Positions 1-64,000 of a stretch of 64,000 nucleotides of DNA are shown one piece after another (position 1 is the first letter of the stretch; every line of letters starts with the position of its first letter). Source of the stretch: Sphingopyxis sp. (GTDB taxonomy: Bacteria; Pseudomonadota; Alphaproteobacteria; Sphingomonadales; Sphingomonadaceae); NCBI GenBank assembly GCA_051861185.1, contig JBIMKQ010000018.1:9213-73212 (forward strand), read 5' to 3'. The position numbers and the translations under genes are program-made. The notes beneath the pieces were generated by a model. That model ran no database searches and was not told the DNA's origin. It saw only the letters and a program-made list of their open reading frames with translations.

Positions 1-743
1 GCCGAAATCACCTCAGCGGCGGCATAGCCCCAGCCGATGCGCTCGGCCGCCAGCCCGTGGATCTTCGAATAGGTGCGCGTGATGAAAACATTGGGCTGCG
101 TCTTCGCCAGTTCGAGCCCGCCATCGTCCTCGGCGTCCGAGAGATATTCGGAATAGGCCTGATCGATCACGAACAGGACGTTCCTGGGCAGTCCCGCGTA
201 AAGCCGCGCGACCTCTTCGCGCGTTGCCAGCGTGCCCGTCGGGTTGTTCGGGTTGGCGAGATAGACGACGCGCGTCTTGTCGGTCACCGCCGCCAGCAGC
301 GCATCGACATCGGTCGCATAATCCTTGTCGTCGGCCTCGACGGGCACCGCGCCGACACGCCGCGCCGCAATCTCGTACACCGCAAAGCCATAGCGAACGT
401 ACAGGATCTCGTCGCCGACGCCGGCATAGGTGCCCGCTGCGAGATGCAGCAATTCGTCCGACCCGTTACCGCAGATGATCCGTGCCGGATCGAGCCCGAA
501 TTTTGCCGCGATCGTTTCGCGCAATTCCGCCGCGCCGGGGTCGGGATAGCGCGACAGCGCATCCGCGCTGGCGAGCGACGCGCGGAACGCCTCGCGTGCC
601 TTTTCTCCGGTGCCGAGCGGATTCTCGTTCGCGGACAGCTTGATCAGCGGGCGGCCATCGGCGCCCGCTGACTTGCCGGGAACATAGGGGGCGATGCCGC
701 TGATCCACGGCTTCGGAGTAAGCGTGCTGTTGCTGTCGGTCAT
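1..743 (-). CDS. hisC: Histidinol-phosphate aminotransferase, partial (runs off the left edge)
   Basis: Manual translation from ATG at 743: [25 protein letters not shown]...[11 protein letters not shown]...RYPDP...CGNGSDELL...[10 protein letters not shown]. Absent from the ORF track because it is truncated. Confidence 0.93.
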
Positions 744-833
744 GCCGCGCCGTTTAACGGCTGCGCGCCCCAAGTCCAGCGTCTAGTCCAGCACGTTGAC
801 ACGGTGCGCGCGCCCGCTTAGCCCCGCCGCACG

Positions 834-1955
834 ATGGCAAGCCTGCTCCACGATATCCGGCATCATGGCGTGACGATTGCCGCACCGCTGCCGCTCGACA
901 GCGGGCAGGTTCTCGGATCGGTGACGATCGCCTATCAAAGCTATGGCGCGCTCAACGCCGACAAGTCGAATGCGGTGCTGATCTGTCATGCGCTGACCGG
1001 CGACCAATATGTCGCGAGCGATCATCCCGCGACCGGAAAGCCCGGCTGGTGGGCGCGCATGGTCGGCCCCGGCAAGCCGATCGACACCGACCGTTTCCAC
1101 GTCATCTGCGCCAATGTGCTCGGCAGTTGCATGGGATCGAGCGGTCCCGCCTCTCCCGACACGGCGACGGGGGCGCCGCTGGGCATGCAGTTCCCCGTCA
1201 TCACCATCGCCGACATGGTCCGCGCGCAGGCGATGTTGCTCGATCACCTCGGCATCGCGCGACTTCATGCCGTCGTCGGCGGATCGATGGGCGGGATGCA
1301 GGCGCTCGCTTGGGCCGCGACCTATCCCGATCGTCTCGCTTCAGCGCTCGTGATCGCGAGCGCGGCGCGGCATTCGGCGCAGAATATCGCGTTCCACGAG
1401 GTCGGGCGGCAGGCGATCATGGCCGACCCTGACTGGCAGGACGGCCAATATTATGGCAGCGCGCGCGCGCCCACCAAGGGCCTCGCGGTCGCGCGCATGG
1501 CCGCTCATATCACTTATTTGTCCGAAGAAGGGCTGACCGAAAAATTCGGCCGCCGCCTGCAGGCGCGCGACATCAAAAGTTTTGGCTTCGACGCCGATTT
1601 TCAGGTCGAATCCTATCTGCGGCATCAGGGGCTTGCCTTCACCGACCGCTTCGACGCCAACGCCTATCTCTACATCACGCGCGCGATGGACTATTTCGAC
1701 CTCGCCGATCCACACGACGGACGGCTCGCGGGTGCGTTTGCCGCGGCGAAGGATGTCCGCTTCACGCTCGTCAGCTTCGACACCGACTGGCTGTACCCGA
1801 CCTCCGAATCGCGCCGCGTCGTGCAGGCGCTGCAGAGCGTCGGCGCCGCGGCGAGCTTCGTCGAACTGTCGGCGCCCTTCGGCCACGACAGCTTCCTGCT
1901 CGACGTCCCCGCCCTTGACCGCCTCGTTGCGGGCGCCTTGGGAACGGGCTTCTGA
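834..1955 (+). CDS. metX: Homoserine O-acyltransferase
   Basis: [16 protein letters not shown] nucleophile elbow, GHDSFLL; stop overlaps the metW start. Confidence 0.93.
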
Positions 1956-2542
1956 TGGCGTTGCGCCCCGATCTCGCGATCATCGCCGATGCGGTCCCCG
2001 TGGCGTCGCGCGTGCTCGACGTCGGCTGCGGCGATGGCGAGTTGATGGTTGCGCTGCGCAACAAGGGTGTCGATGCGCGCGGGCTGGAGATCGATCCGGC
2101 CAACGTCACCGCGGCGATCGCGCGCGGCCAGTCGGTCGTTCAGGGCGATGCGAATCGCGACCTCGCCGATTATCCCGACGATGCCTTCGATTACGCGATC
2201 CTGTCGCAGACGCTGCAGACGACCGAGCGCCCCGACCGCGTTGTAGATGAGTTGCTGCGTATCGCGCCGCGCGCCTTCGTCAGCTTTCCCAATTTCGCGC
2301 ATTGGCGCGTGCGGCTCGCATTGCTGTGGAATGGCCGGATGCCGGTGACCCGGCTGCTGCCCGTCGCCTGGTACGAAACGCCGAACATCCACCATGTCAC
2401 GGTCAGCGATTTTCGCGAGCTCGTCCGCGTAAAGGGGATCAAGGTCGAGCGCGTCTGGCACCTTTCCGGCGACAAACCGGCAAGCGACGCCGCGGCAAGC
2501 TGGCGCGCCGAACATGCGATCTTCCTGATTTCGCGCACCTGA
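1955..2542 (+). CDS. metW: Methionine biosynthesis protein MetW (SAM-dependent methyltransferase fold)
   Basis: RVLDVGCGDGELM, AFVSFPNFAHWRVR, WYETPNIHH; follows metX. Confidence 0.92.
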   Translation: MALRPDLAIIADAVPVASRVLDVGCGDGELMVALRNKGVDARGLEIDPANVTAAIARGQSVVQGDANRDLADYPDDAFDYAILSQTLQTTERPDRVVDELLRIAPRAFVSFPNFAHWRVRLALLWNGRMPVTRLLPVAWYETPNIHHVTVSDFRELVRVKGIKVERVWHLSGDKPASDAAASWRAEHAIFLISRT

Positions 2543-2669
2543 TCCTCCCTGCCGCGAAGCGGTGAGGAGGAGGACCGCTCGCGTAACGAGCGGTGGAGGA
2601 GCCGGCACCCATGCTCCTCCGCAGGCACTTCGTGATGCCACCTCCCCACGCCTGCGGCACAGGGAGGAT
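2542..2669 (+). repeat. MITE-like intergenic repeat, copy 1 (128 bp)
   Basis: Terminal inverted repeats ATCCTCCCTG...CAGGGAGGAT and internal hairpins; homologous to 52022-52155 in the opposite orientation. Confidence 0.85.
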
Positions 2670-2676
2670 CGATCGG

Positions 2677-3279
2677 CTAATCCTGCTTTTTCAGCCCGTT
2701 CGCGAGCAGATCATTGGCGATCCGCGCGATCTCCGAAATATCGCTCTCGGTGTCCCACAAGCCATAGCGCATCCCCAGAAACACGTTCATCCCGCCGATC
2801 GCCCAAGCGTGGACTTCGCTGACGTCGGGACGGATTTCGCCGCGCTCGGCGCCACCTTCCAGCCGCTGCCGCACGCGCGCGACCGTCGTTTCATAATGGC
2901 TGCGATAGCTCGCATAATCGACGAACTCGGCCTCGTCGATGATCCGGTAGATCTCCTTATGCTCGCGCACGAAGCCCAGATAGGATTCGAGCCCGATACG
3001 CTCGGCGCTGATTTCGTCGGGCGCCGCCTGCACCAAAGGCGTAACATGGTCGCGCAATTGCTCGCTCATATAACGGACGAGCGCCTGAAAGATCTCATCC
3101 TTCGAATCGAAATAAGTGTAAAAGCTGCCTAGCGCGGTGCCCGCGCGGCGCGTGATCGCGCTGATCGACGCCTCGTGAAACCCGCGTTCGCCGAATTCGA
3201 TCGCCGCGGCGTCGAGCAGCTTGCGCAGCGTCCGACGCCCGCGTTCGGTACGCGGCGTCTTGTCGCGCGCATCGCTCAT
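2677..3279 (-). CDS. TetR/AcrR family transcriptional regulator (start at 3279 or 3312)
   Basis: LLDAAAIEFGERGFHEASISAITRRAGTALGSFYTYFDSKDEIF helix-turn-helix; divergent from a TonB-dependent receptor. Confidence 0.9.
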   Translation of the reverse strand: MSDARDKTPRTERGRRTLRKLLDAAAIEFGERGFHEASISAITRRAGTALGSFYTYFDSKDEIFQALVRYMSEQLRDHVTPLVQAAPDEISAERIGLESYLGFVREHKEIYRIIDEAEFVDYASYRSHYETTVARVRQRLEGGAERGEIRPDVSEVHAWAIGGMNVFLGMRYGLWDTESDISEIARIANDLLANGLKKQD

Positions 3280-3390
3280 GGCATTCTCTGTCGCGACTGG
3301 CGGCTGCTCCATAAAGGCTCTCGTCTCCCTCCGTCGCTGCATCGTGGCTTTTCCGCACCACTGGCAAGCAAAAAACGACGGTTGCAACTT

Positions 3391-3417
3391 CCAAGTTGAA
3401 ACTTGGTTCATGTTTCA
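3391..3417. promoter_or_regulatory. Overlapping inverted repeats, candidate TetR operator
   Basis: CCAAGT-TGAA-ACTTGG (3391-3406) and TGAAAC-N9-GTTTCA (3397-3417) between the divergent tetR and TBDR genes. Confidence 0.6.
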
Positions 3418-3505
3418 TTATTGGATGCGGCGCGGCTTGGCAAGCACCAGCCCCAGAAAACCAAAAAGGGTGGCCAAGGGCCGCCCGCCACATGGGAGAG
3501 TCTTC

Positions 3506-5863
3506 ATGCGTCCTTTCGCCCGCTCGCTGCGCCGTGCCGTCCTCGCCACCAGCGCGCTTTCGATGATTGCCTTTGCGCCGCCCGTCTTCGCACAGGAAGA
3601 AGGCGCGACGACCGACGCCGGCGATAATGAGATCATCGTCACCGCACGCCGCCGCGACGAACGCCTGATCGACGTGCCCGTCGCGATCACCGCCTATTCG
3701 GGCGAGGCGCTGGCAAAGGCCGGCGCGATCGACATCACCGACATCGGCCAGACGACCCCGAACACGACATTGGAGGTCTCGCGCGGCACCAACTCGACGC
3801 TCAGCGCCTTCATTCGCGGCGTCGGCCAGCAAGACCCGGTCTCGGGCTTCGAACAGGGTGTCGGTCTCTATCTCGACGACGTCTATCTCAACCGTCCGCA
3901 GGCCGCGGTGCTCGACATCTACGACGTCGAACGCATCGAAATCCTGCGCGGGCCGCAGGGCACGCTCTATGGCCGCAACACGATCGGCGGCGCGGTCAAA
4001 TATGTGACCAAGCAGCTGCCGCAGGAATTCTCTCTCAAGATCAAGGGCACGCTGGGCACCTATGACCAGGCCGACCTCGTCGTGACCGCCAGCGCGCCGA
4101 TCGGCGACCTGCTGCGCGTCGGCGGCTCGGTTGCGCGCCTGTCGCGCGGCGGCTTTGGCGACAATCTCACCACCGGCCTCGAAAATTATAACAAGGATGT
4201 CTGGGCGGGGCGCGGCACCGTCGAACTCGGCGGCTACGACGCCCCCGTGCTGATCCGCATTTCGGGCGACTATACCAAGGACAAGAGCGCGCCGCGCGGC
4301 GGTCACCGCCTGATCCCGTCGCTGCTGACAAACGCCCCCGTGCTCGACGATGTGTTCGACAGCCGCGGCGGCCTCAACGATCCGAAGCAGGGGATCGAAT
4401 CCTACGGCCTCGCAATGAACGTCACTGCCGAACTGAGCGACACGGTGACGATCCGGTCGATCAGCGCCTGGCGCAAGGACACGTCGGCGACCCCAATCGA
4501 TTTCGACGCACTGCCCGGCGTCGATATCGACGTTCCCGGCTTCTACTTCAACGAGCAGATCAGCCAGGAATTCCAGCTGCTCTATGAGGGCGACAAGCTC
4601 AAGGGCCTGCTCGGCTTCTATTATCTCGATGCGACCGCCGACACCTTGTTCGACGTCCGCATCTTCAACAATCTCGCGGGGCTGACCGCCTTTACCGAGG
4701 CCGATGTCGATACCCAGACCTTCGCAGTGTTCGGCGATTTCACCTATGATTTCAGCGAGCAGCTGAGCCTGTCGGTCGGCGGCCGATATACGTGGGACGA
4801 GCGCGAAGCATCGATCCTGCGCCAGAATTATCTCGGTGGCGGGTCGCCCGTATTCGGCGGCGCGGGGGTCGCTTTTGGCGCCCCCGGCACCAATTTCGAC
4901 GGCAAGCGCAGCTTCAACAAATTCACCCCGCGCGCCTCGCTGTCGTTCAAGCCGACCCCCGATCACAATGTCTACGCCAGCTATTCGCAGGGGTTCAAAG
5001 GCGGCGGTTTCGATCCGCGCGGCGTCGGCGTAAACGCGCCGGCCGCCATCCCGGGCGCGCCGACCGATGCCGAAGTCGCCTCGTTCCTGAGCTTCCGCCC
5101 CGAAAAGGTCGAAAGCTACGAAGTCGGCTATAAGGGCAGCCTGATGGATGGCGCGGTCAATGTCGCGCTCGCGGCTTTCTATGCCGATTACACCGACGTC
5201 CAGATCCCGGGCTCGGTCGCTTGCACCGTCAGCGGCCTGCCCAGCTTCTGCGGCGTCGTGTCGAACGCGGGCAAGGCGACCTTCAAGGGCGTCGAATTCG
5301 AAGGCCGCGCGCGGCTTGGTCGGGATCTGGCGACTGCGGGCGACCGGCTGACGCTGTCGACCGCGCTCGGTTATATCCAGGCCGATTATAAGGAATATGT
5401 CTCGAACATCCTCGTCGGCGGGATCAACACCCCGACCGACGTTTCGGATTTCCGCGAGGTACAGAATACGCCGAAATGGACCGCCAGCGGCACGCTCGCC
5501 TACTCCACCCCGATCGGCGACGGCGACCTCAGCTTCGGCACGACGCTGTCGTATCGCAGCAAAACCTATCAGTTCGAAATCCCGAACCCCTATATCGACC
5601 AGAAGGGTTTCGCTTTGTGGGACGCCAGCCTCGTCTACACCGCGCCCGACGATCGCTGGAGCCTCGGCGTGTTCGGCAAGAATCTGACGAACAAGGAATA
5701 TAAGACTTCGGGCTACACCTTCATCAACGTCAATCCGGTTACCGGCGTGCCTGTCACCACACCCAACGGCCTGCCGACCTCCGCGCTCGGCCGCGAAGGC
5801 ACGCTGACCGCCTTTTACGGCAATCCGCGGCAGGTTTTCGTCACCGGCACCGTGAAATTCTGA
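3506..5863 (+). CDS. TonB-dependent receptor
   Basis: GGGAGAG RBS before ATG 3506; signal peptide; EIIVTARRRDE TonB box; VERIEILRGPQGTLYGRNTIGGAV; terminal Phe. Confidence 0.95.
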   Translation: MRPFARSLRRAVLATSALSMIAFAPPVFAQEEGATTDAGDNEIIVTARRRDERLIDVPVAITAYSGEALAKAGAIDITDIGQTTPNTTLEVSRGTNSTLSAFIRGVGQQDPVSGFEQGVGLYLDDVYLNRPQAAVLDIYDVERIEILRGPQGTLYGRNTIGGAVKYVTKQLPQEFSLKIKGTLGTYDQADLVVTASAPIGDLLRVGGSVARLSRGGFGDNLTTGLENYNKDVWAGRGTVELGGYDAPVLIRISGDYTKDKSAPRGGHRLIPSLLTNAPVLDDVFDSRGGLNDPKQGIESYGLAMNVTAELSDTVTIRSISAWRKDTSATPIDFDALPGVDIDVPGFYFNEQISQEFQLLYEGDKLKGLLGFYYLDATADTLFDVRIFNNLAGLTAFTEADVDTQTFAVFGDFTYDFSEQLSLSVGGRYTWDEREASILRQNYLGGGSPVFGGAGVAFGAPGTNFDGKRSFNKFTPRASLSFKPTPDHNVYASYSQGFKGGGFDPRGVGVNAPAAIPGAPTDAEVASFLSFRPEKVESYEVGYKGSLMDGAVNVALAAFYADYTDVQIPGSVACTVSGLPSFCGVVSNAGKATFKGVEFEGRARLGRDLATAGDRLTLSTALGYIQADYKEYVSNILVGGINTPTDVSDFREVQNTPKWTASGTLAYSTPIGDGDLSFGTTLSYRSKTYQFEIPNPYIDQKGFALWDASLVYTAPDDRWSLGVFGKNLTNKEYKTSGYTFINVNPVTGVPVTTPNGLPTSALGREGTLTAFYGNPRQVFVTGTVKF

Positions 5864-5882
5864 TTATTCGATAATAAGGGGG

Positions 5883-5912
5883 AAAGGGGCGTCCGTTGCG
5901 GCGCCCCTTTTT
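5883..5912. terminator. Intrinsic terminator, probably bidirectional
   Basis: AAAGGGGCG-loop-CGCCCCTTTTT between convergent genes. Confidence 0.8.
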
Positions 5913-7049
5913 CTATGAGGCGAGTGGCGGTGCCCCGGTCGCGGCGACCATGCGCTCGCCGTCGATGACGATCGGGCTCGCGACGCCGTCGATCGACGCG
6001 CCTTCGGGGCGAAAGCGCATCCCGCGCGCCTGAACCTGCAGATCGGCGAACACTTGGGCAAGGTCGTTGATCGGCCCCGCGGGCACGCCCTCGGCCTCGA
6101 GCGCAAGCGACAGTGGCTGCGCATCCCATGTGGCGATCTTCGCCGCGAGCAGCGGGATCAGCTCGGTCCGGTTCGCCAACCGCGCAGCATTATTCACAAA
6201 GCGCGGGTCATCGGCCCATTCGGGCACCCCCAGAATCGCGCACAGCTTACGATATTGCCCGTCGTTGCCGACCGCGATCACCAGCTGGCCATCGGCGGTC
6301 GCAAAGACCTGATAGGGCACCACATTGACGTGGGCGTTGCCCATCCGCTTCGGAACCACCCCGCTTGCCAGATAATTGGCCGCCTGATTCGCAAGTACCG
6401 CGACCTGTGAATCGAGCAACGCCATATCGATATGCGCGCCTGCCCCGGTGACGTCACGACGTCGCAGCGCGGCAAGGATCGCGACCGCCGAATACATGCC
6501 GGTGAAGATATCGGCATAAGCAATTCCGGCCTTTTGCGGCGGCCCGTCAGGGTCGCCGGTCAGCGACATGAAGCCGCTCATCGCCTGGACGATATAATCA
6601 TATCCCGCGCGGTGCGCATAAGGCCCGGTCTGTCCGAAACCGGTGATCGAACAGACGACCAGTCGCGGGAAATCGGCGCGGAGCCGCGCGGGATCGAGCC
6701 CATATTTGACGAGCCCGTCGACCTTGTAATTTTCGATGACGACATCGGCGCCGGCCAGCAGCGCACGCACCTCGGCCTGCCCTTCGGTGCTCGCGATGTC
6801 GATCGCAACGCTCTGCTTGCCGCGGTTGCAGCTGTGATAATAGGCAGCGCTCAGATCTTCGCCATCGGCGCCGGTGACGAACGGCGGGCCCCATTGGCGC
6901 GTATCGTCGCCTGCCCCCGGCCGCTCGACCTTGATCACCTCGGCACCAAGATCGGCGAGCAATTGCCCGCACCAAGGCCCCGCGAGCACCCGCGCCAGTT
7001 CGACGACGCGGATGCCCTGCAAAGGTTTTAAGCCCTGAGGCTCAGGCAA
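5913..7049 (-). CDS. CaiB/BaiF family III CoA-transferase
   Basis: [56 protein letters not shown]. Confidence 0.93.
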
Positions 7050-8244
7050 ATGCCGAAATACCCGTGATCGCTCGGCCGAGGATCAGCGCATGGACATCGT
7101 GCGTGCCCTCATAGGTGTTCACCGTCTCGAGATTCACCGCATGGCGGATCACATGATAATCGGCCGAAATCCCGTTACCGCCATGCATGTCGCGCGCAAC
7201 GCGAGCGATATCGAGAGCCTTGCCGCAATTGTTGCGCTTGAGCAGGCTGATCGCGTCGGGAATCAGCCGACCTTCGTCGATCAACCGACCGACGCGCAGC
7301 GCCGTCTGCAGGCCCAGCGCGATTTCGGTGAGCATATTGGCGAGCTTCAGCTGGACGATCTGGTTCGCCGCGAGCGGCCGCCCGAACTGCTTGCGCTCGC
7401 CGGTGTAATTCCGCGCCGCTTCATAGCAGAATTCGGCGGCGCCCATCGCGCCCCAACCGATGCCGTAGCGCGCGCGGTTGAGACAACCGAACGGCCCCTT
7501 GAGGCCCGAGACATGCGGCAACAAAGCATCCTCACCGACCTCGACCGAATCCATCACGATTTCGCCGGTGACCGACGCGCGCAAGCTGACCTTGCCCTCG
7601 ATCTTCGGCGCCGACAGGCCCTTCATGCCCTTTTCGAGTACAAAGCCGCGAATCGCGCCGTCGTGCGCTTCCGACTTCGCCCACACGACGAACACGTCGG
7701 CGATCGGCGAATTGGTGATCCACATCTTCGCGCCCTTGAGGCGGTAGCCACCCTCGATCTTTTCGGCGCGGGTGCGCATCCCGCCGGGGTCGCTGCCCGC
7801 ATCGGGCTCGGTGAGGCCAAAGCAGCCGACGAGCTCGCCCGAGGTCAGTCCGGGCAGGAACTTCCGCTTCTGCTCCTCGCTGCCATAAGCGTTGATCGGG
7901 TGGATCACGAGCGAGCTCTGTACCGAACAGGCCGACCGATATCCCGAATCGACGCGTTCGACTTCGCGCGCGATCAGCCCATAGCTGACATAATTGAGCC
8001 CTGCCCCGCCATATTCGGGATCGATCGTCGCGCCGAGCAGGCCGAGCGCGCCCATTTCCGACATGATCTCGCGGTCGAACCGCTCGTCGAGAAACGCCGA
8101 AGTCACACGCGGCAACAGCGCGTCGGTCGCATAGGAGCGCGCCGTATCGCGGACCATCCGTTCCTCTTCGCTCAGCTCGGCATCGAGCTGGAGGGGGTCG
8201 AGGGGGTCGAGCGCTTCGATGCGCTGCGGATCGGCGAGGGCCAT
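7042..8244 (-). CDS. gcdH: Acyl-CoA dehydrogenase, glutaryl-CoA dehydrogenase type
   Basis: [48 protein letters not shown]. Confidence 0.85.
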
Positions 8245-8294
8245 GGAACGGGCTTTCTCTCAAAAAGGGCGGGCAGCCCTTACCGGATTGCGCG

Positions 8295-9203
8295 CTACGG
8301 GGTCGGATCGGCCGCTTTGCGGGCCATCGCGGCAGCGGGACTGTCGCGCGGCTCCAATATCGCCGCCGTCTCGATCAGGTCAAGCGCACGCCGCGCTTCA
8401 TGATAACGCCGCGCATCGATCAGCCAGTCGTTCGCGACCGCCGCGCCCGGCATCGCCTCAACCTCCGCGATCGCGAGGTCAGCCTGACCCGCGCCGAGAT
8501 AGCGCCGTGCACGGTCGAGTCGGTCGGACGCACGCTGCGACTGGGTTCCCGCCGCGCGCACGACGAACAATTCGCCAAGTTCGCGGCGGAGCCCGGTCCA
8601 CAGGCTGCCATTGTCGTCGCCGCCGCGACCGACAAGCTGCGGTGCCAGCGCATCGAGTTCGGCGCGAAGCTGTTCGAGCGTTACCGGTTCACGCGACGTA
8701 TCGATAATCGTCTTGACCGCGTTCGGCTGATCATCTCCGAAACGCAGGCGCAGCTGCGCGTCGAGATAGCCGAGCGACAGGCCGCGATCGAGCGCCCGGC
8801 GCACCGCAAAGGCGACGAGCAACCCTTCGGCGCGCGACGCATTGCCCGACGCCGATTCGGCCTCCAGCGTGATGCGCGAGAGTCGCTGTTCGAGTTCGGC
8901 GACCCGCGCCGCAAGCGCATTGGCACCGTCGATCGGGGCGACCAGCAGCGGCGGGCCATTGGCGCCGCCCTTTGCGGCCCCGTCGGCCAGAAGCGGGTTG
9001 GCTACGCCCTGCGTGGTTTCGATCGTTTTGGCTGCCGGTGGCAAATTACTGCCCGTCAACCAGCGATTCACCGCCCATCCGCCGCCGGCGATGCCGATCA
9101 GGAGCAGGAGGAATGCACCAAGAGCGATGGCGCGGAACGATAGCCCCCTCGCCGGGACCACCTCATCCGCGGACGAGGGGGTGTCGATGCTGTCGATTGC
9201 CAT
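8295..9203 (-). CDS. Membrane-anchored coiled-coil protein downstream of hemD (COG4223/mitofilin-like)
   Basis: Single N-terminal TM helix, coiled coil (LAARVAELEQRLSRI), position in the hemC-hemD operon. Confidence 0.65.
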   Translation of the reverse strand: MAIDSIDTPSSADEVVPARGLSFRAIALGAFLLLLIGIAGGGWAVNRWLTGSNLPPAAKTIETTQGVANPLLADGAAKGGANGPPLLVAPIDGANALAARVAELEQRLSRITLEAESASGNASRAEGLLVAFAVRRALDRGLSLGYLDAQLRLRFGDDQPNAVKTIIDTSREPVTLEQLRAELDALAPQLVGRGGDDNGSLWTGLRRELGELFVVRAAGTQSQRASDRLDRARRYLGAGQADLAIAEVEAMPGAAVANDWLIDARRYHEARRALDLIETAAILEPRDSPAAAMARKAADPTP

Positions 9204-9222
9204 ATTTCTCTTTCGAACGACC

Positions 9223-9912
9223 CTATTTTGCGCCCTTGTGCCACAAAGCATGGGCTTCTGCCAACATTGCGACGTCGTCGGGCTGTTTCGGAACGGCCCG
9301 CTCGCCCCAGCCATCGCCCGCCGCCGACGCGGCGGACGCACTGATGGCGACCAGCGCCAGATGCCCGCGCGCAGCGCCGACCAGATCCGAAATGCGCTTC
9401 GCCGCGCGCGTCGAATGCGCCAGAATCACCGCCGGCCCGGCCACCAGGTCGAACCATTCGGGCGATGGCGGGACGGGGTCGACCGCATAACAGGGCAGCG
9501 GCACAATCGCCGCGCCGCGTGCATCGAATTCGGAACGATCGCGTCCACAAAGCCACAATATATTGCGGATTTCTTCTGACGCCATGACGTCAAGAAGGCC
9601 TTGCGCATCGGTCGATCCGGTCATGGCAACGGTCAATCCGGCCGCTTCGGCGGCGCCTGCGGTGGCGGCGCCGACGGCGTAGGTTCGGAGCGACGATAGA
9701 GGGGAAAGGCCGGATCCCGCCAGCTTGGCGGCCAGCGCACTCGTCAGCAGCAAAGCGTCGAAATCTTCGACCATGGGCACGTCCCATTCAAGCGGCCGCG
9801 CAGCGAAAAGCGGGATCGCGCGGACGTCGAACCCCATCGCCTTCGCCCGCTTGACCGTCGCCGCATTGCCCGGCTCGGGCCGCGTGACGATCAGCGGCGG
9901 GCGCTCGGTCAT
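9223..9912 (-). CDS. hemD: Uroporphyrinogen-III synthase
   Basis: LIVTRPEPGNAAT, YAVGAATA; overlaps the hemC stop. Confidence 0.85.
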   Translation of the reverse strand: MTERPPLIVTRPEPGNAATVKRAKAMGFDVRAIPLFAARPLEWDVPMVEDFDALLLTSALAAKLAGSGLSPLSSLRTYAVGAATAGAAEAAGLTVAMTGSTDAQGLLDVMASEEIRNILWLCGRDRSEFDARGAAIVPLPCYAVDPVPPSPEWFDLVAGPAVILAHSTRAAKRISDLVGAARGHLALVAISASAASAAGDGWGERAVPKQPDDVAMLAEAHALWHKGAK

Positions 9913-10856
9913 GCCGCGAACAGGCGCCGGACGCTTTCGGGCGCCTCGCTGAGCAGGCGGCCGGCCAATATAGCTGGCGCATTCGAATCGGTGACGATGA
10001 CATGCCCGGCGGCATGCTCCGCGCCATCATCTGAAAATATCTGGGCATCGAGGCGTAGTGTGCCGTCGTCGCGCCAATGCGCATGCGCCGCGACGGGGGA
10101 GCGGCAATCGCCACCCAGGGCCGCCAGAAACGCTCGCTCGGCGGCGACGGCGCGATGCGTCGGCGCATGATCGATCGCCGTCAGCAGCGCGCGCGTGACG
10201 GCATCGTCGTCACGGCATTCGATCCCGATCGCGCCCTGCGAGGCCGCGGGAAGCAACAGGCTTGCTTCCTGCACGGTACCGACGTCGTGCATCCCGAGCC
10301 GATCGAGCCCCGCCGCCGCGAGCAGCGTGGCATCGGCATCGCCAGCCGCAATCTTTGCGAGGCGCGTCGCGACATTGCCGCGCAGCAACACCGTCTCCAG
10401 ATCGGGCCGGATCCGCTTCACCTGCGCCGCGCGGCGCGGGCTGCTCGTCCCAAGTCGGGCATTTTGCGGCAGGTCGACGATCGTCGAAGCATCGATCCCG
10501 TCACGGACCACCAACCGGTCGCGCGGATCGGCGCGTTCGAGCATCGCGCCCAGCACAAAGCGCGCATCGCGAACGGTTTCGACGTCCTTCAGCGAATGGA
10601 CCGCGATGTCGATTACCCCCGCATCGAGCGCGGCGTCGAGTTCGCGCGTCCACAGCGCCTTGCCGCCGACCTCGGCGAGCGCGCGGTCCTGAATCCGGTC
10701 ACCGGTTGCAGTCATCGGTACAATTTCGAGCGCCGCCATATCGATGCCATGACTGGCAATCAGCGCCGCAGCCGCCATATGCGCCTGAGCCATCGCCAGC
10801 GGCGAGGCACGCGTACCGATACGCAGCGGGTTTTCGGGGGTAGGAAGTTGGTTCAT
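9909..10856 (-). CDS. hemC: Hydroxymethylbilane synthase
   Basis: [44 protein letters not shown]. Confidence 0.96.
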
Positions 10857-10920
10857 CGGCTTCGCTGCTAGCGCGGGTTGCCCTGTCGATAAAGGGGCGG
10901 GTAAAGGAACGCGCAATATT

Positions 10921-11955
10921 ATGACCCTGATCCTCGGCCTTGAATCGAGCTGCGACGAAACCGCGGCAGCGCTCGTCGACAGCAACCGGCGCATTTTGGC
11001 GCACCGTGTCGCGGGGCAGGAAGCCGAGCACAGCCCCTATGGCGGCGTCGTTCCCGAAATCGCGGCACGCGCGCATGTCGACCGGCTCGCGCCGCTCGTC
11101 GAGGGCGTGCTGGCCGATGCCGGCGTTTCGCTGGCCGATGTCGATGCGATCGCCGCCACCGCCGGTCCGGGCCTGATCGGCGGCGTGATGGTCGGACTCG
11201 TCACCGGCAAGGCGCTCGCGCACGCGGCGAACAAGCCGCTGATCGCGGTCAACCATCTCGAAGGCCATGCGCTCAGCCCGCGCCTTGCCGATCCGGCGCT
11301 CGAATTTCCCTATTTGCTGCTGCTCGTGTCGGGCGGACATTGCCAGTTGCTGCTCGTGCGCGGCGTCGGCGACTACCGCCGCCTCGCGACGACGATCGAC
11401 GATGCCGCCGGCGAAGCGTTCGACAAGACGGCAAAACTGCTCGGCCTCGGCTATCCCGGCGGCCCCGCGGTCGAACGCATTGCAAAGGACGGCAATCCGC
11501 ATGCGGTGCCGCTGCCGCGCCCGCTCGTCGGCAGCGCCGAACCGCATTTCTCGTTCGCCGGGCTCAAAAGTGCGGTCGCACGCGCCGCCGCGTCGGGCGC
11601 GCACAGCGTTCCCGATCTCGCCGCCTCGTTCCAGCAGGCGGTCGTCGACTGCCTCGTCGACCGCAGCCGCATCGCGCTCGCCGCCTGCCCCGATGCCACC
11701 GCCTTCGTCGTTGCGGGCGGGGTGGCGGCCAATGGCGCGATCCGCACCGGGCTGACCGTTCTCGCCGCGCGCTTCGACAAGGGTTTCGTCGCGCCGCCGC
11801 TGTGGCTTTGCACCGACAATGGCGCGATGATCGCCTGGGCGGGCGTCGAGCGCTTCGCCGCCGGCCTCACCGACGACCTCGGCGTTGCGGCGCGCCCGCG
11901 CTGGCCGCTCGACCCGGCGGCCGAGGCCGTGCGCGGCGCCGGGGTAAAGGCATGA
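10921..11955 (+). CDS. tsaD: tRNA N6-threonylcarbamoyladenosine synthesis protein TsaD
   Basis: [42 protein letters not shown]. Confidence 0.97.
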
Positions 11956-12962
11956 CCGGTGAAAGCATGACGTCGCGTTTCTCCCGCTTTGGCGTGATCG
12001 GCGGCGGCGCCTGGGGCACCGCGCTGGCGCAGCTTCTGGCCGCCGACGGTGCACCCGTCCGCCTGTGGGCGCGCGAGGCCGATGTCGTCGCAGCGATCAA
12101 CGCCGATCATAGCAACCCCGCCTTCCTGCCCGGCGCCGCGCTCTCGCCCTCACTGACCGCAACCGACGACCTCGCCGATATGGCCGATCACGACGCGCTG
12201 CTCGTCGTCGTCCCCGTGCCCTTCCTGCGCGCCGTCCTCGCCGAACTGCCCGCGGGCGATGCGCCGCTGATCTTCTGCAGCAAGGGGATGGAGGCGGGCA
12301 GTTTCGCCTTCCCGATCGATATCGCGCGCGATCTCGCGCCGCAGCGCCCGCACGCCGTCCTGTCCGGGCCGACCTTCGCGCACGAAGTCGCCGCCGGCCT
12401 GCCGACCGCGATCACCCTCGCCGCCGCCGACGCCGGCCTGGCCGCCGACCTCGCGCAGGCGCTCGCACGTCCGCATTTCCGGCCCTATGTATCGACCGAC
12501 GTCATCGGCGCGGAGATCGGCGGCGCGGTCAAGAATATCCTCGCGATCGCGTGCGGCATCGTCGACGGCGCGGGGCTCGGGCTCAACGCGCGCGCGGCGC
12601 TGATCAGCCGCGGCTTTGCCGAAATGACGCGTTTCGGGCTCGCGCGCGGCGCGCAGGCCGAAACCCTCGCAGGCCTTGCAGGGCTCGGCGACCTCGTCCT
12701 CACCTGCACCTCCTCGAATTCGCGCAACTTCGCGCTTGGGCAAGGGCTCGGCCGCGGCGAACCCGCAGAAGCCCTGATGGCCGACCGCCGCACCGTTGCC
12801 GAAGGCGCGTTCAGCGCACCGGTGGTGGTCGCCGCCGCGCGCGCCGATGGCATCGACATGCCGATTACCGATACCGTCGCACGCCTTGTAGCCGGCGAAA
12901 CGCGCGTCACCGAAGCCGTTCAGGCGCTGCTCAGCCGACCATTGCGATCCGAAGGACGATGA
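11952..12962 (+). CDS. gpsA: NAD(P)H-dependent glycerol-3-phosphate dehydrogenase
   Basis: [51 protein letters not shown]; ATGA overlap with tsaD. Confidence 0.96.
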
Positions 12963-13038
12963 ATTGCTTCGACCGATTGCCTGCACTCCCCTGCCTCGCT
13001 AGACTGCGCTTCGGGGATCAGCAGAAGGGGCGCCAGGC

Positions 13039-14577
13039 TTGAGCCAAACGGACAGCGCAGCCGCGCCCTCTTCGCCCACCCCTTCATCGGGCTTGCCCCC
13101 ACAGGATGCGGATACGGCCGCGCTCGCCAAGGGCGGTCGCACCAACTTCTTCGGTTTTATCCTGCGTCTCGTCGCCCGCCTGCCCTTTCTATATGTGGCG
13201 GGCCGCTGGTACGGGCCCGAGGCGGTCGGACGCTTCGCCTTTGCCGTGCTCGTCATCGAACTGGTTGCACAGCTCGCGACGCTGGGGCTGAAACGCGGCC
13301 TGGCCGAGCAATTGAGCGCGCCCGGTGCCGACCATCGCACCGTCGTGTGGGACGGCATGTTCGTCGCGCTTCTGGCCTCGGCGACGGGGTCCGCCCTCCT
13401 CCTCCTTTTCCCCCAGCTCATGTATCCGGCGGGCGGGATCGACAGCACCGACCGCTGGATGGCGCTGCTCGTTTTCGCGATCGCCGGCACCGACATCGCG
13501 CTCGCCGCCTGCGCCTATAAATTCGACATTGGCGCCACCGTCCGCGCCCGCGCGATCGTCGAACCCTGGGTGATCAGCGCCGCGGCGGCCGGATTCTGGT
13601 TCGTCTCGGCACGCGACGGGCTGATGCTCTCCTATGCCGCCGCGATGGTCGGCGCCTTCCTCACCGCGCTGATCCCGATGCTCCGTCATTATGGCGGGCC
13701 GCATGGCTGGCAACCGCACCCGGCGCACCTGATCGCAGTTGCGCGGCGCAACGCGCCGCTCGCCGCCGCCGATGCGATCGAATGGGGCACACGCCGCCTC
13801 GACCTCTTCATCCTCGGCCAGTTCACCTCGCCGACGATCTACGGCATCTATTACATGGCGCAGCAAGTCGCCTCGCTGCCGCAAAAGCTCAAGACCAGCT
13901 TCGAACCGATCCTTGGGCCCGTGATCACGCGCAACCTTGCCGAAAACCGGCTTGCCGCCGTGGCGTCACAGGTCAGCCAGGTCGGTTTCTGGATCATCGC
14001 CGCGCAGGCCGGCGTCGCGCTTGCGCTTGGTATCCCGGGCGAAGCTGTGATGGGCCTCGTTGGCCCCGAATTCGTCAGCGGCACCGCCGCGCTCGCTTTC
14101 CTGCTCGCGGCCGAGGTCGTCGCGGCGACCGCGGTGGTCAGCGAGGCCGCGCTTGTCTATGTCGCGCGCCACCGTAACCTGCTGATCAGCATCGCAACGC
14201 TCGCGCTTCAGGCTGGGCTCAGCGTCGCGCTGATCCTGATCGCGAAATCGATGGGGCTTCCCCCGATCAGCTATGCGGGCGCGGTTGCCCTCGCGCTGAT
14301 GCTCGCGCTCGGCTTTGCCTCGGTCGTCAAAGCGCGGCTTCTCGCGCATGTCCTCGGCGCGCCGGTGAACAGCCTGCGCTGGGCGCTCGTCTGGGCGACC
14401 GCGGGCGCCGCGGTGCTTGGCTGGGGTGCAACGCAGCTCCCCGAATGGGCCGAGCTGCTGATCGGTGTGCCCTTCATTCTCGGCATTTACGCATGGCTGA
14501 TCTGGACGCGCGGCTTCGGCCCCGCCGACCGGGCGCTGTTCAAAAAGCATCCCGAGACGGCGGAAGCGCCCGCCTGA
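13039..14577 (+). CDS. Wzx/MATE-superfamily oligosaccharide flippase-like membrane protein
   Basis: About 12-14 hydrophobic segments; RRLDLFILGQF...YGIYYMAQQV pattern; TTG start. Confidence 0.75.
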   Translation: MSQTDSAAAPSSPTPSSGLPPQDADTAALAKGGRTNFFGFILRLVARLPFLYVAGRWYGPEAVGRFAFAVLVIELVAQLATLGLKRGLAEQLSAPGADHRTVVWDGMFVALLASATGSALLLLFPQLMYPAGGIDSTDRWMALLVFAIAGTDIALAACAYKFDIGATVRARAIVEPWVISAAAAGFWFVSARDGLMLSYAAAMVGAFLTALIPMLRHYGGPHGWQPHPAHLIAVARRNAPLAAADAIEWGTRRLDLFILGQFTSPTIYGIYYMAQQVASLPQKLKTSFEPILGPVITRNLAENRLAAVASQVSQVGFWIIAAQAGVALALGIPGEAVMGLVGPEFVSGTAALAFLLAAEVVAATAVVSEAALVYVARHRNLLISIATLALQAGLSVALILIAKSMGLPPISYAGAVALALMLALGFASVVKARLLAHVLGAPVNSLRWALVWATAGAAVLGWGATQLPEWAELLIGVPFILGIYAWLIWTRGFGPADRALFKKHPETAEAPA

Positions 14578-14580
14578 TCC

Positions 14581-14838
14581 TTACTCGACGGCTTTTTGCG
14601 CGGCGTCGCCGACATTTTCGGCGGCATTGCCGACCTTTTGCGCCGCCTCGGTGATCGCACCGGTCTCAGCTTTGTCATTGGCAAGGAACTGGAACGCGAC
14701 AAAGCCGGCAACCGCAATCAGAACGAGCAGGATCAGGCCAAAGCCCATCCCGCCGCCGCGCCGCGGTTCGCGGTCGATGATCGTCGTCGTGTGCGTCGTC
14801 CCGTCGGGCGCGCGCGTTTCGTGGATTTCGTCGGCCAT
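14581..14838 (-). CDS. Small single-TM protein with Ala/Lys-rich repeated tail (stress-protein-like)
   Basis: CAGGAGG RBS before ATG 14838; one TM helix; AAQKVGNAAENVGDAAQKAVE. Confidence 0.7.
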   Translation of the reverse strand: MADEIHETRAPDGTTHTTTIIDREPRRGGGMGFGLILLVLIAVAGFVAFQFLANDKAETGAITEAAQKVGNAAENVGDAAQKAVE

Positions 14839-14867
14839 AAAACCCTCCTGTTGCTGATAGCGCATAG

Positions 14868-14893
14868 GACGCTTCGCAGCCGACGAAGGTTCC
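14868..14893 (-). promoter_or_regulatory. Candidate EcfG/SigT (general stress response) promoter
   Basis: GGAAC-N17-CGTC on the minus strand, ending 30 nt upstream of the small gene; consensus GGAAC-N16/17-CGTT. Confidence 0.55.
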
Positions 14894-15891
14894 TAGCCCA
14901 GCCGTTCGGCGACCTTGGCCTTGAGGTCGGTCTGCGCGCGCGGCCCGACCTGCGCGATGATTTCGCGCGCGCAAACGGCGCCCATCGTGAGACAATCGGC
15001 GATCGGCAGGCCCTGCGCCTGACCCGACAGGAAACCGGCGGCGAACAGGTCACCCGCGCCGGTGGTGTCGACCACGGTGTCGATCGGCTCGGCACCGACT
15101 TCGGTACGCGTGCCGCCGGTCAGCGCGATCGCGCCGTGCGAGCCGCGCGTCACGATGAGCAGCGGCACCTGCGCCGCGACGCTCGCAACCGCCGCTTCGA
15201 AATCCTCGGTTTCGGCGAGCGCGCAGATTTCGACTTCGTTTGCGAAGAGGATGTCGAACAGGCCTTCGGCGATCAGCTTGCGGAAATCGGCGCCGTGGCG
15301 GTCGATGATGAACGCATCCGACAACGTGAAGGCAACCTTGCGCCCGGCAGCCCGCGACACGTCGATCGCGCGCCGCATCGCCGCCCGCGACAGCTCGGGA
15401 TCCCACAGATAGCCTTCGAGGTAGAGGATCTCCGAATCGGCGATCCATTCCTCGTCGATCATCGACTGTTCGAGCAGGTGGCTCGCGCCGAGGAAGGTGT
15501 TCATCGTCCGCTGGCCGTCGGGGGTGACGAGGATCAGACAGCGCGCGGTCGGCGCGCCCTCGCTGAGCGGCGGCGTTTCATAGGCAACGCCGATCGCGCG
15601 CAGGTCGTGCATAAAGACATGGCCAAGCTGGTCGTCGGCAACCTGGCCGATAAAGGCGCAGCGCTGGCCGAGGACAGCCATGCCGGCCAGCGTATTGGCG
15701 GCCGAACCGCCCGATACTTCGACCGCAGGCCCCATCGCGGCATAGAGGCGTTCGGCCTCTACCGCGTCGATGAGCCGCATCGACCCCTTGGTCAGCCCTT
15801 CGGCGGCGATCAGCGCATCGTCGGCGCGGGCAAGAACGTCGACGATCGCATTGCCGATGGCGACGACGTCAAAACGGGCGGTGGAGGCCAT
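14893..15891 (-). CDS. PfkB family carbohydrate/adenosine kinase
   Basis: SGGSAANTLA, VDTTGAGDLFAAGFL. Confidence 0.9.
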   Translation of the reverse strand: MASTARFDVVAIGNAIVDVLARADDALIAAEGLTKGSMRLIDAVEAERLYAAMGPAVEVSGGSAANTLAGMAVLGQRCAFIGQVADDQLGHVFMHDLRAIGVAYETPPLSEGAPTARCLILVTPDGQRTMNTFLGASHLLEQSMIDEEWIADSEILYLEGYLWDPELSRAAMRRAIDVSRAAGRKVAFTLSDAFIIDRHGADFRKLIAEGLFDILFANEVEICALAETEDFEAAVASVAAQVPLLIVTRGSHGAIALTGGTRTEVGAEPIDTVVDTTGAGDLFAAGFLSGQAQGLPIADCLTMGAVCAREIIAQVGPRAQTDLKAKVAERLG

Positions 15892-16000
15892 GAAAAATCC
15901 TGTGATGCGTGGGAAAAGCTGCCGCGCGCCTTAGGCGGCGGGGCCCGCCAAGGCAAGCTTCACGCTTGACGGGCGCGATACGGCCGACCATCCCTCCCCA

Positions 16001-16684
16001 ATGGCCCGCGCCGTTCACGCATTTCTGCTCGCGCTCAGGGATTTGCCCAATCCGCGCGTGCTGCGTGTGCTGGCGCAGAGCCTGGCGCTCACCTTCCTGC
16101 TCCTCGCCGTATCGGGCACAGCGATCTTCTTCGCGGTGCGCTGGGGGCTCGCGCACTGGCAATGGCTCGGCGACGCCGAACGCGACATCGCGGGCCTGTT
16201 GGTCGTGGTCGCGATTGTCGCGGGCAGCTGGCTGCTCTTTCGCGCCGTGGCGATCGTCGTCGTCGGCCTGTTCGCCGACGCCATCGTCGCCGATGTCGAG
16301 GGACGGCATTACCCCGGCGCGGCGGCCCGCGCGGTCGACGTTGGCTGGCGTCAGAACATCATGCTGGCGCTCGCGTCGCTCGTCCGGCTGATCGGGGGCA
16401 ACCTGCTGGCCCTCCCCGCCTATATCCTGTTGATGGTCACCGGCATCGGCACCCCGATCTTTGCGCTGTTCGTCAACGCGCTGCTCCTCGGCCGCGACCT
16501 CGAGGCGATGGTGCTCGCGCGCCACCCGGGCCGCCCGCGGCTCGACCGGTCGGCACGCTGGTCGCTCGGACTGCTGTCTGCCGCAAGCTTCGTGGTGCCT
16601 GTCGCCAATTTGTTGGCGCCGATTCTCAGCGCGGCTATGGCCGTGCACATGCTGCATCTGCGCAATGGGGACCGGAATATATGA
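16001..16684 (+). CDS. EI24/CysZ-like membrane protein
   Basis: Several TM segments; GLFADAIVADVEGRHYP; NLLAPIL. Confidence 0.7.
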   Translation: MARAVHAFLLALRDLPNPRVLRVLAQSLALTFLLLAVSGTAIFFAVRWGLAHWQWLGDAERDIAGLLVVVAIVAGSWLLFRAVAIVVVGLFADAIVADVEGRHYPGAAARAVDVGWRQNIMLALASLVRLIGGNLLALPAYILLMVTGIGTPIFALFVNALLLGRDLEAMVLARHPGRPRLDRSARWSLGLLSAASFVVPVANLLAPILSAAMAVHMLHLRNGDRNI

Positions 16685-17055
16685 TCGAAAACCGCCGTCT
16701 GGCCGCTCTTTCCGGCCTTGCCCTGACACTCGGCGCCTGCGCCGGCCCCGCGATTCCCCGTCCCGCGACGCCGCCGCCCGCCCCGTCGACGCCGACCGTC
16801 GTACGACCGGTCCAGAATAACGCGCTGATCGGCAGCAGCGCCGATGCCATCGGGCGCATGCTCGGCAAGCCGCGGCTCGACGTCACCGAGGGGGCCGGCC
16901 GCAAGCTGCAGTTCGCGGGCACCAGCTGCACCCTCGATGTCTATTTCTATGCCCCGCGCGCCGGCGCCAATCCCGTCGCAACCCATGTCGACGCCCGCAC
17001 CCCCGACGGCCGCAACGCCGACGTGAACAGCTGCTCGCAATCCTTCCAGCGCTGA
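16681..17055 (+). CDS. Hypothetical lipoprotein
   Basis: LTLGAC lipobox, Pro-rich linker; ATGA overlap with the upstream gene. Confidence 0.7.
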   Translation: MIENRRLAALSGLALTLGACAGPAIPRPATPPPAPSTPTVVRPVQNNALIGSSADAIGRMLGKPRLDVTEGAGRKLQFAGTSCTLDVYFYAPRAGANPVATHVDARTPDGRNADVNSCSQSFQR

Positions 17056-17071
17056 CGGCCCGTACGCGGGG

Positions 17072-18124
17072 TCATGACGCCAGTTCGGCGAGCGCCCACA
17101 GCGCCGCGTCGGCGACCATCGGCGATTCGTCCTTCGCCAGTTGCTTCAGCATGGGAACGAAACGCGTATCGCCGCTGTTTCCCGCCGCGATCGCTGCATT
17201 GCGAACCATACGCCCGCGCCCGATCCGCTTGATCGGCGATCCCGCAAACACCTGCCGGAACCCGGCATCGTCGAGCGCGAGCAGGTCGGAAAGCGAAGGC
17301 GCAGCCAGCTCGGCGCGCGGCAGAAAGGCGCGGTGCACATGCGCGGTGTCGGCGAATTTGTTCCACGGGCACGCCGCAAGGCAATCGTCGCAGCCATAGA
17401 TGCGATTGCCGATGCCGCGGCGCAGGTCGATCGGAATCGGTCCATTATGCTCGATCGTGAGGTACGAAATACACCGCCGCGCATCGAGCCGGTACGGCGC
17501 GGGAAAGGCCTGCGTCGGGCACGCATCCTGGCAAGCCGAACAGCTGCCACAGGTGTCGCGTGCCGCGTTGCTCGGCGCCAGGTCCAACGTCGTGTAAATG
17601 GCACCGAGGAACAGCCAGCTGCCATGATCGCGGCTGACGAGATTGGTGTGCTTGCCCTGCCAGCCGAGCCCGGCCGCCGCCGACAGCGGCTTTTCCATCA
17701 CGGGCGCGGTGTCGACGAACACCTTGACCTCGGCGTCGTGCACCTCGGCGACCAGCCAGCGTGCGACGGCCTTCAGCGCCTTTTTGACGACGTCATGATA
17801 ATCGCCGCCCTGCGCGTAAACCGAAATGCGCCCGCGATCGGGGTGATCGGCGAGCGCCAACGGATCGTGCGCGGGGGCATAGCTCATGCCCAGCGCGATC
17901 ACCGATCGGACCTCGGGCCACAGTCCTTTGGGCGATCCGCGCTGCGCCGCGCGGCTTTCCATCCAGATCATGTCGCCGTGCCGTCCCTCGGCCAGCCACT
18001 GGTTCAAACGCTCGGCGGTCAGCGGCGCCGCATCGGCATCGGCGATGCCGAATGCGACAAAGCCCTGCGCGCGCGCGACGGCTTCGAGACGATCTTCGAG
18101 AGGAGGCAAGGCTTCGGCAACCAT
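17072..18124 (-). CDS. queG: Epoxyqueuosine reductase
   Basis: [51 protein letters not shown]. Confidence 0.95.
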
Positions 18125-18173
18125 TGGCGCTCTATACGCGAGCCGCCTCGCCGTGCCATAGTTTGCGTGGGTT

Positions 18174-19148
18174 ATGATTGGGGACCGGAGTTTGAACGAT
18201 TTCAGCGTCGAGGCGACGGGCCTCACCAAATATTTCGGCGATTACAAGGCGGTCGATCATGTGAGCCTCAAAGTGCCGACGGGCAGCATCTATGGTGTGC
18301 TCGGCCCGAACGGCGCGGGCAAGACGACCAGCCTGCGCATGACGCTGGGCATCATCGACCCCGATGAGGGAACAAGCCGCCTCCTCGGCGGGCAGCGGCC
18401 GCAGTCGGTGCGCCATCGCATCGGTTATCTTCCCGAGGAACGCGGTCTTTATCCCGGCATGAAGGCGCGCGAGGCGATCGCCTTCATGGGGGCGCTGCGC
18501 GGGCTCGAATGGGCCGAGGGCCGTCGCCGCGCCGCGACCTTCATGACCGAACTCGGGCTCGAACGCGTGATCGACGAAAAAATCCGCAAGATGTCGAAAG
18601 GCATGGCGCAGATGATCCAGCTGATCGGCTCGATCGTGCACGCCCCCGACCTGATCGTTCTCGACGAACCCTTTTCGGGGCTCGACCCGGTCAACCAGGA
18701 ACGGCTCGAAATGCTCGTGCGGCGCGAACGCGACCGCGGCGCGACGATTCTCTTTTCAACGCATGTCATGGCGCACGCCGAACGCCTCTGCGACCGGATC
18801 GCGATCATCGCGCGCTCGGCGCGCCGGTTCGAGGGTACAGTCGACGAAGCGCGCGCGCTGCTGCCGATGCAGGTGCGGTACACGCCGCGCGCCGCGGGAG
18901 ACCCTCTCCTGGTCGCCGCAAACCTCCCAGCCGGTGCCGAACTCCGCGGCGACGCATGGCATTTCGCGATCCAGGACGCCGAGGTCGAGCCCTTGCTCGC
19001 GCGGATTACCGCGAGCGGTCATGGCGTCACCGGCCTGTCGATCAGCCGCCCGGCGCTGCACGATGCCTTTGTGCATATCGTTCGTCAGGTCGATGCGGGG
19101 TTCGATGCCGACGCTACCGACGATGCCGTAGAGGAGGCCAGCGCATGA
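18174..19148 (+). CDS. ABC-2 type exporter ATP-binding subunit (NatA-like)
   Basis: GPNGAGKT Walker A, MSKGMAQ signature, [13 protein letters not shown]. Confidence 0.92.
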
Positions 19149-20398
19149 CCCCTTTCATCCGCAGCATGTTCGTCATCGCGCGGCGCGACTTTCTGGCGAT
19201 CGTCGCGACCCCGACCTTTCTGCTTTTCCTGCTCGCGCCGCTGTTCATGGTCGCGATGGGGCTTGCCGGCGGCATGGGCGCCTCGCAGCTCGCCGACAGC
19301 GCCCGCGGCGCCGGCCGCATCGTCGCGATCGCCGATCCCGCCGATGTCGAAGCGCTCCGCGCCGCCGACCGCCGCCTCCGCGATGCCTTTACGCGCGATG
19401 AAACCCCGCCGCCGCTCGAGTTCCGCATCGCCGGGCAAGGCGCGCCCGACCCGTTCGCGATCGCGCGCGAAAAGGGCACCGACACCTATGCCGTGATGAC
19501 CGGCCCGCTCACAAACCCCCGCATCGTCGAGCGCAATGCCGAGGGCAGCGCCGGCCGCTATCTGGCGCTGCTCGCGAACCAGGCGCTGCGCGACCGCGCT
19601 GCGGGCGACGTCGCGCCGGTGAAACCCCGCTTCGAGAGCATCCAGCGCGGCGGCACCAGCATCGCGGTGCAACAGTCGCTCGGCTTCGGTGCGGTATTCC
19701 ACATCTTCCTTCTGACCTTGCTTCTCGCCGGCCAGACCGTGAGTTCGCTCGCCGAGGAAAAAGGCAACAAGGTCATCGAAATCCTCGCCGCCGCGGTTCC
19801 GCTCGAAAGCGTCTTCCTCGGCAAGCTGCTCGGCATGCTCGGGGTCGCGGTGCTTTTCATCGCCTTCTGGATGGTCGTCGCGATGGGCGGCGGGCTGGTC
19901 GCCGCGACGCAGATGGATCCGGCCACGGTCGCCGCGGCGGGCAGCGCGAGCAAGGCGGCGGCGGCGCTCGCTTCGATGCCCGCCACCGGCTGGCCCTTCT
20001 TCCTCGGCATCGGCTTCGCCTATTTCATCCTGTCCTTCCTCCTCCTCGGCGCGGTCTTCCTCGGCGTCGGTGCGCAGGCGGGATCGGTACGCGAAATCCA
20101 GATGCTCAGTCTGCCGATCACCATCTTCCAGGTCGGCATGTTCAGCCTGTCGGCCGCCGCGGCCAGCGCGCCGGGCAGCGGACTCGCGCATTTTGCGCAG
20201 ATATTTCCCTTCTCTTCGCCGCTCGCGATGGCGGCACGCGCCGCAACCGACGACGCCAGGGCGGTGCATCTGCTCGCGCTCGGCTGGCAGGCGATCTGGG
20301 TCGCGCTCGTCATCTTCCTGTCGGTGCGGCTGTTTCGCGCGGGCGTGCTGAGCGGCGGCAGCGGCTGGAAATTCTGGCGGCGGGCGAAGAAGGGGTAG
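19145..20398 (+). CDS. ABC-2 type exporter permease (NatB-like)
   Basis: SSLAEEKGNKVIEILAAAV, FLGKLLG, multiple TM segments; ATGA overlap. Confidence 0.88.
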   Translation: MTPFIRSMFVIARRDFLAIVATPTFLLFLLAPLFMVAMGLAGGMGASQLADSARGAGRIVAIADPADVEALRAADRRLRDAFTRDETPPPLEFRIAGQGAPDPFAIAREKGTDTYAVMTGPLTNPRIVERNAEGSAGRYLALLANQALRDRAAGDVAPVKPRFESIQRGGTSIAVQQSLGFGAVFHIFLLTLLLAGQTVSSLAEEKGNKVIEILAAAVPLESVFLGKLLGMLGVAVLFIAFWMVVAMGGGLVAATQMDPATVAAAGSASKAAAALASMPATGWPFFLGIGFAYFILSFLLLGAVFLGVGAQAGSVREIQMLSLPITIFQVGMFSLSAAAASAPGSGLAHFAQIFPFSSPLAMAARAATDDARAVHLLALGWQAIWVALVIFLSVRLFRAGVLSGGSGWKFWRRAKKG

Positions 20399-20499
20399 GA
20401 CGCCTCCGTCACGACCCTCCCCGCTATTGACAAAGCTGTGAACAGTGGCACTCTGCAACCTAATTGGCCGCGCCAGACGGCCGTGCAGAGGAGCAGCCC

Positions 20500-21756
20500 A
20501 TGGCCACCCAGATTCGCACCGTCCCCGAATTCGCCAACCCGCTCGACGTCAGCCGTGCCGAACTGTGGAGCGAAGACCGCTGGCAGGAACCGATGCGCCA
20601 GCTGCGCGCCGAGTCGCCCATATATCGCTGCGAGGATTCGAAATTCGGACCCTATTGGTCGGTGACGACGTACAAGCCGATCCAGCATATCGAGGCGCTG
20701 CCCAAGATCTTCTCCTCGTCGTGGGAATATGGCGGGATCACCGTCGCCGGCGACGGCATCGAACATCTGCAGGAAGGGGAAATCCCGATGCCGATGTTCA
20801 TTGCGATGGACCCGCCCCAGCACACCGCGCAGCGCCGCACCGTCGCCCCCGCCTTTGGCCCCTCCGAAATCGAACGCATGCGGGCCGACACGCAGGCGCG
20901 CACCGCGGCGTTGATCGATACGCTGCCGATCGGCGAGACCTTCGACTGGGTCGAACGCCTGTCGATCGAACTCACCACCGACATGCTCGCGATCCTGTTC
21001 GATTTCCCATGGGAAGAGCGCCACCGGCTCACGGGCTGGTCCGACGCGCTCGGCGATATCGAAAGCTTCGACACGCTGGAAAAGCGTCAGATGCGGCTGG
21101 GCAAGGCGTTCGAAATGGGCGCCGCCTTCAAGCAATTGTGGGACGCAAAGGCCCAGAATCCGGGCGAGCATGATTTGATTTCGATCATGCTCCAGTCCGA
21201 CGCGATGAAGCATATGAGCGAGAATGAGTTCATGGGGAACCTCATCCTGCTCATCGTCGGCGGCAACGACACGACGCGCAATTCGATGTCGGCCTATGCC
21301 TACGGCCTCCACAAATTCCCCGAAGAGCGCGCGAAGCTTGAGGCGAATCACGATCCCGAACTCGCGATCAACGCGATGCACGAAATCCTGCGCTGGCAGA
21401 CCCCGCTCGCGCATATGCGCCGCACCGCGACCGAGGACACCGAGCTGTTCGGGCACGAGATCAAGGCGCGCGACAAGATCGCTCTATGGTACGCCTCGGC
21501 GAACCGCGACGAGAGCGTGTTTCCCGATGGCGACCGCATCGTCGTCGACCGCGAGAATGCACGGCGCCACCTTGCCTTTGGCTACGGCATCCACCGCTGC
21601 GTCGGCGCACGCGTCGCCGAACTGCAGCTCACGACGCTCATCTCCGAAATGCAGCGCCGTCGCCTGCGCGTAAACGTCCTCGCCGAACCCGAGCGCGTGC
21701 ACGCAAGCTTTGTCCACGGCTATCGCCACATGCCGGTGCAACTCGAGAAATATTGA
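20500..21756 (+). CDS. Cytochrome P450, CYP153-like
   Basis: MFIAMDPPQHTAQR, LLIVGGNDTTRNSM, EILRWQTPLAHMRR, HLAFGYGIHRCVG heme motif. Confidence 0.93.
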   Translation: MATQIRTVPEFANPLDVSRAELWSEDRWQEPMRQLRAESPIYRCEDSKFGPYWSVTTYKPIQHIEALPKIFSSSWEYGGITVAGDGIEHLQEGEIPMPMFIAMDPPQHTAQRRTVAPAFGPSEIERMRADTQARTAALIDTLPIGETFDWVERLSIELTTDMLAILFDFPWEERHRLTGWSDALGDIESFDTLEKRQMRLGKAFEMGAAFKQLWDAKAQNPGEHDLISIMLQSDAMKHMSENEFMGNLILLIVGGNDTTRNSMSAYAYGLHKFPEERAKLEANHDPELAINAMHEILRWQTPLAHMRRTATEDTELFGHEIKARDKIALWYASANRDESVFPDGDRIVVDRENARRHLAFGYGIHRCVGARVAELQLTTLISEMQRRRLRVNVLAEPERVHASFVHGYRHMPVQLEKY

Positions 21757-21799
21757 CGCCCCCTTGTAACCCTTTGCCCAAGGCGTACGTATCGAGGAT

Positions 21800-22285
21800 A
21801 TGATCGAACGTCGTTACATACTCGGCGGACTTGCGCTCGGCGGTGCCGTCATCGGTGCACCGATGCTGTTTGCCAAATCGTCGCGCCCGAAAGCGCAGCC
21901 CGGCTGGCAGCTGTCCGATGCCGAATGGAAAAAGCGCCTGTCGCCGCTGCAATATCGCGTTCTGCGCGAAGCGGCAACCGAACGCCCCTTCACAAGCCGG
22001 CTCGACAAGGAAAAGCGCGCGGGCACCTTCCTGTGCGCCGGCTGCGCGCTGCCGGTTTATGCCAGCAAAACCAAGTTCGACAGCGGCACCGGCTGGCCCA
22101 GCTTCTGGGCGCCGCTGAAGGGCGGCATTGCGACATCGACCGATTATGATCTCGGCTATGCGCGCATTGAAGTCCATTGCAAACGCTGCGGCGGCCATCT
22201 CGGCCATGTCTTCAACGACGGGCCAAAACCCACCGGCAAACGCTATTGCATGAACGGCGCGGCGCTCACTTTCCGCCCCGCCTGA
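21800..22285 (+). CDS. msrB: Peptide-methionine (R)-S-oxide reductase with putative Tat signal
   Basis: TERPFTS, KFDSGTGWPSFW, GHLGHVFNDGP, RYCMNGAAL; N-terminal ERRYIL. Confidence 0.95.
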   Translation: MIERRYILGGLALGGAVIGAPMLFAKSSRPKAQPGWQLSDAEWKKRLSPLQYRVLREAATERPFTSRLDKEKRAGTFLCAGCALPVYASKTKFDSGTGWPSFWAPLKGGIATSTDYDLGYARIEVHCKRCGGHLGHVFNDGPKPTGKRYCMNGAALTFRPA

Positions 22286-22289
22286 GCCC

Positions 22290-24164
22290 TTAACCGGGCG
22301 TTACCCGCCATACCGACAGCCCCGCGCGCGTCCCGACCGGGACCGCTTCGAGCCATATAGGCGGCTTTCCGGCGTATAGCTGCGCCGCGATCGCATCCGG
22401 GCGTGCGCGGCGATATTTGGTGAAGTCGTTTGCGGTGCGGCAAAAGACGATCAGCGTCGCCTTCTGCTTGCGGACGAGCGCTTCGGCCTTTGCCGGATCG
22501 TCGGCAAAGACACGGATCGCATCGGCCATCGCGTCCTTGTTGCGATGATGCGGGGTCGCGACCAGGCTGTGCCGCGTCCGAAAGATCAGCGGCGCGCCCA
22601 GATCGATCGGGGTCAGGATCGTCGTGACCGGCAAATGGTTCAGCGCCGCGATCGCTGCCGGATCGAGGCAATCCGCGCGATACGGATGCGCCGCCGCAAT
22701 CGCTTCGGCCGCCTTGTCTTCGCGGGCTTCGGGCGATGGAAAGACCATAGCGAAGATCGCAGCCGCCGCCATTCCGCCCAGCAGCGGCAGGGTCAATGCC
22801 GCCATCGCCGACGCCAGAATGCGCGGCAGGGGCGATGGAATCGTTCGCGCCCATGCCCATGCGCGCAGCCCGAGCCAGGCACAGCCGGGCAGCGCGAACA
22901 GGTGCGCGGTCGACGCGCTGCGCAGGACAAGCAGCGACAGCGCCGCCGCGCCGACCAGCGCGACGATCACCGTAGCCCAGTTCTTGCGGTCAACGGCTAC
23001 GGCGCAGCTCCGCCACGCCAGCAACGACCCGGCAAGACCGACGAGCGACGGAACGAGCACATGGATCGCATCGGCCGGTTTCGACACCCACAAGGGCTGG
23101 CCTTCGAGGACATGCCGGTACCAATATTCCACGACGATCGGATCGAGCGTGGCGAAGGGGCCTTTCGCGCACTGGGGTTCGGTCCACACCAACGCGCCGG
23201 CGGCCGAAAGACCTGCCAGCCCCAACAGCAGAAACCGGGTCCACGGCAGCCCCGGCCGGGCCCGAACGGCGGCAAAAGTCACCGCTGCGGCCGCAACGAA
23301 CGCCGCCATATAGGGCGCCGAAAGCGAATCGCACCAATGTCCCATGAGCCCCGCGGGACCGCGCGTCAGGAACTGGAATAACAGTCCCCCGGCCGCAAGC
23401 GCACCCATATAGCCGCACAGCCGCGCCCGATCCGCGTCGCGCCCGTGCAGCGCCCAGCGCAGCGCGGCGAGGCCGGCGAACAGCGTGACGATCGGCAATC
23501 CTTCGATCGACACCGCCAGCAACGCCGCGGCGGACAAGCCGCCCAGCAGGCCCGCACGCCAGGTCGCGGGCCGAAGCGCCTGCGCCATGATCAGCATCGC
23601 GAAGAAAATCTGCCAGCCATGATGGTCGATCCGCAGCGGGCGGAACTGCGCGACGATATAGGCCGACATGATCAGAAAAAGCGGCGCGACATAGGCGATG
23701 CGCCGGTCGGACAGGCTGCGGTAGCCGAGGGCGCAGACGACGCTGAGCGCGGCGCCGAGCATCGGCGGCCACAATGTCATCACGATCCGTTCGGCCATCG
23801 CCTGCCCGAACAGCGGTTTCAGCAGCAAGATACCGGCCGCCAGCGGCGCATCGACGATCCGCGACCAGTGCATCAGCACCCCGCCGCCCGCCGGATTGAC
23901 GCGATATTGCGACAAATCCCACCAGCTTTGCCCGGCAAGAAGGTCGCGCACCTGCGCGATGCGCATCGCATCGTCGGTATCCGGAAGATCGAGCGCGCCG
24001 ATCGCCTGCCATCGCGCGACGATGGTGATCAGGCTCATCGCCCCCCAGAGGATCAGCGCGATCCGGACCGGCGTAAACCACGCGCCGAGCGCAATGCCCC
24101 CCGGTGCGGGCGGAGAAACCGGCGGCACCGCGCCGCCTGCGGCAGGCGCGGATGTTTCGCTCAT
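22290..24164 (-). CDS. GT-C fold polytopic membrane glycosyltransferase (STT3/AglB-like architecture)
   Basis: Acidic DTDD in the first periplasmic loop, RIDHHGWQ, many TM segments, soluble C-terminal domain with ILTPIDLG. Confidence 0.65.
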   Translation of the reverse strand: MSETSAPAAGGAVPPVSPPAPGGIALGAWFTPVRIALILWGAMSLITIVARWQAIGALDLPDTDDAMRIAQVRDLLAGQSWWDLSQYRVNPAGGGVLMHWSRIVDAPLAAGILLLKPLFGQAMAERIVMTLWPPMLGAALSVVCALGYRSLSDRRIAYVAPLFLIMSAYIVAQFRPLRIDHHGWQIFFAMLIMAQALRPATWRAGLLGGLSAAALLAVSIEGLPIVTLFAGLAALRWALHGRDADRARLCGYMGALAAGGLLFQFLTRGPAGLMGHWCDSLSAPYMAAFVAAAAVTFAAVRARPGLPWTRFLLLGLAGLSAAGALVWTEPQCAKGPFATLDPIVVEYWYRHVLEGQPLWVSKPADAIHVLVPSLVGLAGSLLAWRSCAVAVDRKNWATVIVALVGAAALSLLVLRSASTAHLFALPGCAWLGLRAWAWARTIPSPLPRILASAMAALTLPLLGGMAAAAIFAMVFPSPEAREDKAAEAIAAAHPYRADCLDPAAIAALNHLPVTTILTPIDLGAPLIFRTRHSLVATPHHRNKDAMADAIRVFADDPAKAEALVRKQKATLIVFCRTANDFTKYRRARPDAIAAQLYAGKPPIWLEAVPVGTRAGLSVWRVTPG

Positions 24165-24592
24165 GCCGCGGCGGCCCGGAACACGATATGGCGGCGGAGC
24201 AGATAGGTGGTCTGGAAGCTGACAATGATCGCGAGCAGTTTCGCGAGCCGCGGATCGAGGCCGAGCGCGCTCCCCCCGCCGACGATTGCCGTCGTGACGG
24301 CAAGCCCGACCAGGGCCGACCCGACGAACAGAAGCTTCTGGCGATGCCGTTCACCGGTCCCGCGCGCCGCGGCGCCATCGGCAAAGACGAGGCGGCTCGA
24401 CACCATCCAGTGCACGAGGATCCCGGCACAATAGCCGATCGCCGACGCCGCAACCGGCGACAGCCCGGAGTCGAGGAGCAACAGGAACAGGCCCGCGTCG
24501 CTGCCCAGCGCGAGAGCGCTGGCGAGCAGATAGTTCAGCCAGCGGATCTCGCCGCGCCGAACCGACGCGATCAATTTGGTGGCGGGGTGCAC
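24161..24592 (-). CDS. GtrA family protein (lipid-linked sugar flippase)
   Basis: Four TM segments; YLLASALALGSD, SSRLVF, AKLLAIIVSFQTTYLLRRHIVF; GTG start inferred. Confidence 0.85.
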   Translation of the reverse strand: MHPATKLIASVRRGEIRWLNYLLASALALGSDAGLFLLLLDSGLSPVAASAIGYCAGILVHWMVSSRLVFADGAAARGTGERHRQKLLFVGSALVGLAVTTAIVGGGSALGLDPRLAKLLAIIVSFQTTYLLRRHIVFRAAAA

Positions 24593-24617
24593 GATCGGAG
24601 CGCCTCCGGCCAAAGCC

Positions 24618-26151
24618 CTACGCGGCCTTCGATACACGCGACGGCACGTCGCGGACCGAAGCCAGCGCGGCCTGCTCGCCCTCGGTGCCGCTCTCATGAT
24701 ATTCGGCATCCTCGTTGACGCCCCAGATATCATAGAGTTTTTCGCCCGCGACGATGTTGCGCACGGTCAGCATCGCGGTCATCATCGCATGATCCTGGTT
24801 GTTATAGCGGTGCATGCCGTTGCGCCCGACCATGTGCAGCGTCGGGTAACGCGCCTCGAGTTCGCTGCGCATCGTTTCGACATGCTTGGCATAATCATCG
24901 TCATAGACCGGATAGGCCTTTTCCTGCCGCACCACGGCGCCGCCGACGACATCTTCCGGATCGCAAAGACCCAGGATTTCCATTTCGGTCGTCGCCAGCG
25001 CGACCAGCTTCTCGTCGCTCGCCGCCCAGAGCCCGTCGCCTTCGAAACAGAAATATTCGAGGCCGACGCACGCCATGTCGGGATCGGGCACCATTTCGGG
25101 CGACCAGCTACGGAAATTCTGCACGCGGCCGACCTGCACCTTGCTGTCGTGGATATAAATCCAGTTGTCGGGGAACAGGTCTTCCGACCGAATCTTGAGC
25201 GCGACCGTCAGGAAGTCCCTATATTTCAGGTTCGGCGCGGCGTTCAGCGCGCACGCGGGCAGCGGATGGATCCGCGCCGCGAGCTCGCGCATCGGCGCCG
25301 AACTGATCACATGCGCCGCATCGATCACGATATCCCCGTCGGGGCCGGTCGCGGTCATTCGCCAGCGTCCGGTTTTCTGATCCTGCGTCAATTGCTTGAA
25401 GCTGTGGCCCATCAGCACATGGTTGCCGCCCGCCACGACCTTGTCGCGCGCCGCGTCCCACATCATGCCGGGGCCAAGCCGCGGGTAGCGGAAGGTTTCG
25501 AGCAACGTCTTGGTCGCCATGCCGTCATTCGGGCGCTTGTTGAGCCCCAGGCTGCGCTTCAGCCCGTCGAGCACCGCCGCCGAGGCTGAGCCCCTTGATG
25601 CGCTGCGCCGCCCAGTCGGCCGACATTTCGTCGCACGGCATGCCCCACACCTTCTCGGTATAGGTCTTGAAAAAGATCGAATAGAGCTTCCGGCCGAACT
25701 GGTTGATCGTCCAGTCCTCGAAACTGCGAACCTTCTTGTTCGGAAACAGCTTCGCCTGCGCATAGCTCACCATGCACAGCGTCGAGCGAATGATGCCCAG
25801 GTTCCACAAGGCCTCGAACGCCCGCAAGGGATAGCTATAGAATTTGCCCTCATAATAGATGCGGCTCATCCGCGGGCGCTCGATGAAATCATGCGGAAGG
25901 ATCTCGTTCCACAAGTCGACGACCTCGCGGCTCTTCGAAAAGAAGCGATGGCCGCCGATGTCGAAACGAAAGCCCTCATGCTCGACGGTGCGGCTGATCC
26001 CGCCGACATAGACCGGATCCTTTTCGATCACAGTCACGCTATAACCCTGCTGGGTCAGCTGATAGGCGGCGGTCAGCCCCGCCGGACCCGCGCCGATAAT
26101 GGCGACGTCGACACTCGTCGGACGGTTTTTCGAACCCAAGGTTTCGAACAT
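24618..26151 (-). pseudogene. FAD-dependent oxidoreductase (UDP-galactopyranose-mutase-like), frameshifted near 25575-25590
   Basis: N half 25525-26151 (IIGAGPAG, DIGGHRFFSK, WAAQRIKGLSL) and C half in another frame (AAVLDGLKRSLG...RYPRLGPGMMW...YPVYD...GRNGMHRYNNQDH) join at one point. Confidence 0.85.
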
Positions 26152-26313
26152 CGATTACTTCCCCACAGGCATATTCATGCTCGCTACCCCTGTGGCCAAT
26201 CATGGATAAAAATTGGTTAACATCGACCCGGGTTTCTGGCGAAGGCGCGGCCTGTCGGCTTGGGAAGAGCGCCGAATTGCTGTAAACAGGCACCAGCCAA
26301 GGAGGCGCATGTC

Positions 26314-27276
26314 ATGGCTGGCGGTCTGGCAATCGTATTGAGCGGCGGCGGCGCCAAAGGCGCCTTCCAGGTCGGCGTCGTCCACGAACTGGTGGTCAAC
26401 CGCGGCGTTCGACTCGACATCGTCGCGGGCGTATCGACCGGCGCGATCCAGGCGCTGGGGGTCGCACAGGACGATGTTCCGGGCCTGCTCGATGCCTGGC
26501 TCGGGATCAAAGGCAACAGCTCGATCTACAAGTCGCGACCGCTGGGCGTGGTCGGCGGGCTGCTCGGCGAAGATGCGCTTTACGACACCGCCCCATTGAA
26601 ACGTCTGCTCAAGGGTTTCGCGAACGATGCAAGGCTGCGTGCGAGCGGCCGCAAAATGCTGCTCGGCGTCGTCAATCTCGGCACCGGCACCTATCGCAGC
26701 ATCGACGAAAGCGTGCCCGGCATCCACAATTGGGTCTATGCCAGCTGCGCGATGCCTTTGTTCTTCGATCCGCTGAAAACCCGCGCGAGCGACGGGACCG
26801 AGGAGCAATGGGTCGATGGCGGGGTGCGCGACGTGACCCCGCTCAGCGCCGCGCTCGAAATGAATCCGCGCGGCGTGATCGCCGTGCGCGCGTCCCCCGC
26901 ACCGCGCCCCGGCCCGGTGCGTATCTTTCCCAACCTGATCAAGATCGGGCTGCGCGCGGTCGATATCCTCCAATCCGAAGTTTCGGCCAACGATCTTGCC
27001 GGCGCCGCGCTGATCAACGACCTGATCGCGGCGCGCGAGGGTCAGCTCCGCGCGCTGCAAGGCGAAGGCATCGGCGCTGCGCAGGCGGCACGCATCCTCC
27101 GCCCGCTCGACGTCCAGATCGCGCGTTACCGCTTCGCCCCGATCCGCGTCATCGAACCCGAGGAAGAAGTCGCCGAAACGCTCGAATTCAACCCCGTGAA
27201 AATTCGCGCCGCGATCGACGCCGGACGGCGGGCGGTCGACCGCGAATGGGATGCGCTCGAACCATTGCTCAGCTGA
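26314..27276 (+). CDS. Patatin-like phospholipase
   Basis: GGGAKG oxyanion loop, GVSTG nucleophile, DGG motif; GGAGG RBS. Confidence 0.92.
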   Translation: MAGGLAIVLSGGGAKGAFQVGVVHELVVNRGVRLDIVAGVSTGAIQALGVAQDDVPGLLDAWLGIKGNSSIYKSRPLGVVGGLLGEDALYDTAPLKRLLKGFANDARLRASGRKMLLGVVNLGTGTYRSIDESVPGIHNWVYASCAMPLFFDPLKTRASDGTEEQWVDGGVRDVTPLSAALEMNPRGVIAVRASPAPRPGPVRIFPNLIKIGLRAVDILQSEVSANDLAGAALINDLIAAREGQLRALQGEGIGAAQAARILRPLDVQIARYRFAPIRVIEPEEEVAETLEFNPVKIRAAIDAGRRAVDREWDALEPLLS

Positions 27277-27283
27277 TAGGTTG

Positions 27284-27313
27284 AATGACCGGAATCGACC
27301 GATTGCGGACGCT
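27284..27313 (+). repeat. Palindromic site upstream of the orphan immunity gene
   Basis: GACCGG-AATCG-AC-CGATT-GCGGAC; related to 27761-27785. Confidence 0.5.
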
Positions 27314-27336
27314 CAGAAAATCAGCTGAATGGAGCG

Positions 27337-27753
27337 ATGAAACCGTTCGACCCAACCAAAACGCTAGAAGATCTTATCGGCGTCCGTGCTGGTGATCCTG
27401 ATGTCGCGGAGACTCCACTGATCGAGCGGGTCATTAGATCGTGGAAGAAGCCGTTGTGCGATTTGTCCGACGACGAAATCGGCCGCCTCGTGGTGCAACG
27501 CGATGGCTTTCCTTACATGCTCGACCTTGTTTGGCCGAAGCTAGAACATGATCCTTTGTTCGACGGAGGTTATTATCCGGGCGACGTCCTTTCCAGTCTC
27601 ATTCGATGCGAGCCGCAGGTCTGGACCGCTCGTCCCAATTATCTTGCACAACTGGCGTCTCTTTATCAGCGAGCACTCAGCAGTGAACCGGAGGAAAATG
27701 AGGCGTTTCGGGCAAGTCTTGATCTTCCAGACGAAGGCGGGATAATTTCCTGA
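27337..27753 (+). CDS. CdiI-like (contact-dependent inhibition immunity) protein, orphan
   Basis: KTLEDL...KKPLCDLSDDEIGRLVVQ...DPLFDGGYYPGDVL resembles CdiI_3-type immunity proteins as recalled; GC clearly below the flanks. Confidence 0.6.
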   Translation: MKPFDPTKTLEDLIGVRAGDPDVAETPLIERVIRSWKKPLCDLSDDEIGRLVVQRDGFPYMLDLVWPKLEHDPLFDGGYYPGDVLSSLIRCEPQVWTARPNYLAQLASLYQRALSSEPEENEAFRASLDLPDEGGIIS

Positions 27754-27760
27754 ACGTTAC

Positions 27761-27785
27761 GTCCGCTTCCCACCCCAATGCGGCC
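27761..27785 (+). repeat. Palindromic site downstream of the orphan immunity gene
   Basis: GTCCGC-TTCCCACCCCAAT-GCGGCC, beginning 8 nt after the stop codon. Confidence 0.5.
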
Positions 27786-27794
27786 TAACGGCCT

Positions 27795-30566
27795 CTATCG
27801 CGCACCATCTCCCGCGCCGGGTGGTCCGCGCGCGCTGTTACTGCCCGCCGATGGCTCGCCCTGCACCGCGACATCGCGCCGCAGCGGCTTCAACGCCAGC
27901 GTGCCGAGCCGCACCCGCGGGGTCGCCTTGCCCGGCACCGCGGCAATCGCAAAACCGCCGTCCAGCCGCAATGCCGCAGCCGATGCCTTGCCCAGCCGCA
28001 CCGCATAGCGGCCATAGGCGACGCCTTCGAACAGGAAATATCCGTCGAATTCGGTGATCGTCGTCGCGCGCACGCGTCCTTCGGCATCGATCAGTTCGAC
28101 GCCGAGCCCCTCGATCACATTGCCGCCGTCGCGCCGGGCAGTCCCCTCGATCTCGCCCGCCGCCACCATCGGCAACGCGATGCGCGTCGCGACCCCCGGC
28201 CGCGGCGACACAACGACGCCGGGCAGCGCCGGCTGGACATAGGGGTCGGGCAGGCTGCCGGCGTCGATGCCGATCATCACCGGGCGGAACGGCTCGAGGC
28301 CATCGATCGTCCCCCGGCCATCCTTATCGGTCGCGGCCTCGACATAGGCGTTGCCCGCGGTCAGCGGCACATCCGGAAGCGCGGCTTCGCCGGGCTGGCG
28401 GATGCCGTCGCCATTGTCGTCCATCCACACATCGGCGATCACCTGGCCGCGGCTCGCGAGCTTTTCGCTCGACACGCGCCAGCCGCCATTTGATTTCGGC
28501 CCAAAGCTGAACGCAAGCGCGAGCGACGCCGCGACCGACCCGTCGCTCGCCACTTCACCGAACCCCGTCAGCTGCAACTTGTTGAAACGGCGTGTATATC
28601 CGACGCCCGCACGCGCGCGATCGAGCCCGCGATCGTAACCGACTTCGGCCCGCCATTCGGCATCACCCTTCCCCGCCCATTCGCCGATTACCGCCATGCG
28701 CGTGTCGCTATTGTCGCCCGACAGCGCAAAGCGCGCCTCACCGCGCAGGCGGACGCGCCCGATCCGGGCATTGGCGAGCAGGCTGGCGGTCAGATTGTCG
28801 GGCGGATCGGGGCCGATGGGCACCTTCGTCCGGCTCCAGTCGAGCTGGCCGGTGAAGGTCAGCGCCCGAAAGCTCGCCGACGCCCGCGCGCTCGCCTCGA
28901 GACTTTCGATTCCCGAGCGCCGCTCGACCTGCCGCACGTCGAAATGCAGCGGCAGCACCGTCTGCCCCAGCTTCACCGACTGGTCGACCGAGATCGAATA
29001 GAGGCCGTGGATGCCGTTGATGAAACGATCGGACACGAAGCCGCCCCAGCCGCGCATCGCATCGGCGCGCACATAGGTTTCGCCGAACGCCGCCAGCCAG
29101 CTCGCGCGCGCCGCGCCGCTACCATTGTCGGCATAAGAGCCCCCGACCTCGATCAAGGTCGGCCCGATCGACCGGCGCACCGCCGCCTCGCCGTAATTGT
29201 ACCGGACATTCTCGATCATCAGGCTGTGAAGATAAGCCGCTGCGGACGTTCGTGTGCCCAGCCCGCGCTCGATTCCCATCGTCCCGCGCCAGCCGCGCCG
29301 GAACGCCCCGCGCCGCGGGTTCCCGAATTCGACCAGGTCGGCATTTTCCTGCGCGAAACCCGCCCAATACCAGGTCTGCTGAGGCGGGATCGAATCCATC
29401 CCCACCTGCACCTGCTTGATTTCGCGGCGAATCTGTCCCTGCGGGCCATAGAGCACGATCTCGAAACGGTTCGATCCATATTGCAGCGGCACGTCGATGA
29501 ATTCATACCGCCCGTCGCCGTTCGGGCTGGTGAAGGCGAGCAATTGCCCGTTGCGATAAAGTTCGGCATCCCAGCCGGCGGGCAGGTCGCCGCGGAAGGT
29601 CGTCTTGTCGAAACTGTCGGGACGCTCCACCGGGCGATTGGTCAGCACCGCGCCGCGCCCCGGCGCCGACGATGCAACGATCCCGGTCGATAGCAGGCTG
29701 ACGTCGCCCGCCGCATAATGCGTCGCCTTCAGCGGCCCGAGCAGCTGCCCCTGCGGATCGGTGCGATAGAGCCGCATGCGCAAACTGTCGGGCACACCCT
29801 CATTATCCGACGACAGCCGCGCGTCGAAACTCTGCCCCAGCACCTCGCCCGCAGCAAACACCTCATAGCGCTCCTGAACATAGGATCCGCCGCGTTTGTC
29901 CGACACGAACCCCGCCGAAGCGACGACATCGACCGACGGCGTCGCCCACGCCTGATACGGCCGTTTTGCCTGCGGCAGGCTCGCGAGGTCGAAGGCGGCT
30001 TGCGGACGAATTCCCGCGGCGCGCGCGCGCCGTTCGGCGGCGAGCTGGAACGGCAACTTGTCCTTCGTGTCGATACGCAGCACCGCGTTCGAAAGATCGG
30101 CCGTCAGCGGCACGCCCAGCCATTTGTTCAGGCTATCCAGATCGACGCACCAACCCGCGGGCGTGTCGCGGATCATCGCCGGGGTCAGCCGAAAGCTCTC
30201 GCTGCCCGCGCGGACTTCGCCCGCATCGCGATCGATCGTCAGGCCGCGCCGCTCGTCGAACACCCAGCCGGTTGCGCGGCGCAACTTCCTGTCGACACGC
30301 ACCGCGAGATCGAGCGCGAGCACGACATCGGCCAGATCGACGCATACCCCCTGCGGCGTCTGGTACCCGCGCACCCCGTCGCCCAGCCGGTACTGCCCCG
30401 AACGCACATCGAACAGCCAGCTGTCGTCCTCGTTCGGCGCCCACATGTCGGCCGCGATCGACACCGGCTTTTTCTCAACGGCCGCGGCGCCGGCAGGGAC
30501 CATCCCCACCAGCGCCAGTCCGGCCAATATCGCCGGTTTCCATCGGGAAAGCGCCGCGCGGATCAT
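27795..30566 (-). CDS. Fimbrial usher-like outer membrane protein with C-terminal carboxypeptidase-regulatory/SdrD-B-like domains
   Basis: Signal peptide; plug-like FRGDLPAGWDAELYRNGQ...VPLQYGSNRFEIVLYGPQG; long amphipathic beta region; VWMDDNGDGIRQPGE. Confidence 0.7.
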   Translation of the reverse strand: MIRAALSRWKPAILAGLALVGMVPAGAAAVEKKPVSIAADMWAPNEDDSWLFDVRSGQYRLGDGVRGYQTPQGVCVDLADVVLALDLAVRVDRKLRRATGWVFDERRGLTIDRDAGEVRAGSESFRLTPAMIRDTPAGWCVDLDSLNKWLGVPLTADLSNAVLRIDTKDKLPFQLAAERRARAAGIRPQAAFDLASLPQAKRPYQAWATPSVDVVASAGFVSDKRGGSYVQERYEVFAAGEVLGQSFDARLSSDNEGVPDSLRMRLYRTDPQGQLLGPLKATHYAAGDVSLLSTGIVASSAPGRGAVLTNRPVERPDSFDKTTFRGDLPAGWDAELYRNGQLLAFTSPNGDGRYEFIDVPLQYGSNRFEIVLYGPQGQIRREIKQVQVGMDSIPPQQTWYWAGFAQENADLVEFGNPRRGAFRRGWRGTMGIERGLGTRTSAAAYLHSLMIENVRYNYGEAAVRRSIGPTLIEVGGSYADNGSGAARASWLAAFGETYVRADAMRGWGGFVSDRFINGIHGLYSISVDQSVKLGQTVLPLHFDVRQVERRSGIESLEASARASASFRALTFTGQLDWSRTKVPIGPDPPDNLTASLLANARIGRVRLRGEARFALSGDNSDTRMAVIGEWAGKGDAEWRAEVGYDRGLDRARAGVGYTRRFNKLQLTGFGEVASDGSVAASLALAFSFGPKSNGGWRVSSEKLASRGQVIADVWMDDNGDGIRQPGEAALPDVPLTAGNAYVEAATDKDGRGTIDGLEPFRPVMIGIDAGSLPDPYVQPALPGVVVSPRPGVATRIALPMVAAGEIEGTARRDGGNVIEGLGVELIDAEGRVRATTITEFDGYFLFEGVAYGRYAVRLGKASAAALRLDGGFAIAAVPGKATPRVRLGTLALKPLRRDVAVQGEPSAGSNSARGPPGAGDGAR

Positions 30567-30598
30567 CGTCCCGCCCGCTTCGCTCCGGCCTTACGCCG

Positions 30599-31426
30599 TC
30601 ATTTCACCACCCGCTCGGCTTCGTCGATCGTGCCGCCGCCGATTTCGCGGTCCTCGGTATAGCGGATGCGCACCGGCCCCTTCAGCTTCGCCGCGAGTTC
30701 CCCCGGAACGCGCAGCGAAACCTTGCGCGCGCCGACTTCGGGATAGACCGCGATGCCGCGCGCGACGAGCAACGGTTCGGCGATCCCCGGCCGCGTGACC
30801 TCGATATCGCCATAGACCGAACGGTTTCCGGTGCGCGAAAGGTCGAAATTGAACGCCGGGCCGTCGCGGGTCTCGCTGACCCACGCCTCGCCGATCGCCG
30901 CCTCAGCGCCCAGATCGCCGACCCGCACGATCACCGGGATGGTGATCCCATAGATCGGCGTCAGCGCGATCGACACGCCCTCGCCCGCCGGCTTCGCGTC
31001 ACCGGTCGCCGCCGCAGTCGCATCGGGGACCGCGCGAAACAGCATATGCGCGCGATATTCGCCCGGCGCCGTTCCTTCGGGGACGCGGACCCCGACACGC
31101 ACGACCTGCGGCTGGTTGGGCGGCAGCGTGACGCGGCGCGGACTGAACGCGATCATGTCGAGCGCGGTTCGCTCGGCGGGCCGGGCATCCTCCTCGGCGA
31201 TCTCGTCGAGCCCGCCCTCGGCGGTCATGCGCTTGATCTCGAGGCTGATGCGATAGGTCGCCGGTTCGGCACCGATATTGTTGAGAACCACTTCGGTCCC
31301 GCGCGATCCGTCGAGGATGACGCGCGTCGGCGCAACGAGCAGGTCGCCCGCCGCCATGGCGGGCAAAGCGACCGCGCCGGACGCAGCCGCGGTAAACAGG
31401 CAAAATGCCTTCAAAAAGCGTAACAT
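30599..31426 (-). CDS. PapD-like periplasmic pilus chaperone
   Basis: Signal peptide; LLVAPTRVIL, FSPRRVTLPPNQPQVVRV, GEYRAHMLFRAVP, ITIPVIVR. Confidence 0.82.
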   Translation of the reverse strand: MLRFLKAFCLFTAAASGAVALPAMAAGDLLVAPTRVILDGSRGTEVVLNNIGAEPATYRISLEIKRMTAEGGLDEIAEEDARPAERTALDMIAFSPRRVTLPPNQPQVVRVGVRVPEGTAPGEYRAHMLFRAVPDATAAATGDAKPAGEGVSIALTPIYGITIPVIVRVGDLGAEAAIGEAWVSETRDGPAFNFDLSRTGNRSVYGDIEVTRPGIAEPLLVARGIAVYPEVGARKVSLRVPGELAAKLKGPVRIRYTEDREIGGGTIDEAERVVK

Positions 31427-31611
31427 GGATACGATCCCCACAATCGTTTTCCGGCACGGCCCACACCGTCCCGATGGTCGCATCCTGCCTGCGCCAACAT
31501 GGTTGATATTTCGCTAACCATAGAGGCCGATTGCAAAAAAGAGGTCGCCGGACGAGCGCCCGGCGACCTCAATTTTACCGCTGGCGGGTCTCGGCCCGCC
31601 AGGCCCCCGCC

Positions 31612-32109
31612 TTATTGATAATTGGCGGTGACGTTGAACGTGCCGGTATAGTCGCCCGACGCCTGGTTGGCGCCGACGCTCAGCGTGCCGCCGACCTGGA
31701 AGCTGCCGCCGGTGGCGCCCAGCGTGATCGTGGGCGACGAATAGGTCAGCGTCGACGCCATCGTGCCGCCGAGCGAACCATTGAGCGTGACGCTCGAATC
31801 GCCGCCGACCAGCACCACAGCACCGTCGGTGCCGGCAACGTTGAAGTTGGCCGAGGTCGCCGTACCGGTGCAGGTCAGGCTCGCGCCGCACGTCCGGGTA
31901 CCGGCGGTCGACACGGCAACGGTCGATGCGGTCGCGCCGCTGATGATCGTCGCATATTGCAGGTCACTGGTGTTGGTGAGCGTGATCTGACGCAGGATCT
32001 TGGCTTTCGCCGTGCCCGTCGCCGACGCCGCATGGGCCGCCGGGGCGTTCATGGCGAGGGCAGCAATTGCGGCACCCAGAAGGGCGCGCTTCATTCCAAA
32101 TTTGCGCAT
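31612..32109 (-). CDS. DUF4402-type secreted protein, probable pilin
   Basis: Signal peptide ending AHA; Thr/Gly/Ser-rich beta protein; Cys pair; C-terminal GDYTGTFNVTANYQ. Confidence 0.75.
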   Translation of the reverse strand: MRKFGMKRALLGAAIAALAMNAPAAHAASATGTAKAKILRQITLTNTSDLQYATIISGATASTVAVSTAGTRTCGASLTCTGTATSANFNVAGTDGAVVLVGGDSSVTLNGSLGGTMASTLTYSSPTITLGATGGSFQVGGTLSVGANQASGDYTGTFNVTANYQ

Positions 32110-32222
32110 AAGTTTTGGTCCCTTGAATTCTAAGACTTGCAGTCGAATTTCGAATGGATATCCCACCCCATTCGCCGACCTGTTTAGGGCGAGACCTGTT
32201 CAGGTTTTGCCAGCAAGCTTGG

Positions 32223-32237
32223 TTAACAGCGCAATAA
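32223..32237. promoter_or_regulatory. CtrA-like box upstream of the pilin gene
   Basis: TTAA-CAGCGCA-ATAA, one mismatch to TTAA-N7-TTAA. Confidence 0.5.
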
Positions 32238-32271
32238 GGATTGGCCCGCGCTACGCATGGTAACCGGGTAA

Positions 32272-32284
32272 AATCAACGCTTTA
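32272..32284 (+). promoter_or_regulatory. IHF consensus site upstream of the pilin gene
   Basis: AATCAA-CGCT-TTA matches WATCAANNNNTTR exactly. Confidence 0.55.
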
Positions 32285-32393
32285 GCGTGACATGGCGGTG
32301 GCCGTGAGGCCCGTCCGTCCTTCTTTAACGGCCCGGACTGGCACAATTAAAGCCGTGCGGAGATCGATTTGCATCGCCGATCGAGGGAATCGA

Positions 32394-33353
32394 TCAGATC
32401 GATTCGCCGGAGAGGCGCTGGCAGATCATATCCAGCTGGTCGAGCGACCCGAATTTCAGCGTCAGCGCCCCCTTGCCGCCGCCGGTATATTGAATCGCAA
32501 CACCAATGCCGAGCAGTTCGGACAGATGGCGCTCGACCGCGACGATATCGGGGTCGCGCCCACCGTCGGCGCTCTTATATTCGAGCGGTGCCTTGCGACC
32601 GCCGCCCTTGCCGTCGCGGACCAGCGCCTCGACCGCGCGGACCGACAGGCCTTCTTTCGCGACCCGGCGCGCGATCGCTTCGGCATCCGGAGCACCGATC
32701 AACGCGCGCGCGTGCCCCATCGCAAGCGACCCGTCGCCGACCAGCGCCTGCACACCGTCGGGAAGTTCGAGCAGGCGCATTAGGTTCGCGACATGACTGC
32801 GCGATTTGCCGACCAGTTTCGCCAGCGCCTCCTGATTGTGGCCGAAATCATCGATCAGCCGGCGATAGGCGCCCGCTTCTTCGATCGCATTGAGATCCTG
32901 CCGCTGGATATTCTCGACCAGCGCGATCTCGTACGTCGCGGCGTCGTCGAGTTCGCGAACGAGCGCGGGAATCTGGTGGAGCCCCGCACGCTGCGCGGCG
33001 CGCCACCGGCGTTCGCCGGCAACGAGCTGATATCCATCGCCATCGGGCGACCGGCGCACGATGATCGGCTGCAGCAACCCGCGCAGCCCGATCGAATCGG
33101 CCAGCTCGGCAATCGCATTTTCATCGAAATGGCGGCGCGGCTGGCCGGGCAGCGGGCGGATCGACCCGACCCCGACATGTTGGACCGCGTCGCCCGAAAC
33201 CGGCGCCACCTTTGCCGCAGCGCCCGGCGATGCCAGTACCGGCGCTTCGACCGCAACGTCGCCGAACAAGGCGTTCAGCCCCCGGCCCAGTCCCGACGGA
33301 CGCTTGCGCGCGGGAGTCGATTCCGATCCGGTTTCGTCTTGATTATCAGCCAT
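32394..33353 (-). CDS. parB: Chromosome partitioning protein ParB
   Basis: GLGRGLNAL, QPRRHFD, GLLQPIIVR, LVAGERRWRAA, ALVENIQRQDLN. Confidence 0.97.
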   Translation of the reverse strand: MADNQDETGSESTPARKRPSGLGRGLNALFGDVAVEAPVLASPGAAAKVAPVSGDAVQHVGVGSIRPLPGQPRRHFDENAIAELADSIGLRGLLQPIIVRRSPDGDGYQLVAGERRWRAAQRAGLHQIPALVRELDDAATYEIALVENIQRQDLNAIEEAGAYRRLIDDFGHNQEALAKLVGKSRSHVANLMRLLELPDGVQALVGDGSLAMGHARALIGAPDAEAIARRVAKEGLSVRAVEALVRDGKGGGRKAPLEYKSADGGRDPDIVAVERHLSELLGIGVAIQYTGGGKGALTLKFGSLDQLDMICQRLSGESI

Positions 33354-34136
33354 TTATGCCGCCTTACGGACGTTGGGAAGCCGGTCGATCAATTCGCGCG
33401 CGAGCGCGATATAGGCCGCCGATCCGGCGCAGCGATGATCATATATCAGCGCGGGCAGGCCATGGCTCGGCGCTTCAGACAGGCGGACATTGCGCGGAAT
33501 CACCGTGTCGAACACCACGGGGCCAAGGACGTCGCGCACGTCGTCCGAAACCTGGTCGGTCAGCCGGTTGCGACGGTCGAACATGGTGAGCGCAACGCCG
33601 AGGATCGACAATTTCTGGTTGAAGCGCTCGCGCACGCGCTCGACCGTGGTGAGCAGCTGGCTCAGCCCCTCGAGCGCGAAAAATTCGCATTGCAGCGGCA
33701 CGATCAGCGATTCGGCGGCGATCAGCGCGTTGAGCGTCAGCATGCCGAGCGACGGCGGACAGTCGATCAGGCAAATATCCCACTGTCCGGCCTCGGCACC
33801 CGACAGCGCCTGTTGCAGACGGTGCAGCCGGTCCTGAAATTCGATCAGCTCGATCTCGGCGCCCGACAGATCGACCGTTGCGGTGACGATGTCGAGCCGC
33901 GGCACTGCGGTCGGGATGGCGCATTCAGCAAGCGTCGCGTCGCCGCGAAGCAATTCGTAACTCGAACATTCGCGCTGCGATTGCTTGATTCCCAGCCCCG
34001 TCGACGCATTCCCCTGCGGATCGAGGTCGATGATCAGCGTCCTCCAGCCAGTTGCAGCGAGTGCGGTCGCCAGATTGATCGCGGTCGTCGTTTTGCCGAC
34101 CCCACCTTTCTGGTTCGCCACGGCAATGCGGATCAT
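33354..34136 (-). CDS. parA: Chromosome partitioning ATPase ParA
   Basis: ANQKGGVGKTTT, IDLDPQGNASTGLG, DCPPSLG, IPRNVRLSEAPSHG. Confidence 0.97.
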   Translation of the reverse strand: MIRIAVANQKGGVGKTTTAINLATALAATGWRTLIIDLDPQGNASTGLGIKQSQRECSSYELLRGDATLAECAIPTAVPRLDIVTATVDLSGAEIELIEFQDRLHRLQQALSGAEAGQWDICLIDCPPSLGMLTLNALIAAESLIVPLQCEFFALEGLSQLLTTVERVRERFNQKLSILGVALTMFDRRNRLTDQVSDDVRDVLGPVVFDTVIPRNVRLSEAPSHGLPALIYDHRCAGSAAYIALARELIDRLPNVRKAA

Positions 34137-34813
34137 CGCTTTCCTCGCTGTTTAACCGTGATTTTTCCGCGCCCGACCAAAATCTGGCTCTCGGCGTCGG
34201 TACGGCTCTGTTCCACGTGGAACATTCTCTGCCATGGCTGGGGCAGCAAAGCCAGTTCCTTAACCGCGTTTCGGCCTTTTGGCAGCAACCAGTGCGTCGA
34301 TTCGGTGGAAAAACGGGCGGACAAGTCGAGCAGCTTGTCGAGTGGTGCAAAGGCGCGGGCGCTGATCGATGCCGCGGTCCGGGCTTCGATCCGTTCCAAG
34401 GGCGCTTCCACGACCTCGACATTTGCGAGAAAAAGCTCGGCAGCGACGGTTCGCAAGAAGTCGCAGCGCCGTTTTCGCGATTCCACAAGCATAACGGGCC
34501 GCGTGCTCAATATGGCGACAACCAGTCCCGGTAACCCCGCGCCGCTCCCAAGATCGATCCAGAGGCCATCGCCATCGCGTGTGTCGAACGACAAAAGCTG
34601 CGCACTATCGGCAATATGCCGGACCCACATCGTCGGGATCGTGGAAGACGCGATCAGATTTTGCTGCGCGCTTTCGGCGATCAGCATATCGACGAAGCGC
34701 TCAAGTTGTTTCCATTGATCGGCGGTTGGCGCGAAGGCTTCGCCCATCCAGGCCCGGGCGGCGTCCTCATTATCGAGCAGTTCAACCGACACGCGCATTC
34801 CCTCTGATTTCAA
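34133..34813 (-). CDS. rsmG: 16S rRNA m7G527 methyltransferase (start could be 34798)
   Basis: WVRHIADSAQL, DLGSGAGLPG, VESRKRRCDFL, LLPKGR. Confidence 0.93.
   Translation of the reverse strand: MKSEGMRVSVELLDNEDAARAWMGEAFAPTADQWKQLERFVDMLIAESAQQNLIASSTIPTMWVRHIADSAQLLSFDTRDGDGLWIDLGSGAGLPGLVVAILSTRPVMLVESRKRRCDFLRTVAAELFLANVEVVEAPLERIEARTAASISARAFAPLDKLLDLSARFSTESTHWLLPKGRNAVKELALLPQPWQRMFHVEQSRTDAESQILVGRGKITVKQRGKR
34209..34224. promoter_or_regulatory. parS site inside rsmG
   Basis: Perfect palindrome TGTTCCACGTGGAACA. Confidence 0.9.
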
Positions 34814-34825
34814 ACATCGATCGGC

Positions 34826-36688
34826 TCATGCCGCGCGACGCCTGCTATGCACCATGATCGCCGTCAGCGCCGCAGGGGTCACTCCGTCGATCCGCGCCGC
34901 CTGCCCCAGCGTCTCGGGCTGCGCCTTCGTCAGTCGCTCGACCATCTCGCGCGACAGCCCGCCGATTGCGGCATAGTCGAGCGCGGGATCGAGCATGATC
35001 GCCTCGTTCGCCGCGAGCGCGCGCAGCTCGGCGTCCTGCCGCGCAATATAGGGCGCATAATGGGCATCTTCGGCGATCTCGGACAGGATCGCAGGATCGA
35101 TCGAATCGAGCCCGGGTGCGAGCAAGACGAGCCGGGCCACGGTCATGTCGGGATAGCGGAGCAGATCGATCCGCTTGCGCGCGATGCCATCGCCAGGAAG
35201 CGCCAGCCCCACGATCGCATAATCGGCCGTCGCGACCGGCGCGTCGAGCAAGGCCGCGGCCTTCGCCCGCTCAGCCTGCCGCGCGGCAAACAAAGTGGCG
35301 GTCGCGGGCCGCACCAACCCCAATGCGATTCCCTTGGGCGTCAATCGTGACACGGCATTGTCGGCGCGCAATCGCAGACGATATTCAGCGCGCGCGGTGA
35401 GCATGCGATAGGGTTCGGTCACCCCCTGCAGCACCAGATCGTCGACCATCACGCCGATATAGGATTCGGATCGGTCGAGGATCAGCGGGTCGCGTGCCTG
35501 CGCGGCGAGTGCGGCGTTTGCGCCGGCGATCAGCCCCTGCGCCGCGGCCTCTTCATAGCCGGTGGTGCCGTTGATCTGCCCCGCGCACCAAAGCCCGCTT
35601 ATGGCCCGTACCTGCAGGGTCCGGTCGAGCGCGCGCGGGTCGATATGATCATATTCGACCGCATAGCCGGGAACGACCATCTCGACCGTTTCGAGGCCCT
35701 CCATCGTGCGCAGCATCGCGAGCTGCACGTCGGCGGGGAGCGAGGTCGAAATGCCGTTCGGATAGACGAGAAACGAATCGAGCCCTTCGGGTTCGAGGAA
35801 CACCTGATGCCCGTCGCGGTCGGCGAAGCGATGGATCTTGTCCTCGATCGACGGGCAATACCGCGGCCCCGCCGCTCCGATCGCGCCCGTGAACAAGGGC
35901 GAACGATCCAGATTGGCCGCGATAATCGCGTGCGATTCGGCATTGGTGCGCGTGATCGCACAGAAAATCTGCGGCACCGTTCGTTTGCTGTTCCACGTGG
36001 AACAGGTCCAGGTCTCGCCATCGGACGGCTGCTCTTCGAGCCGAGCCCAGTCGATCGTCCGTCCGTCGAGCCGCGGCGGCGTTCCGGTCTTGAGCCGTGC
36101 CATCGGCAGATCGGCGGCGCGGAGCTGGTTGGCAAGCCGATGGGCTCCCGCCTCACCGATGCGCCCGCCCTCCATCCGCTCCTCGCCGCGAAACATCCGC
36201 CCGCCGAGAAAGGTGCCCGTCGCGAGCACGACGGCGGATGCAGTCAACGTCGACCCATCGCCGAGTTCGAGTCCTTCGACGCGTGCGCCATCGGCCGACA
36301 ATTTCAGCGCCGCAGCTTCGCCGGCGACAATGGTGATCGCCTCTTCCGCCGCCAGTAATTTCTGGATGGCCTCGCGATACAATTTGCGGTCGGCCTGGAT
36401 GCGCGGCCCCTGCACCGCGGCTCCCTTCGACGCGTTGAGCATCCGGTAATGGATCGCCGCGCCGTCGGCCGCGCGGGCCATCCACCCGTCGAGCGCATCG
36501 ACCTCGCGCATCAAATGACCTTTGCCGAGCCCGCCGATCGCCGGGTTGCACGACATCGTGCCGATCAGCGCGGGGTCAAAGCTGACGAGCGCCACGCGCG
36601 CGCCAAGCCGCGCCGCGGCGGCCGCGGCTTCGGTTCCGGCATGGCCACCGCCGACGACGATGACATCGAAAATATCGCTGCTGTGCAT
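34826..36688 (-). CDS. mnmG: tRNA uridine 5-carboxymethylaminomethyl modification enzyme MnmG (GidA)
   Basis: [59 protein letters not shown]. Confidence 0.97.
35989..36004. promoter_or_regulatory. parS site inside mnmG
   Basis: Perfect palindrome TGTTCCACGTGGAACA. Confidence 0.88.
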
Positions 36689-36748
36689 GATTGCTGCGGC
36701 CCTTACCGCAAAGCGGCGTGCGAATCCACCATGCTGCGGCCAATGATA

Positions 36749-36764
36749 TGTTTCACGTGGAACA
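36749..36764. promoter_or_regulatory. parS site abutting the mnmE stop codon
   Basis: TGTTTCACGTGGAACA. Confidence 0.9.
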
Positions 36765-38096
36765 TCATTTTCCGATGCAGAAACGAGCGAAAAGCGTGTC
36801 GAGCATATCCTCGACACCGGCCCGCCCGGTGATTCGGTCGAGCGCCCCGCCCGCGAGCCGCAGCCGTTCGGCGAGCAGGATCAAGTCGCGCGTCTCGATC
36901 GATCCCGCCGCGATCGTCAGCCAATCCCGTGCCTCGCCGAGCGCCGTGCGCTGGCGCTGGCGCAGCGTCGCCTCGCCCTCGCGCGGCAGCAATGTCCGCG
37001 CCATGTCCACAATATAGCGGTGGAGCTTGTCCATCCCCTCACCTGTCGCCGCCGACAGGATCAGGTCACAATGCGCCGCCGCGGCTTCGGCTGCCGCATC
37101 ATCGCGCCAGCGGTCGGCCTGCGCGGCAATCAGGATCGTGCGCGGATGATCCGGCGCTTCCCCGGGCAACCCCAGCCACAACAGGATATCCGCCGCCTCG
37201 ACTGCGGCGCGCGCGCGATCGATCCCGATCGCCTCGATGGCGTCGGCACCTTCGCCGCGCAGTCCCGCCGTATCCGAAAAGCGCATCGCGATTCCGTCGA
37301 GCGCCAGCGGTGTTTCGATTACATCGCGCGTCGTTCCCGCCACCGGCGACACAATCGCCAGCTCGCGCTGCGCCAAGGCGTTGATCAAAGTAGATTTTCC
37401 GGCATTCGGTGGGCCCGCGATCACCACCGACAATCCCTCGGCAATCACCTCGGCCGCCGGCCGCGCCAGCCATTCGCCCAGCTCGGCCGAAAGTGTACCC
37501 ATCCCGGCGATCAGGCGCTGCGAAACGACATCGCCAACCTCGACATCATCCTCATCGGCAAAATTGAGCTCGGCCTCGGCCTCTGCCATCAGCGTCAGCA
37601 GTCGGTCCTGCCAACCCGCAACGGCCCGCGACACATGACCGTTCGCCAGCCCGAGCGCCTGTACCCGCTGACTCTCGGTCTCTGCCGCGAGCAGGTCGGC
37701 CAGGCCTTCCGCTTCGGCAAGGTCGATGCGGCCATTGAGGAAAGCCCGCCGGGTAAATTCGCCGGCCACGGCTGGCCGCAATCCGGCTATCGTGCCGAGC
37801 GCTGCCTCCGCCGCGGCGACCACTGCCCGGCCGCCGTGCAAATGAAGTTCCGCGAGATCTTCGCCGGTCGCGGTTGCCGGTCCCGGGAACCAAAGGACCA
37901 ATGCCCGATCGAGCGGCGCGCCATCGATGGTCCTGAGTTCCGACAGCGAGGCACGGCGCGGCGCTGGCAAGCGTCCGGTCAGCAACCTGATCGCGGTACC
38001 CGCTTGCGGCCCGCTCACGCGCACGACGCCGATCGCCGCCGGCGGGGGCCCGCTCGACAGCGCAAAGATCGTATCGTTTACAATGTCTTGGCTCAG
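36765..38096 (-). CDS. mnmE: tRNA modification GTPase MnmE (start probably non-canonical CTG at 38096)
   Basis: DTIFALSSG upstream of the first [43 protein letters not shown]. Confidence 0.93.
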
Positions 38097-38392
38097 CTCT
38101 TGCGTCCCCGCGCGGGCTTGTCGTCATCGTCGGCCTTGTCCGCCGACTTCGCAGCGCCGCCCATCAACCCGCCGCCGAACTGGCCGAGCAGCGACTGGAC
38201 GAGCCCGAGCCCGCTTTCGCCCATCGGGACCCAGGTCTTGACCATCGACTGAACCATGTCGGGGGTGATCCCCTTCGCCATCAGTTCCTTGACGCGATCG
38301 AGATAGATGTCGTGCAGCGGCTCGAGATCGGGAAGACCGACCAGCCGCCGCGCCTCTTCGGGGGTGCAATCGATCTCGATATTGAACTTCAT
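38093..38392 (-). CDS. Small conserved hypothetical protein (DUF6489-like)
   Basis: MKFNIEIDCTPEEARRLVGLPDLEPLH. Confidence 0.7.
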   Translation of the reverse strand: MKFNIEIDCTPEEARRLVGLPDLEPLHDIYLDRVKELMAKGITPDMVQSMVKTWVPMGESGLGLVQSLLGQFGGGLMGGAAKSADKADDDDKPARGRKS

Positions 38393-38497
38393 CGCGTGTC
38401 TCCGCCCGAAATGCCGGTAAGCTGCTTGAGCCGTGCCCGCAGCCCCGCTAGCTTCGCGCTTTCACCGCAAAGAAGCAAGAGTCAGGAGAGCTCCCCA

Positions 38498-39196
38498 ATG
38501 TCCGCCACGAACCTCACCATCCCCGCGCTCGACAGCGAAGGCGACATTCCCGCCTATGTGGCGCGCCCCGACGCCGACAGCTCGCGCGCGATCATCGTCA
38601 TCCCCGAAATTTTCGGGGTCAACGCCGGTATCCGGCAAAAATGCGACGATTGGGCGGCCGAAGGCTATCTGGCGATCGCGCCCGATATCTTCTGGCGTTT
38701 CGCTCCGGGGGTCGAACTGAACCCCGACGTCGAATCGGAGCTTCAGGAGGCCTTCGGCTATTTCGGACAATATGACGCCGATGACGGGGTCAAGGATATC
38801 GAGGCAGCGATCCGCTGGCTCCACGACCAGGGCGCGGCCAAGGTCGGCGCGGTCGGCTTCTGCCTCGGCGGCCGTCTCGCCTATATGGCGGCGGCGCGTA
38901 CCGACGTGAATGCGTCGGTCGGCTATTATGGCGTGATGATCGACCAGATGCTGAACGAAAGCCACGCCATCGCGCATCCGTTGATGCTCCACATCCCGAC
39001 CGAGGATCATCTGGTCGATCATGATGCGCAGAAAAAGATCCACGAAGGCCTCGATCCGCACCCCAAGGTGACGCTCCACGATTATCAGGGGCTCGACCAT
39101 GGATTTGCCGCAACGATGGGCAATCGCCGCAACGAGGCGGGCGCTCAGCTCGCCGACGGCCGCACCCGCGCCTTCTTCGCCGAGCATCTCGCATGA
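38498..39196 (+). CDS. Dienelactone hydrolase family protein
   Basis: IPEIFGVN, GFCLGG nucleophile, HGFA; CAGGAGAG RBS. Confidence 0.92.
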   Translation: MSATNLTIPALDSEGDIPAYVARPDADSSRAIIVIPEIFGVNAGIRQKCDDWAAEGYLAIAPDIFWRFAPGVELNPDVESELQEAFGYFGQYDADDGVKDIEAAIRWLHDQGAAKVGAVGFCLGGRLAYMAAARTDVNASVGYYGVMIDQMLNESHAIAHPLMLHIPTEDHLVDHDAQKKIHEGLDPHPKVTLHDYQGLDHGFAATMGNRRNEAGAQLADGRTRAFFAEHLA

Positions 39197-39591
39197 GCGG
39201 TCATCCCGGCGTCGCCGCCTGGCATGCCTATATGGAGGGCGGCGGCGACCCGCAGGCGCTGCGCGACCTGCTTGCCGAGGATGCGGTGTTCCACTCGCCC
39301 GTCGTCCACACACCGCAAGCCGGGCGCGACAAGGTCTTCGCCTATCTCCACGCGGCGAGCCATGTCCTCGGCGGCGACGATTTCCGCTATCTGCGCGAGA
39401 TCGTCGACGGCGATCAGGCGATGCTCGAGTTTCAGAGCAGCCTCGACGGCATCCAGATCAACGGCGTCGACATCATCACCTGGAACGAAGACGGAAAAAT
39501 CATTGATTTCAAAGTGATGGTTCGCCCGCTCAAGGCGATTAACAAGGTCTGGGAGAAGATGGGAGAAATGCTCGCGACGCAAGCGAACTGA
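39193..39591 (+). CDS. SnoaL-like/NTF2 family protein
   Basis: LLAEDAVFHSPVVHTP, INGVDII, FKVMVRPLK. Confidence 0.82.
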   Translation: MSGHPGVAAWHAYMEGGGDPQALRDLLAEDAVFHSPVVHTPQAGRDKVFAYLHAASHVLGGDDFRYLREIVDGDQAMLEFQSSLDGIQINGVDIITWNEDGKIIDFKVMVRPLKAINKVWEKMGEMLATQAN

Positions 39592-39594
39592 TCG

Positions 39595-41172
39595 ATGCCT
39601 CGCTGGATCGCCTTCCCCATCCTTCTCGCCGCGGCGGCGTTCGCGGTCTGGTGGGGACCCGCGCGCTGGACTTTATTGCTCTGGGTGCCGCTGCTGCTGC
39701 TCGCGATCTACGACGCACTCCAGAGCCACCATAGCCTGCGCCGAAACTTTCCGTTGATCGCGCGCATCCGCTGGCTGTTCGAGGCGCTGCGCCCCTTTCT
39801 CCATGCCTATATCGTCGAAAGCCCGCTCGACGGACGCCCCTTCGCGCGCACCGAGCGCGATCTCGTCTATGCGCGCGCCAAGGGCGAACTCGACAGCCAT
39901 CCGTTCGGCACCGAACTCGACGTCTATTCGGACGAATATGAGTGGATGAGCCACAGCATCGCACCGGCGGCCGAGCCCGACCGGACGCAGCGCGTGACGG
40001 TCGGCGGACCGCAGTGTGCGCGGTCCTATGCCGCGGCGCCGCTCAATATTTCGGCGATGAGCTTCGGCTCGCTCGGCGCCAATGCGATCGAGGCGCTCAA
40101 CCGCGGTGCGCAGATGGGCAATTTCTATCACGATACCGGCGAAGGCGGCTTCAGCCCCTATCACCGCATCCATGGCGGTGACATCGTGTGGGAACTCGGC
40201 AGCGGCTATTTCGGCTGCCGCGACGACGCCGGGCGCTTCGATCCCGAACGCTTCCGCGACACCGCACAGAACGACCAGATCAAAATGGTCGAAATCAAGC
40301 TCAGCCAGGGCGCCAAGCCCGGCCATGGCGGCGTGCTGCCGGGACCCAAGGTCAGCGCCGAGATCGCCGCGACGCGCGGCGTCCGCGAAGGGCATGACTG
40401 CATCTCGCCCGCATCGCACTCGGCCTTTTCGACCCCGATCGAGATGATCCTGTGGGCCGCAAAACTGCGCGAATTGTCGGGCGGAAAGCCCGTCGGGATC
40501 AAATTATGCGTCGGCCAGCCGCACGAAATCTATGCCGTCATGAAGGCGATGATCGAAACCGGCATCCGCCTCGATTTCATCGTCGTCGACGGCGCCGAGG
40601 GCGGGACCGGCGCCGCACCGGTCGAATTTTCGAACAGCGTCGGCATGCCATTGCGCGAAGGCCTGATCTTCGTGCGCAACGCGCTCGTCGGCTGCGGGCT
40701 CAAGGAAGAGATCAAGGTCGCGGCGTCGGGCAAGGTCCATTCGGGCGCGGGACTCGCGATCAACTGCGCGCTCGGCGCCGACTGGTCGAACGCTGCGCGC
40801 GCTTTCATGTTCACCTTGGGCTGCGTCCAATCGCTCAAATGCCACACCGATCATTGTCCAACCGGGGTCGCAACGCAGGATCCCGGTCGCCAGCGCGGGT
40901 TGGTGGTCGAGGACAAGGCCGAGCGCGTGCGCCGTTTCCAGGCGGCAACGGTCAACGCCCTGTGGGACATCAGCTGCGCGATGGGGCTTGAATCCCCCTG
41001 GCAGATCCAGCCGCACCATCTCCACGAGCGCCTCAACTCGGCGCGATCGGATTCGATCGACCGCATCTATAAATTCTATGAGCGCGGCGTGCTGCTCGAA
41101 GATCCGGAATCGGTCGCAGGCGCGCGCTATTGGGCGATGGCGCGCGCTGACAGCTTCCGCGCGGCGCTCTAA
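39595..41172 (+). CDS. FMN-binding glutamate synthase family protein (stand-alone FMN domain with N-terminal TM)
   Basis: NISAMSFGSL, DTGEGG, EIKLSQGAKPGHGG, VDGAEGGTGAAP, CVQSLKCHTDHCPTGV. Confidence 0.9.
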   Translation: MPRWIAFPILLAAAAFAVWWGPARWTLLLWVPLLLLAIYDALQSHHSLRRNFPLIARIRWLFEALRPFLHAYIVESPLDGRPFARTERDLVYARAKGELDSHPFGTELDVYSDEYEWMSHSIAPAAEPDRTQRVTVGGPQCARSYAAAPLNISAMSFGSLGANAIEALNRGAQMGNFYHDTGEGGFSPYHRIHGGDIVWELGSGYFGCRDDAGRFDPERFRDTAQNDQIKMVEIKLSQGAKPGHGGVLPGPKVSAEIAATRGVREGHDCISPASHSAFSTPIEMILWAAKLRELSGGKPVGIKLCVGQPHEIYAVMKAMIETGIRLDFIVVDGAEGGTGAAPVEFSNSVGMPLREGLIFVRNALVGCGLKEEIKVAASGKVHSGAGLAINCALGADWSNAARAFMFTLGCVQSLKCHTDHCPTGVATQDPGRQRGLVVEDKAERVRRFQAATVNALWDISCAMGLESPWQIQPHHLHERLNSARSDSIDRIYKFYERGVLLEDPESVAGARYWAMARADSFRAAL

Positions 41173-41570
41173 ATCAGGCTGAGTTCGGCCAGTTCGCGAT
41201 AGAGTTCGGGTGGCAGATCGGCGAGACCATCCCCCTCATCGACACCCTTGGGCGCGTCGCTTTCTGCCAGATAACGCCACCCCTGATGCGCGCGTTTCGG
41301 CTGCGGATGAATGCGCTCGAGCGCCGCCACACAGACGATGTCGATCCGCCCGTCGCTGCGATCGTCGAAGCGCAAGATCTCGACGCGCGCGACGAGCGTG
41401 TGTTTGACGATGAAATGCAGCTTGCCGCCGATCAGTTCGTCGGCGCGCTTGGGCTTGAACCGCGTCGTGAAACGAACCTCGCTGCCTTGCGCATAGTTGG
41501 CGATCCGCGCCTGCAGCGCCGGATAGTCGGCGCAGCCGACGGCAACGCGGGTCATGTGGAGAGCGGGCAT
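41169..41570 (-). CDS. DUF1489 family protein
   Basis: LHMTRVAVG, TRFKPKRADEL, HQGWRYL. Confidence 0.75.
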   Translation of the reverse strand: MPALHMTRVAVGCADYPALQARIANYAQGSEVRFTTRFKPKRADELIGGKLHFIVKHTLVARVEILRFDDRSDGRIDIVCVAALERIHPQPKRAHQGWRYLAESDAPKGVDEGDGLADLPPELYRELAELSLI

Positions 41571-41590
41571 GAGAGAGAGATGGGAACGGT

Positions 41591-41631
41591 AAAGAAAAAA
41601 GCCAGCCCCGCGAAGGACTGGCTCTTTCTTT
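41591..41631. terminator. Intrinsic terminator downstream of the terC-like gene
   Basis: AAAGAAAAAAGCCAG-loop-CTGGCTCTTTCTTTT. Confidence 0.75.
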
Positions 41632-42356
41632 TAGCCGAACAGGGTGCCGATCCCGACGCCGGGGTCGACCCAGCCTTCGTAGATCATCTTGACCGCGACA
41701 TAGACGATGACCGCAAGGCCGAAGTAAGCGATCCAGCGGTAACGCTCGATATATTTGGCGATGATATTCGCCGCGAGGCCCATCAGCGCGACGGCAAAGA
41801 TCAGGCCGACGATCATGATGCCCGGATGCTCGCGCGCCGCGCCGGCGACAGCGAGCACATTGTCGAGGCTCATCGACACGTCGGCAACGGCGACCGCCCA
41901 GGCCGCGCCCGCAAAGCTTTTCGCAGGCTTCAGCCCCGAATGTTCGTCGCCTTCGATTTCGGGCGAACCATGCGACTGGCCGGTGTGACGCAGTTCGCGC
42001 CACATTTTCCACGCCACCCAGGCGAGCAATATGCCGCCGATAAAGATCAGGCCGACGATGCCCATCAACTGCTGCACGACAAGCGCGAAGGCGATCCGCA
42101 GCACCAGCGCGGCGAGCACGCCGATCAGGATGACTTTCTTGCGCTGATCGGCAGGAAGCCCCGCGGCCAGCGCGCCGACGACGATCGCATTGTCGCCTGC
42201 AAGGACGAGATCGATCATCAACACCTGCAGGAACGCGGCGAGAGCAGCCGGCTCGGTGATGTTCGAGAAATCCTTGACGATCGCCGCCCACATGCCGGCG
42301 GGCCCGCCAAATCCCTCGGTCGCGGCTCCGGCTTGCACCAAAAATTCCAAGATCAC
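41631..42356 (-). CDS. TerC/YjbE family membrane protein
   Basis: IDLVLAGDNAIVV, ADVSMSLDNVLAVAGAA. Confidence 0.92.
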   Translation of the reverse strand: MILEFLVQAGAATEGFGGPAGMWAAIVKDFSNITEPAALAAFLQVLMIDLVLAGDNAIVVGALAAGLPADQRKKVILIGVLAALVLRIAFALVVQQLMGIVGLIFIGGILLAWVAWKMWRELRHTGQSHGSPEIEGDEHSGLKPAKSFAGAAWAVAVADVSMSLDNVLAVAGAAREHPGIMIVGLIFAVALMGLAANIIAKYIERYRWIAYFGLAVIVYVAVKMIYEGWVDPGVGIGTLFG

Positions 42357-42646
42357 AGCGATTCTCCGAAATAGCTGACCACAGGCATAGGGTCATAAAA
42401 GGGGTGCAGCAACGCCCGCCACTGCTGATACCGTTCAGACTGCCGAAAACCATCGCGATGATCTTCGACCGACCGCCACTCAGCCAAAAGCAGATAAGGC
42501 TGTCCGGTTCCTGTCGGGCGACGAATTTTCAGCGAAATAAAACCGGGCGAGGCGGCGATCAGCGGCCGCGCCTCGGCGACGGCCGCCTCGAACGCCGCTT
42601 CGCTGCCCGCACGCACGGAAAGCAACGCATGCTCGATCACGGCCAT
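42353..42646 (-). CDS. Antibiotic biosynthesis monooxygenase (ABM) family protein
   Basis: IAASPGFISL, YLLLAEWRSVEDH, GFRQSERYQQW. Confidence 0.85.
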   Translation of the reverse strand: MAVIEHALLSVRAGSEAAFEAAVAEARPLIAASPGFISLKIRRPTGTGQPYLLLAEWRSVEDHRDGFRQSERYQQWRALLHPFYDPMPVVSYFGESL

Positions 42647-42655
42647 CGCGGCGGC

Positions 42656-43912
<1,257 letters not shown>

Positions 43913-44107
43913 GGATGGATTCCAGGATAGATTTTGGGAGAAAAATACAGTCGATATCGATGCACCCTGCGGTGCCTATCCGGCCGTGGGACGACCGTTA
44001 CAGATAGCTTCGGCGCCCAAAAGCGCCGCCCGCACGGGGCGGGGTTGACCGGCCCCTATAACCGGGCCGGGGTCAAGTCAATCGGCCAGCGCCCGAAGGA
44101 TAAGGTT

Positions 44108-44554
44108 TCAGGGGCGTACGACCACCAGGATGACGATGATCGCCGCGGCGACCCCGGGGACCTCGTTGAGCATGCGGAGCTGCTTTTCGGTCAGCGGCCG
44201 AAGCCCGCGCGCGAGCTTTTTCGAATAGCCGATCATCCAGCCATGATAACCCGACAGCGCCAGTACAAGGATCAGTTTGGCAATGAACCAGCCCTCGCCC
44301 CAATAATCGCCGTTGAAGGCGAGCATCAGCCCGAAGATCCAGACGATGATCAGTGCGGGATTCAGAATGATCCGCCGCAGCCGATCCTCGCGCTCGATCC
44401 ATTTCTTGTCCTCGTCGGACCCGACCGGGCATTGGTGGTGATAGACGAAAAAGCGCGGCATCATGAACAGGCCGGCCATCAGGAAAATCACGAAAATGAT
44501 ATGCGCCGCTTTGACCCAAAGCATCGTCGCCCCCAGAAAACCTGCCAGTTCCAT
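44108..44554 (-). CDS. hemJ: Protoporphyrinogen IX oxidase HemJ (CopD family)
   Basis: WVKAAHIIFVIFLMAGLFMMPRFFVYH, RMLNEVP; downstream of hemE. Confidence 0.9.
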   Translation of the reverse strand: MELAGFLGATMLWVKAAHIIFVIFLMAGLFMMPRFFVYHHQCPVGSDEDKKWIEREDRLRRIILNPALIIVWIFGLMLAFNGDYWGEGWFIAKLILVLALSGYHGWMIGYSKKLARGLRPLTEKQLRMLNEVPGVAAAIIVILVVVRP

Positions 44555-44557
44555 AAA

Positions 44558-45586
44558 TTATCCGCCGCGAACGCGCCTGATCAGATGCTCGACATGCGCA
44601 ATCGGCGTGTCGGGCACGATGCCATGGCCCAGATTGAAGATATGGGGGCGCGTCGGGAAGGCCGCAAGGATGCGGTCGATCGCAGCATCGAGCGCCGCGC
44701 CGCCGGCGACGAGCGCGAGCGGATCGAGATTGCCCTGCACCGGCAGATGCGATGGCAGGATGGCATCGGCCCAACCCGGATCGACCGTCTCGTCGAGCCC
44801 GATCGCATCGACGCCGGTTTCGTCGGCATAGGCGCGCAGCTTGCCGCCGGCGCCCTTTGGAAAGCCGATAATCGGCGTATCGGGATGCAGCGCCTTCAGT
44901 CGGCGCACGATCGCGGCGTTCGGTGCGATCACCCATTGCTCATATTGCGCAGGACTCAGGCTGCCCGCCCAGCTGTCGAACAATTGCACCGCCTCGACAC
45001 CATGTTCGATCTGACCCGACAGATAGGTGATTGTCAGGTCGACAATCGCGTCGATGATCGCCTGGAATGCCGCAGGATCGCCATACGCGAGGCGTCTGGC
45101 GGCGGCCTGATCCTTCGACCCCTGCCCTGCCACCATATAGGTCGCGACCGTCCACGGGCTCCCTGCAAAGCCCAGGAAGGTCGTCTGGGTCGGCAGCGAG
45201 GCTGCGACCTGCGCGACGGTCTTATAGATCGGCTCGAGCCGATCCGGCGCCGCCTCGAGCGACGCCAGCGCGCTATCGACGAGCGGCGGTGCCAGCCGCG
45301 GCCCTTCGCCGGCTTCGAACCACAAATGCTGGCCGAGCGCGTGCGGGATGACGAGAATGTCGGAAAACAGGATCGACCCGTCGAACCCGAAGCGGCGGAT
45401 CGGCTGCAACGTCACTTCGGCCGCGGCTTCGGGGTCGTAGCATAGCTCGAGGAAACCCCCTTTGGTTTCGCGAAGGGCGCGATACTCGGGCAAATAGCGT
45501 CCGGCCTGGCGCATCAGCCAGAGCGGTGGGCGCTCCTGCCGCGCCCCGCGCAGCGTTGCCAGCAGGTTCTTCGGTGACGCCTTCAC
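44558..45586 (-). CDS. hemE: Uroporphyrinogen decarboxylase (GTG start with AGAGGGG RBS)
   Basis: PLWLMRQAGRYLPEYR, ILFSDILV, GFAGSPWT, QLFDSWAG, HIFNLGHGI. Confidence 0.96.
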   Translation of the reverse strand: MKASPKNLLATLRGARQERPPLWLMRQAGRYLPEYRALRETKGGFLELCYDPEAAAEVTLQPIRRFGFDGSILFSDILVIPHALGQHLWFEAGEGPRLAPPLVDSALASLEAAPDRLEPIYKTVAQVAASLPTQTTFLGFAGSPWTVATYMVAGQGSKDQAAARRLAYGDPAAFQAIIDAIVDLTITYLSGQIEHGVEAVQLFDSWAGSLSPAQYEQWVIAPNAAIVRRLKALHPDTPIIGFPKGAGGKLRAYADETGVDAIGLDETVDPGWADAILPSHLPVQGNLDPLALVAGGAALDAAIDRILAAFPTRPHIFNLGHGIVPDTPIAHVEHLIRRVRGG

Positions 45587-45589
45587 GCG

Positions 45590-45930
45590 GCCCCTCTTTC
45601 TCTCTTCATATATATATTTAAATATGATTGTGGTGGTTTGTTGGTCGGCGGACAACCGCGCTTTAGGCGGCGGCGTCCTTTTTGCCAACAGCTTGACTCC
45701 ATGGGGTCCACCACCAGCCGGGGAGTCGCAAAGCCTTTCCCCCGCTATTCACAGCCTGTGGATAAGATTCATCCTGTGTGGACAAGTCGGCGAGCGAAAT
45801 CGGCAGCGCCGGGGACGAATTCATCATCCATATTTCCTCCCCGTGCTTCTCCAGAACTTATCCACAGGGGCTTTTTGTCACCCGGGAGATGATCCGGCAT
45901 TGCCTTTTTCGGGGGTTTCCCGCCATGGTG
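45590..45930. other. oriC: Chromosomal replication origin oriC
   Basis: hemE/ppsR divergent intergenic region; AT-rich 45608-45629; DnaA boxes CTATTCACA 45745, TGTGGATAA 45757, TGTGGACAA 45777, TTATCCACA 45858; GANTC at 45695, 45723, 45766; gene orientation flips here. Confidence 0.88.
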
Positions 45931-45935
45931 CCGCG

Positions 45936-46748
45936 ATGGGCCGGCTCCACCTTCATCTCATATCCGACTCCACGGGCGAGACACTCGAAAATATTGCCAA
46001 GGCGGCGATCGCGCAGTTCGACGATGTCGAGGTCGTGCGCCATTTCTGGCCGATGGTGCGGTCGGAATCGCATCTCGACCGGATCATGGCCGAAGTGCAG
46101 GCAAGCCCCGGCATGATCCTCTTTACGCTGGTGAACGGCGAACTGCGCGTCAGCCTCGAACGCCGTGCGACGGCGCTCAACCTGCCCACCGTCGCCGCGC
46201 TCGATGCGGTCACCGATGCCTTGTCGCGGATGCTCGGGCAGGAGGCAAAGGCGCGTCCCGGCCGCCAGCATCAGCTCGATGCCGCCTATTTCGCGCGGGT
46301 CGATGCGATCCAGTTCACCGTCGCGCACGACGATGGCATCGGCTGGGAAAATTGGGAGCAGGCCGATATCGTTCTCGCGGGCGTCTCGCGCACGTCGAAG
46401 ACCCCGACGAGCATCTATCTCGCCAACCGCGGGTTCAAGACTGCAAACATCCCGATCGTTCCCGAATCGCCGCCGCCGAACGCGCTGTTCACTTTGCGGC
46501 GCCCGATGGTCGTCGGGCTCACCACCGGGCTCGACCGGCTGGTCCAGGTGCGGCGCAACCGGCTGCTCTCGCTCAATCAGGCGCCCGAAACCGCCTATGT
46601 CGACGACGAGCGCGTGAAGGCCGAGCTGGCTTATGCGCGGCGGATGTTCGCCGACAACGGCTGGCCGGTGATCGACGTCACGCGCCGCTCGATCGAGGAA
46701 ACCGCCGCCGCGGTGATCAAGCTCGTCGAAGACCGCAGCGCGGCATGA
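45936..46748 (+). CDS. ppsR: Pyruvate, water/phosphate dikinase regulatory kinase-pyrophosphorylase (DUF299)
   Basis: LHLISDSTGETLE, AHDDG, GVSRTSKTPTSIYLA, IDVTRRSIEETA. Confidence 0.92.
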   Translation: MGRLHLHLISDSTGETLENIAKAAIAQFDDVEVVRHFWPMVRSESHLDRIMAEVQASPGMILFTLVNGELRVSLERRATALNLPTVAALDAVTDALSRMLGQEAKARPGRQHQLDAAYFARVDAIQFTVAHDDGIGWENWEQADIVLAGVSRTSKTPTSIYLANRGFKTANIPIVPESPPPNALFTLRRPMVVGLTTGLDRLVQVRRNRLLSLNQAPETAYVDDERVKAELAYARRMFADNGWPVIDVTRRSIEETAAAVIKLVEDRSAA

Positions 46749-47341
46749 CCCTCCTCCTCGCCTCGCAAAGCAGCGGCCGCGCCGCGATGCTCCGCGCCGC
46801 GGGTCTCGAATTCGACACCAGCGCGGCGCATGTCGATGAAGAGGCGCTCACCGCTTCGCTGCTCGCCGCGGGCCAGACGCCGCGCAACATCGCCGACGCG
46901 CTCGCCGAAGCCAAAGCCGTCAAAATCTCGTCGCGGCTGCCGGGTGTGACGGTGATCGGCGCCGATTCCACGCTCGCGCTCGACGACGGGTCGATGCTTT
47001 CGAAACCCGAAAGTCCCGAAGACGCCGCCGATCATCTCCGCCTTATGGCGGGTACGCGTCACCGCCTGTTCAGCGCCGCGGTCGCCGCGCGCGACGGCGT
47101 GCCCGTGTGGCGCGCGATCGGCGAGGCAAAGCTCTGGATGCGCCCCTTGTCGGACGCCTTCATCGCCGACTATGTCGCGCGCGAATGGGACAGCATTCGC
47201 TGGACCGTGGGATGTTACGAAATCGAGGGGGCGGGCGTGCAATTGTTCGAAAAGGTCGAGGGCGACCCCTGGACGATCATCGGCATGCCGATGCTTCCCT
47301 TGCTAGCGTGGCTGCGCACCACCGGACTGGCTCCATCATGA
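46745..47341 (+). CDS. maf: Maf family nucleotide pyrophosphatase
   Basis: LLLASQSSGRAAML, LAEAKA, VIGADS, GCYEIEG, IIGMPMLPL. Confidence 0.92.
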   Translation: MTLLLASQSSGRAAMLRAAGLEFDTSAAHVDEEALTASLLAAGQTPRNIADALAEAKAVKISSRLPGVTVIGADSTLALDDGSMLSKPESPEDAADHLRLMAGTRHRLFSAAVAARDGVPVWRAIGEAKLWMRPLSDAFIADYVAREWDSIRWTVGCYEIEGAGVQLFEKVEGDPWTIIGMPMLPLLAWLRTTGLAPS

Positions 47342-48162
47342 GCATGAGCGTGACGCCCTATGCCGAAGTGATCGGTGACCCGATCGCCCAGTCGAAATCG
47401 CCGCTGATCCATAAATTCTGGCTCGAAGCGCTCGGATTGCCGGGCGACTACCGCCGCGCCCACATCAAGCCCGAAGATCTCACCGCCTATATTGCGGAGC
47501 GGCGCACCGATTCCGACTGGCGCGGCTGCAACGTCACCATGCCGCACAAGGGCGCCGTGATGGATCTCGTCGACGACCCCGGCGACATCCGCGGCACGAT
47601 CGGCGCGATGAACACGGTGGTGCGTCAGCCTGACGGATCGCTGATCGGCACCAACACCGACGCCGCAGGCTTCTACTCGCCGCTCGCCGAACTCGATCTG
47701 GAGGGTGCACCCGTCGCCGTGATCGGCGCCGGCGGCGCGGCGCGCGCGGTGCTGTTTGCGCTGGCGCGCGCGCATGTCGGCCCGGTGACGATCCTCAACC
47801 GCAGCCCGCTCAAAGCGATGGGCCTGCTCGCGACCTTCGGCCTCAAGGGCGATGTCGTTGGCCTGGATGCGCAGCTCCCACCGGTATCGTTGCTCGTCAA
47901 TTCGAGCAGCCTTGGCATGAAGGGCCAGCCGCCGCTTGACCTCGATCTGTCGCCGCTCGCTGGCGATGCGATCGTCTACGACCTCGTCTATTCGCCGTTG
48001 CAGACCGGGCTGCTCAAGGCGGCCGAGGCGCGCGGGCTCGACACCGTCGACGGGCTCGACATGCTGATCGGCCAGGCCGCGCTCGCGTTCGAGCTGTTCT
48101 TCGGTGCGACGCCGCCCGAGGGGCGCGACGAGGAGCTGCGCGCGCTGCTGGTCGCCGGATAA
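47338..48162 (+). CDS. aroE: Shikimate dehydrogenase
   Basis: VIGDPIAQSKSPLIH, GCNVTMPHK, GTNTD, IGAGGAARA, GLDMLIGQA. Confidence 0.95.
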   Translation: MSMSVTPYAEVIGDPIAQSKSPLIHKFWLEALGLPGDYRRAHIKPEDLTAYIAERRTDSDWRGCNVTMPHKGAVMDLVDDPGDIRGTIGAMNTVVRQPDGSLIGTNTDAAGFYSPLAELDLEGAPVAVIGAGGAARAVLFALARAHVGPVTILNRSPLKAMGLLATFGLKGDVVGLDAQLPPVSLLVNSSSLGMKGQPPLDLDLSPLAGDAIVYDLVYSPLQTGLLKAAEARGLDTVDGLDMLIGQAALAFELFFGATPPEGRDEELRALLVAG

Positions 48163-48169
48163 TGGGGGA

Positions 48170-48793
48170 ATGACGCAGTCCAAACGTCCCGGCTCGCGGC
48201 TCCGCCGTCCTTTCATCCTCGGCCTCACCGGCTCGATCGGCATGGGCAAATCGACCGCCGCGGCGATGTTCGAACGTGAAGGCGTCCCGGTGTTCGACGC
48301 CGATGCCGAAGTGCACCGATTGCAAGGCCCCGGCGGCGCGCTCGTCGCCGCGATCGAAGCGCGCTTTCCGGGAACCACCGGGCCGAAAGGCGTCGATCGC
48401 CACAAACTCGGCGCGCTGGTGCTCGGCAATAGGCACGAACTTGCCGCGCTCGAGGCGATCATCCACCCCGCGGTCGGCAAGGCGCAAAAACGCTTCCTCG
48501 CCCGCAACCGCGCGCGCGACCTCGTCGTGCTCGACATCCCTTTGCTGTTTGAAAAGGGCGGCTGGCGAAAGGTCGGCGCTGTCGCGGTCGTCTCGGCGCC
48601 CGCATGGATGCAGCGCAAGCGCGTGATGCGCCGGCCGGGGATGACCGCAGCCAAGCTCAAGGCGATCCGCCGCCTGCAGGTTCCCGACCGCGTCAAACGC
48701 GCGCGCGCCGATTTCATCATCGAAACCGGCCGCCCCAAAAGCGAGACGCACCGTCAGATAAGCTTCATCGCCTCTTGTTTCCACGCTCGATAG
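48170..48793 (+). CDS. coaE: Dephospho-CoA kinase
   Basis: LGLTGSIGMGKST, DADAEVH, LEAIIHPAV, LDIPLLFE. Confidence 0.95.
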   Translation: MTQSKRPGSRLRRPFILGLTGSIGMGKSTAAAMFEREGVPVFDADAEVHRLQGPGGALVAAIEARFPGTTGPKGVDRHKLGALVLGNRHELAALEAIIHPAVGKAQKRFLARNRARDLVVLDIPLLFEKGGWRKVGAVAVVSAPAWMQRKRVMRRPGMTAAKLKAIRRLQVPDRVKRARADFIIETGRPKSETHRQISFIASCFHAR

Positions 48794-48812
48794 GGTCCAG
48801 ATTATAGCTTCG

Positions 48813-49514
48813 ATGCGAGAGATTATTTTCGATACCGAAACCACGGGTTTCGATCCCAGGACCGGGGACAGGATGGTCGAAATCGGGTGCGTCGAGCTGA
48901 TCGACCGCCGCGAGACGGGCGTCACCTTCCACGCCTATTTCAACCCCGAACGCGATATGCCCGCCGCCGCCGAGGCGGTGCATGGCCTGTCGATCCAGTT
49001 CCTGTCGGACAAGCCGCTGTTCGCGGCGCGCGTCGACGAACTGATCGAATTTCTGGGCGATGCGCCGCTTATTGCGCATAATGCGGCGTTCGACTTCGGT
49101 TTCGTCAATGCCGAACTTGCGCGCGCGGGCCGTCCGGCGCTCGACATGACACGCATGTGCTGCACGGTGCAGATGGCGCGCAAGCTCCATCCCGGCGCTA
49201 AACACAGCCTCGATGCGCTTTGCACGCGCTATGGAATCGACCGCAGCCACCGCGTCAAACATGGCGCGCTGCTCGACGCCGAACTGCTCGCGCACCTCTA
49301 TATCGAAATGACCGGCGGGCGGCAGATCGGCCTTGGCCTTGCCGCGTCGGCTGCGGGCGCCGCCGCAACATCTGCACCGAACACGGGCGCATCGCGCGGC
49401 ACCAACCGCCCTTTTCGCGAACCCCGTCCCCATATGGCATCGGCCGCCGAACTCGCGCGCCATGCCGAATTTGTCGCAGGGCTTACCCAGCCGCTGTGGC
49501 TCGATACGGTGTAA
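48813..49514 (+). CDS. dnaQ: DNA polymerase III epsilon subunit
   Basis: FDTETTG, IAHNAAFDFGF, SLDALC, HGALLDAELLA. Confidence 0.96.
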   Translation: MREIIFDTETTGFDPRTGDRMVEIGCVELIDRRETGVTFHAYFNPERDMPAAAEAVHGLSIQFLSDKPLFAARVDELIEFLGDAPLIAHNAAFDFGFVNAELARAGRPALDMTRMCCTVQMARKLHPGAKHSLDALCTRYGIDRSHRVKHGALLDAELLAHLYIEMTGGRQIGLGLAASAAGAAATSAPNTGASRGTNRPFREPRPHMASAAELARHAEFVAGLTQPLWLDTV

Positions 49515-49560
49515 TGACACTCCCTTAACGTCATCGCACCGGCCCATAAGGAGAAGAAAA

Positions 49561-50133
49561 ATGGAAATCCGCGTCTCTGGCCACCAGATCGAAACCGGCG
49601 AAGCGCTTCAGTCGCACGTGTCGGATCGGATGAACGCGATTGCCGATAAATATTTCTCGCGAGCGATCGGGGCGCACGCGACCTTCGGGAAGGGGCCGCA
49701 CGACAGCTTTCAATGCGACATCGTCGCGCATGTGATGCAGGGGCTGGTGCTCAAGGGGCATGGCCAGGCGCAGGACGCACATGTCGCGTTCGAAGGCGCG
49801 GCCGAGCGGATCGAAAAACAGCTGCGGCGTTACATGCGCCGCCTGAAGGACCATAACAACGGCGTGGCCCAGCCGTCGCCGACGGTCGACGAGATCGACG
49901 ACAATGCGGGTTACACCGTGTTCGACGCCGGCAGCGAAGAGGATGCGGGCGATGCGCCCGCGATCATCGCCGAAACGCGCGTCGATATCCCCAGCAGCAG
50001 CGTGTCCGATGCGGTGATGATGCTCGACTTGCGCAACACCAATGCGTTGCTCTTCGTCAACAGCAAGACCGGGACGCATAACATGGTCTACCGCCGTGAC
50101 GACGGGACGATCGGCTGGGTCGAACCACGATAG
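49561..50133 (+). CDS. hpf: Ribosome hibernation promoting factor (long HPF)
   Basis: MEIRVSGHQIETGEAL, IEKQLRRY, VYRRDDGTIGWVEP; AAGGAG RBS. Confidence 0.92.
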   Translation: MEIRVSGHQIETGEALQSHVSDRMNAIADKYFSRAIGAHATFGKGPHDSFQCDIVAHVMQGLVLKGHGQAQDAHVAFEGAAERIEKQLRRYMRRLKDHNNGVAQPSPTVDEIDDNAGYTVFDAGSEEDAGDAPAIIAETRVDIPSSSVSDAVMMLDLRNTNALLFVNSKTGTHNMVYRRDDGTIGWVEPR

Positions 50134-50283
50134 GGCTGGATTTTCTCCGCCATCCAGCTTAAGGGCCCCGCCCAACGATGCCCGAAGCCGGGATGGCGGG
50201 GGGCCTGCCACGACAGATCCGTGATCGCTTGCCAGCATAAGTCTCTGGCGGCGGCCGGCGTTTTACAAGATTTGACCAGAGCA

Positions 50284-50748
50284 ATGAATCTTTCTTCCCT
50301 TCTCTATCCGGCGACTGTGCGCGCGCGCGTTCAGCTCGATTCGAAAAAGGCGCTGTTTCCCTTTGTGGGCGATCTCGCCAGCCGTTCGCTCGGCCTCGAT
50401 GCGGGCGAAGTCAGCGAAGCCCTGCTCGAACGCGAACGCCTCGGCTCGACCGGCTTCGGTCGCGGAATCGCGCTGCCGCACGCCAAGATGGCCGACCTCG
50501 GCGGGGTCCGGGGCCTGTTTCTTCAGCTCTCCAAGCCGATCGATTTCAACGCGGTCGACGGTCTGCCGGTCGATCTGCTTTTCGTCCTGCTCTCGCCGCT
50601 CGACGCGGGTGCCGATCATCTGAAGGCGCTTGCCGGCGTGTCGCGCATGCTTCGCAACGACGCGATCGCCGAACGGCTGCGCGGTGCCAAGAATGACGAA
50701 GCGCTTTACGCGCTGCTCGCCGACACCGAAACGCGTGACGCGGCGTAA
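50284..50748 (+). CDS. ptsN: PTS IIA-like nitrogen regulatory protein
   Basis: RERLGSTGFGRGIALPHAK, HLKALA. Confidence 0.9.
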   Translation: MNLSSLLYPATVRARVQLDSKKALFPFVGDLASRSLGLDAGEVSEALLERERLGSTGFGRGIALPHAKMADLGGVRGLFLQLSKPIDFNAVDGLPVDLLFVLLSPLDAGADHLKALAGVSRMLRNDAIAERLRGAKNDEALYALLADTETRDAA

Positions 50749-50802
50749 CCGCGTCTGGCATATCGATCAGATCCTCTCTGTGGCTACGCGACAGGGAGGA
50801 AC

Positions 50803-51144
50803 TTGATGACGCGCCTTAAAAGCCGGTTTCTCGTCGATCTGCTGCTGCGCCGTACCGAGTCGGCCGGCGGCTTTGCGACCGTGCTCGCCAAAGGCGACGA
50901 CACATCGGGAATCATCCTCGTCCAGTGCAGCGAGCGCGGGCAGCCCGGACCGCTCCTCGAACGGCGCTTTGCGGCGGACGGCAACTATATATGGGAGGCT
51001 GTCGGCCCCAACGACCCCAAAGATGGTGAATCGCGGGCGTCCTATCAGGATCGGCGGCGCAAGGCCGATCCGGATATGTGGCTGATTGAACTGGATATCG
51101 CAGATGCGCCACAACTCGTCGCGGAGTGGGCCGCGTTAACTTGA
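50803..51144 (+). CDS. DUF1491 family protein
   Basis: RLKSRFLVD, VLAKGDDTSG, DPDMWLIELD. Confidence 0.75.
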   Translation: MMTRLKSRFLVDLLLRRTESAGGFATVLAKGDDTSGIILVQCSERGQPGPLLERRFAADGNYIWEAVGPNDPKDGESRASYQDRRRKADPDMWLIELDIADAPQLVAEWAALT

Positions 51145-51349
51145 CTCTGTTGCGCTGCACAATAAGTGGCGCCCATTCGATAACGCGTAGGTCGTTCCGT
51201 GGGTTGCATCGCTTTGATGCTCCCGCAAAACGGTTCGGACACGCAGTCGGACGATGACCGCAGGCGATATTGGGCCAATAGCCCCTCACCTGTTCCTTTA
51301 AGCCTGTTTTAAAAGGCTCGGTTCATCGGCCGCACTCTTGACGGACAAT

Positions 51350-52015
51350 ATGAGTCGTATTCTTAACGTGGCCAGCATGGCTGCTGTCGGCATGACTGCC
51401 GCCACCATGCTGCTTTTGGCGGAACCGGGTTTTGCAAGCGATCTTGCCGCCGACGCCAATATCCCCGCTATCATCCTGCCGGGCGCCGATGCGCCGGTCG
51501 TCGATGAAAAAGCGGATCTGTCGACCGAGGCCCAGGCGCCCGTCGCAGACAGCATTCAAAAAGACGACGATATCGTCGCCGAACCCAAACAGGCTCAGAT
51601 AACCGCGGACTCGCTCGCCGAACTCGTTTCCGAGACGCAGCGTCCTGTCGATCTCGACCCCGAACTGCGCTGCCTCGCCGGCGCGGTCTATTTCGAATCG
51701 CGCGGCGAATCGCTCGTCGGCCAGCTCGCGGTCGCGCACGTCGTGCTGAACCGCGCCCAGTCGGGCCGCTTCCCCAAGAGCCTGTGCGGTGTCGTTCATC
51801 AGAAGAGCCAGTTCAGCTTCGTGCGCGGCGGCAAAATGCCCGCCATCCGCAACGGCTCGCAGTGGAACAACGCGGTCGCGATCGCGCAGATCGCCCGCGA
51901 CGGCAGCTGGAAGAATCACGCGCCGGGCGCGCTTTTCTTCCACGCCCGCTATGTTTCGCCGGGCTGGCGCAAGACGCGCATCGCGCAGATCGACAACCAC
52001 ATCTTCTATCGTTGA
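51350..52015 (+). CDS. Cell wall hydrolase, SleB/Hydrolase_2 family (start 51338 or 51350)
   Basis: CLAGAVYFESRGE, VAHVVLNR, CGVVHQKSQFSF, ALFFHARYV, IDNHIFYR. Confidence 0.92.
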   Translation: MSRILNVASMAAVGMTAATMLLLAEPGFASDLAADANIPAIILPGADAPVVDEKADLSTEAQAPVADSIQKDDDIVAEPKQAQITADSLAELVSETQRPVDLDPELRCLAGAVYFESRGESLVGQLAVAHVVLNRAQSGRFPKSLCGVVHQKSQFSFVRGGKMPAIRNGSQWNNAVAIAQIARDGSWKNHAPGALFFHARYVSPGWRKTRIAQIDNHIFYR

Positions 52016-52021
52016 TTTTCG

Positions 52022-52155
52022 ATCCTCCCTGTCGCGCAGCGATGGGGAGGTGGCAGCGCAAAGCGCTGACGAAGGGGCCAATGGCGCGACGTCGCGGCCC
52101 CTCCACCCCTCGCTTCGCGAGCGGTCCCCTCCCACGGCTTCGCCGCAAGGAGGAT
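52022..52155 (-). repeat. MITE-like intergenic repeat, copy 2 (134 bp)
   Basis: ATCCTCCCTG...CAAGGAGGAT; reverse complement aligns with 2542-2669. Confidence 0.85.
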
Positions 52156-52209
52156 AATCCGTCCATCCCGTTCATTGCCAAGCCATATTTGCTGGCGCAT
52201 GATGCTACG

Positions 52210-52830
52210 ATGACGCGTCAAATTTCTGTCGCCCTGCTTTGCGCAGCGGCGCTTTCGTTCGGCGGCTGTGCCACCGCGGTTCCTCCGGTCGAAGTCACGC
52301 GCTTCCACGCCAGCGCTCCTGCGGGCTGGGCGCCGGGCACGCGCTACACTGTCGACACCGCGCCGCTCGGCAACGCCGGGGCAATGGTCGATGCGCCCTC
52401 GCTCGAATGGAACAGCTACCGCACCGCTGTCGAACAGCAATTGCAACGGCAGGGACTCGTCGCGGCGCCCGACGGCGCGCGCGCGCCCTTGAAGGTTCGG
52501 ATCGGTTTCGAACGCATGAACCGCGAAGGCGTCGGCAGGCGTTCGCCCGTTTCGGTCGGCGTCGGTGGTGGGACGGGCAGCTACAGTTCGGGGGTCGGAC
52601 TCGGTATCGGCCTCAATCTTGGTGGCGGGCCCAGAAGGATGGCCGATCTTCAGCTTGCTGTGCGCATCGACGATGCCGCCAGCGGCCAGGCTCTGTGGGA
52701 AGGCCGCGCACTGACCGCGATCCCGGTAAAGGCGCCCGCCAATCAGCCCAGCCTCGCCGCGGCGAAATTGGCCGATGCCTTATTCAAGGACTTCCCCGGC
52801 GAATCGGGACGCACTATCAGCGTCCCATGA
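52210..52830 (+). CDS. Lipoprotein, DUF4136-like
   Basis: FGGC lipobox, [25 protein letters not shown]. Confidence 0.72.
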
Positions 52831-53936
52831 CCATCACCATCAACGCCGCTTTCGACAGCGGCAATATCGTCGTGGACGCCGTCGACGGCATCTCCGCCCG
52901 GCTTTCGATCCGCAAGGATCGCGACTCGGACTTTTTCCAATGGTTCCACTTCCGCGTCTCGTGCGCAGTCGGTGACGCGCTCGAACTTGCGATCACCGGG
53001 CTGGCCGATTCGGCCTATCCCGACGGCTGGCCCGGCTATGCGGCGTGCGCCAGCACCGATCGCGAAACCTGGTTTCGCCTCGACACCAGCTATGAGGCGG
53101 GCACGCTGACGATCCGTCACACCGCCGAAAGCCCGATCCTCTATATCGCCTATTTCGCACCCTATTCGATGGAACGGCACCACGACCTCGTCGCCTGGGC
53201 GGCCGAATGCGACGGTGTGACCTATCGCTGCCTCGGTACCAGCCTCGAGGGCCAGGCGATCGACTGCCTCGAAATCGGCACCGGTGACACGCAGGTGTGG
53301 CTCTATGCGCGCCAGCATCCGGGGGAGAGCATGGCCGAATGGTGGGCCGAGGGCGCGCTCGAAAAGCTCACCGACCCGGCCGATCCGCACGCGCGCTCGC
53401 TGCTGCAAAAATGCCGCTTCCACATCGTTCCGAACATGAATCCCGACGGCTCGTGCCGCGGGCATCTGCGCACCAATTTCGCCGGCGTGAACCTCAACCG
53501 CGAATGGGACAATCCGACAGCCGACCGCAGCCCCGAAGTGCTCGCCGTCCGCAATGCGATGGACGAAAGCGGCGTCGACTGGGCGATGGACGTTCATGGC
53601 GACGAAGCCATCCCCGCGGTCTTCCTCGCGGGCTTCGAGGGCATTCCGTCGCTGAAACCCGAACAGACCGAAAAATATAAGGCGTTCGAGGCGGCGCTTG
53701 CCGCGAACACCCCCGATTTCCAGGTCGAGCTTGGTTATGGCGAGACCGCGCCGGGCAAGGCGAACCTCTCGATGTCGACGACCCAGATCGCCGAGCGTTT
53801 CGGCGCGGTGTCGATGACGATCGAAATGCCGTTCAAGGATAATCGCGACCTGCCCGACCCCGTCGCCGGCTGGTCGCCCGAACGGTCGAAGCTGCTCGCG
53901 CACGCCTGCCTGCAAACGCTGGACCAGCTACTCTGA
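52827..53936 (+). CDS. M14 family zinc carboxypeptidase
   Basis: [35 protein letters not shown]. Confidence 0.92.
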
Positions 53937-54400
53937 TGAGCCATTGGCGGATCGTCGAGGACGATCTGTCGGGCGCCGCGATCCGCGCGCTGCTCGAGGT
54001 GCATTTCGCGGGCATGCTCGCGAATTCGCCCGCGGGCAGCTGTCATTTCCTCGATTTCGAGGGGCTCAACGCGGCGGACGTCACCTTCTGGTCGATCCAC
54101 CGCGGCGATGAACTCGCGGGATGCGGGGCGCTCAGGATGCTCGACACCGCGCACGGCGAGATCAAGTCGATGCGCACCGCCGAAGCCTTTTTGCGGCAGG
54201 GTGTCGCGGCGCATATGCTCGATCATATCATCGGTGCGGCGCGCGAACGGGGTCTCGAACGCCTCAGCCTCGAAACCGGATCGAGCGGCGCCTTCGAACC
54301 CGCGATCGCGCTTTACGAACGATATGGCTTCACCGAGTGCGAGCCCTTCGCCGACTATCGACCCGACCCGTTCAGCCGCTTCATGACGCGCCTACTATAG
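53936..54400 (+). CDS. GNAT family N-acetyltransferase
   Basis: GEIKSMRT, RQGVA, SLETG, LYERYGF. Confidence 0.9.
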   Translation: MSHWRIVEDDLSGAAIRALLEVHFAGMLANSPAGSCHFLDFEGLNAADVTFWSIHRGDELAGCGALRMLDTAHGEIKSMRTAEAFLRQGVAAHMLDHIIGAARERGLERLSLETGSSGAFEPAIALYERYGFTECEPFADYRPDPFSRFMTRLL

Positions 54401-54405
54401 GTACG

Positions 54406-54438
54406 AAAACGGGGCCCGGAAGGGACTCCGGACCCCGT
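54406..54438 (-). terminator. Intrinsic terminator of the hsp20 gene
   Basis: ACGGGG.CCGGA-loop-TCCGG.CCCCGT hairpin followed by a T run on the minus strand. Confidence 0.7.
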
Positions 54439-54463
54439 ACATTGGTTCAGGCGAGAGGGGCGC

Positions 54464-54919
54464 TTACGCGGCCTTCTTGGCCTCGATCGCCGGCGCCGCG
54501 GCGCCGATCGCGATCTTGTGCGGCTTCATTGCCTCGGGCACTTCGCGCACCAGGTCGATCGCGAGCAACCCGTCGGCCAGATCGGCCTCGCTCACCCGCA
54601 CGAAATCGGCGAGTTGGAAGCGCCGCTCGAACGCGCGCGTTGCAATGCCGCTATACAGCAGCTGGCGCCCTTCGCCTTCGGCGGCCGGGGCCTTGCGGCC
54701 GCTGACGGTCAGCATGTTCTGCTGCGCGGTGATGTCGATCTCGTCGGACTTGAAGCCCGCGACCGCGACGGTGATCCGGAAATGATCGTCGGCGACCTTT
54801 TCGATGTCGAACGGCGGATAATTTTCGGCGCCCGACCCGCCGGTTTCGAGGAAATCGAACAGGCGGTCGAAACCGACGGTCGAACGGCGATAGGGGGTCC
54901 AGTCGAAACTGTTACGCAT
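54464..54919 (-). CDS. ibpA: Small heat shock protein (Hsp20, IbpA-like)
   Basis: RSTVGFDRLFD, NYPPFDIEK, GIATRAFERRFQLAD, GLLAIDLVREVPE. Confidence 0.93.
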   Translation of the reverse strand: MRNSFDWTPYRRSTVGFDRLFDFLETGGSGAENYPPFDIEKVADDHFRITVAVAGFKSDEIDITAQQNMLTVSGRKAPAAEGEGRQLLYSGIATRAFERRFQLADFVRVSEADLADGLLAIDLVREVPEAMKPHKIAIGAAAPAIEAKKAA

Positions 54920-55000
54920 CTTTCTTTCTTCCTTTTGCAAAGCGAAGTCAGGGACCGCAGCCTGCGCCGCGATCGCCACCCGGCCCCGTTCCGGCGGCCG
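54920..55000 (-). ncRNA. ROSE-type RNA thermometer (cis-regulatory 5' UTR)
   Basis: 3' hairpin CUUC-G-CUUU/gca/AAAG-GAAG with bulged G (U(U/C)GCU motif) pairing with the SD region; two upstream GC-rich hairpins. Confidence 0.8.
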
Positions 55001-55010
55001 GATGATCCAA

Positions 55011-55038
55011 ATCTGGGTGCGGGCGAAACCATTTCAAG
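55011..55038 (-). promoter_or_regulatory. RpoH (sigma32) promoter of the hsp20 gene
   Basis: CTTGAA-N15-CCCAGAT. Confidence 0.8.
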
Positions 55039-55107
55039 AGGGCGGTTGGCCTTTGCGAAAAACCCGCGCTAAAGGGCGGCGACTCTCCTCCATCCGAAGG
55101 ATCCGAA

Positions 55108-55794
55108 ATGCCCCAGCTCATCCTCATCCGTCACGGCCAGTCGCAGTGGAATCTCGAAAACCGCTTCACCGGCTGGTGGGATGTCGATGTCACTGAAAAG
55201 GGCGTCGCCGAAGCGATCGCCGCGGGCGAGCTGATGAAGGCAAAGGGCATCGCGCCCGATACCTGCTTCACCTCGGTCCAGTCGCGCGCGATCAAGACGC
55301 TGAACCTGGCGCTCGAAGCGATGGGCCGCCTGTGGCTTCCCGTGACCAAGGACTGGCGCCTCAACGAACGCCATTACGGCGGCCTGACCGGGCTCGACAA
55401 GGCCGAGACCGCGGCAAAGCATGGCGACGCTCAGGTGAAGATCTGGCGCCGCAGCTTCGACATCCCGCCGCCGCCGCTCGAGGCCGGCTCGCCGTGGGAC
55501 CTGTCGACCGACCCGCGTTACGCCGGTATCGATATTCCCTCGGCCGAAAGCCTCAAGGACACGATCGAGCGTGTTCTCCCCTATTATGAAGCCGCGATCG
55601 TGCCCGAACTTGCGGCGGGCAAGACGGTGCTGATATCGGCGCACGGCAACAGCCTGCGCGCGCTCGTCAAGCATCTGTCAGGCATTTCGGACGCCGATAT
55701 CACCGGGCTCGAAATCCCGACCGGCCAGCCGATCGTCTATGAGCTGAACGACGATCTCAGCGCACGCGAGCGTTATTATCTCAGCGAACGTTGA
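55108..55794 (+). CDS. gpmA: 2,3-bisphosphoglycerate-dependent phosphoglycerate mutase
   Basis: [34 protein letters not shown]. Confidence 0.97.
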
Positions 55795-55809
55795 GGAACG
55801 TGGAAAGCG

Positions 55810-55833
55810 GCACCGGGCCGATGCGGCCCGGTT
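55810..55833. terminator. Hairpin terminator between convergent gpmA and the receptor gene
   Basis: CCGGGCCG-ATG-CGGCCCGG-TTT. Confidence 0.65.
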
Positions 55834-55853
55834 TCGGCTGAGCTGAAACAGAC

Positions 55854-57959
55854 TCAGAGCGTCCCCGTCACCGTCAGCTGGAAAAACTGCCCGAATTTGC
55901 GCAGGCGGTTTTCGCTGAACGCAATCGGCCCGTTGCGGCGGTCGACAAAGACTGTGCGGTCGAGTGCGTTCTTCTGCCCGGCAAGATTGCGGTACGACAG
56001 CTTTACGGAGAAACCCGCGACATCCTTATGCTCGACAAAGGCGGTGACGAACGCGCCGTCATTATACTCATCCTCAATCGCGTCGAGCCTTACATTGGCG
56101 CTGTAGCGTTCGTCGAGATAGCCGGCCCCCCACGCGATCTGCGAACCCGGGATGTCGTGGCGCAGGTTGACATCGACCAGATATTCTTGCCCGTCGCTCT
56201 GATCGCGCCACCCGCCGGTCAGCGGGTCGCGCACGCGGTTGCGGCGCCAGGTCAGATCGCTGTTGACGCGCGCGCCTTTCCAGCCCAGCCGGTCGAGCAG
56301 CAGCGTCGCTTTCGAGCTGATCCGATACAGATGCGCACCCGGCAGGTTGCCGCGCCCTTCGGTGGTCGGCGACAGCGGGATCTGGTCGACCAGATCCTGC
56401 GCATAGGCATAAGCGAAGGCGACCGAGGCATTGCCCCACGCGCCCATGTCCTGAACCATCTCCAGCTCGGTGCGATTGAGGATCGGCGGGACGAGCAGGC
56501 CGTTGCCGCCATTGCCTTGTCCGGTCGCGACGTCGACCGAACTGGCAAAGTCGTAGAAATTCAGCTGGTCGACACGGCGCTGTGCGAACCAGTTGAGCGT
56601 CGTCTTTTCACCCAGCTTCCACGCGAGCGCGAGCTTGCCCTTGGGGCGAATGAAACGGCGCGTCAGGCCGCCGGGACCGGATGACGACAGCTCGCTATAT
56701 TCGGCGCCGAGGTTGACCTGCGCGGTCAAATTGGAAGCGAGCGCGCGCCCCCATGTCAGCGAAGCGTCGCCGCGCTTTTCCTCGACCTTGGTTTTTTCGC
56801 CGCCAAAGACGATGGGCAGGAAGCTGCCGTCGGGCTGCAGCGCGGCGAACTCGGCATCGACGTCGAGCGTATTATACGCGCCCTCCAGCGCGACCTGCCA
56901 GTCGGTGCCGCCCGTGGTGCGCCAGCTATATTCGCTGCGCAGGATCGATTCGCTTTCGTCCGCGGTCTGTTTGAATCGCTCGCCGCTGCGCCCGCCAATT
57001 GCGCGATCAACGATGAAGGTTTCGGCGGTCGGACTATGTTCGAAGCGATAGAGCCCGATCAGTTTGAGCCGACCCGTCCCCAGCCCCAGCTCATAGTCGC
57101 CGCCGATGTCGAAATTATACTCGTCCTCGATGAACTTGAACGCTTCGCGAACTGGCCCTGCGACAGGCTGGACCGATGTGCCGCGCACATTGGCATTGAG
57201 CATCTGCAACTGGCCGCCGAGGTTGAAATTCCACTTGTTGCCGTTCGCGGTCGTGCGGGCCAGCGCGGTCGACAATCGCGGCCGATCGCCGCCATTGTGT
57301 CCGAATTCGTCGCGGGTGAACGACAAATTGCCGCTGCCGTCAAACCGTTGCTCCGGACCCCAATGGCCATTCCGGTTGGCTTCATTCTTCAGGCTTAGCG
57401 TTACATTGGTGCCGCCGATCTTGCCGGTGGTCGAAACCTCTCCGTTCAGCCAATTGTCATCGAGCCGCGGGCGCCAATCGGGTTGCCAGCGGATCGTCGT
57501 CGTGAATCCGGCCTGCGCCGCGCCCGCGACCAGAACGACATTGGCCACCTGGCCTGTCAACCCGGGCACGTTCAGGCTCGCGCCATCGACAATATCGACA
57601 TAGGCCACTTGTGTTGCCGCAATGCGTTGCAGCGCGCTGCGGGCGTCGGTCGATTTGTTGGCGATGCGTTCGCCGTTGATCAGCACATTCTGCGTAGCGG
57701 CTCCCAGTCCGCGCTCGCCGCCGTTGGTACCTGTGACGATCAGGAAGCCTGGAACCTTTTCGACCATGTCGAGCGCGGTGCGCGGCGAGAAGCTCGCGAA
57801 ATCGCCGGGGCTGTAGCGTTGCGCGCCGTTAGCGGGCGCCGGAACTGCCACCGCGGCGTCGCCCGCCACCGGCTCGGCATTCTGCGCAATCGCAAAGTCT
57901 GGCGCCAATAATCCCATGGCCATCGCCAGCGTCGATGTCCTCGCGGTCATCCGCATCAT
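55854..57959 (-). CDS. TonB-dependent receptor-like outer membrane protein
   Basis: Signal peptide; plug-like PRTALDMVEKVPGF...NVLINGER; long beta-strand pattern; GAGGGAGGG RBS. Confidence 0.82.
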   Translation of the reverse strand: MMRMTARTSTLAMAMGLLAPDFAIAQNAEPVAGDAAVAVPAPANGAQRYSPGDFASFSPRTALDMVEKVPGFLIVTGTNGGERGLGAATQNVLINGERIANKSTDARSALQRIAATQVAYVDIVDGASLNVPGLTGQVANVVLVAGAAQAGFTTTIRWQPDWRPRLDDNWLNGEVSTTGKIGGTNVTLSLKNEANRNGHWGPEQRFDGSGNLSFTRDEFGHNGGDRPRLSTALARTTANGNKWNFNLGGQLQMLNANVRGTSVQPVAGPVREAFKFIEDEYNFDIGGDYELGLGTGRLKLIGLYRFEHSPTAETFIVDRAIGGRSGERFKQTADESESILRSEYSWRTTGGTDWQVALEGAYNTLDVDAEFAALQPDGSFLPIVFGGEKTKVEEKRGDASLTWGRALASNLTAQVNLGAEYSELSSSGPGGLTRRFIRPKGKLALAWKLGEKTTLNWFAQRRVDQLNFYDFASSVDVATGQGNGGNGLLVPPILNRTELEMVQDMGAWGNASVAFAYAYAQDLVDQIPLSPTTEGRGNLPGAHLYRISSKATLLLDRLGWKGARVNSDLTWRRNRVRDPLTGGWRDQSDGQEYLVDVNLRHDIPGSQIAWGAGYLDERYSANVRLDAIEDEYNDGAFVTAFVEHKDVAGFSVKLSYRNLAGQKNALDRTVFVDRRNGPIAFSENRLRKFGQFFQLTVTGTL

Positions 57960-58121
57960 AATCCCTCCCTCGGCGCTGTTCCATTGACACAGCACCCGCG
58001 GCGATCATTTTCAGGGGCTGGAAGTCAAAAGCTTATCCACCAACGCGGCGCGGAGATCGACGAGCACATCGTACTAGTACATCGACGAGCCCGCGACGCG
58101 GTGGCAGCGGCGCCGCGAAAC

Positions 58122-58964
58122 TCAGTCGCGCAGCAACTCGTTGATTCCGGTCTTCGCGCGCGTCTGCGCGTCGACGCGTTTGACGATGACGGCGCAATAG
58201 AGCGACGGCCCCGGCGTCCCGTCGGGCAACGGCTTACCCGGCAGCGCGCCCGGCACGACGACCGAATAGGCCGGAACCTCGCCGATAAAGATTTCGCCCG
58301 TCGCGCGGTCGACGATCTTGGTCGATGCGCCGAGATAGACTCCCATCGACAGCACCGCGCCTTCGCGCACGATCACGCCCTCGGCAACCTCGGCACGCGC
58401 GCCGATGAACGCGCCGTCCTCGATCACGACCGGCCCGGCCTGCAGCGGCTCCAATACGCCGCCGATCCCGGCACCGCCCGACAGATGGACGTTCGCGCCG
58501 ATCTGCGCGCAGCTGCCGACGGTCGCCCAGGCATCGACCATTGATCCTTCGCCGACATAGGCGCCAATATTGACGAAGCTCGGCAGCAACACCGCGCCTT
58601 TGCTGATGAAGGCGCCGCGACGGACGATCGAACCCGGGACCGCGCGGAAACCCGCATCGCGAAACCGGTTTTCGCCCCATCCGGCGAATTTCGACGGCAC
58701 CTTGTCCCACCAGCGCGCGCCGCCGGGGCCACCCTCAATCAAGTCCATGTCGTTGAGACGGAACGACAGCAGCACCGCTTTCTTCAGCCACTGGTTGACC
58801 TGCCACATCCCGTCGGTCTGGCGCTCGGCCACACGGAAGCTTCCGTCGTCGAGCCCGGCGATCGCGGTCTCGACCGCATCGCGCACCGCGCCCTGCGTCG
58901 TCAGGCCCAAAGTGTCGCGGGCATCCCACGCGGCTTCGATCGTGGTTTGCAGGTCGGTGCTCAT
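58122..58964 (-). CDS. dapD: Tetrahydrodipicolinate N-succinyltransferase
   Basis: [51 protein letters not shown]. Confidence 0.97.
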
Positions 58965-59638
58965 GAAATTCCCCATGGTGAAGGCAGGTTGTCCAGCCAG
59001 TCGGCGATGTCGTTGACGTGGAAATCGACCTGGTCCGGCAGGTGGTCGCGATGGCCGCTTTCGCTGCCATTGTCCAGCCAGACGGTCGTCATGCCCAGCG
59101 CTTTGGCGGGGGTCAGATTGCGCGCCATATCTTCGACGAACAGGCTCTTCGCCGGATCGACGCCAAGGTGCGCGATCATGGTCGCATAGGCGGCGGGATC
59201 GGGCTTGGGCGTGTAGCGTGTGATGCGAATGTCGCAGATGCCGTCGAACAGGTCGGCGATCCCGCGCGCGTCGAGGACCCGTGCCGCATAATCGGCATCG
59301 GCGTTGGTGAAGATCAGCTTGCGCCCGGGCAGCCGTTCGAGGCCCGCGCGCAGCCGCGCGTCGGGGCCGATCCGGTCGAGCGCGATGTCGTGGACGTCGA
59401 CCAGAAAATCCTCGGGATCGACGCCATGATGGCGCATCAGCCCCGCCATCGTCGTGCCATGGTCGTGGAAATATTGCTTCTGCACCCGCCGCGCCTCGAT
59501 CGCGTCAACGTTCAGCAGCCGCATGATGAAAGCGCCCATGCGTTCGTCGATCAGGTCGAACAGCTTTGCCGACGGCGCGTAAAGCGTGTTGTCGAGATCG
59601 AAGATCCAGCTGTCGATATGGTCGAGGGGGGCGGGCAT
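58961..59638 (-). CDS. Pyrimidine 5'-nucleotidase (HAD family)
   Basis: [30 protein letters not shown]. Confidence 0.9.
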
Positions 59639-59689
59639 GATGCCCGGCCGCATAAAGGTTGGGGCGTATGGGGGCAAGGCGCACAAAAG

Positions 59690-59720
59690 ATCCTCCCCAT
59701 CGCTTCGCGACAGGGAGGAT
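59690..59720. repeat. Collapsed 31-bp derivative of the MITE-like repeat
   Basis: ATCCTCCCCATCGCTTCGCGACAGGGAGGAT: both termini retained, interior deleted. Confidence 0.75.
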
Positions 59721-59795
59721 CAATTAACCGCATGATGCTACCCCTCGCCCTTCCGCCGGGCTAAAAGGCGGATATCAGGGCAAAGGGGAACCGCG

Positions 59796-62180
59796 ATGAC
59801 CAACGCGAACCGACGCAGCATCCTCCGGCATAGGGCTGGACGGCCTTTGCCGCTTCTCCTCTCCATCGCGGCGCTGTCGCTCGCGGCGTGTGGCGGCGGT
59901 GGCGGCACCGCCCGCCCCTCGCCGACCCCCGCGCCGCCGCCTGCCCCCACGCCCACACCGACTCCGACTCCGACTCCGACTCCGACCCCGCCGCCGACAG
60001 GAAATTTCAACACCGCCGAAACGCGCCTGTCCGACGGGGTCAATTTCCACGGCGCGATCACCGCCTATCAGGCCGGGGCGACGGGGCAGAACATCCTTGC
60101 GGGCGTCATCGACGACGGGATCGATCAGGACAGCCCCGAATTTGCCGGCCGCATCTCGTCGGCGTCGGCCGACGTTGCGGGTTCGCGCGGCATCAATGGC
60201 GAGGGAACGCATGGCACGAACGTCGCGCAGGTGCTGCTCGGCGGAAAGAATGACGTCGGCACCTTCGGCATCGCCTTCAACGCCAATCTGCTTGTGCTGC
60301 GCGCCGACCGGCCGGGCAGCTGCGCGACCGAGGATCCGTCGAACGACGAAAGCGGTTGCCGCTTCCCCGAAAGCGCGATCGCGGCGGGGCTCGACCGCGC
60401 GGTCAGCGCGGGGGCGCGCGTCGTCAACATCTCGCTCGGCGGCGAAGACCCGCCCGGCGCGACCTTGCGCGCCGCGGTTTCGCGCGCGACCGCGGCGGGC
60501 ATCATCGTGATCGTTTCGGCGGGTAACGAGGGCGACACGACCGCAAACGGCAATGATCCGAACAATCCCGATCGTTTTGCGCAGGGGATGCGCGACGCCG
60601 GCGGCGGGCTCGTCGTCATTGCGGGGTCGGTGGACGAGAACCGGGCGATCTCGGACTTCAGCAACCGTGCCGGCGTTTATGTCGGTTCCTATCTCACCGC
60701 GCTCGGCGAAGGCGTGTGCTGCGCTTATGAAAATGGTGCGCTCAAGACCGAGGGCAATTTTGTCTTCGTCCTCAACGGCACCAGTTTCGCGGCGCCGCAG
60801 GTTGCCGGAGCCGTCGCGCTGATCGCGCAGGCTTTTCCGAACCTGTCGAGCCAGCAGATCGTCTCGCTTCTCTATCAATCGGCACGCGATGCGGGCGCCG
60901 CGGGCGACGATGCCATCTACGGCCAGGGCATCCTCGACATCGCGCGCGCGTTTCAGCCGATGGGCGCGACCGCGCTCGCCGGCACCGCGACCGCGGTCGC
61001 GCTCGACGCGCCGCTCGGCATCCTCGGCGGTCCGATGGGCGATGCCGGCGGGGCGGGAACGACGGGGCTTGTCACCGACGGCTTCGGCCGCGCGTTCAAC
61101 GTCGATTTTGGCGGATCGCTCGGCCCGCGCCGGCCGGACTTCAAATTGTCGGGCGCGCTCGGCGGGCTCGTCCGCCAGCAAAGCGCCGCCAGCCAGTCGC
61201 TCGCACTGTCGCTCGTCACCGCGCCGGGCACCGGCGGCACCGACGCGCTGGCGGGCCTCTCCTTCCACGACGCGCAGCGCGCCCGCACCCTTGCCGCTTC
61301 GGTGATGACGCGTCTCGACGCGCGCACGCGCATCGGCTTTGCCGCCGGACGCGGCACCGGCGGCCTGCTCGCGGGCGAACGCGGCGAGAGCGGCCACGCG
61401 ATGCTGATCGGCGACGGCGCGCACGAGGGCCTGGGCTTTTCCGCGAGTCCAGGAATCGGCACGCTGGTTCGTCATAATATCTTTAAGAATCAATATGTTA
61501 GCATGATATTGGAGAATGGCTGGGTGTCGGGCTCGCGCTGGCAGGACGACCCCCTGCTCCGCTATCGCTCGGACCATGACAGCCGCTACCAGCGCGTCGG
61601 CGCCGCATGGGACGCGCGCTTCGGTCCCGTCCGCGCCGCGCTCGGCGCCAGCTGGCTGCGCGAATCGGACAGCCTCCTCGGCGCCCGCCTCGGCCCCGTC
61701 TTCGCCGCCGGCGGCGCGACCAGCCTTGTCGGCGACGCCAGCTTCATCCTCGATGTGCGCGATGATTGGCAAATTGCGGCCGCCTGGCGCCAGATGTGGA
61801 CGCGCCCCGACCGCCACGGCCTGATCGCCGGCGGCGCGCTCTGGTCGACCGCCGTCTCCTTCGACGTCGCCAAGGCGAATCTGCTGCGATCCGGCGACCG
61901 CGCCGCGCTTCGCTTCGCGCAGCCGCTGCGCGTCGCGCGCGGCGGCATCGACCTGACGCTCCCCGTCGCGCACGACTATGCGACCGGCCGCACGGACTTC
62001 GGGCGCCGCACCTATAATCTTGCGCCCACCGGCCGCGAACTGGTGGTCGAGGCGAGCTACGCGCTGTCGCTGTTCGGCGGCGACCTGATCGCGAACACAT
62101 GGTGGCGGCAGGACCCCGGCCATATCGCCGCGATGCCCGACGATCGGGGCGCGGCGCTTCGCTTTACGCTGGGCTTCTGA
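59796..62180 (+). CDS. S8 (subtilisin-like) serine peptidase lipoprotein with C-terminal beta-barrel-like region
   Basis: LAAC lipobox, Pro-Thr linker, triad VIDDGID / HGTNVA / GTSFAAP, terminal LRFTLGF. Confidence 0.9.
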   Translation: MTNANRRSILRHRAGRPLPLLLSIAALSLAACGGGGGTARPSPTPAPPPAPTPTPTPTPTPTPTPPPTGNFNTAETRLSDGVNFHGAITAYQAGATGQNILAGVIDDGIDQDSPEFAGRISSASADVAGSRGINGEGTHGTNVAQVLLGGKNDVGTFGIAFNANLLVLRADRPGSCATEDPSNDESGCRFPESAIAAGLDRAVSAGARVVNISLGGEDPPGATLRAAVSRATAAGIIVIVSAGNEGDTTANGNDPNNPDRFAQGMRDAGGGLVVIAGSVDENRAISDFSNRAGVYVGSYLTALGEGVCCAYENGALKTEGNFVFVLNGTSFAAPQVAGAVALIAQAFPNLSSQQIVSLLYQSARDAGAAGDDAIYGQGILDIARAFQPMGATALAGTATAVALDAPLGILGGPMGDAGGAGTTGLVTDGFGRAFNVDFGGSLGPRRPDFKLSGALGGLVRQQSAASQSLALSLVTAPGTGGTDALAGLSFHDAQRARTLAASVMTRLDARTRIGFAAGRGTGGLLAGERGESGHAMLIGDGAHEGLGFSASPGIGTLVRHNIFKNQYVSMILENGWVSGSRWQDDPLLRYRSDHDSRYQRVGAAWDARFGPVRAALGASWLRESDSLLGARLGPVFAAGGATSLVGDASFILDVRDDWQIAAAWRQMWTRPDRHGLIAGGALWSTAVSFDVAKANLLRSGDRAALRFAQPLRVARGGIDLTLPVAHDYATGRTDFGRRTYNLAPTGRELVVEASYALSLFGGDLIANTWWRQDPGHIAAMPDDRGAALRFTLGF
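59958..59987 (+). repeat. Hexamer tandem repeat encoding the Pro-Thr linker
   Basis: (CCGACT)x4 + CCGACC. Confidence 0.9.
61488..61500 (+). promoter_or_regulatory. Intragenic IHF consensus in an AT-rich patch
   Basis: AATCAA-TATG-TTA matches WATCAANNNNTTR, with a 5' AT tract. Confidence 0.55.
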
Positions 62181-62223
62181 TCGGCTTTAACATTCCCCAA
62201 ATATCAAAACAGGGGATGCCAGA

Positions 62224-63525
62224 ATGAAGCCGATCCATTGCCTTCCGTTCATGCTGCTCAGCGCGGCGCTGGCGACGCCGCTTGCGGCGCAGGCGCCCAC
62301 GCGCACAATCATCCACGCAGGCCAATTGCTCGCCGAACCCGGCAAGCCCGCGCGCGGGGCATCGACGATCATTGTCGAGAATGGCAAGATCGTCTCGATC
62401 GCCGACGGCTACCAACCCGCCGATCCCGGCGCGACACTGATCGATCTCAAGGACAAATATGTCCTGCCCGGCCTGATCGATAGCCATGTCCATCTGACGA
62501 GCGACGCGGGCGGGATCGCCGGCCAGCTCGAAGAGATCACGCTCAGCCCGGCGGCGCAGGCCTTCAATGCCGAAGCGAACGGGATGAAGACGCTACGCGC
62601 GGGCTTCACCACCGTCCGCAACCTCGGCGACGGCGATGGTGCGACGCTGGCGCTGCGCGATGCGATTCTCGCGGGCAAGGTGCAGGGGCCGCGCATCGTC
62701 GACGCGGGGAACAGCATCTCGGGCAGTGCGGGGCATATGGACGGCTCGCTCGGCTATCGCGACGAACTCCGCCCTTTCTTTGCTGGCGCGGGCAACACCT
62801 GCAACGGGGCCGACGACTGCCGCCGCGCGGTGCGGCTGCAGATCGGGCGCGGCGCCGATGTGATCAAATTCGCCTCGACCGGCGGGGTCAACAGTCGCAT
62901 CGGCGCGGGGCTCGGCAAGCAGATGTTCGACGATGAGGCCAAGGCGATCGTCGACACCGCACATCTGTTCGGCAAAAAGGTCGCGGTTCATGCGCACGGC
63001 GCCGACGGCATCCGCTTGGCGCTCGACGCCGGCGCCGACTCGATCGAACATGGTACGATCCTCGACGAAGCGACGATCGCGGCGTGGGCGAAGTCGAAGG
63101 CCTATTATGTGCCGACGCTGTCGACGGTGAACGGCTACAAGGAACGTATCGCCGCCAACGCCAACGCCTATGAACCCGACGTACTCGCCAAGATCCAGTG
63201 GCGCATCTCGATTACCGGCAAAAGCCTCGAGCAACTCGTCCCGCGCGGCGTGCGCATCGCGTTCGGGACCGACGCCGGCGTGTCGAAGCACGGCCGCAAC
63301 GGCGACGAGTTCGAATTGATGGTCCAGCACGGCATGAAACCGGTCGAGGCGGTGAAGGCCGCGACGGTCAACGCAGCCGACCTGCTCGGCCTGTCCGATC
63401 AGATCGGCACGATCGCGCCGGGCAAGAGCGCCGACATCATCGCGGTGGCGAGCGACCCGCTCGCCGATGTGCGCGTGCTGAAGACGGTCGATTTCGTGAT
63501 GGCGCGCGGGATGGTGGTCGACTGA
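62224..63525 (+). CDS. Secreted metal-dependent amidohydrolase (Xaa-Pro dipeptidase/M38-like)
   Basis: Signal peptide; LPGLIDSHVHL, GFTTVRNLG, VAVHAHG, SIEHG, AFGTDAG, GKSADIIA. Confidence 0.92.
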   Translation: MKPIHCLPFMLLSAALATPLAAQAPTRTIIHAGQLLAEPGKPARGASTIIVENGKIVSIADGYQPADPGATLIDLKDKYVLPGLIDSHVHLTSDAGGIAGQLEEITLSPAAQAFNAEANGMKTLRAGFTTVRNLGDGDGATLALRDAILAGKVQGPRIVDAGNSISGSAGHMDGSLGYRDELRPFFAGAGNTCNGADDCRRAVRLQIGRGADVIKFASTGGVNSRIGAGLGKQMFDDEAKAIVDTAHLFGKKVAVHAHGADGIRLALDAGADSIEHGTILDEATIAAWAKSKAYYVPTLSTVNGYKERIAANANAYEPDVLAKIQWRISITGKSLEQLVPRGVRIAFGTDAGVSKHGRNGDEFELMVQHGMKPVEAVKAATVNAADLLGLSDQIGTIAPGKSADIIAVASDPLADVRVLKTVDFVMARGMVVD

Positions 63526-64000
63526 TCACAGCGCGCTGCGCAGCTGCAGCCAGCGGTCGCGCTTCGCGGCGAAACCAATCGTGTGTGCAGCGCTGCTCGA
63601 CGGGAGATCGACAACCGAGATTCCGTCCAGCGGCGGGAGCTGGCGCCGCCCGATCGCGGCAGCCTTGCCGCCGTTGAACGCGATCATGCGCAGGTGGGGC
63701 AGCCGGGCGATCAGTGCCGCGAGATCATGCGCTTCGGCCTCGCGGATCAGCGAGTCGCTGCTCGTGTGCCGTTCGGCGCTGCGGATCACGTCCCACAGAC
63801 CGATCTTTGCTTGGTGCAGAGTGGCCAGCCTGTCTTCGTAGGCGATGTTCACCAGCGGCTGTTCGACGACCTCGCCGAGCAGGCGCCAGAACTGGTTCGT
63901 CGGATGCGCATAATATTGCCGCTCGGCAAGCGAGCGCGCGCCCGGCAAACTGCCGAGAATCAGCAACCGCGTATCGGGAGCGACTTGGGGTGCAAAGCTG
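63526..64000 (-). CDS. Uracil-DNA glycosylase superfamily (Mug/hypoxanthine glycosylase-like), 5' end outside the window
   Basis: LILGSLPG, YYAHPTNQFW, GLWDVI, FNGGKA, LPSSS. Confidence 0.88.
   Translation of the reverse strand, partial: SFAPQVAPDTRLLILGSLPGARSLAERQYYAHPTNQFWRLLGEVVEQPLVNIAYEDRLATLHQAKIGLWDVIRSAERHTSSDSLIREAEAHDLAALIARLPHLRMIAFNGGKAAAIGRRQLPPLDGISVVDLPSSSAAHTIGFAAKRDRWLQLRSAL

What the first reader, a model, noticed from the sequence alone, without database searches (positions are those of the whole stretch)
27277..27794. Low-GC orphan immunity gene bracketed by two related palindromic sites (one-gene cassette)
Seen: a compact ORF whose GC (50% and 57% in two hand-counted 60-nt lines) is below the GC-rich flanks. 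It sits between GACCGG-N12-GCGGAC (27287-27310, 11 nt after the patatin stop) and GTCCGC-N13-GCGGCC (27761-27785, 8 nt after its own stop). The two sites are direct-orientation, imperfectly palindromic variants of G(A/T)CCG(C/G)-N12/13-GCGG(A/C)C. Inference: an ORF with little room for its own promoter plus a downstream palindrome is the layout of an integron-like cassette. These sites are not canonical attC (no RYYYAAC/GTTRRRY pair) and no recombinase is in the window. This may be a distinct cassette-capture system with a recombinase acting in trans.
Basis: partly seen in the sequence, partly recalled or inferred. Interest (0 to 1): 0.75.

Follow-up and report, generated by a model that had tools for sequence, protein, structure and literature searches.

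The report
Immunity gene in a mini-cassette family
The small low-GC gene is an orphan toxin-immunity gene. It sits between two conserved 30-base end sequences that bracket many different small foreign genes, singly or in short arrays, across Sphingomonadales. This points to an apparently undescribed integron-like gene-cassette system in a bacterial class reported to lack integrons.

Summary
**Observation:** confirmed. The 138-aa ORF (27337-27753) belongs to Pfam family CdiI_3. Its predicted fold matches CdiI of E. coli 536. Its GC is 53.5% and GC3 53%, against about 80% GC3 in the neighbouring genes.

**The two sites:** They belong to two longer, different motifs:
- L: GAATGGCTGCTAACGACCGATTGCGGACAT
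- R: ACGTCCGCTTCCCACCCCAAAGCCGACATTC

**Pairing:** this genome has 12 ordered same-strand L-to-R pairings, which resolve to 10 units, against 0.15 expected by chance.
- Seven units hold 243-977 bp of low-GC cargo.
- Three hold GC-rich palindromic filler.

**Mobility:** the same CdiI gene lies between L and R in six different chromosomal contexts. Arrays of 2-5 units exist, joined by a conserved junction of about 75 nt.

**Relatives:** those lacking the ORF have weak L- and R-like sequences at the same site, in the same order, around palindromic filler. They do not show a single-repeat empty site.

**What it is not:**
- The sites are not attC: they do not fold better than shuffled sequence and lack the core motifs.
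- I found no target-site duplication.
- No recombinase lies next to the arrays.

**Candidate enzyme:** a 210-aa tyrosine recombinase family has an R-like site just downstream of it in all loci I checked. Both copies in this genome are broken. The link between this enzyme and the cassettes is inferred.

**Verdict:** the cassette reading is partly supported. This is probably a new variant of a cassette system. I found no paper describing it.

The parts
26311..27276 (+). Patatin-like phospholipase gene. It is the conserved left neighbour and converges on the 923-aa gene.
   Evidence: Pfam Patatin E 3.3e-28. Its 3' end is 80-89% identical in relatives of the genus.
27269..27328 (.). Imperfect 29-nt inverted repeat (TCAGCTGA...TCAGCTGA) that spans the patatin stop codon and L.
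   Evidence: the repeat finder pair I1, 72% complementary. Significance not established.
27283..27312 (+). L end: GAATGACCGGAATCGACCGATTGCGGACGC.
   Evidence: nhmmer E 4.1e-5 with the L model (C18:36495-36527 equals window 27283-27315). Consensus from 60 units. L lies upstream of the same cargo in six contexts.
27313..27336 (+). Cargo-specific 5' leader with Shine-Dalgarno GGAG (27331-27334).
   Evidence: Conserved with the ORF in all six contexts (A4). No sigma-70-like promoter was found upstream of the ORF.
27337..27753 (+). Cargo: orphan CdiI_3-family immunity gene, 138 aa, GC 53.5%.
   Evidence: Pfam PF18616 E 1.5e-12. Profile hit to PDB 5j5v_C at E 0.005. AlphaFold pLDDT 91.6. Foldseek TM 0.66/0.72 to 5j5v_C. 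114 homologues, all about 140 aa.
27759..27788 (+). R end: ACGTCCGCTTCCCACCCCAATGCGGCCTAA.
   Evidence: nhmmer E 2.1e-4 (C18:36969-37000). The 18-mer core recurs about 17 times in the genome. It matches exactly in more than 120 stretches of other genomes.
27795..30566 (-). 923-aa secreted or outer-membrane protein gene. It is the conserved right neighbour, and its stop codon lies 6 nt after R.
   Evidence: ORF list. Pfam SdrD_B and CarboxypepD_reg near the C-terminus. Its 3' end is conserved in relatives.

Best explanation
**What it is.** The ORF is an orphan immunity gene of the CdiI type from E. coli 536. In E. coli that protein blocks a CysK-activated tRNA nuclease. Here the gene is the cargo of one unit of a dispersed family of non-autonomous mini-cassettes with the layout L end (about 30 nt) - cargo - R end (about 30 nt).

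**Shown**
- L and R are two distinct conserved motifs that occur as ordered, co-oriented pairs.
- Between them lies either 0.25-2 kb of low-GC DNA with one or two small accessory genes (in either orientation) or a GC-rich REPIN-like palindrome.
- Units occur singly, typically between convergent genes. They also occur in head-to-tail arrays joined by a conserved R-spacer-L junction of about 75 nt.
- The same CdiI cargo, with its own leader, is bounded by L and R in six unrelated chromosomal contexts.
- Relatives carry weak L- and R-like sequences with another filling at the same patatin/923-aa-gene site.

**Inferred**
- The interior of a resident L...R docking site is exchanged, or whole units are inserted, by conservative site-specific recombination at the conserved cores. 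These cores carry the GCGGAC/GTCCGC arms that hug the cargo. The enzyme would be encoded elsewhere.
- The best candidate enzyme is a 210-aa tyrosine recombinase family that has only the catalytic domain. It was followed by an R-like site in all seven copies I examined. Both copies in this genome are broken, so the cassette here is probably frozen.
- The gene can be read through from the patatin gene: same strand, a 60-nt gap, its own Shine-Dalgarno sequence and no promoter found. It would protect the cell against kin or neighbours that deliver the matching toxin.
For: **Cargo identity:**

**Foreign composition:**

**L/R pairing statistics:** (12 ordered pairings against 0.15 expected; none on opposite strands).

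**Cargo content:**. Seven low-GC cargo units in this genome hold ORFans, a lipoprotein and an HTH_3 TA-like pair. No transposase was found.

**Spread**
- The exact R 18-mer is in more than 120 stretches, mostly Sphingopyxis and Erythrobacteraceae.
- There are 63 L-R units overall, most cargo-bearing ones with interiors at 0.50-0.60 GC in loci at 0.55-0.68.

**Arrays**
- C2:24413-25105 in this genome.
- L023, with four units and the CdiI homologue as unit 2.
- L074, L079, L050, L126 and L148.
- Metagenome L163, with at least four units.

**Mobility:** the CdiI cargo is in six contexts with identical cargo/end junctions.

**Occupied orthologous sites**
- Six relatives have REPIN-like filler between individually weak L- and R-like hits at the patatin site. 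A seventh, G003, has weak L/R hits in a locus I did not align.
- The response-regulator/rplQ site holds the CdiI unit in L024 and L + REPIN + R in this genome.

**Ends look resident:** the outer 13 nt of the window's L match the L of relative G021 at the same site at 10/13. They match the L of other CdiI units at 6-9/13. The sample is small.

**Candidate recombinase**
- P0117 matches PF00589 only.
- It has more than 8000 homologues at E <= 1e-20; the best 120 are 76-93% identical.
- An R-like GTCCGC-N13-15-GCGGAC site lies 40-80 nt after its stop in L040, L044, L136, L157 and L158.
- A degenerate R+L follows both broken copies in this genome.
Against: - No recombination event was observed.
- I found no solitary L, and no L abutting R, that would be the product of excision.
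- I found no short direct repeat (crossover core) at a fixed offset outside the ends.
- L and R have different 12-13-nt centres. Simple L x R recombination is therefore not expected, and cassette exchange needs L x L and R x R events.
- The small recombinase is never next to arrays in the loci I saw. It sits at the edges of larger integrative islands, so its R-like site may serve those islands instead.
- Its link to the cassettes rests on seven loci.
- The six CdiI contexts could partly reflect ancient vertical units plus rearrangements such as the one in G011.
Confidence: 0.55

Rival explanations
1. The units are non-autonomous transposons with terminal inverted repeats and a passenger gene (mobile insertion cassettes, or MITEs when empty). 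A DDE transposase of a related insertion sequence would move them in trans.
For: - Both ends read GAATG(G/T)C..GC - 12-13 nt - GCGGAC when written outward-in (consensus), so they are imperfect inverted repeats of about 30 nt.
- Cargo is unrelated to transposition and occurs in either orientation.
- Units are dispersed in intergenic DNA.
Against: - No target-site duplication at any fixed offset.
- No unit, including those of 1.3-2.1 kb, carries a transposase.
- No transposase recurs near 120 loci.
- Head-to-tail arrays with a conserved 75-nt junction are not what DDE transposition produces.
- Repeated occupation of the same site in relatives is also not what DDE transposition produces.
Confidence: 0.1
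2. The units move as single-stranded DNA through a HUH/Y1 enzyme (IS200/IS605-type or REP-associated RAYT-type). The enzyme would recognise the two co-oriented subterminal hairpins in L and R, as in palindrome-associated transposable elements.
For: - Both ends contain a hairpin-like G(A/T)CCGC-N12/13-GC(G/C)GAC on the same strand.
- No inverted-repeat symmetry is required and no duplication is made, which fits.
- The units are full of REPIN-like elements, and these are moved by RAYT enzymes.
Against: - The stems are only 6 bp, usually with a mismatch, and show no compensatory change.
- The loops are long and are the most conserved part.
- The junction does not fold better than shuffled sequence.
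- No conserved 4-5-nt target was seen 5' of L.
Confidence: 0.1
3. There is no dedicated machinery. L and R are just a dispersed REP-like repeat pair in terminator regions between convergent genes. Cargo spreads between L...R sites by homologous recombination or gene conversion across the short conserved cores, for example after DNA uptake.
For: - The ends look resident while the interior changes.
- In G011 gene order switches exactly at a unit: its R is followed by DNA that follows R at another locus in this and other genomes.
- No recombinase is adjacent.
Against: - The conserved cores are only about 15-20 nt. From my own knowledge this is below the usual length needed for efficient RecA recombination.
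- Exact 18-mers are kept across several alphaproteobacterial orders, which argues for recognition by a protein.
- Cargo/end junctions are identical to the base in six contexts.
- Array junctions are conserved between genomes.
Confidence: 0.15
4. It is a canonical integron remnant: a CALIN, or a single cassette with attC sites.
For: It has small, promoter-poor foreign ORFs separated by repeats, short arrays and mostly unknown functions.
Against: - The R-spacer-L junction does not fold better than shuffles (z -0.1 to -1.0).
- By inspection there is no RYYYAAC/GTTRRRY pair.
- Every unit has two different ends.
- Cargo occurs in both orientations.
- The NCBIfam integron-integrase model scores 22.8 against a cut-off of 265 on the only associated recombinase.
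- A survey found alpha-Proteobacteria devoid of integrons, In0 and CALIN (PMC4889954).
Confidence: 0.03

Closest known systems
Integrons and CALINs (IntI tyrosine recombinase, attI, attC gene cassettes)
   Same: - Small, mostly promoterless accessory genes of foreign composition and unknown function.
- Genes are bounded by conserved recombination-site-like repeats.
- Units occur singly or in co-oriented arrays.
- A tyrosine recombinase is the likely enzyme.
- Orphan sites are found far from any integrase.
   Different: - Each unit has two different ends (L and R), not one attC.
- The sites do not fold like attC and lack its core motifs.
- Units are dispersed at many chromosomal sites, mostly between convergent genes, not gathered at one platform.
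- Cargo occurs in either orientation.
- The candidate recombinase is 210 aa, has only the catalytic domain, and is not adjacent to arrays.
- The host class was reported to lack integrons (PMC4889954).
Mobile insertion cassettes (MICs) and MITEs of insertion sequences
   Same: They are non-autonomous units with conserved ends of about 30 nt in roughly inverted orientation. They carry passenger genes or nothing and would be moved in trans.
   Different: - No target duplication.
- No parent insertion sequence found.
- Ordered arrays with a conserved junction.
- The same sites are occupied in different species.
Recombinase-associated acquired interbacterial defence clusters of Bacteroidales (arrays of orphan immunity genes beside a tyrosine recombinase; from my own knowledge, Ross et al. 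2019, not re-read here)
   Same: Orphan immunity genes against contact-dependent toxins are collected as small modules with conserved intergenic sequence.
   Different: - Only this one cargo could be identified as an immunity gene.
- No adjacent recombinase.
- Different phylum and different repeats.
REP/REPIN-RAYT repeats and BIME mosaics
   Same: They are located in short spacers between convergent genes. They are hairpin-like, have many copies, and REPIN-like doublets physically fill many L...R units.
   Different: L and R are not palindromic doublets. They bracket protein-coding cargo, and their most conserved parts are the non-pairing centres.
CdiI immunity protein of E. coli 536 (PDB 5J5V chain C)
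   Same: Same Pfam family (CdiI_3) and the same all-helical fold: TM 0.66-0.72, 23% identity.
   Different: - No cdiBAI locus or toxin gene lies next to it, here or in eight homologue contexts.
- The matching toxin in Sphingomonadales is unknown.

Membership tests
CdiI_3 / EC536-type CDI immunity protein | Sequence match to Pfam PF18616 above the gathering score | tested here: met
   47.7 bits against a cut-off of 28, covering residues 19-106.
CdiI_3 / EC536-type CDI immunity protein | Fold of the solved family member | tested here: met
   Model pLDDT 91.6. Best PDB match is 5j5v_C: probability 1.00, TM 0.66/0.72. Profile hit E 0.005.
CdiI_3 / EC536-type CDI immunity protein | Encoded directly downstream of its cognate CdiA-CT (or other polymorphic toxin) gene | tested here: not met
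   The upstream gene is a conserved patatin-like lipase. No toxin lies beside homologues in L023, L024, L147-L152 or L155. Hence it is an orphan.
CdiI_3 / EC536-type CDI immunity protein | Binds and neutralises the toxin | not testable with these tools
   Needs co-expression or a competition assay.
Integron / CALIN | attC: an imperfect palindrome of 57-141 nt that folds, with RYYYAAC and GTTRRRY cores | tested here: not met
   Four junctions folded as DNA give z -0.14 to -1.03 against shuffles. The core motifs are absent by inspection of the consensus. IntegronFinder's own model was not available.
Integron / CALIN | IntI-type integrase next to attI at the head of the array | tested here: not met
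   - No tyrosine recombinase was found in array loci of 8-15 kb.
- No recombinase family recurs in 120 loci.
- The candidate small recombinase scores 22.8 against a cut-off of 265 on the integron-integrase model.
Integron / CALIN | Co-oriented cassettes, each consisting of one ORF plus one attC | tested here: not met
   Each unit has L and R. Cargo lies on either strand.
MIC / MITE (DDE transposon derivative) | Target-site duplication flanking the element | tested here: not met
   Across 60 units, no 4-mer is shared at any offset pair more often than in shuffled pairings.
MIC / MITE (DDE transposon derivative) | Terminal inverted repeats shared with an autonomous insertion sequence | tested here: inconclusive
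   The ends are imperfect inverted repeats with different centres. No transposase-bearing unit was found among 63. Whole genomes could not be searched.
IS200/IS605-type palindrome-associated element or REPIN | Subterminal hairpins recognised by a Y1/HUH enzyme encoded in the genome | not tested
   The hairpins are weak.

The most novel reading that the evidence does not exclude
Sphingomonadales, and some other Alphaproteobacteria, may carry a previously undescribed cassette system that works like a decentralised integron.
- Many chromosomal docking sites would each be defined by two heterologous recombination sites, L and R.
- Single-gene cassettes would be swapped in and out of these sites, and stacked into arrays.
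- The enzyme would be a trans-acting 210-aa tyrosine recombinase with only a catalytic domain. This would be natural recombinase-mediated cassette exchange.
- It would fill the puzzling absence of integrons from this class.
Probability: 0.35. Interest if true: 0.85.

Novelty: new variant of a known kind. Interest (0 to 1): 0.7.

Why it matters
- **A gap in Alphaproteobacteria.** A large survey found Alphaproteobacteria devoid of integrons, In0 and CALINs and called this 'extremely puzzling' (PMC4889954). A different cassette system, with its own sites and possibly its own minimal recombinase, would be a new route by which these bacteria sample small accessory genes. Here those genes include immunity, toxin-antitoxin and surface proteins.
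- **A testable substrate.** The two short, well-defined ends and a 210-aa candidate enzyme make the idea directly testable. If it holds, they offer a compact two-site recombination tool.
- **Annotation.** It explains a recurrent class of low-GC ORFans between convergent genes in Sphingopyxis and Erythrobacteraceae.
- **Genome rearrangement.** It marks L...R units as places where gene order changes.

Tried and rejected
**Searches that found nothing**
- Rfam, on the window's region and on four array loci: no family.
- Plasmid collection, with the 79-nt junction: no match.
- An 'empty' site with L abutting R, or a solitary hairpin: none.
- Target-site duplications: none.
- Recurrent neighbouring proteins in 120 loci: only generic families such as LysR, SDR, TonB receptors and OmpR regulators.
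- A small recombinase inside the metagenome array loci: none.
- Literature searches for a described system: nothing relevant.

**Ideas rejected**
- The ORF's C-terminus is not made from the repeat remnant. Homologues are full length to residue 138.
- The 11.7-kb difference at the response-regulator/rplQ site is ordinary-GC genes, not an array.

**Wasted steps**
- The first alignment of relatives used the wrong strand for three loci and was redone.
- One fuzzy-regex script timed out.

- The genome search
- The look-up of sequencing runs
- The fetch from genomes

Because of these closures I could not test phyletic correlation, Y1/RAYT presence, a toxin search in the genome, expression or excision reads.

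Full report
**1. The observation**

The window holds a 138-aa ORF at 27337-27753 on the + strand. It begins 60 nt after the stop of a patatin-like phospholipase gene. It ends 41 nt before the stop of a convergent 923-aa gene.

Its GC is 0.535 and its GC3 0.532. The two neighbours have GC3 of 0.795 and 0.815. Only 1.2% of 417-nt tiles of the 4.09-Mb genome are as GC-poor.

As palindromes they are weak (4/6 and 5/6 pairs). The degenerate motif built from them is uninformative. It gives 97 hits on both strands of the genome at spacers 12 and 13, where other spacer lengths give 18-51 hits each.

**2. The gene**

- Pfam places the protein in CdiI_3 (47.7 bits, cut-off 28).
- A profile of 22 homologues finds one solved structure, 5j5v chain C, 'Immunity protein CdiI' (E 0.005).
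- A confident AlphaFold model (pLDDT 91.6) has that chain as its only convincing PDB fold match: probability 1.00, TM 0.66/0.72, 23% identity.
- The entry is the CdiA-CT/CdiI/CysK complex of uropathogenic E. coli. That toxin is a CysK-dependent tRNA anticodon nuclease (abstract of PMC11724271).
- No toxin gene is adjacent, here or beside homologues in eight other contexts.

It is therefore an orphan immunity gene.

**3. The two sites are the cores of two different conserved ends**

A short-query BLAST of the intergenic pieces against the genome gave two results:
- The downstream site recurs as GTCCGCTTCCCACCCCAA, about 17 times.
- The upstream one recurs as CGACCGATTGCGGAC.

Two other loci (C3:332.4 kb and C10:45 kb) have the same left motif, then 500-600 bp of 52% GC DNA, then the same right motif.

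I built profile models from the clear copies. They gave 22 L and 22 R hits at E < 1. These make 12 ordered same-strand L-to-R pairings within 2.5 kb, where random placement predicts 0.15. One pairing is in reverse order, which is the junction of a two-unit array. None is on opposite strands.

The pairings resolve to ten units:
- Seven hold 243-977 bp at 0.48-0.55 GC (genome 0.64).
- Three hold 135-188 bp of GC-rich palindromic repeat.

Consensus ends from 60 units in this and other genomes:
- L = GAATGGCTGCTAACGACCGATTGCGGACAT
- R = ACGTCCGCTTCCCACCCCAAAGCCGACATTC

Written outward-in, both ends read GAATG..GC - 12/13 nt - GCGGAC. They are imperfect inverted repeats with different, highly conserved centres. 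The cargo is hugged by GCGGAC(R)T ... A(Y)GTCCGC.

**4. Cargo**

In this genome the cargo ORFs are the following:
- the CdiI gene;
- a lipoprotein-like ORF;
- small membrane proteins;
- a 93-aa ORF paired with an HTH_3 protein, in a toxin-antitoxin-like layout;
- a 232-aa and a 292-aa ORFan.

They lie on either strand relative to L-to-R. In other genomes the cargo includes ankyrin- and LRR-like proteins, DUF3885, hydrolases and a GGDEF protein, but mostly ORFans. None is a transposase or recombinase.

**5. Distribution and arrays**

- Most are Sphingopyxis and Erythrobacteraceae.
- A few are Brevundimonas, Devosia, Methylobacterium, Tianweitania and Acetobacteraceae.

In these loci 53 of 149 R hits have an upstream L on the same strand. 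Most cargo-bearing interiors are at 0.50-0.60 GC in loci of 0.55-0.68.

Head-to-tail arrays occur:
- two units in this genome (C2:24413-25105);
- four in L023, where the CdiI homologue is unit 2;
- two to five in L028, L050, L074, L079, L126 and L148;
- at least four in metagenome contig L163.

The R-spacer-L junction of about 75 nt is conserved between genomes. An example is GTCCGCTTTCCACCCCAAAGTCGCCGTTCGCCGCCGATCTGGATCGAATGGCCGGAAACGACCGATTGCGGAC.
- It does not fold better than shuffled sequence (z -0.14 to -1.03).
- It matches no Rfam family.
- It matches no plasmid record.

**6. Evidence that units or their interiors move**

Close homologues of the CdiI gene (80-87% aa identity) keep the same leader and the same junctions to L and R. 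They lie in six unrelated places:

| Context | Locus |
|---|---|
| patatin / 923-aa gene | the window |
| a second site | L147 |
| an array | L148-150 |
| LptG / fatty-acid desaturase, 52 nt to each neighbour | L151 |
| unit 2 of the L023 array | L023 |
| response regulator / rplQ | L024 |

Conversely, sites stay occupied while their content differs.
- Six congeneric genomes lack the ORF at the patatin site. They carry a diverged L-like sequence, a REPIN-like doublet of one of at least two families, and a diverged R-like sequence.
- The L and R models hit the expected positions and order in those six, although each hit is weak on its own. A seventh genome, G003, gives weak L and R hits in a locus I did not align.
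- The response-regulator/rplQ site that holds the CdiI unit in L024 holds L + REPIN + R in this genome.
- The outer 13 nt of the window's L are closer to the L at the same site in G021 (10/13) than to the L of other CdiI units (6-9/13). The sample is small, but it suggests that the outer ends are resident and the interior is exchanged.
- In G011 the unit at the patatin site is followed by DNA that follows R at another locus in this and other genomes. Gene order therefore switches at a unit.

**7. What the mechanism is not, and what it may be**

- There is no target-site duplication.
- No parent insertion sequence was found.
- The sites have no attC-like fold or core motifs.
- No recombinase lies within 4-13 kb of arrays.
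- I found no L abutting R and no solitary L, so no excision product was seen.

I tested this.
- A 210-aa protein (P0117, L040:6328-6960) consists of little more than the tyrosine-recombinase catalytic domain. It aligns to XerC positions 125-281, and its integron-integrase score is far below the cut-off.
- It has more than 8000 homologues at E <= 1e-20. The best 120 are 76-93% identical and come from Sphingomonadales and some Rhizobiales.
- An R-like site, GTCCGC-N13-15-GCGGAC, lies 40-80 nt after its stop in L040, L044, L136, L157 and L158. The site occurs in either orientation. A '(G/A)AAGCGGAC(A/G)TTC' sequence lies about 40 nt before its start in the three loci where I read the upstream DNA (L040, L157, L162).
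- This genome has two copies, each followed by a degenerate R+L:
  - C10:78889-79506, with an in-frame TAA and no ATG;
  - C3:36348-36866, truncated, with a TGA in place of a Trp codon.
- The gene sits at the edges of larger integrative islands, not next to arrays.

It is therefore a candidate trans-acting enzyme. The link is inferred from seven loci only.

**8. Best reading**

The ORF is the cargo of one unit of a non-autonomous cassette family. The family is most likely handled by conservative site-specific recombination at two heterologous sites. This means cassette exchange at resident L...R docking sites, and stacking into arrays that regenerate the R-spacer-L junction. In this genome the system is probably frozen, because the candidate enzyme has decayed.

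Expression is most simply by read-through from the patatin gene. The two genes are on the same strand, the ORF has its own GGAG, and no promoter-like site lies upstream.

**9. Comparison with known systems, and novelty**

The architecture resembles integron cassettes and CALINs in spirit. It fails every defining feature I could test.

A survey found alpha-Proteobacteria devoid of integrons, In0 and CALIN (PMC4889954). Three literature searches found no description of these ends or of such arrays in Sphingomonadales.

Two other notes of this scan describe similar arrays in other genomes. They are not independent evidence.

I rate it a new variant of a known kind: a gene-cassette system. Confidence in the architecture is high. 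Confidence in the mechanism is moderate to low.

Noticed in passing
L009 (genome G011), reverse strand 1-1620: At the orthologous patatin site the L + REPIN + R unit is followed by 'GGTCTTTCCTACATTATCC...' and a membrane-protein gene. The same sequence follows R at another locus in this genome (C1, C12) and in L074, L075, L126 and L144. Gene order therefore changes exactly at a unit.
   Followed up: partly
genome contigs C10:78889-79506 (+) and C3:36348-36866 (-), outside the window: Two decayed copies of a 210-aa tyrosine recombinase with only a catalytic domain. The first has an in-frame TAA and no ATG. The second is truncated and has an in-frame TGA. Each is followed by a degenerate R+L junction.
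   Followed up: partly
L147:795-840: An 8-nt tandem duplication, ACGTCCGC|ACGTCCGC, lies exactly at the cargo/R boundary of a CdiI unit. It may be a footprint of strand exchange at the inner arm of R.
   Followed up: no
window 27269-27328: A 29-nt imperfect inverted repeat (TCAGCTGA...TCAGCTGA) spans the patatin stop codon and L. It is specific to this copy.
   Followed up: no
whole genome (for example C2:94428, C17:29027, C8:100199, C24:12234): Three REPIN-like palindromic families have 42, 22 and 28 arm copies (cores CCCCGGACTTGATCCGGGG, GGTGGCAGCGCGAAGCGCTGACGGAGG and TTCCCGCnnnnGCGGGAA). The second has an R-like motif within 250 nt downstream in 9 of 22 cases, so REPINs preferentially sit inside L...R units.
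   Followed up: partly
L152:5560-5590: In a more distant genome the junction is compressed to '...CGATTTCCACCCATTGCGGACATC'. The R centre is fused directly to the inner arm of L, which shows that both ends share the terminal GCGGACAT.
   Followed up: no
window 27795-32109: The right neighbour is the large outer-membrane component of what another first-stage note calls a DUF4402 pilin-chaperone-usher-like operon. It is conserved in the genus and unrelated to the cassette.
   Followed up: no
genome C5:28636-29921: A weak L-like hit (E 0.24) abuts the 3' end of a 418-aa integrase-like ORF. It may be an att site of an integrative element.
   Followed up: no
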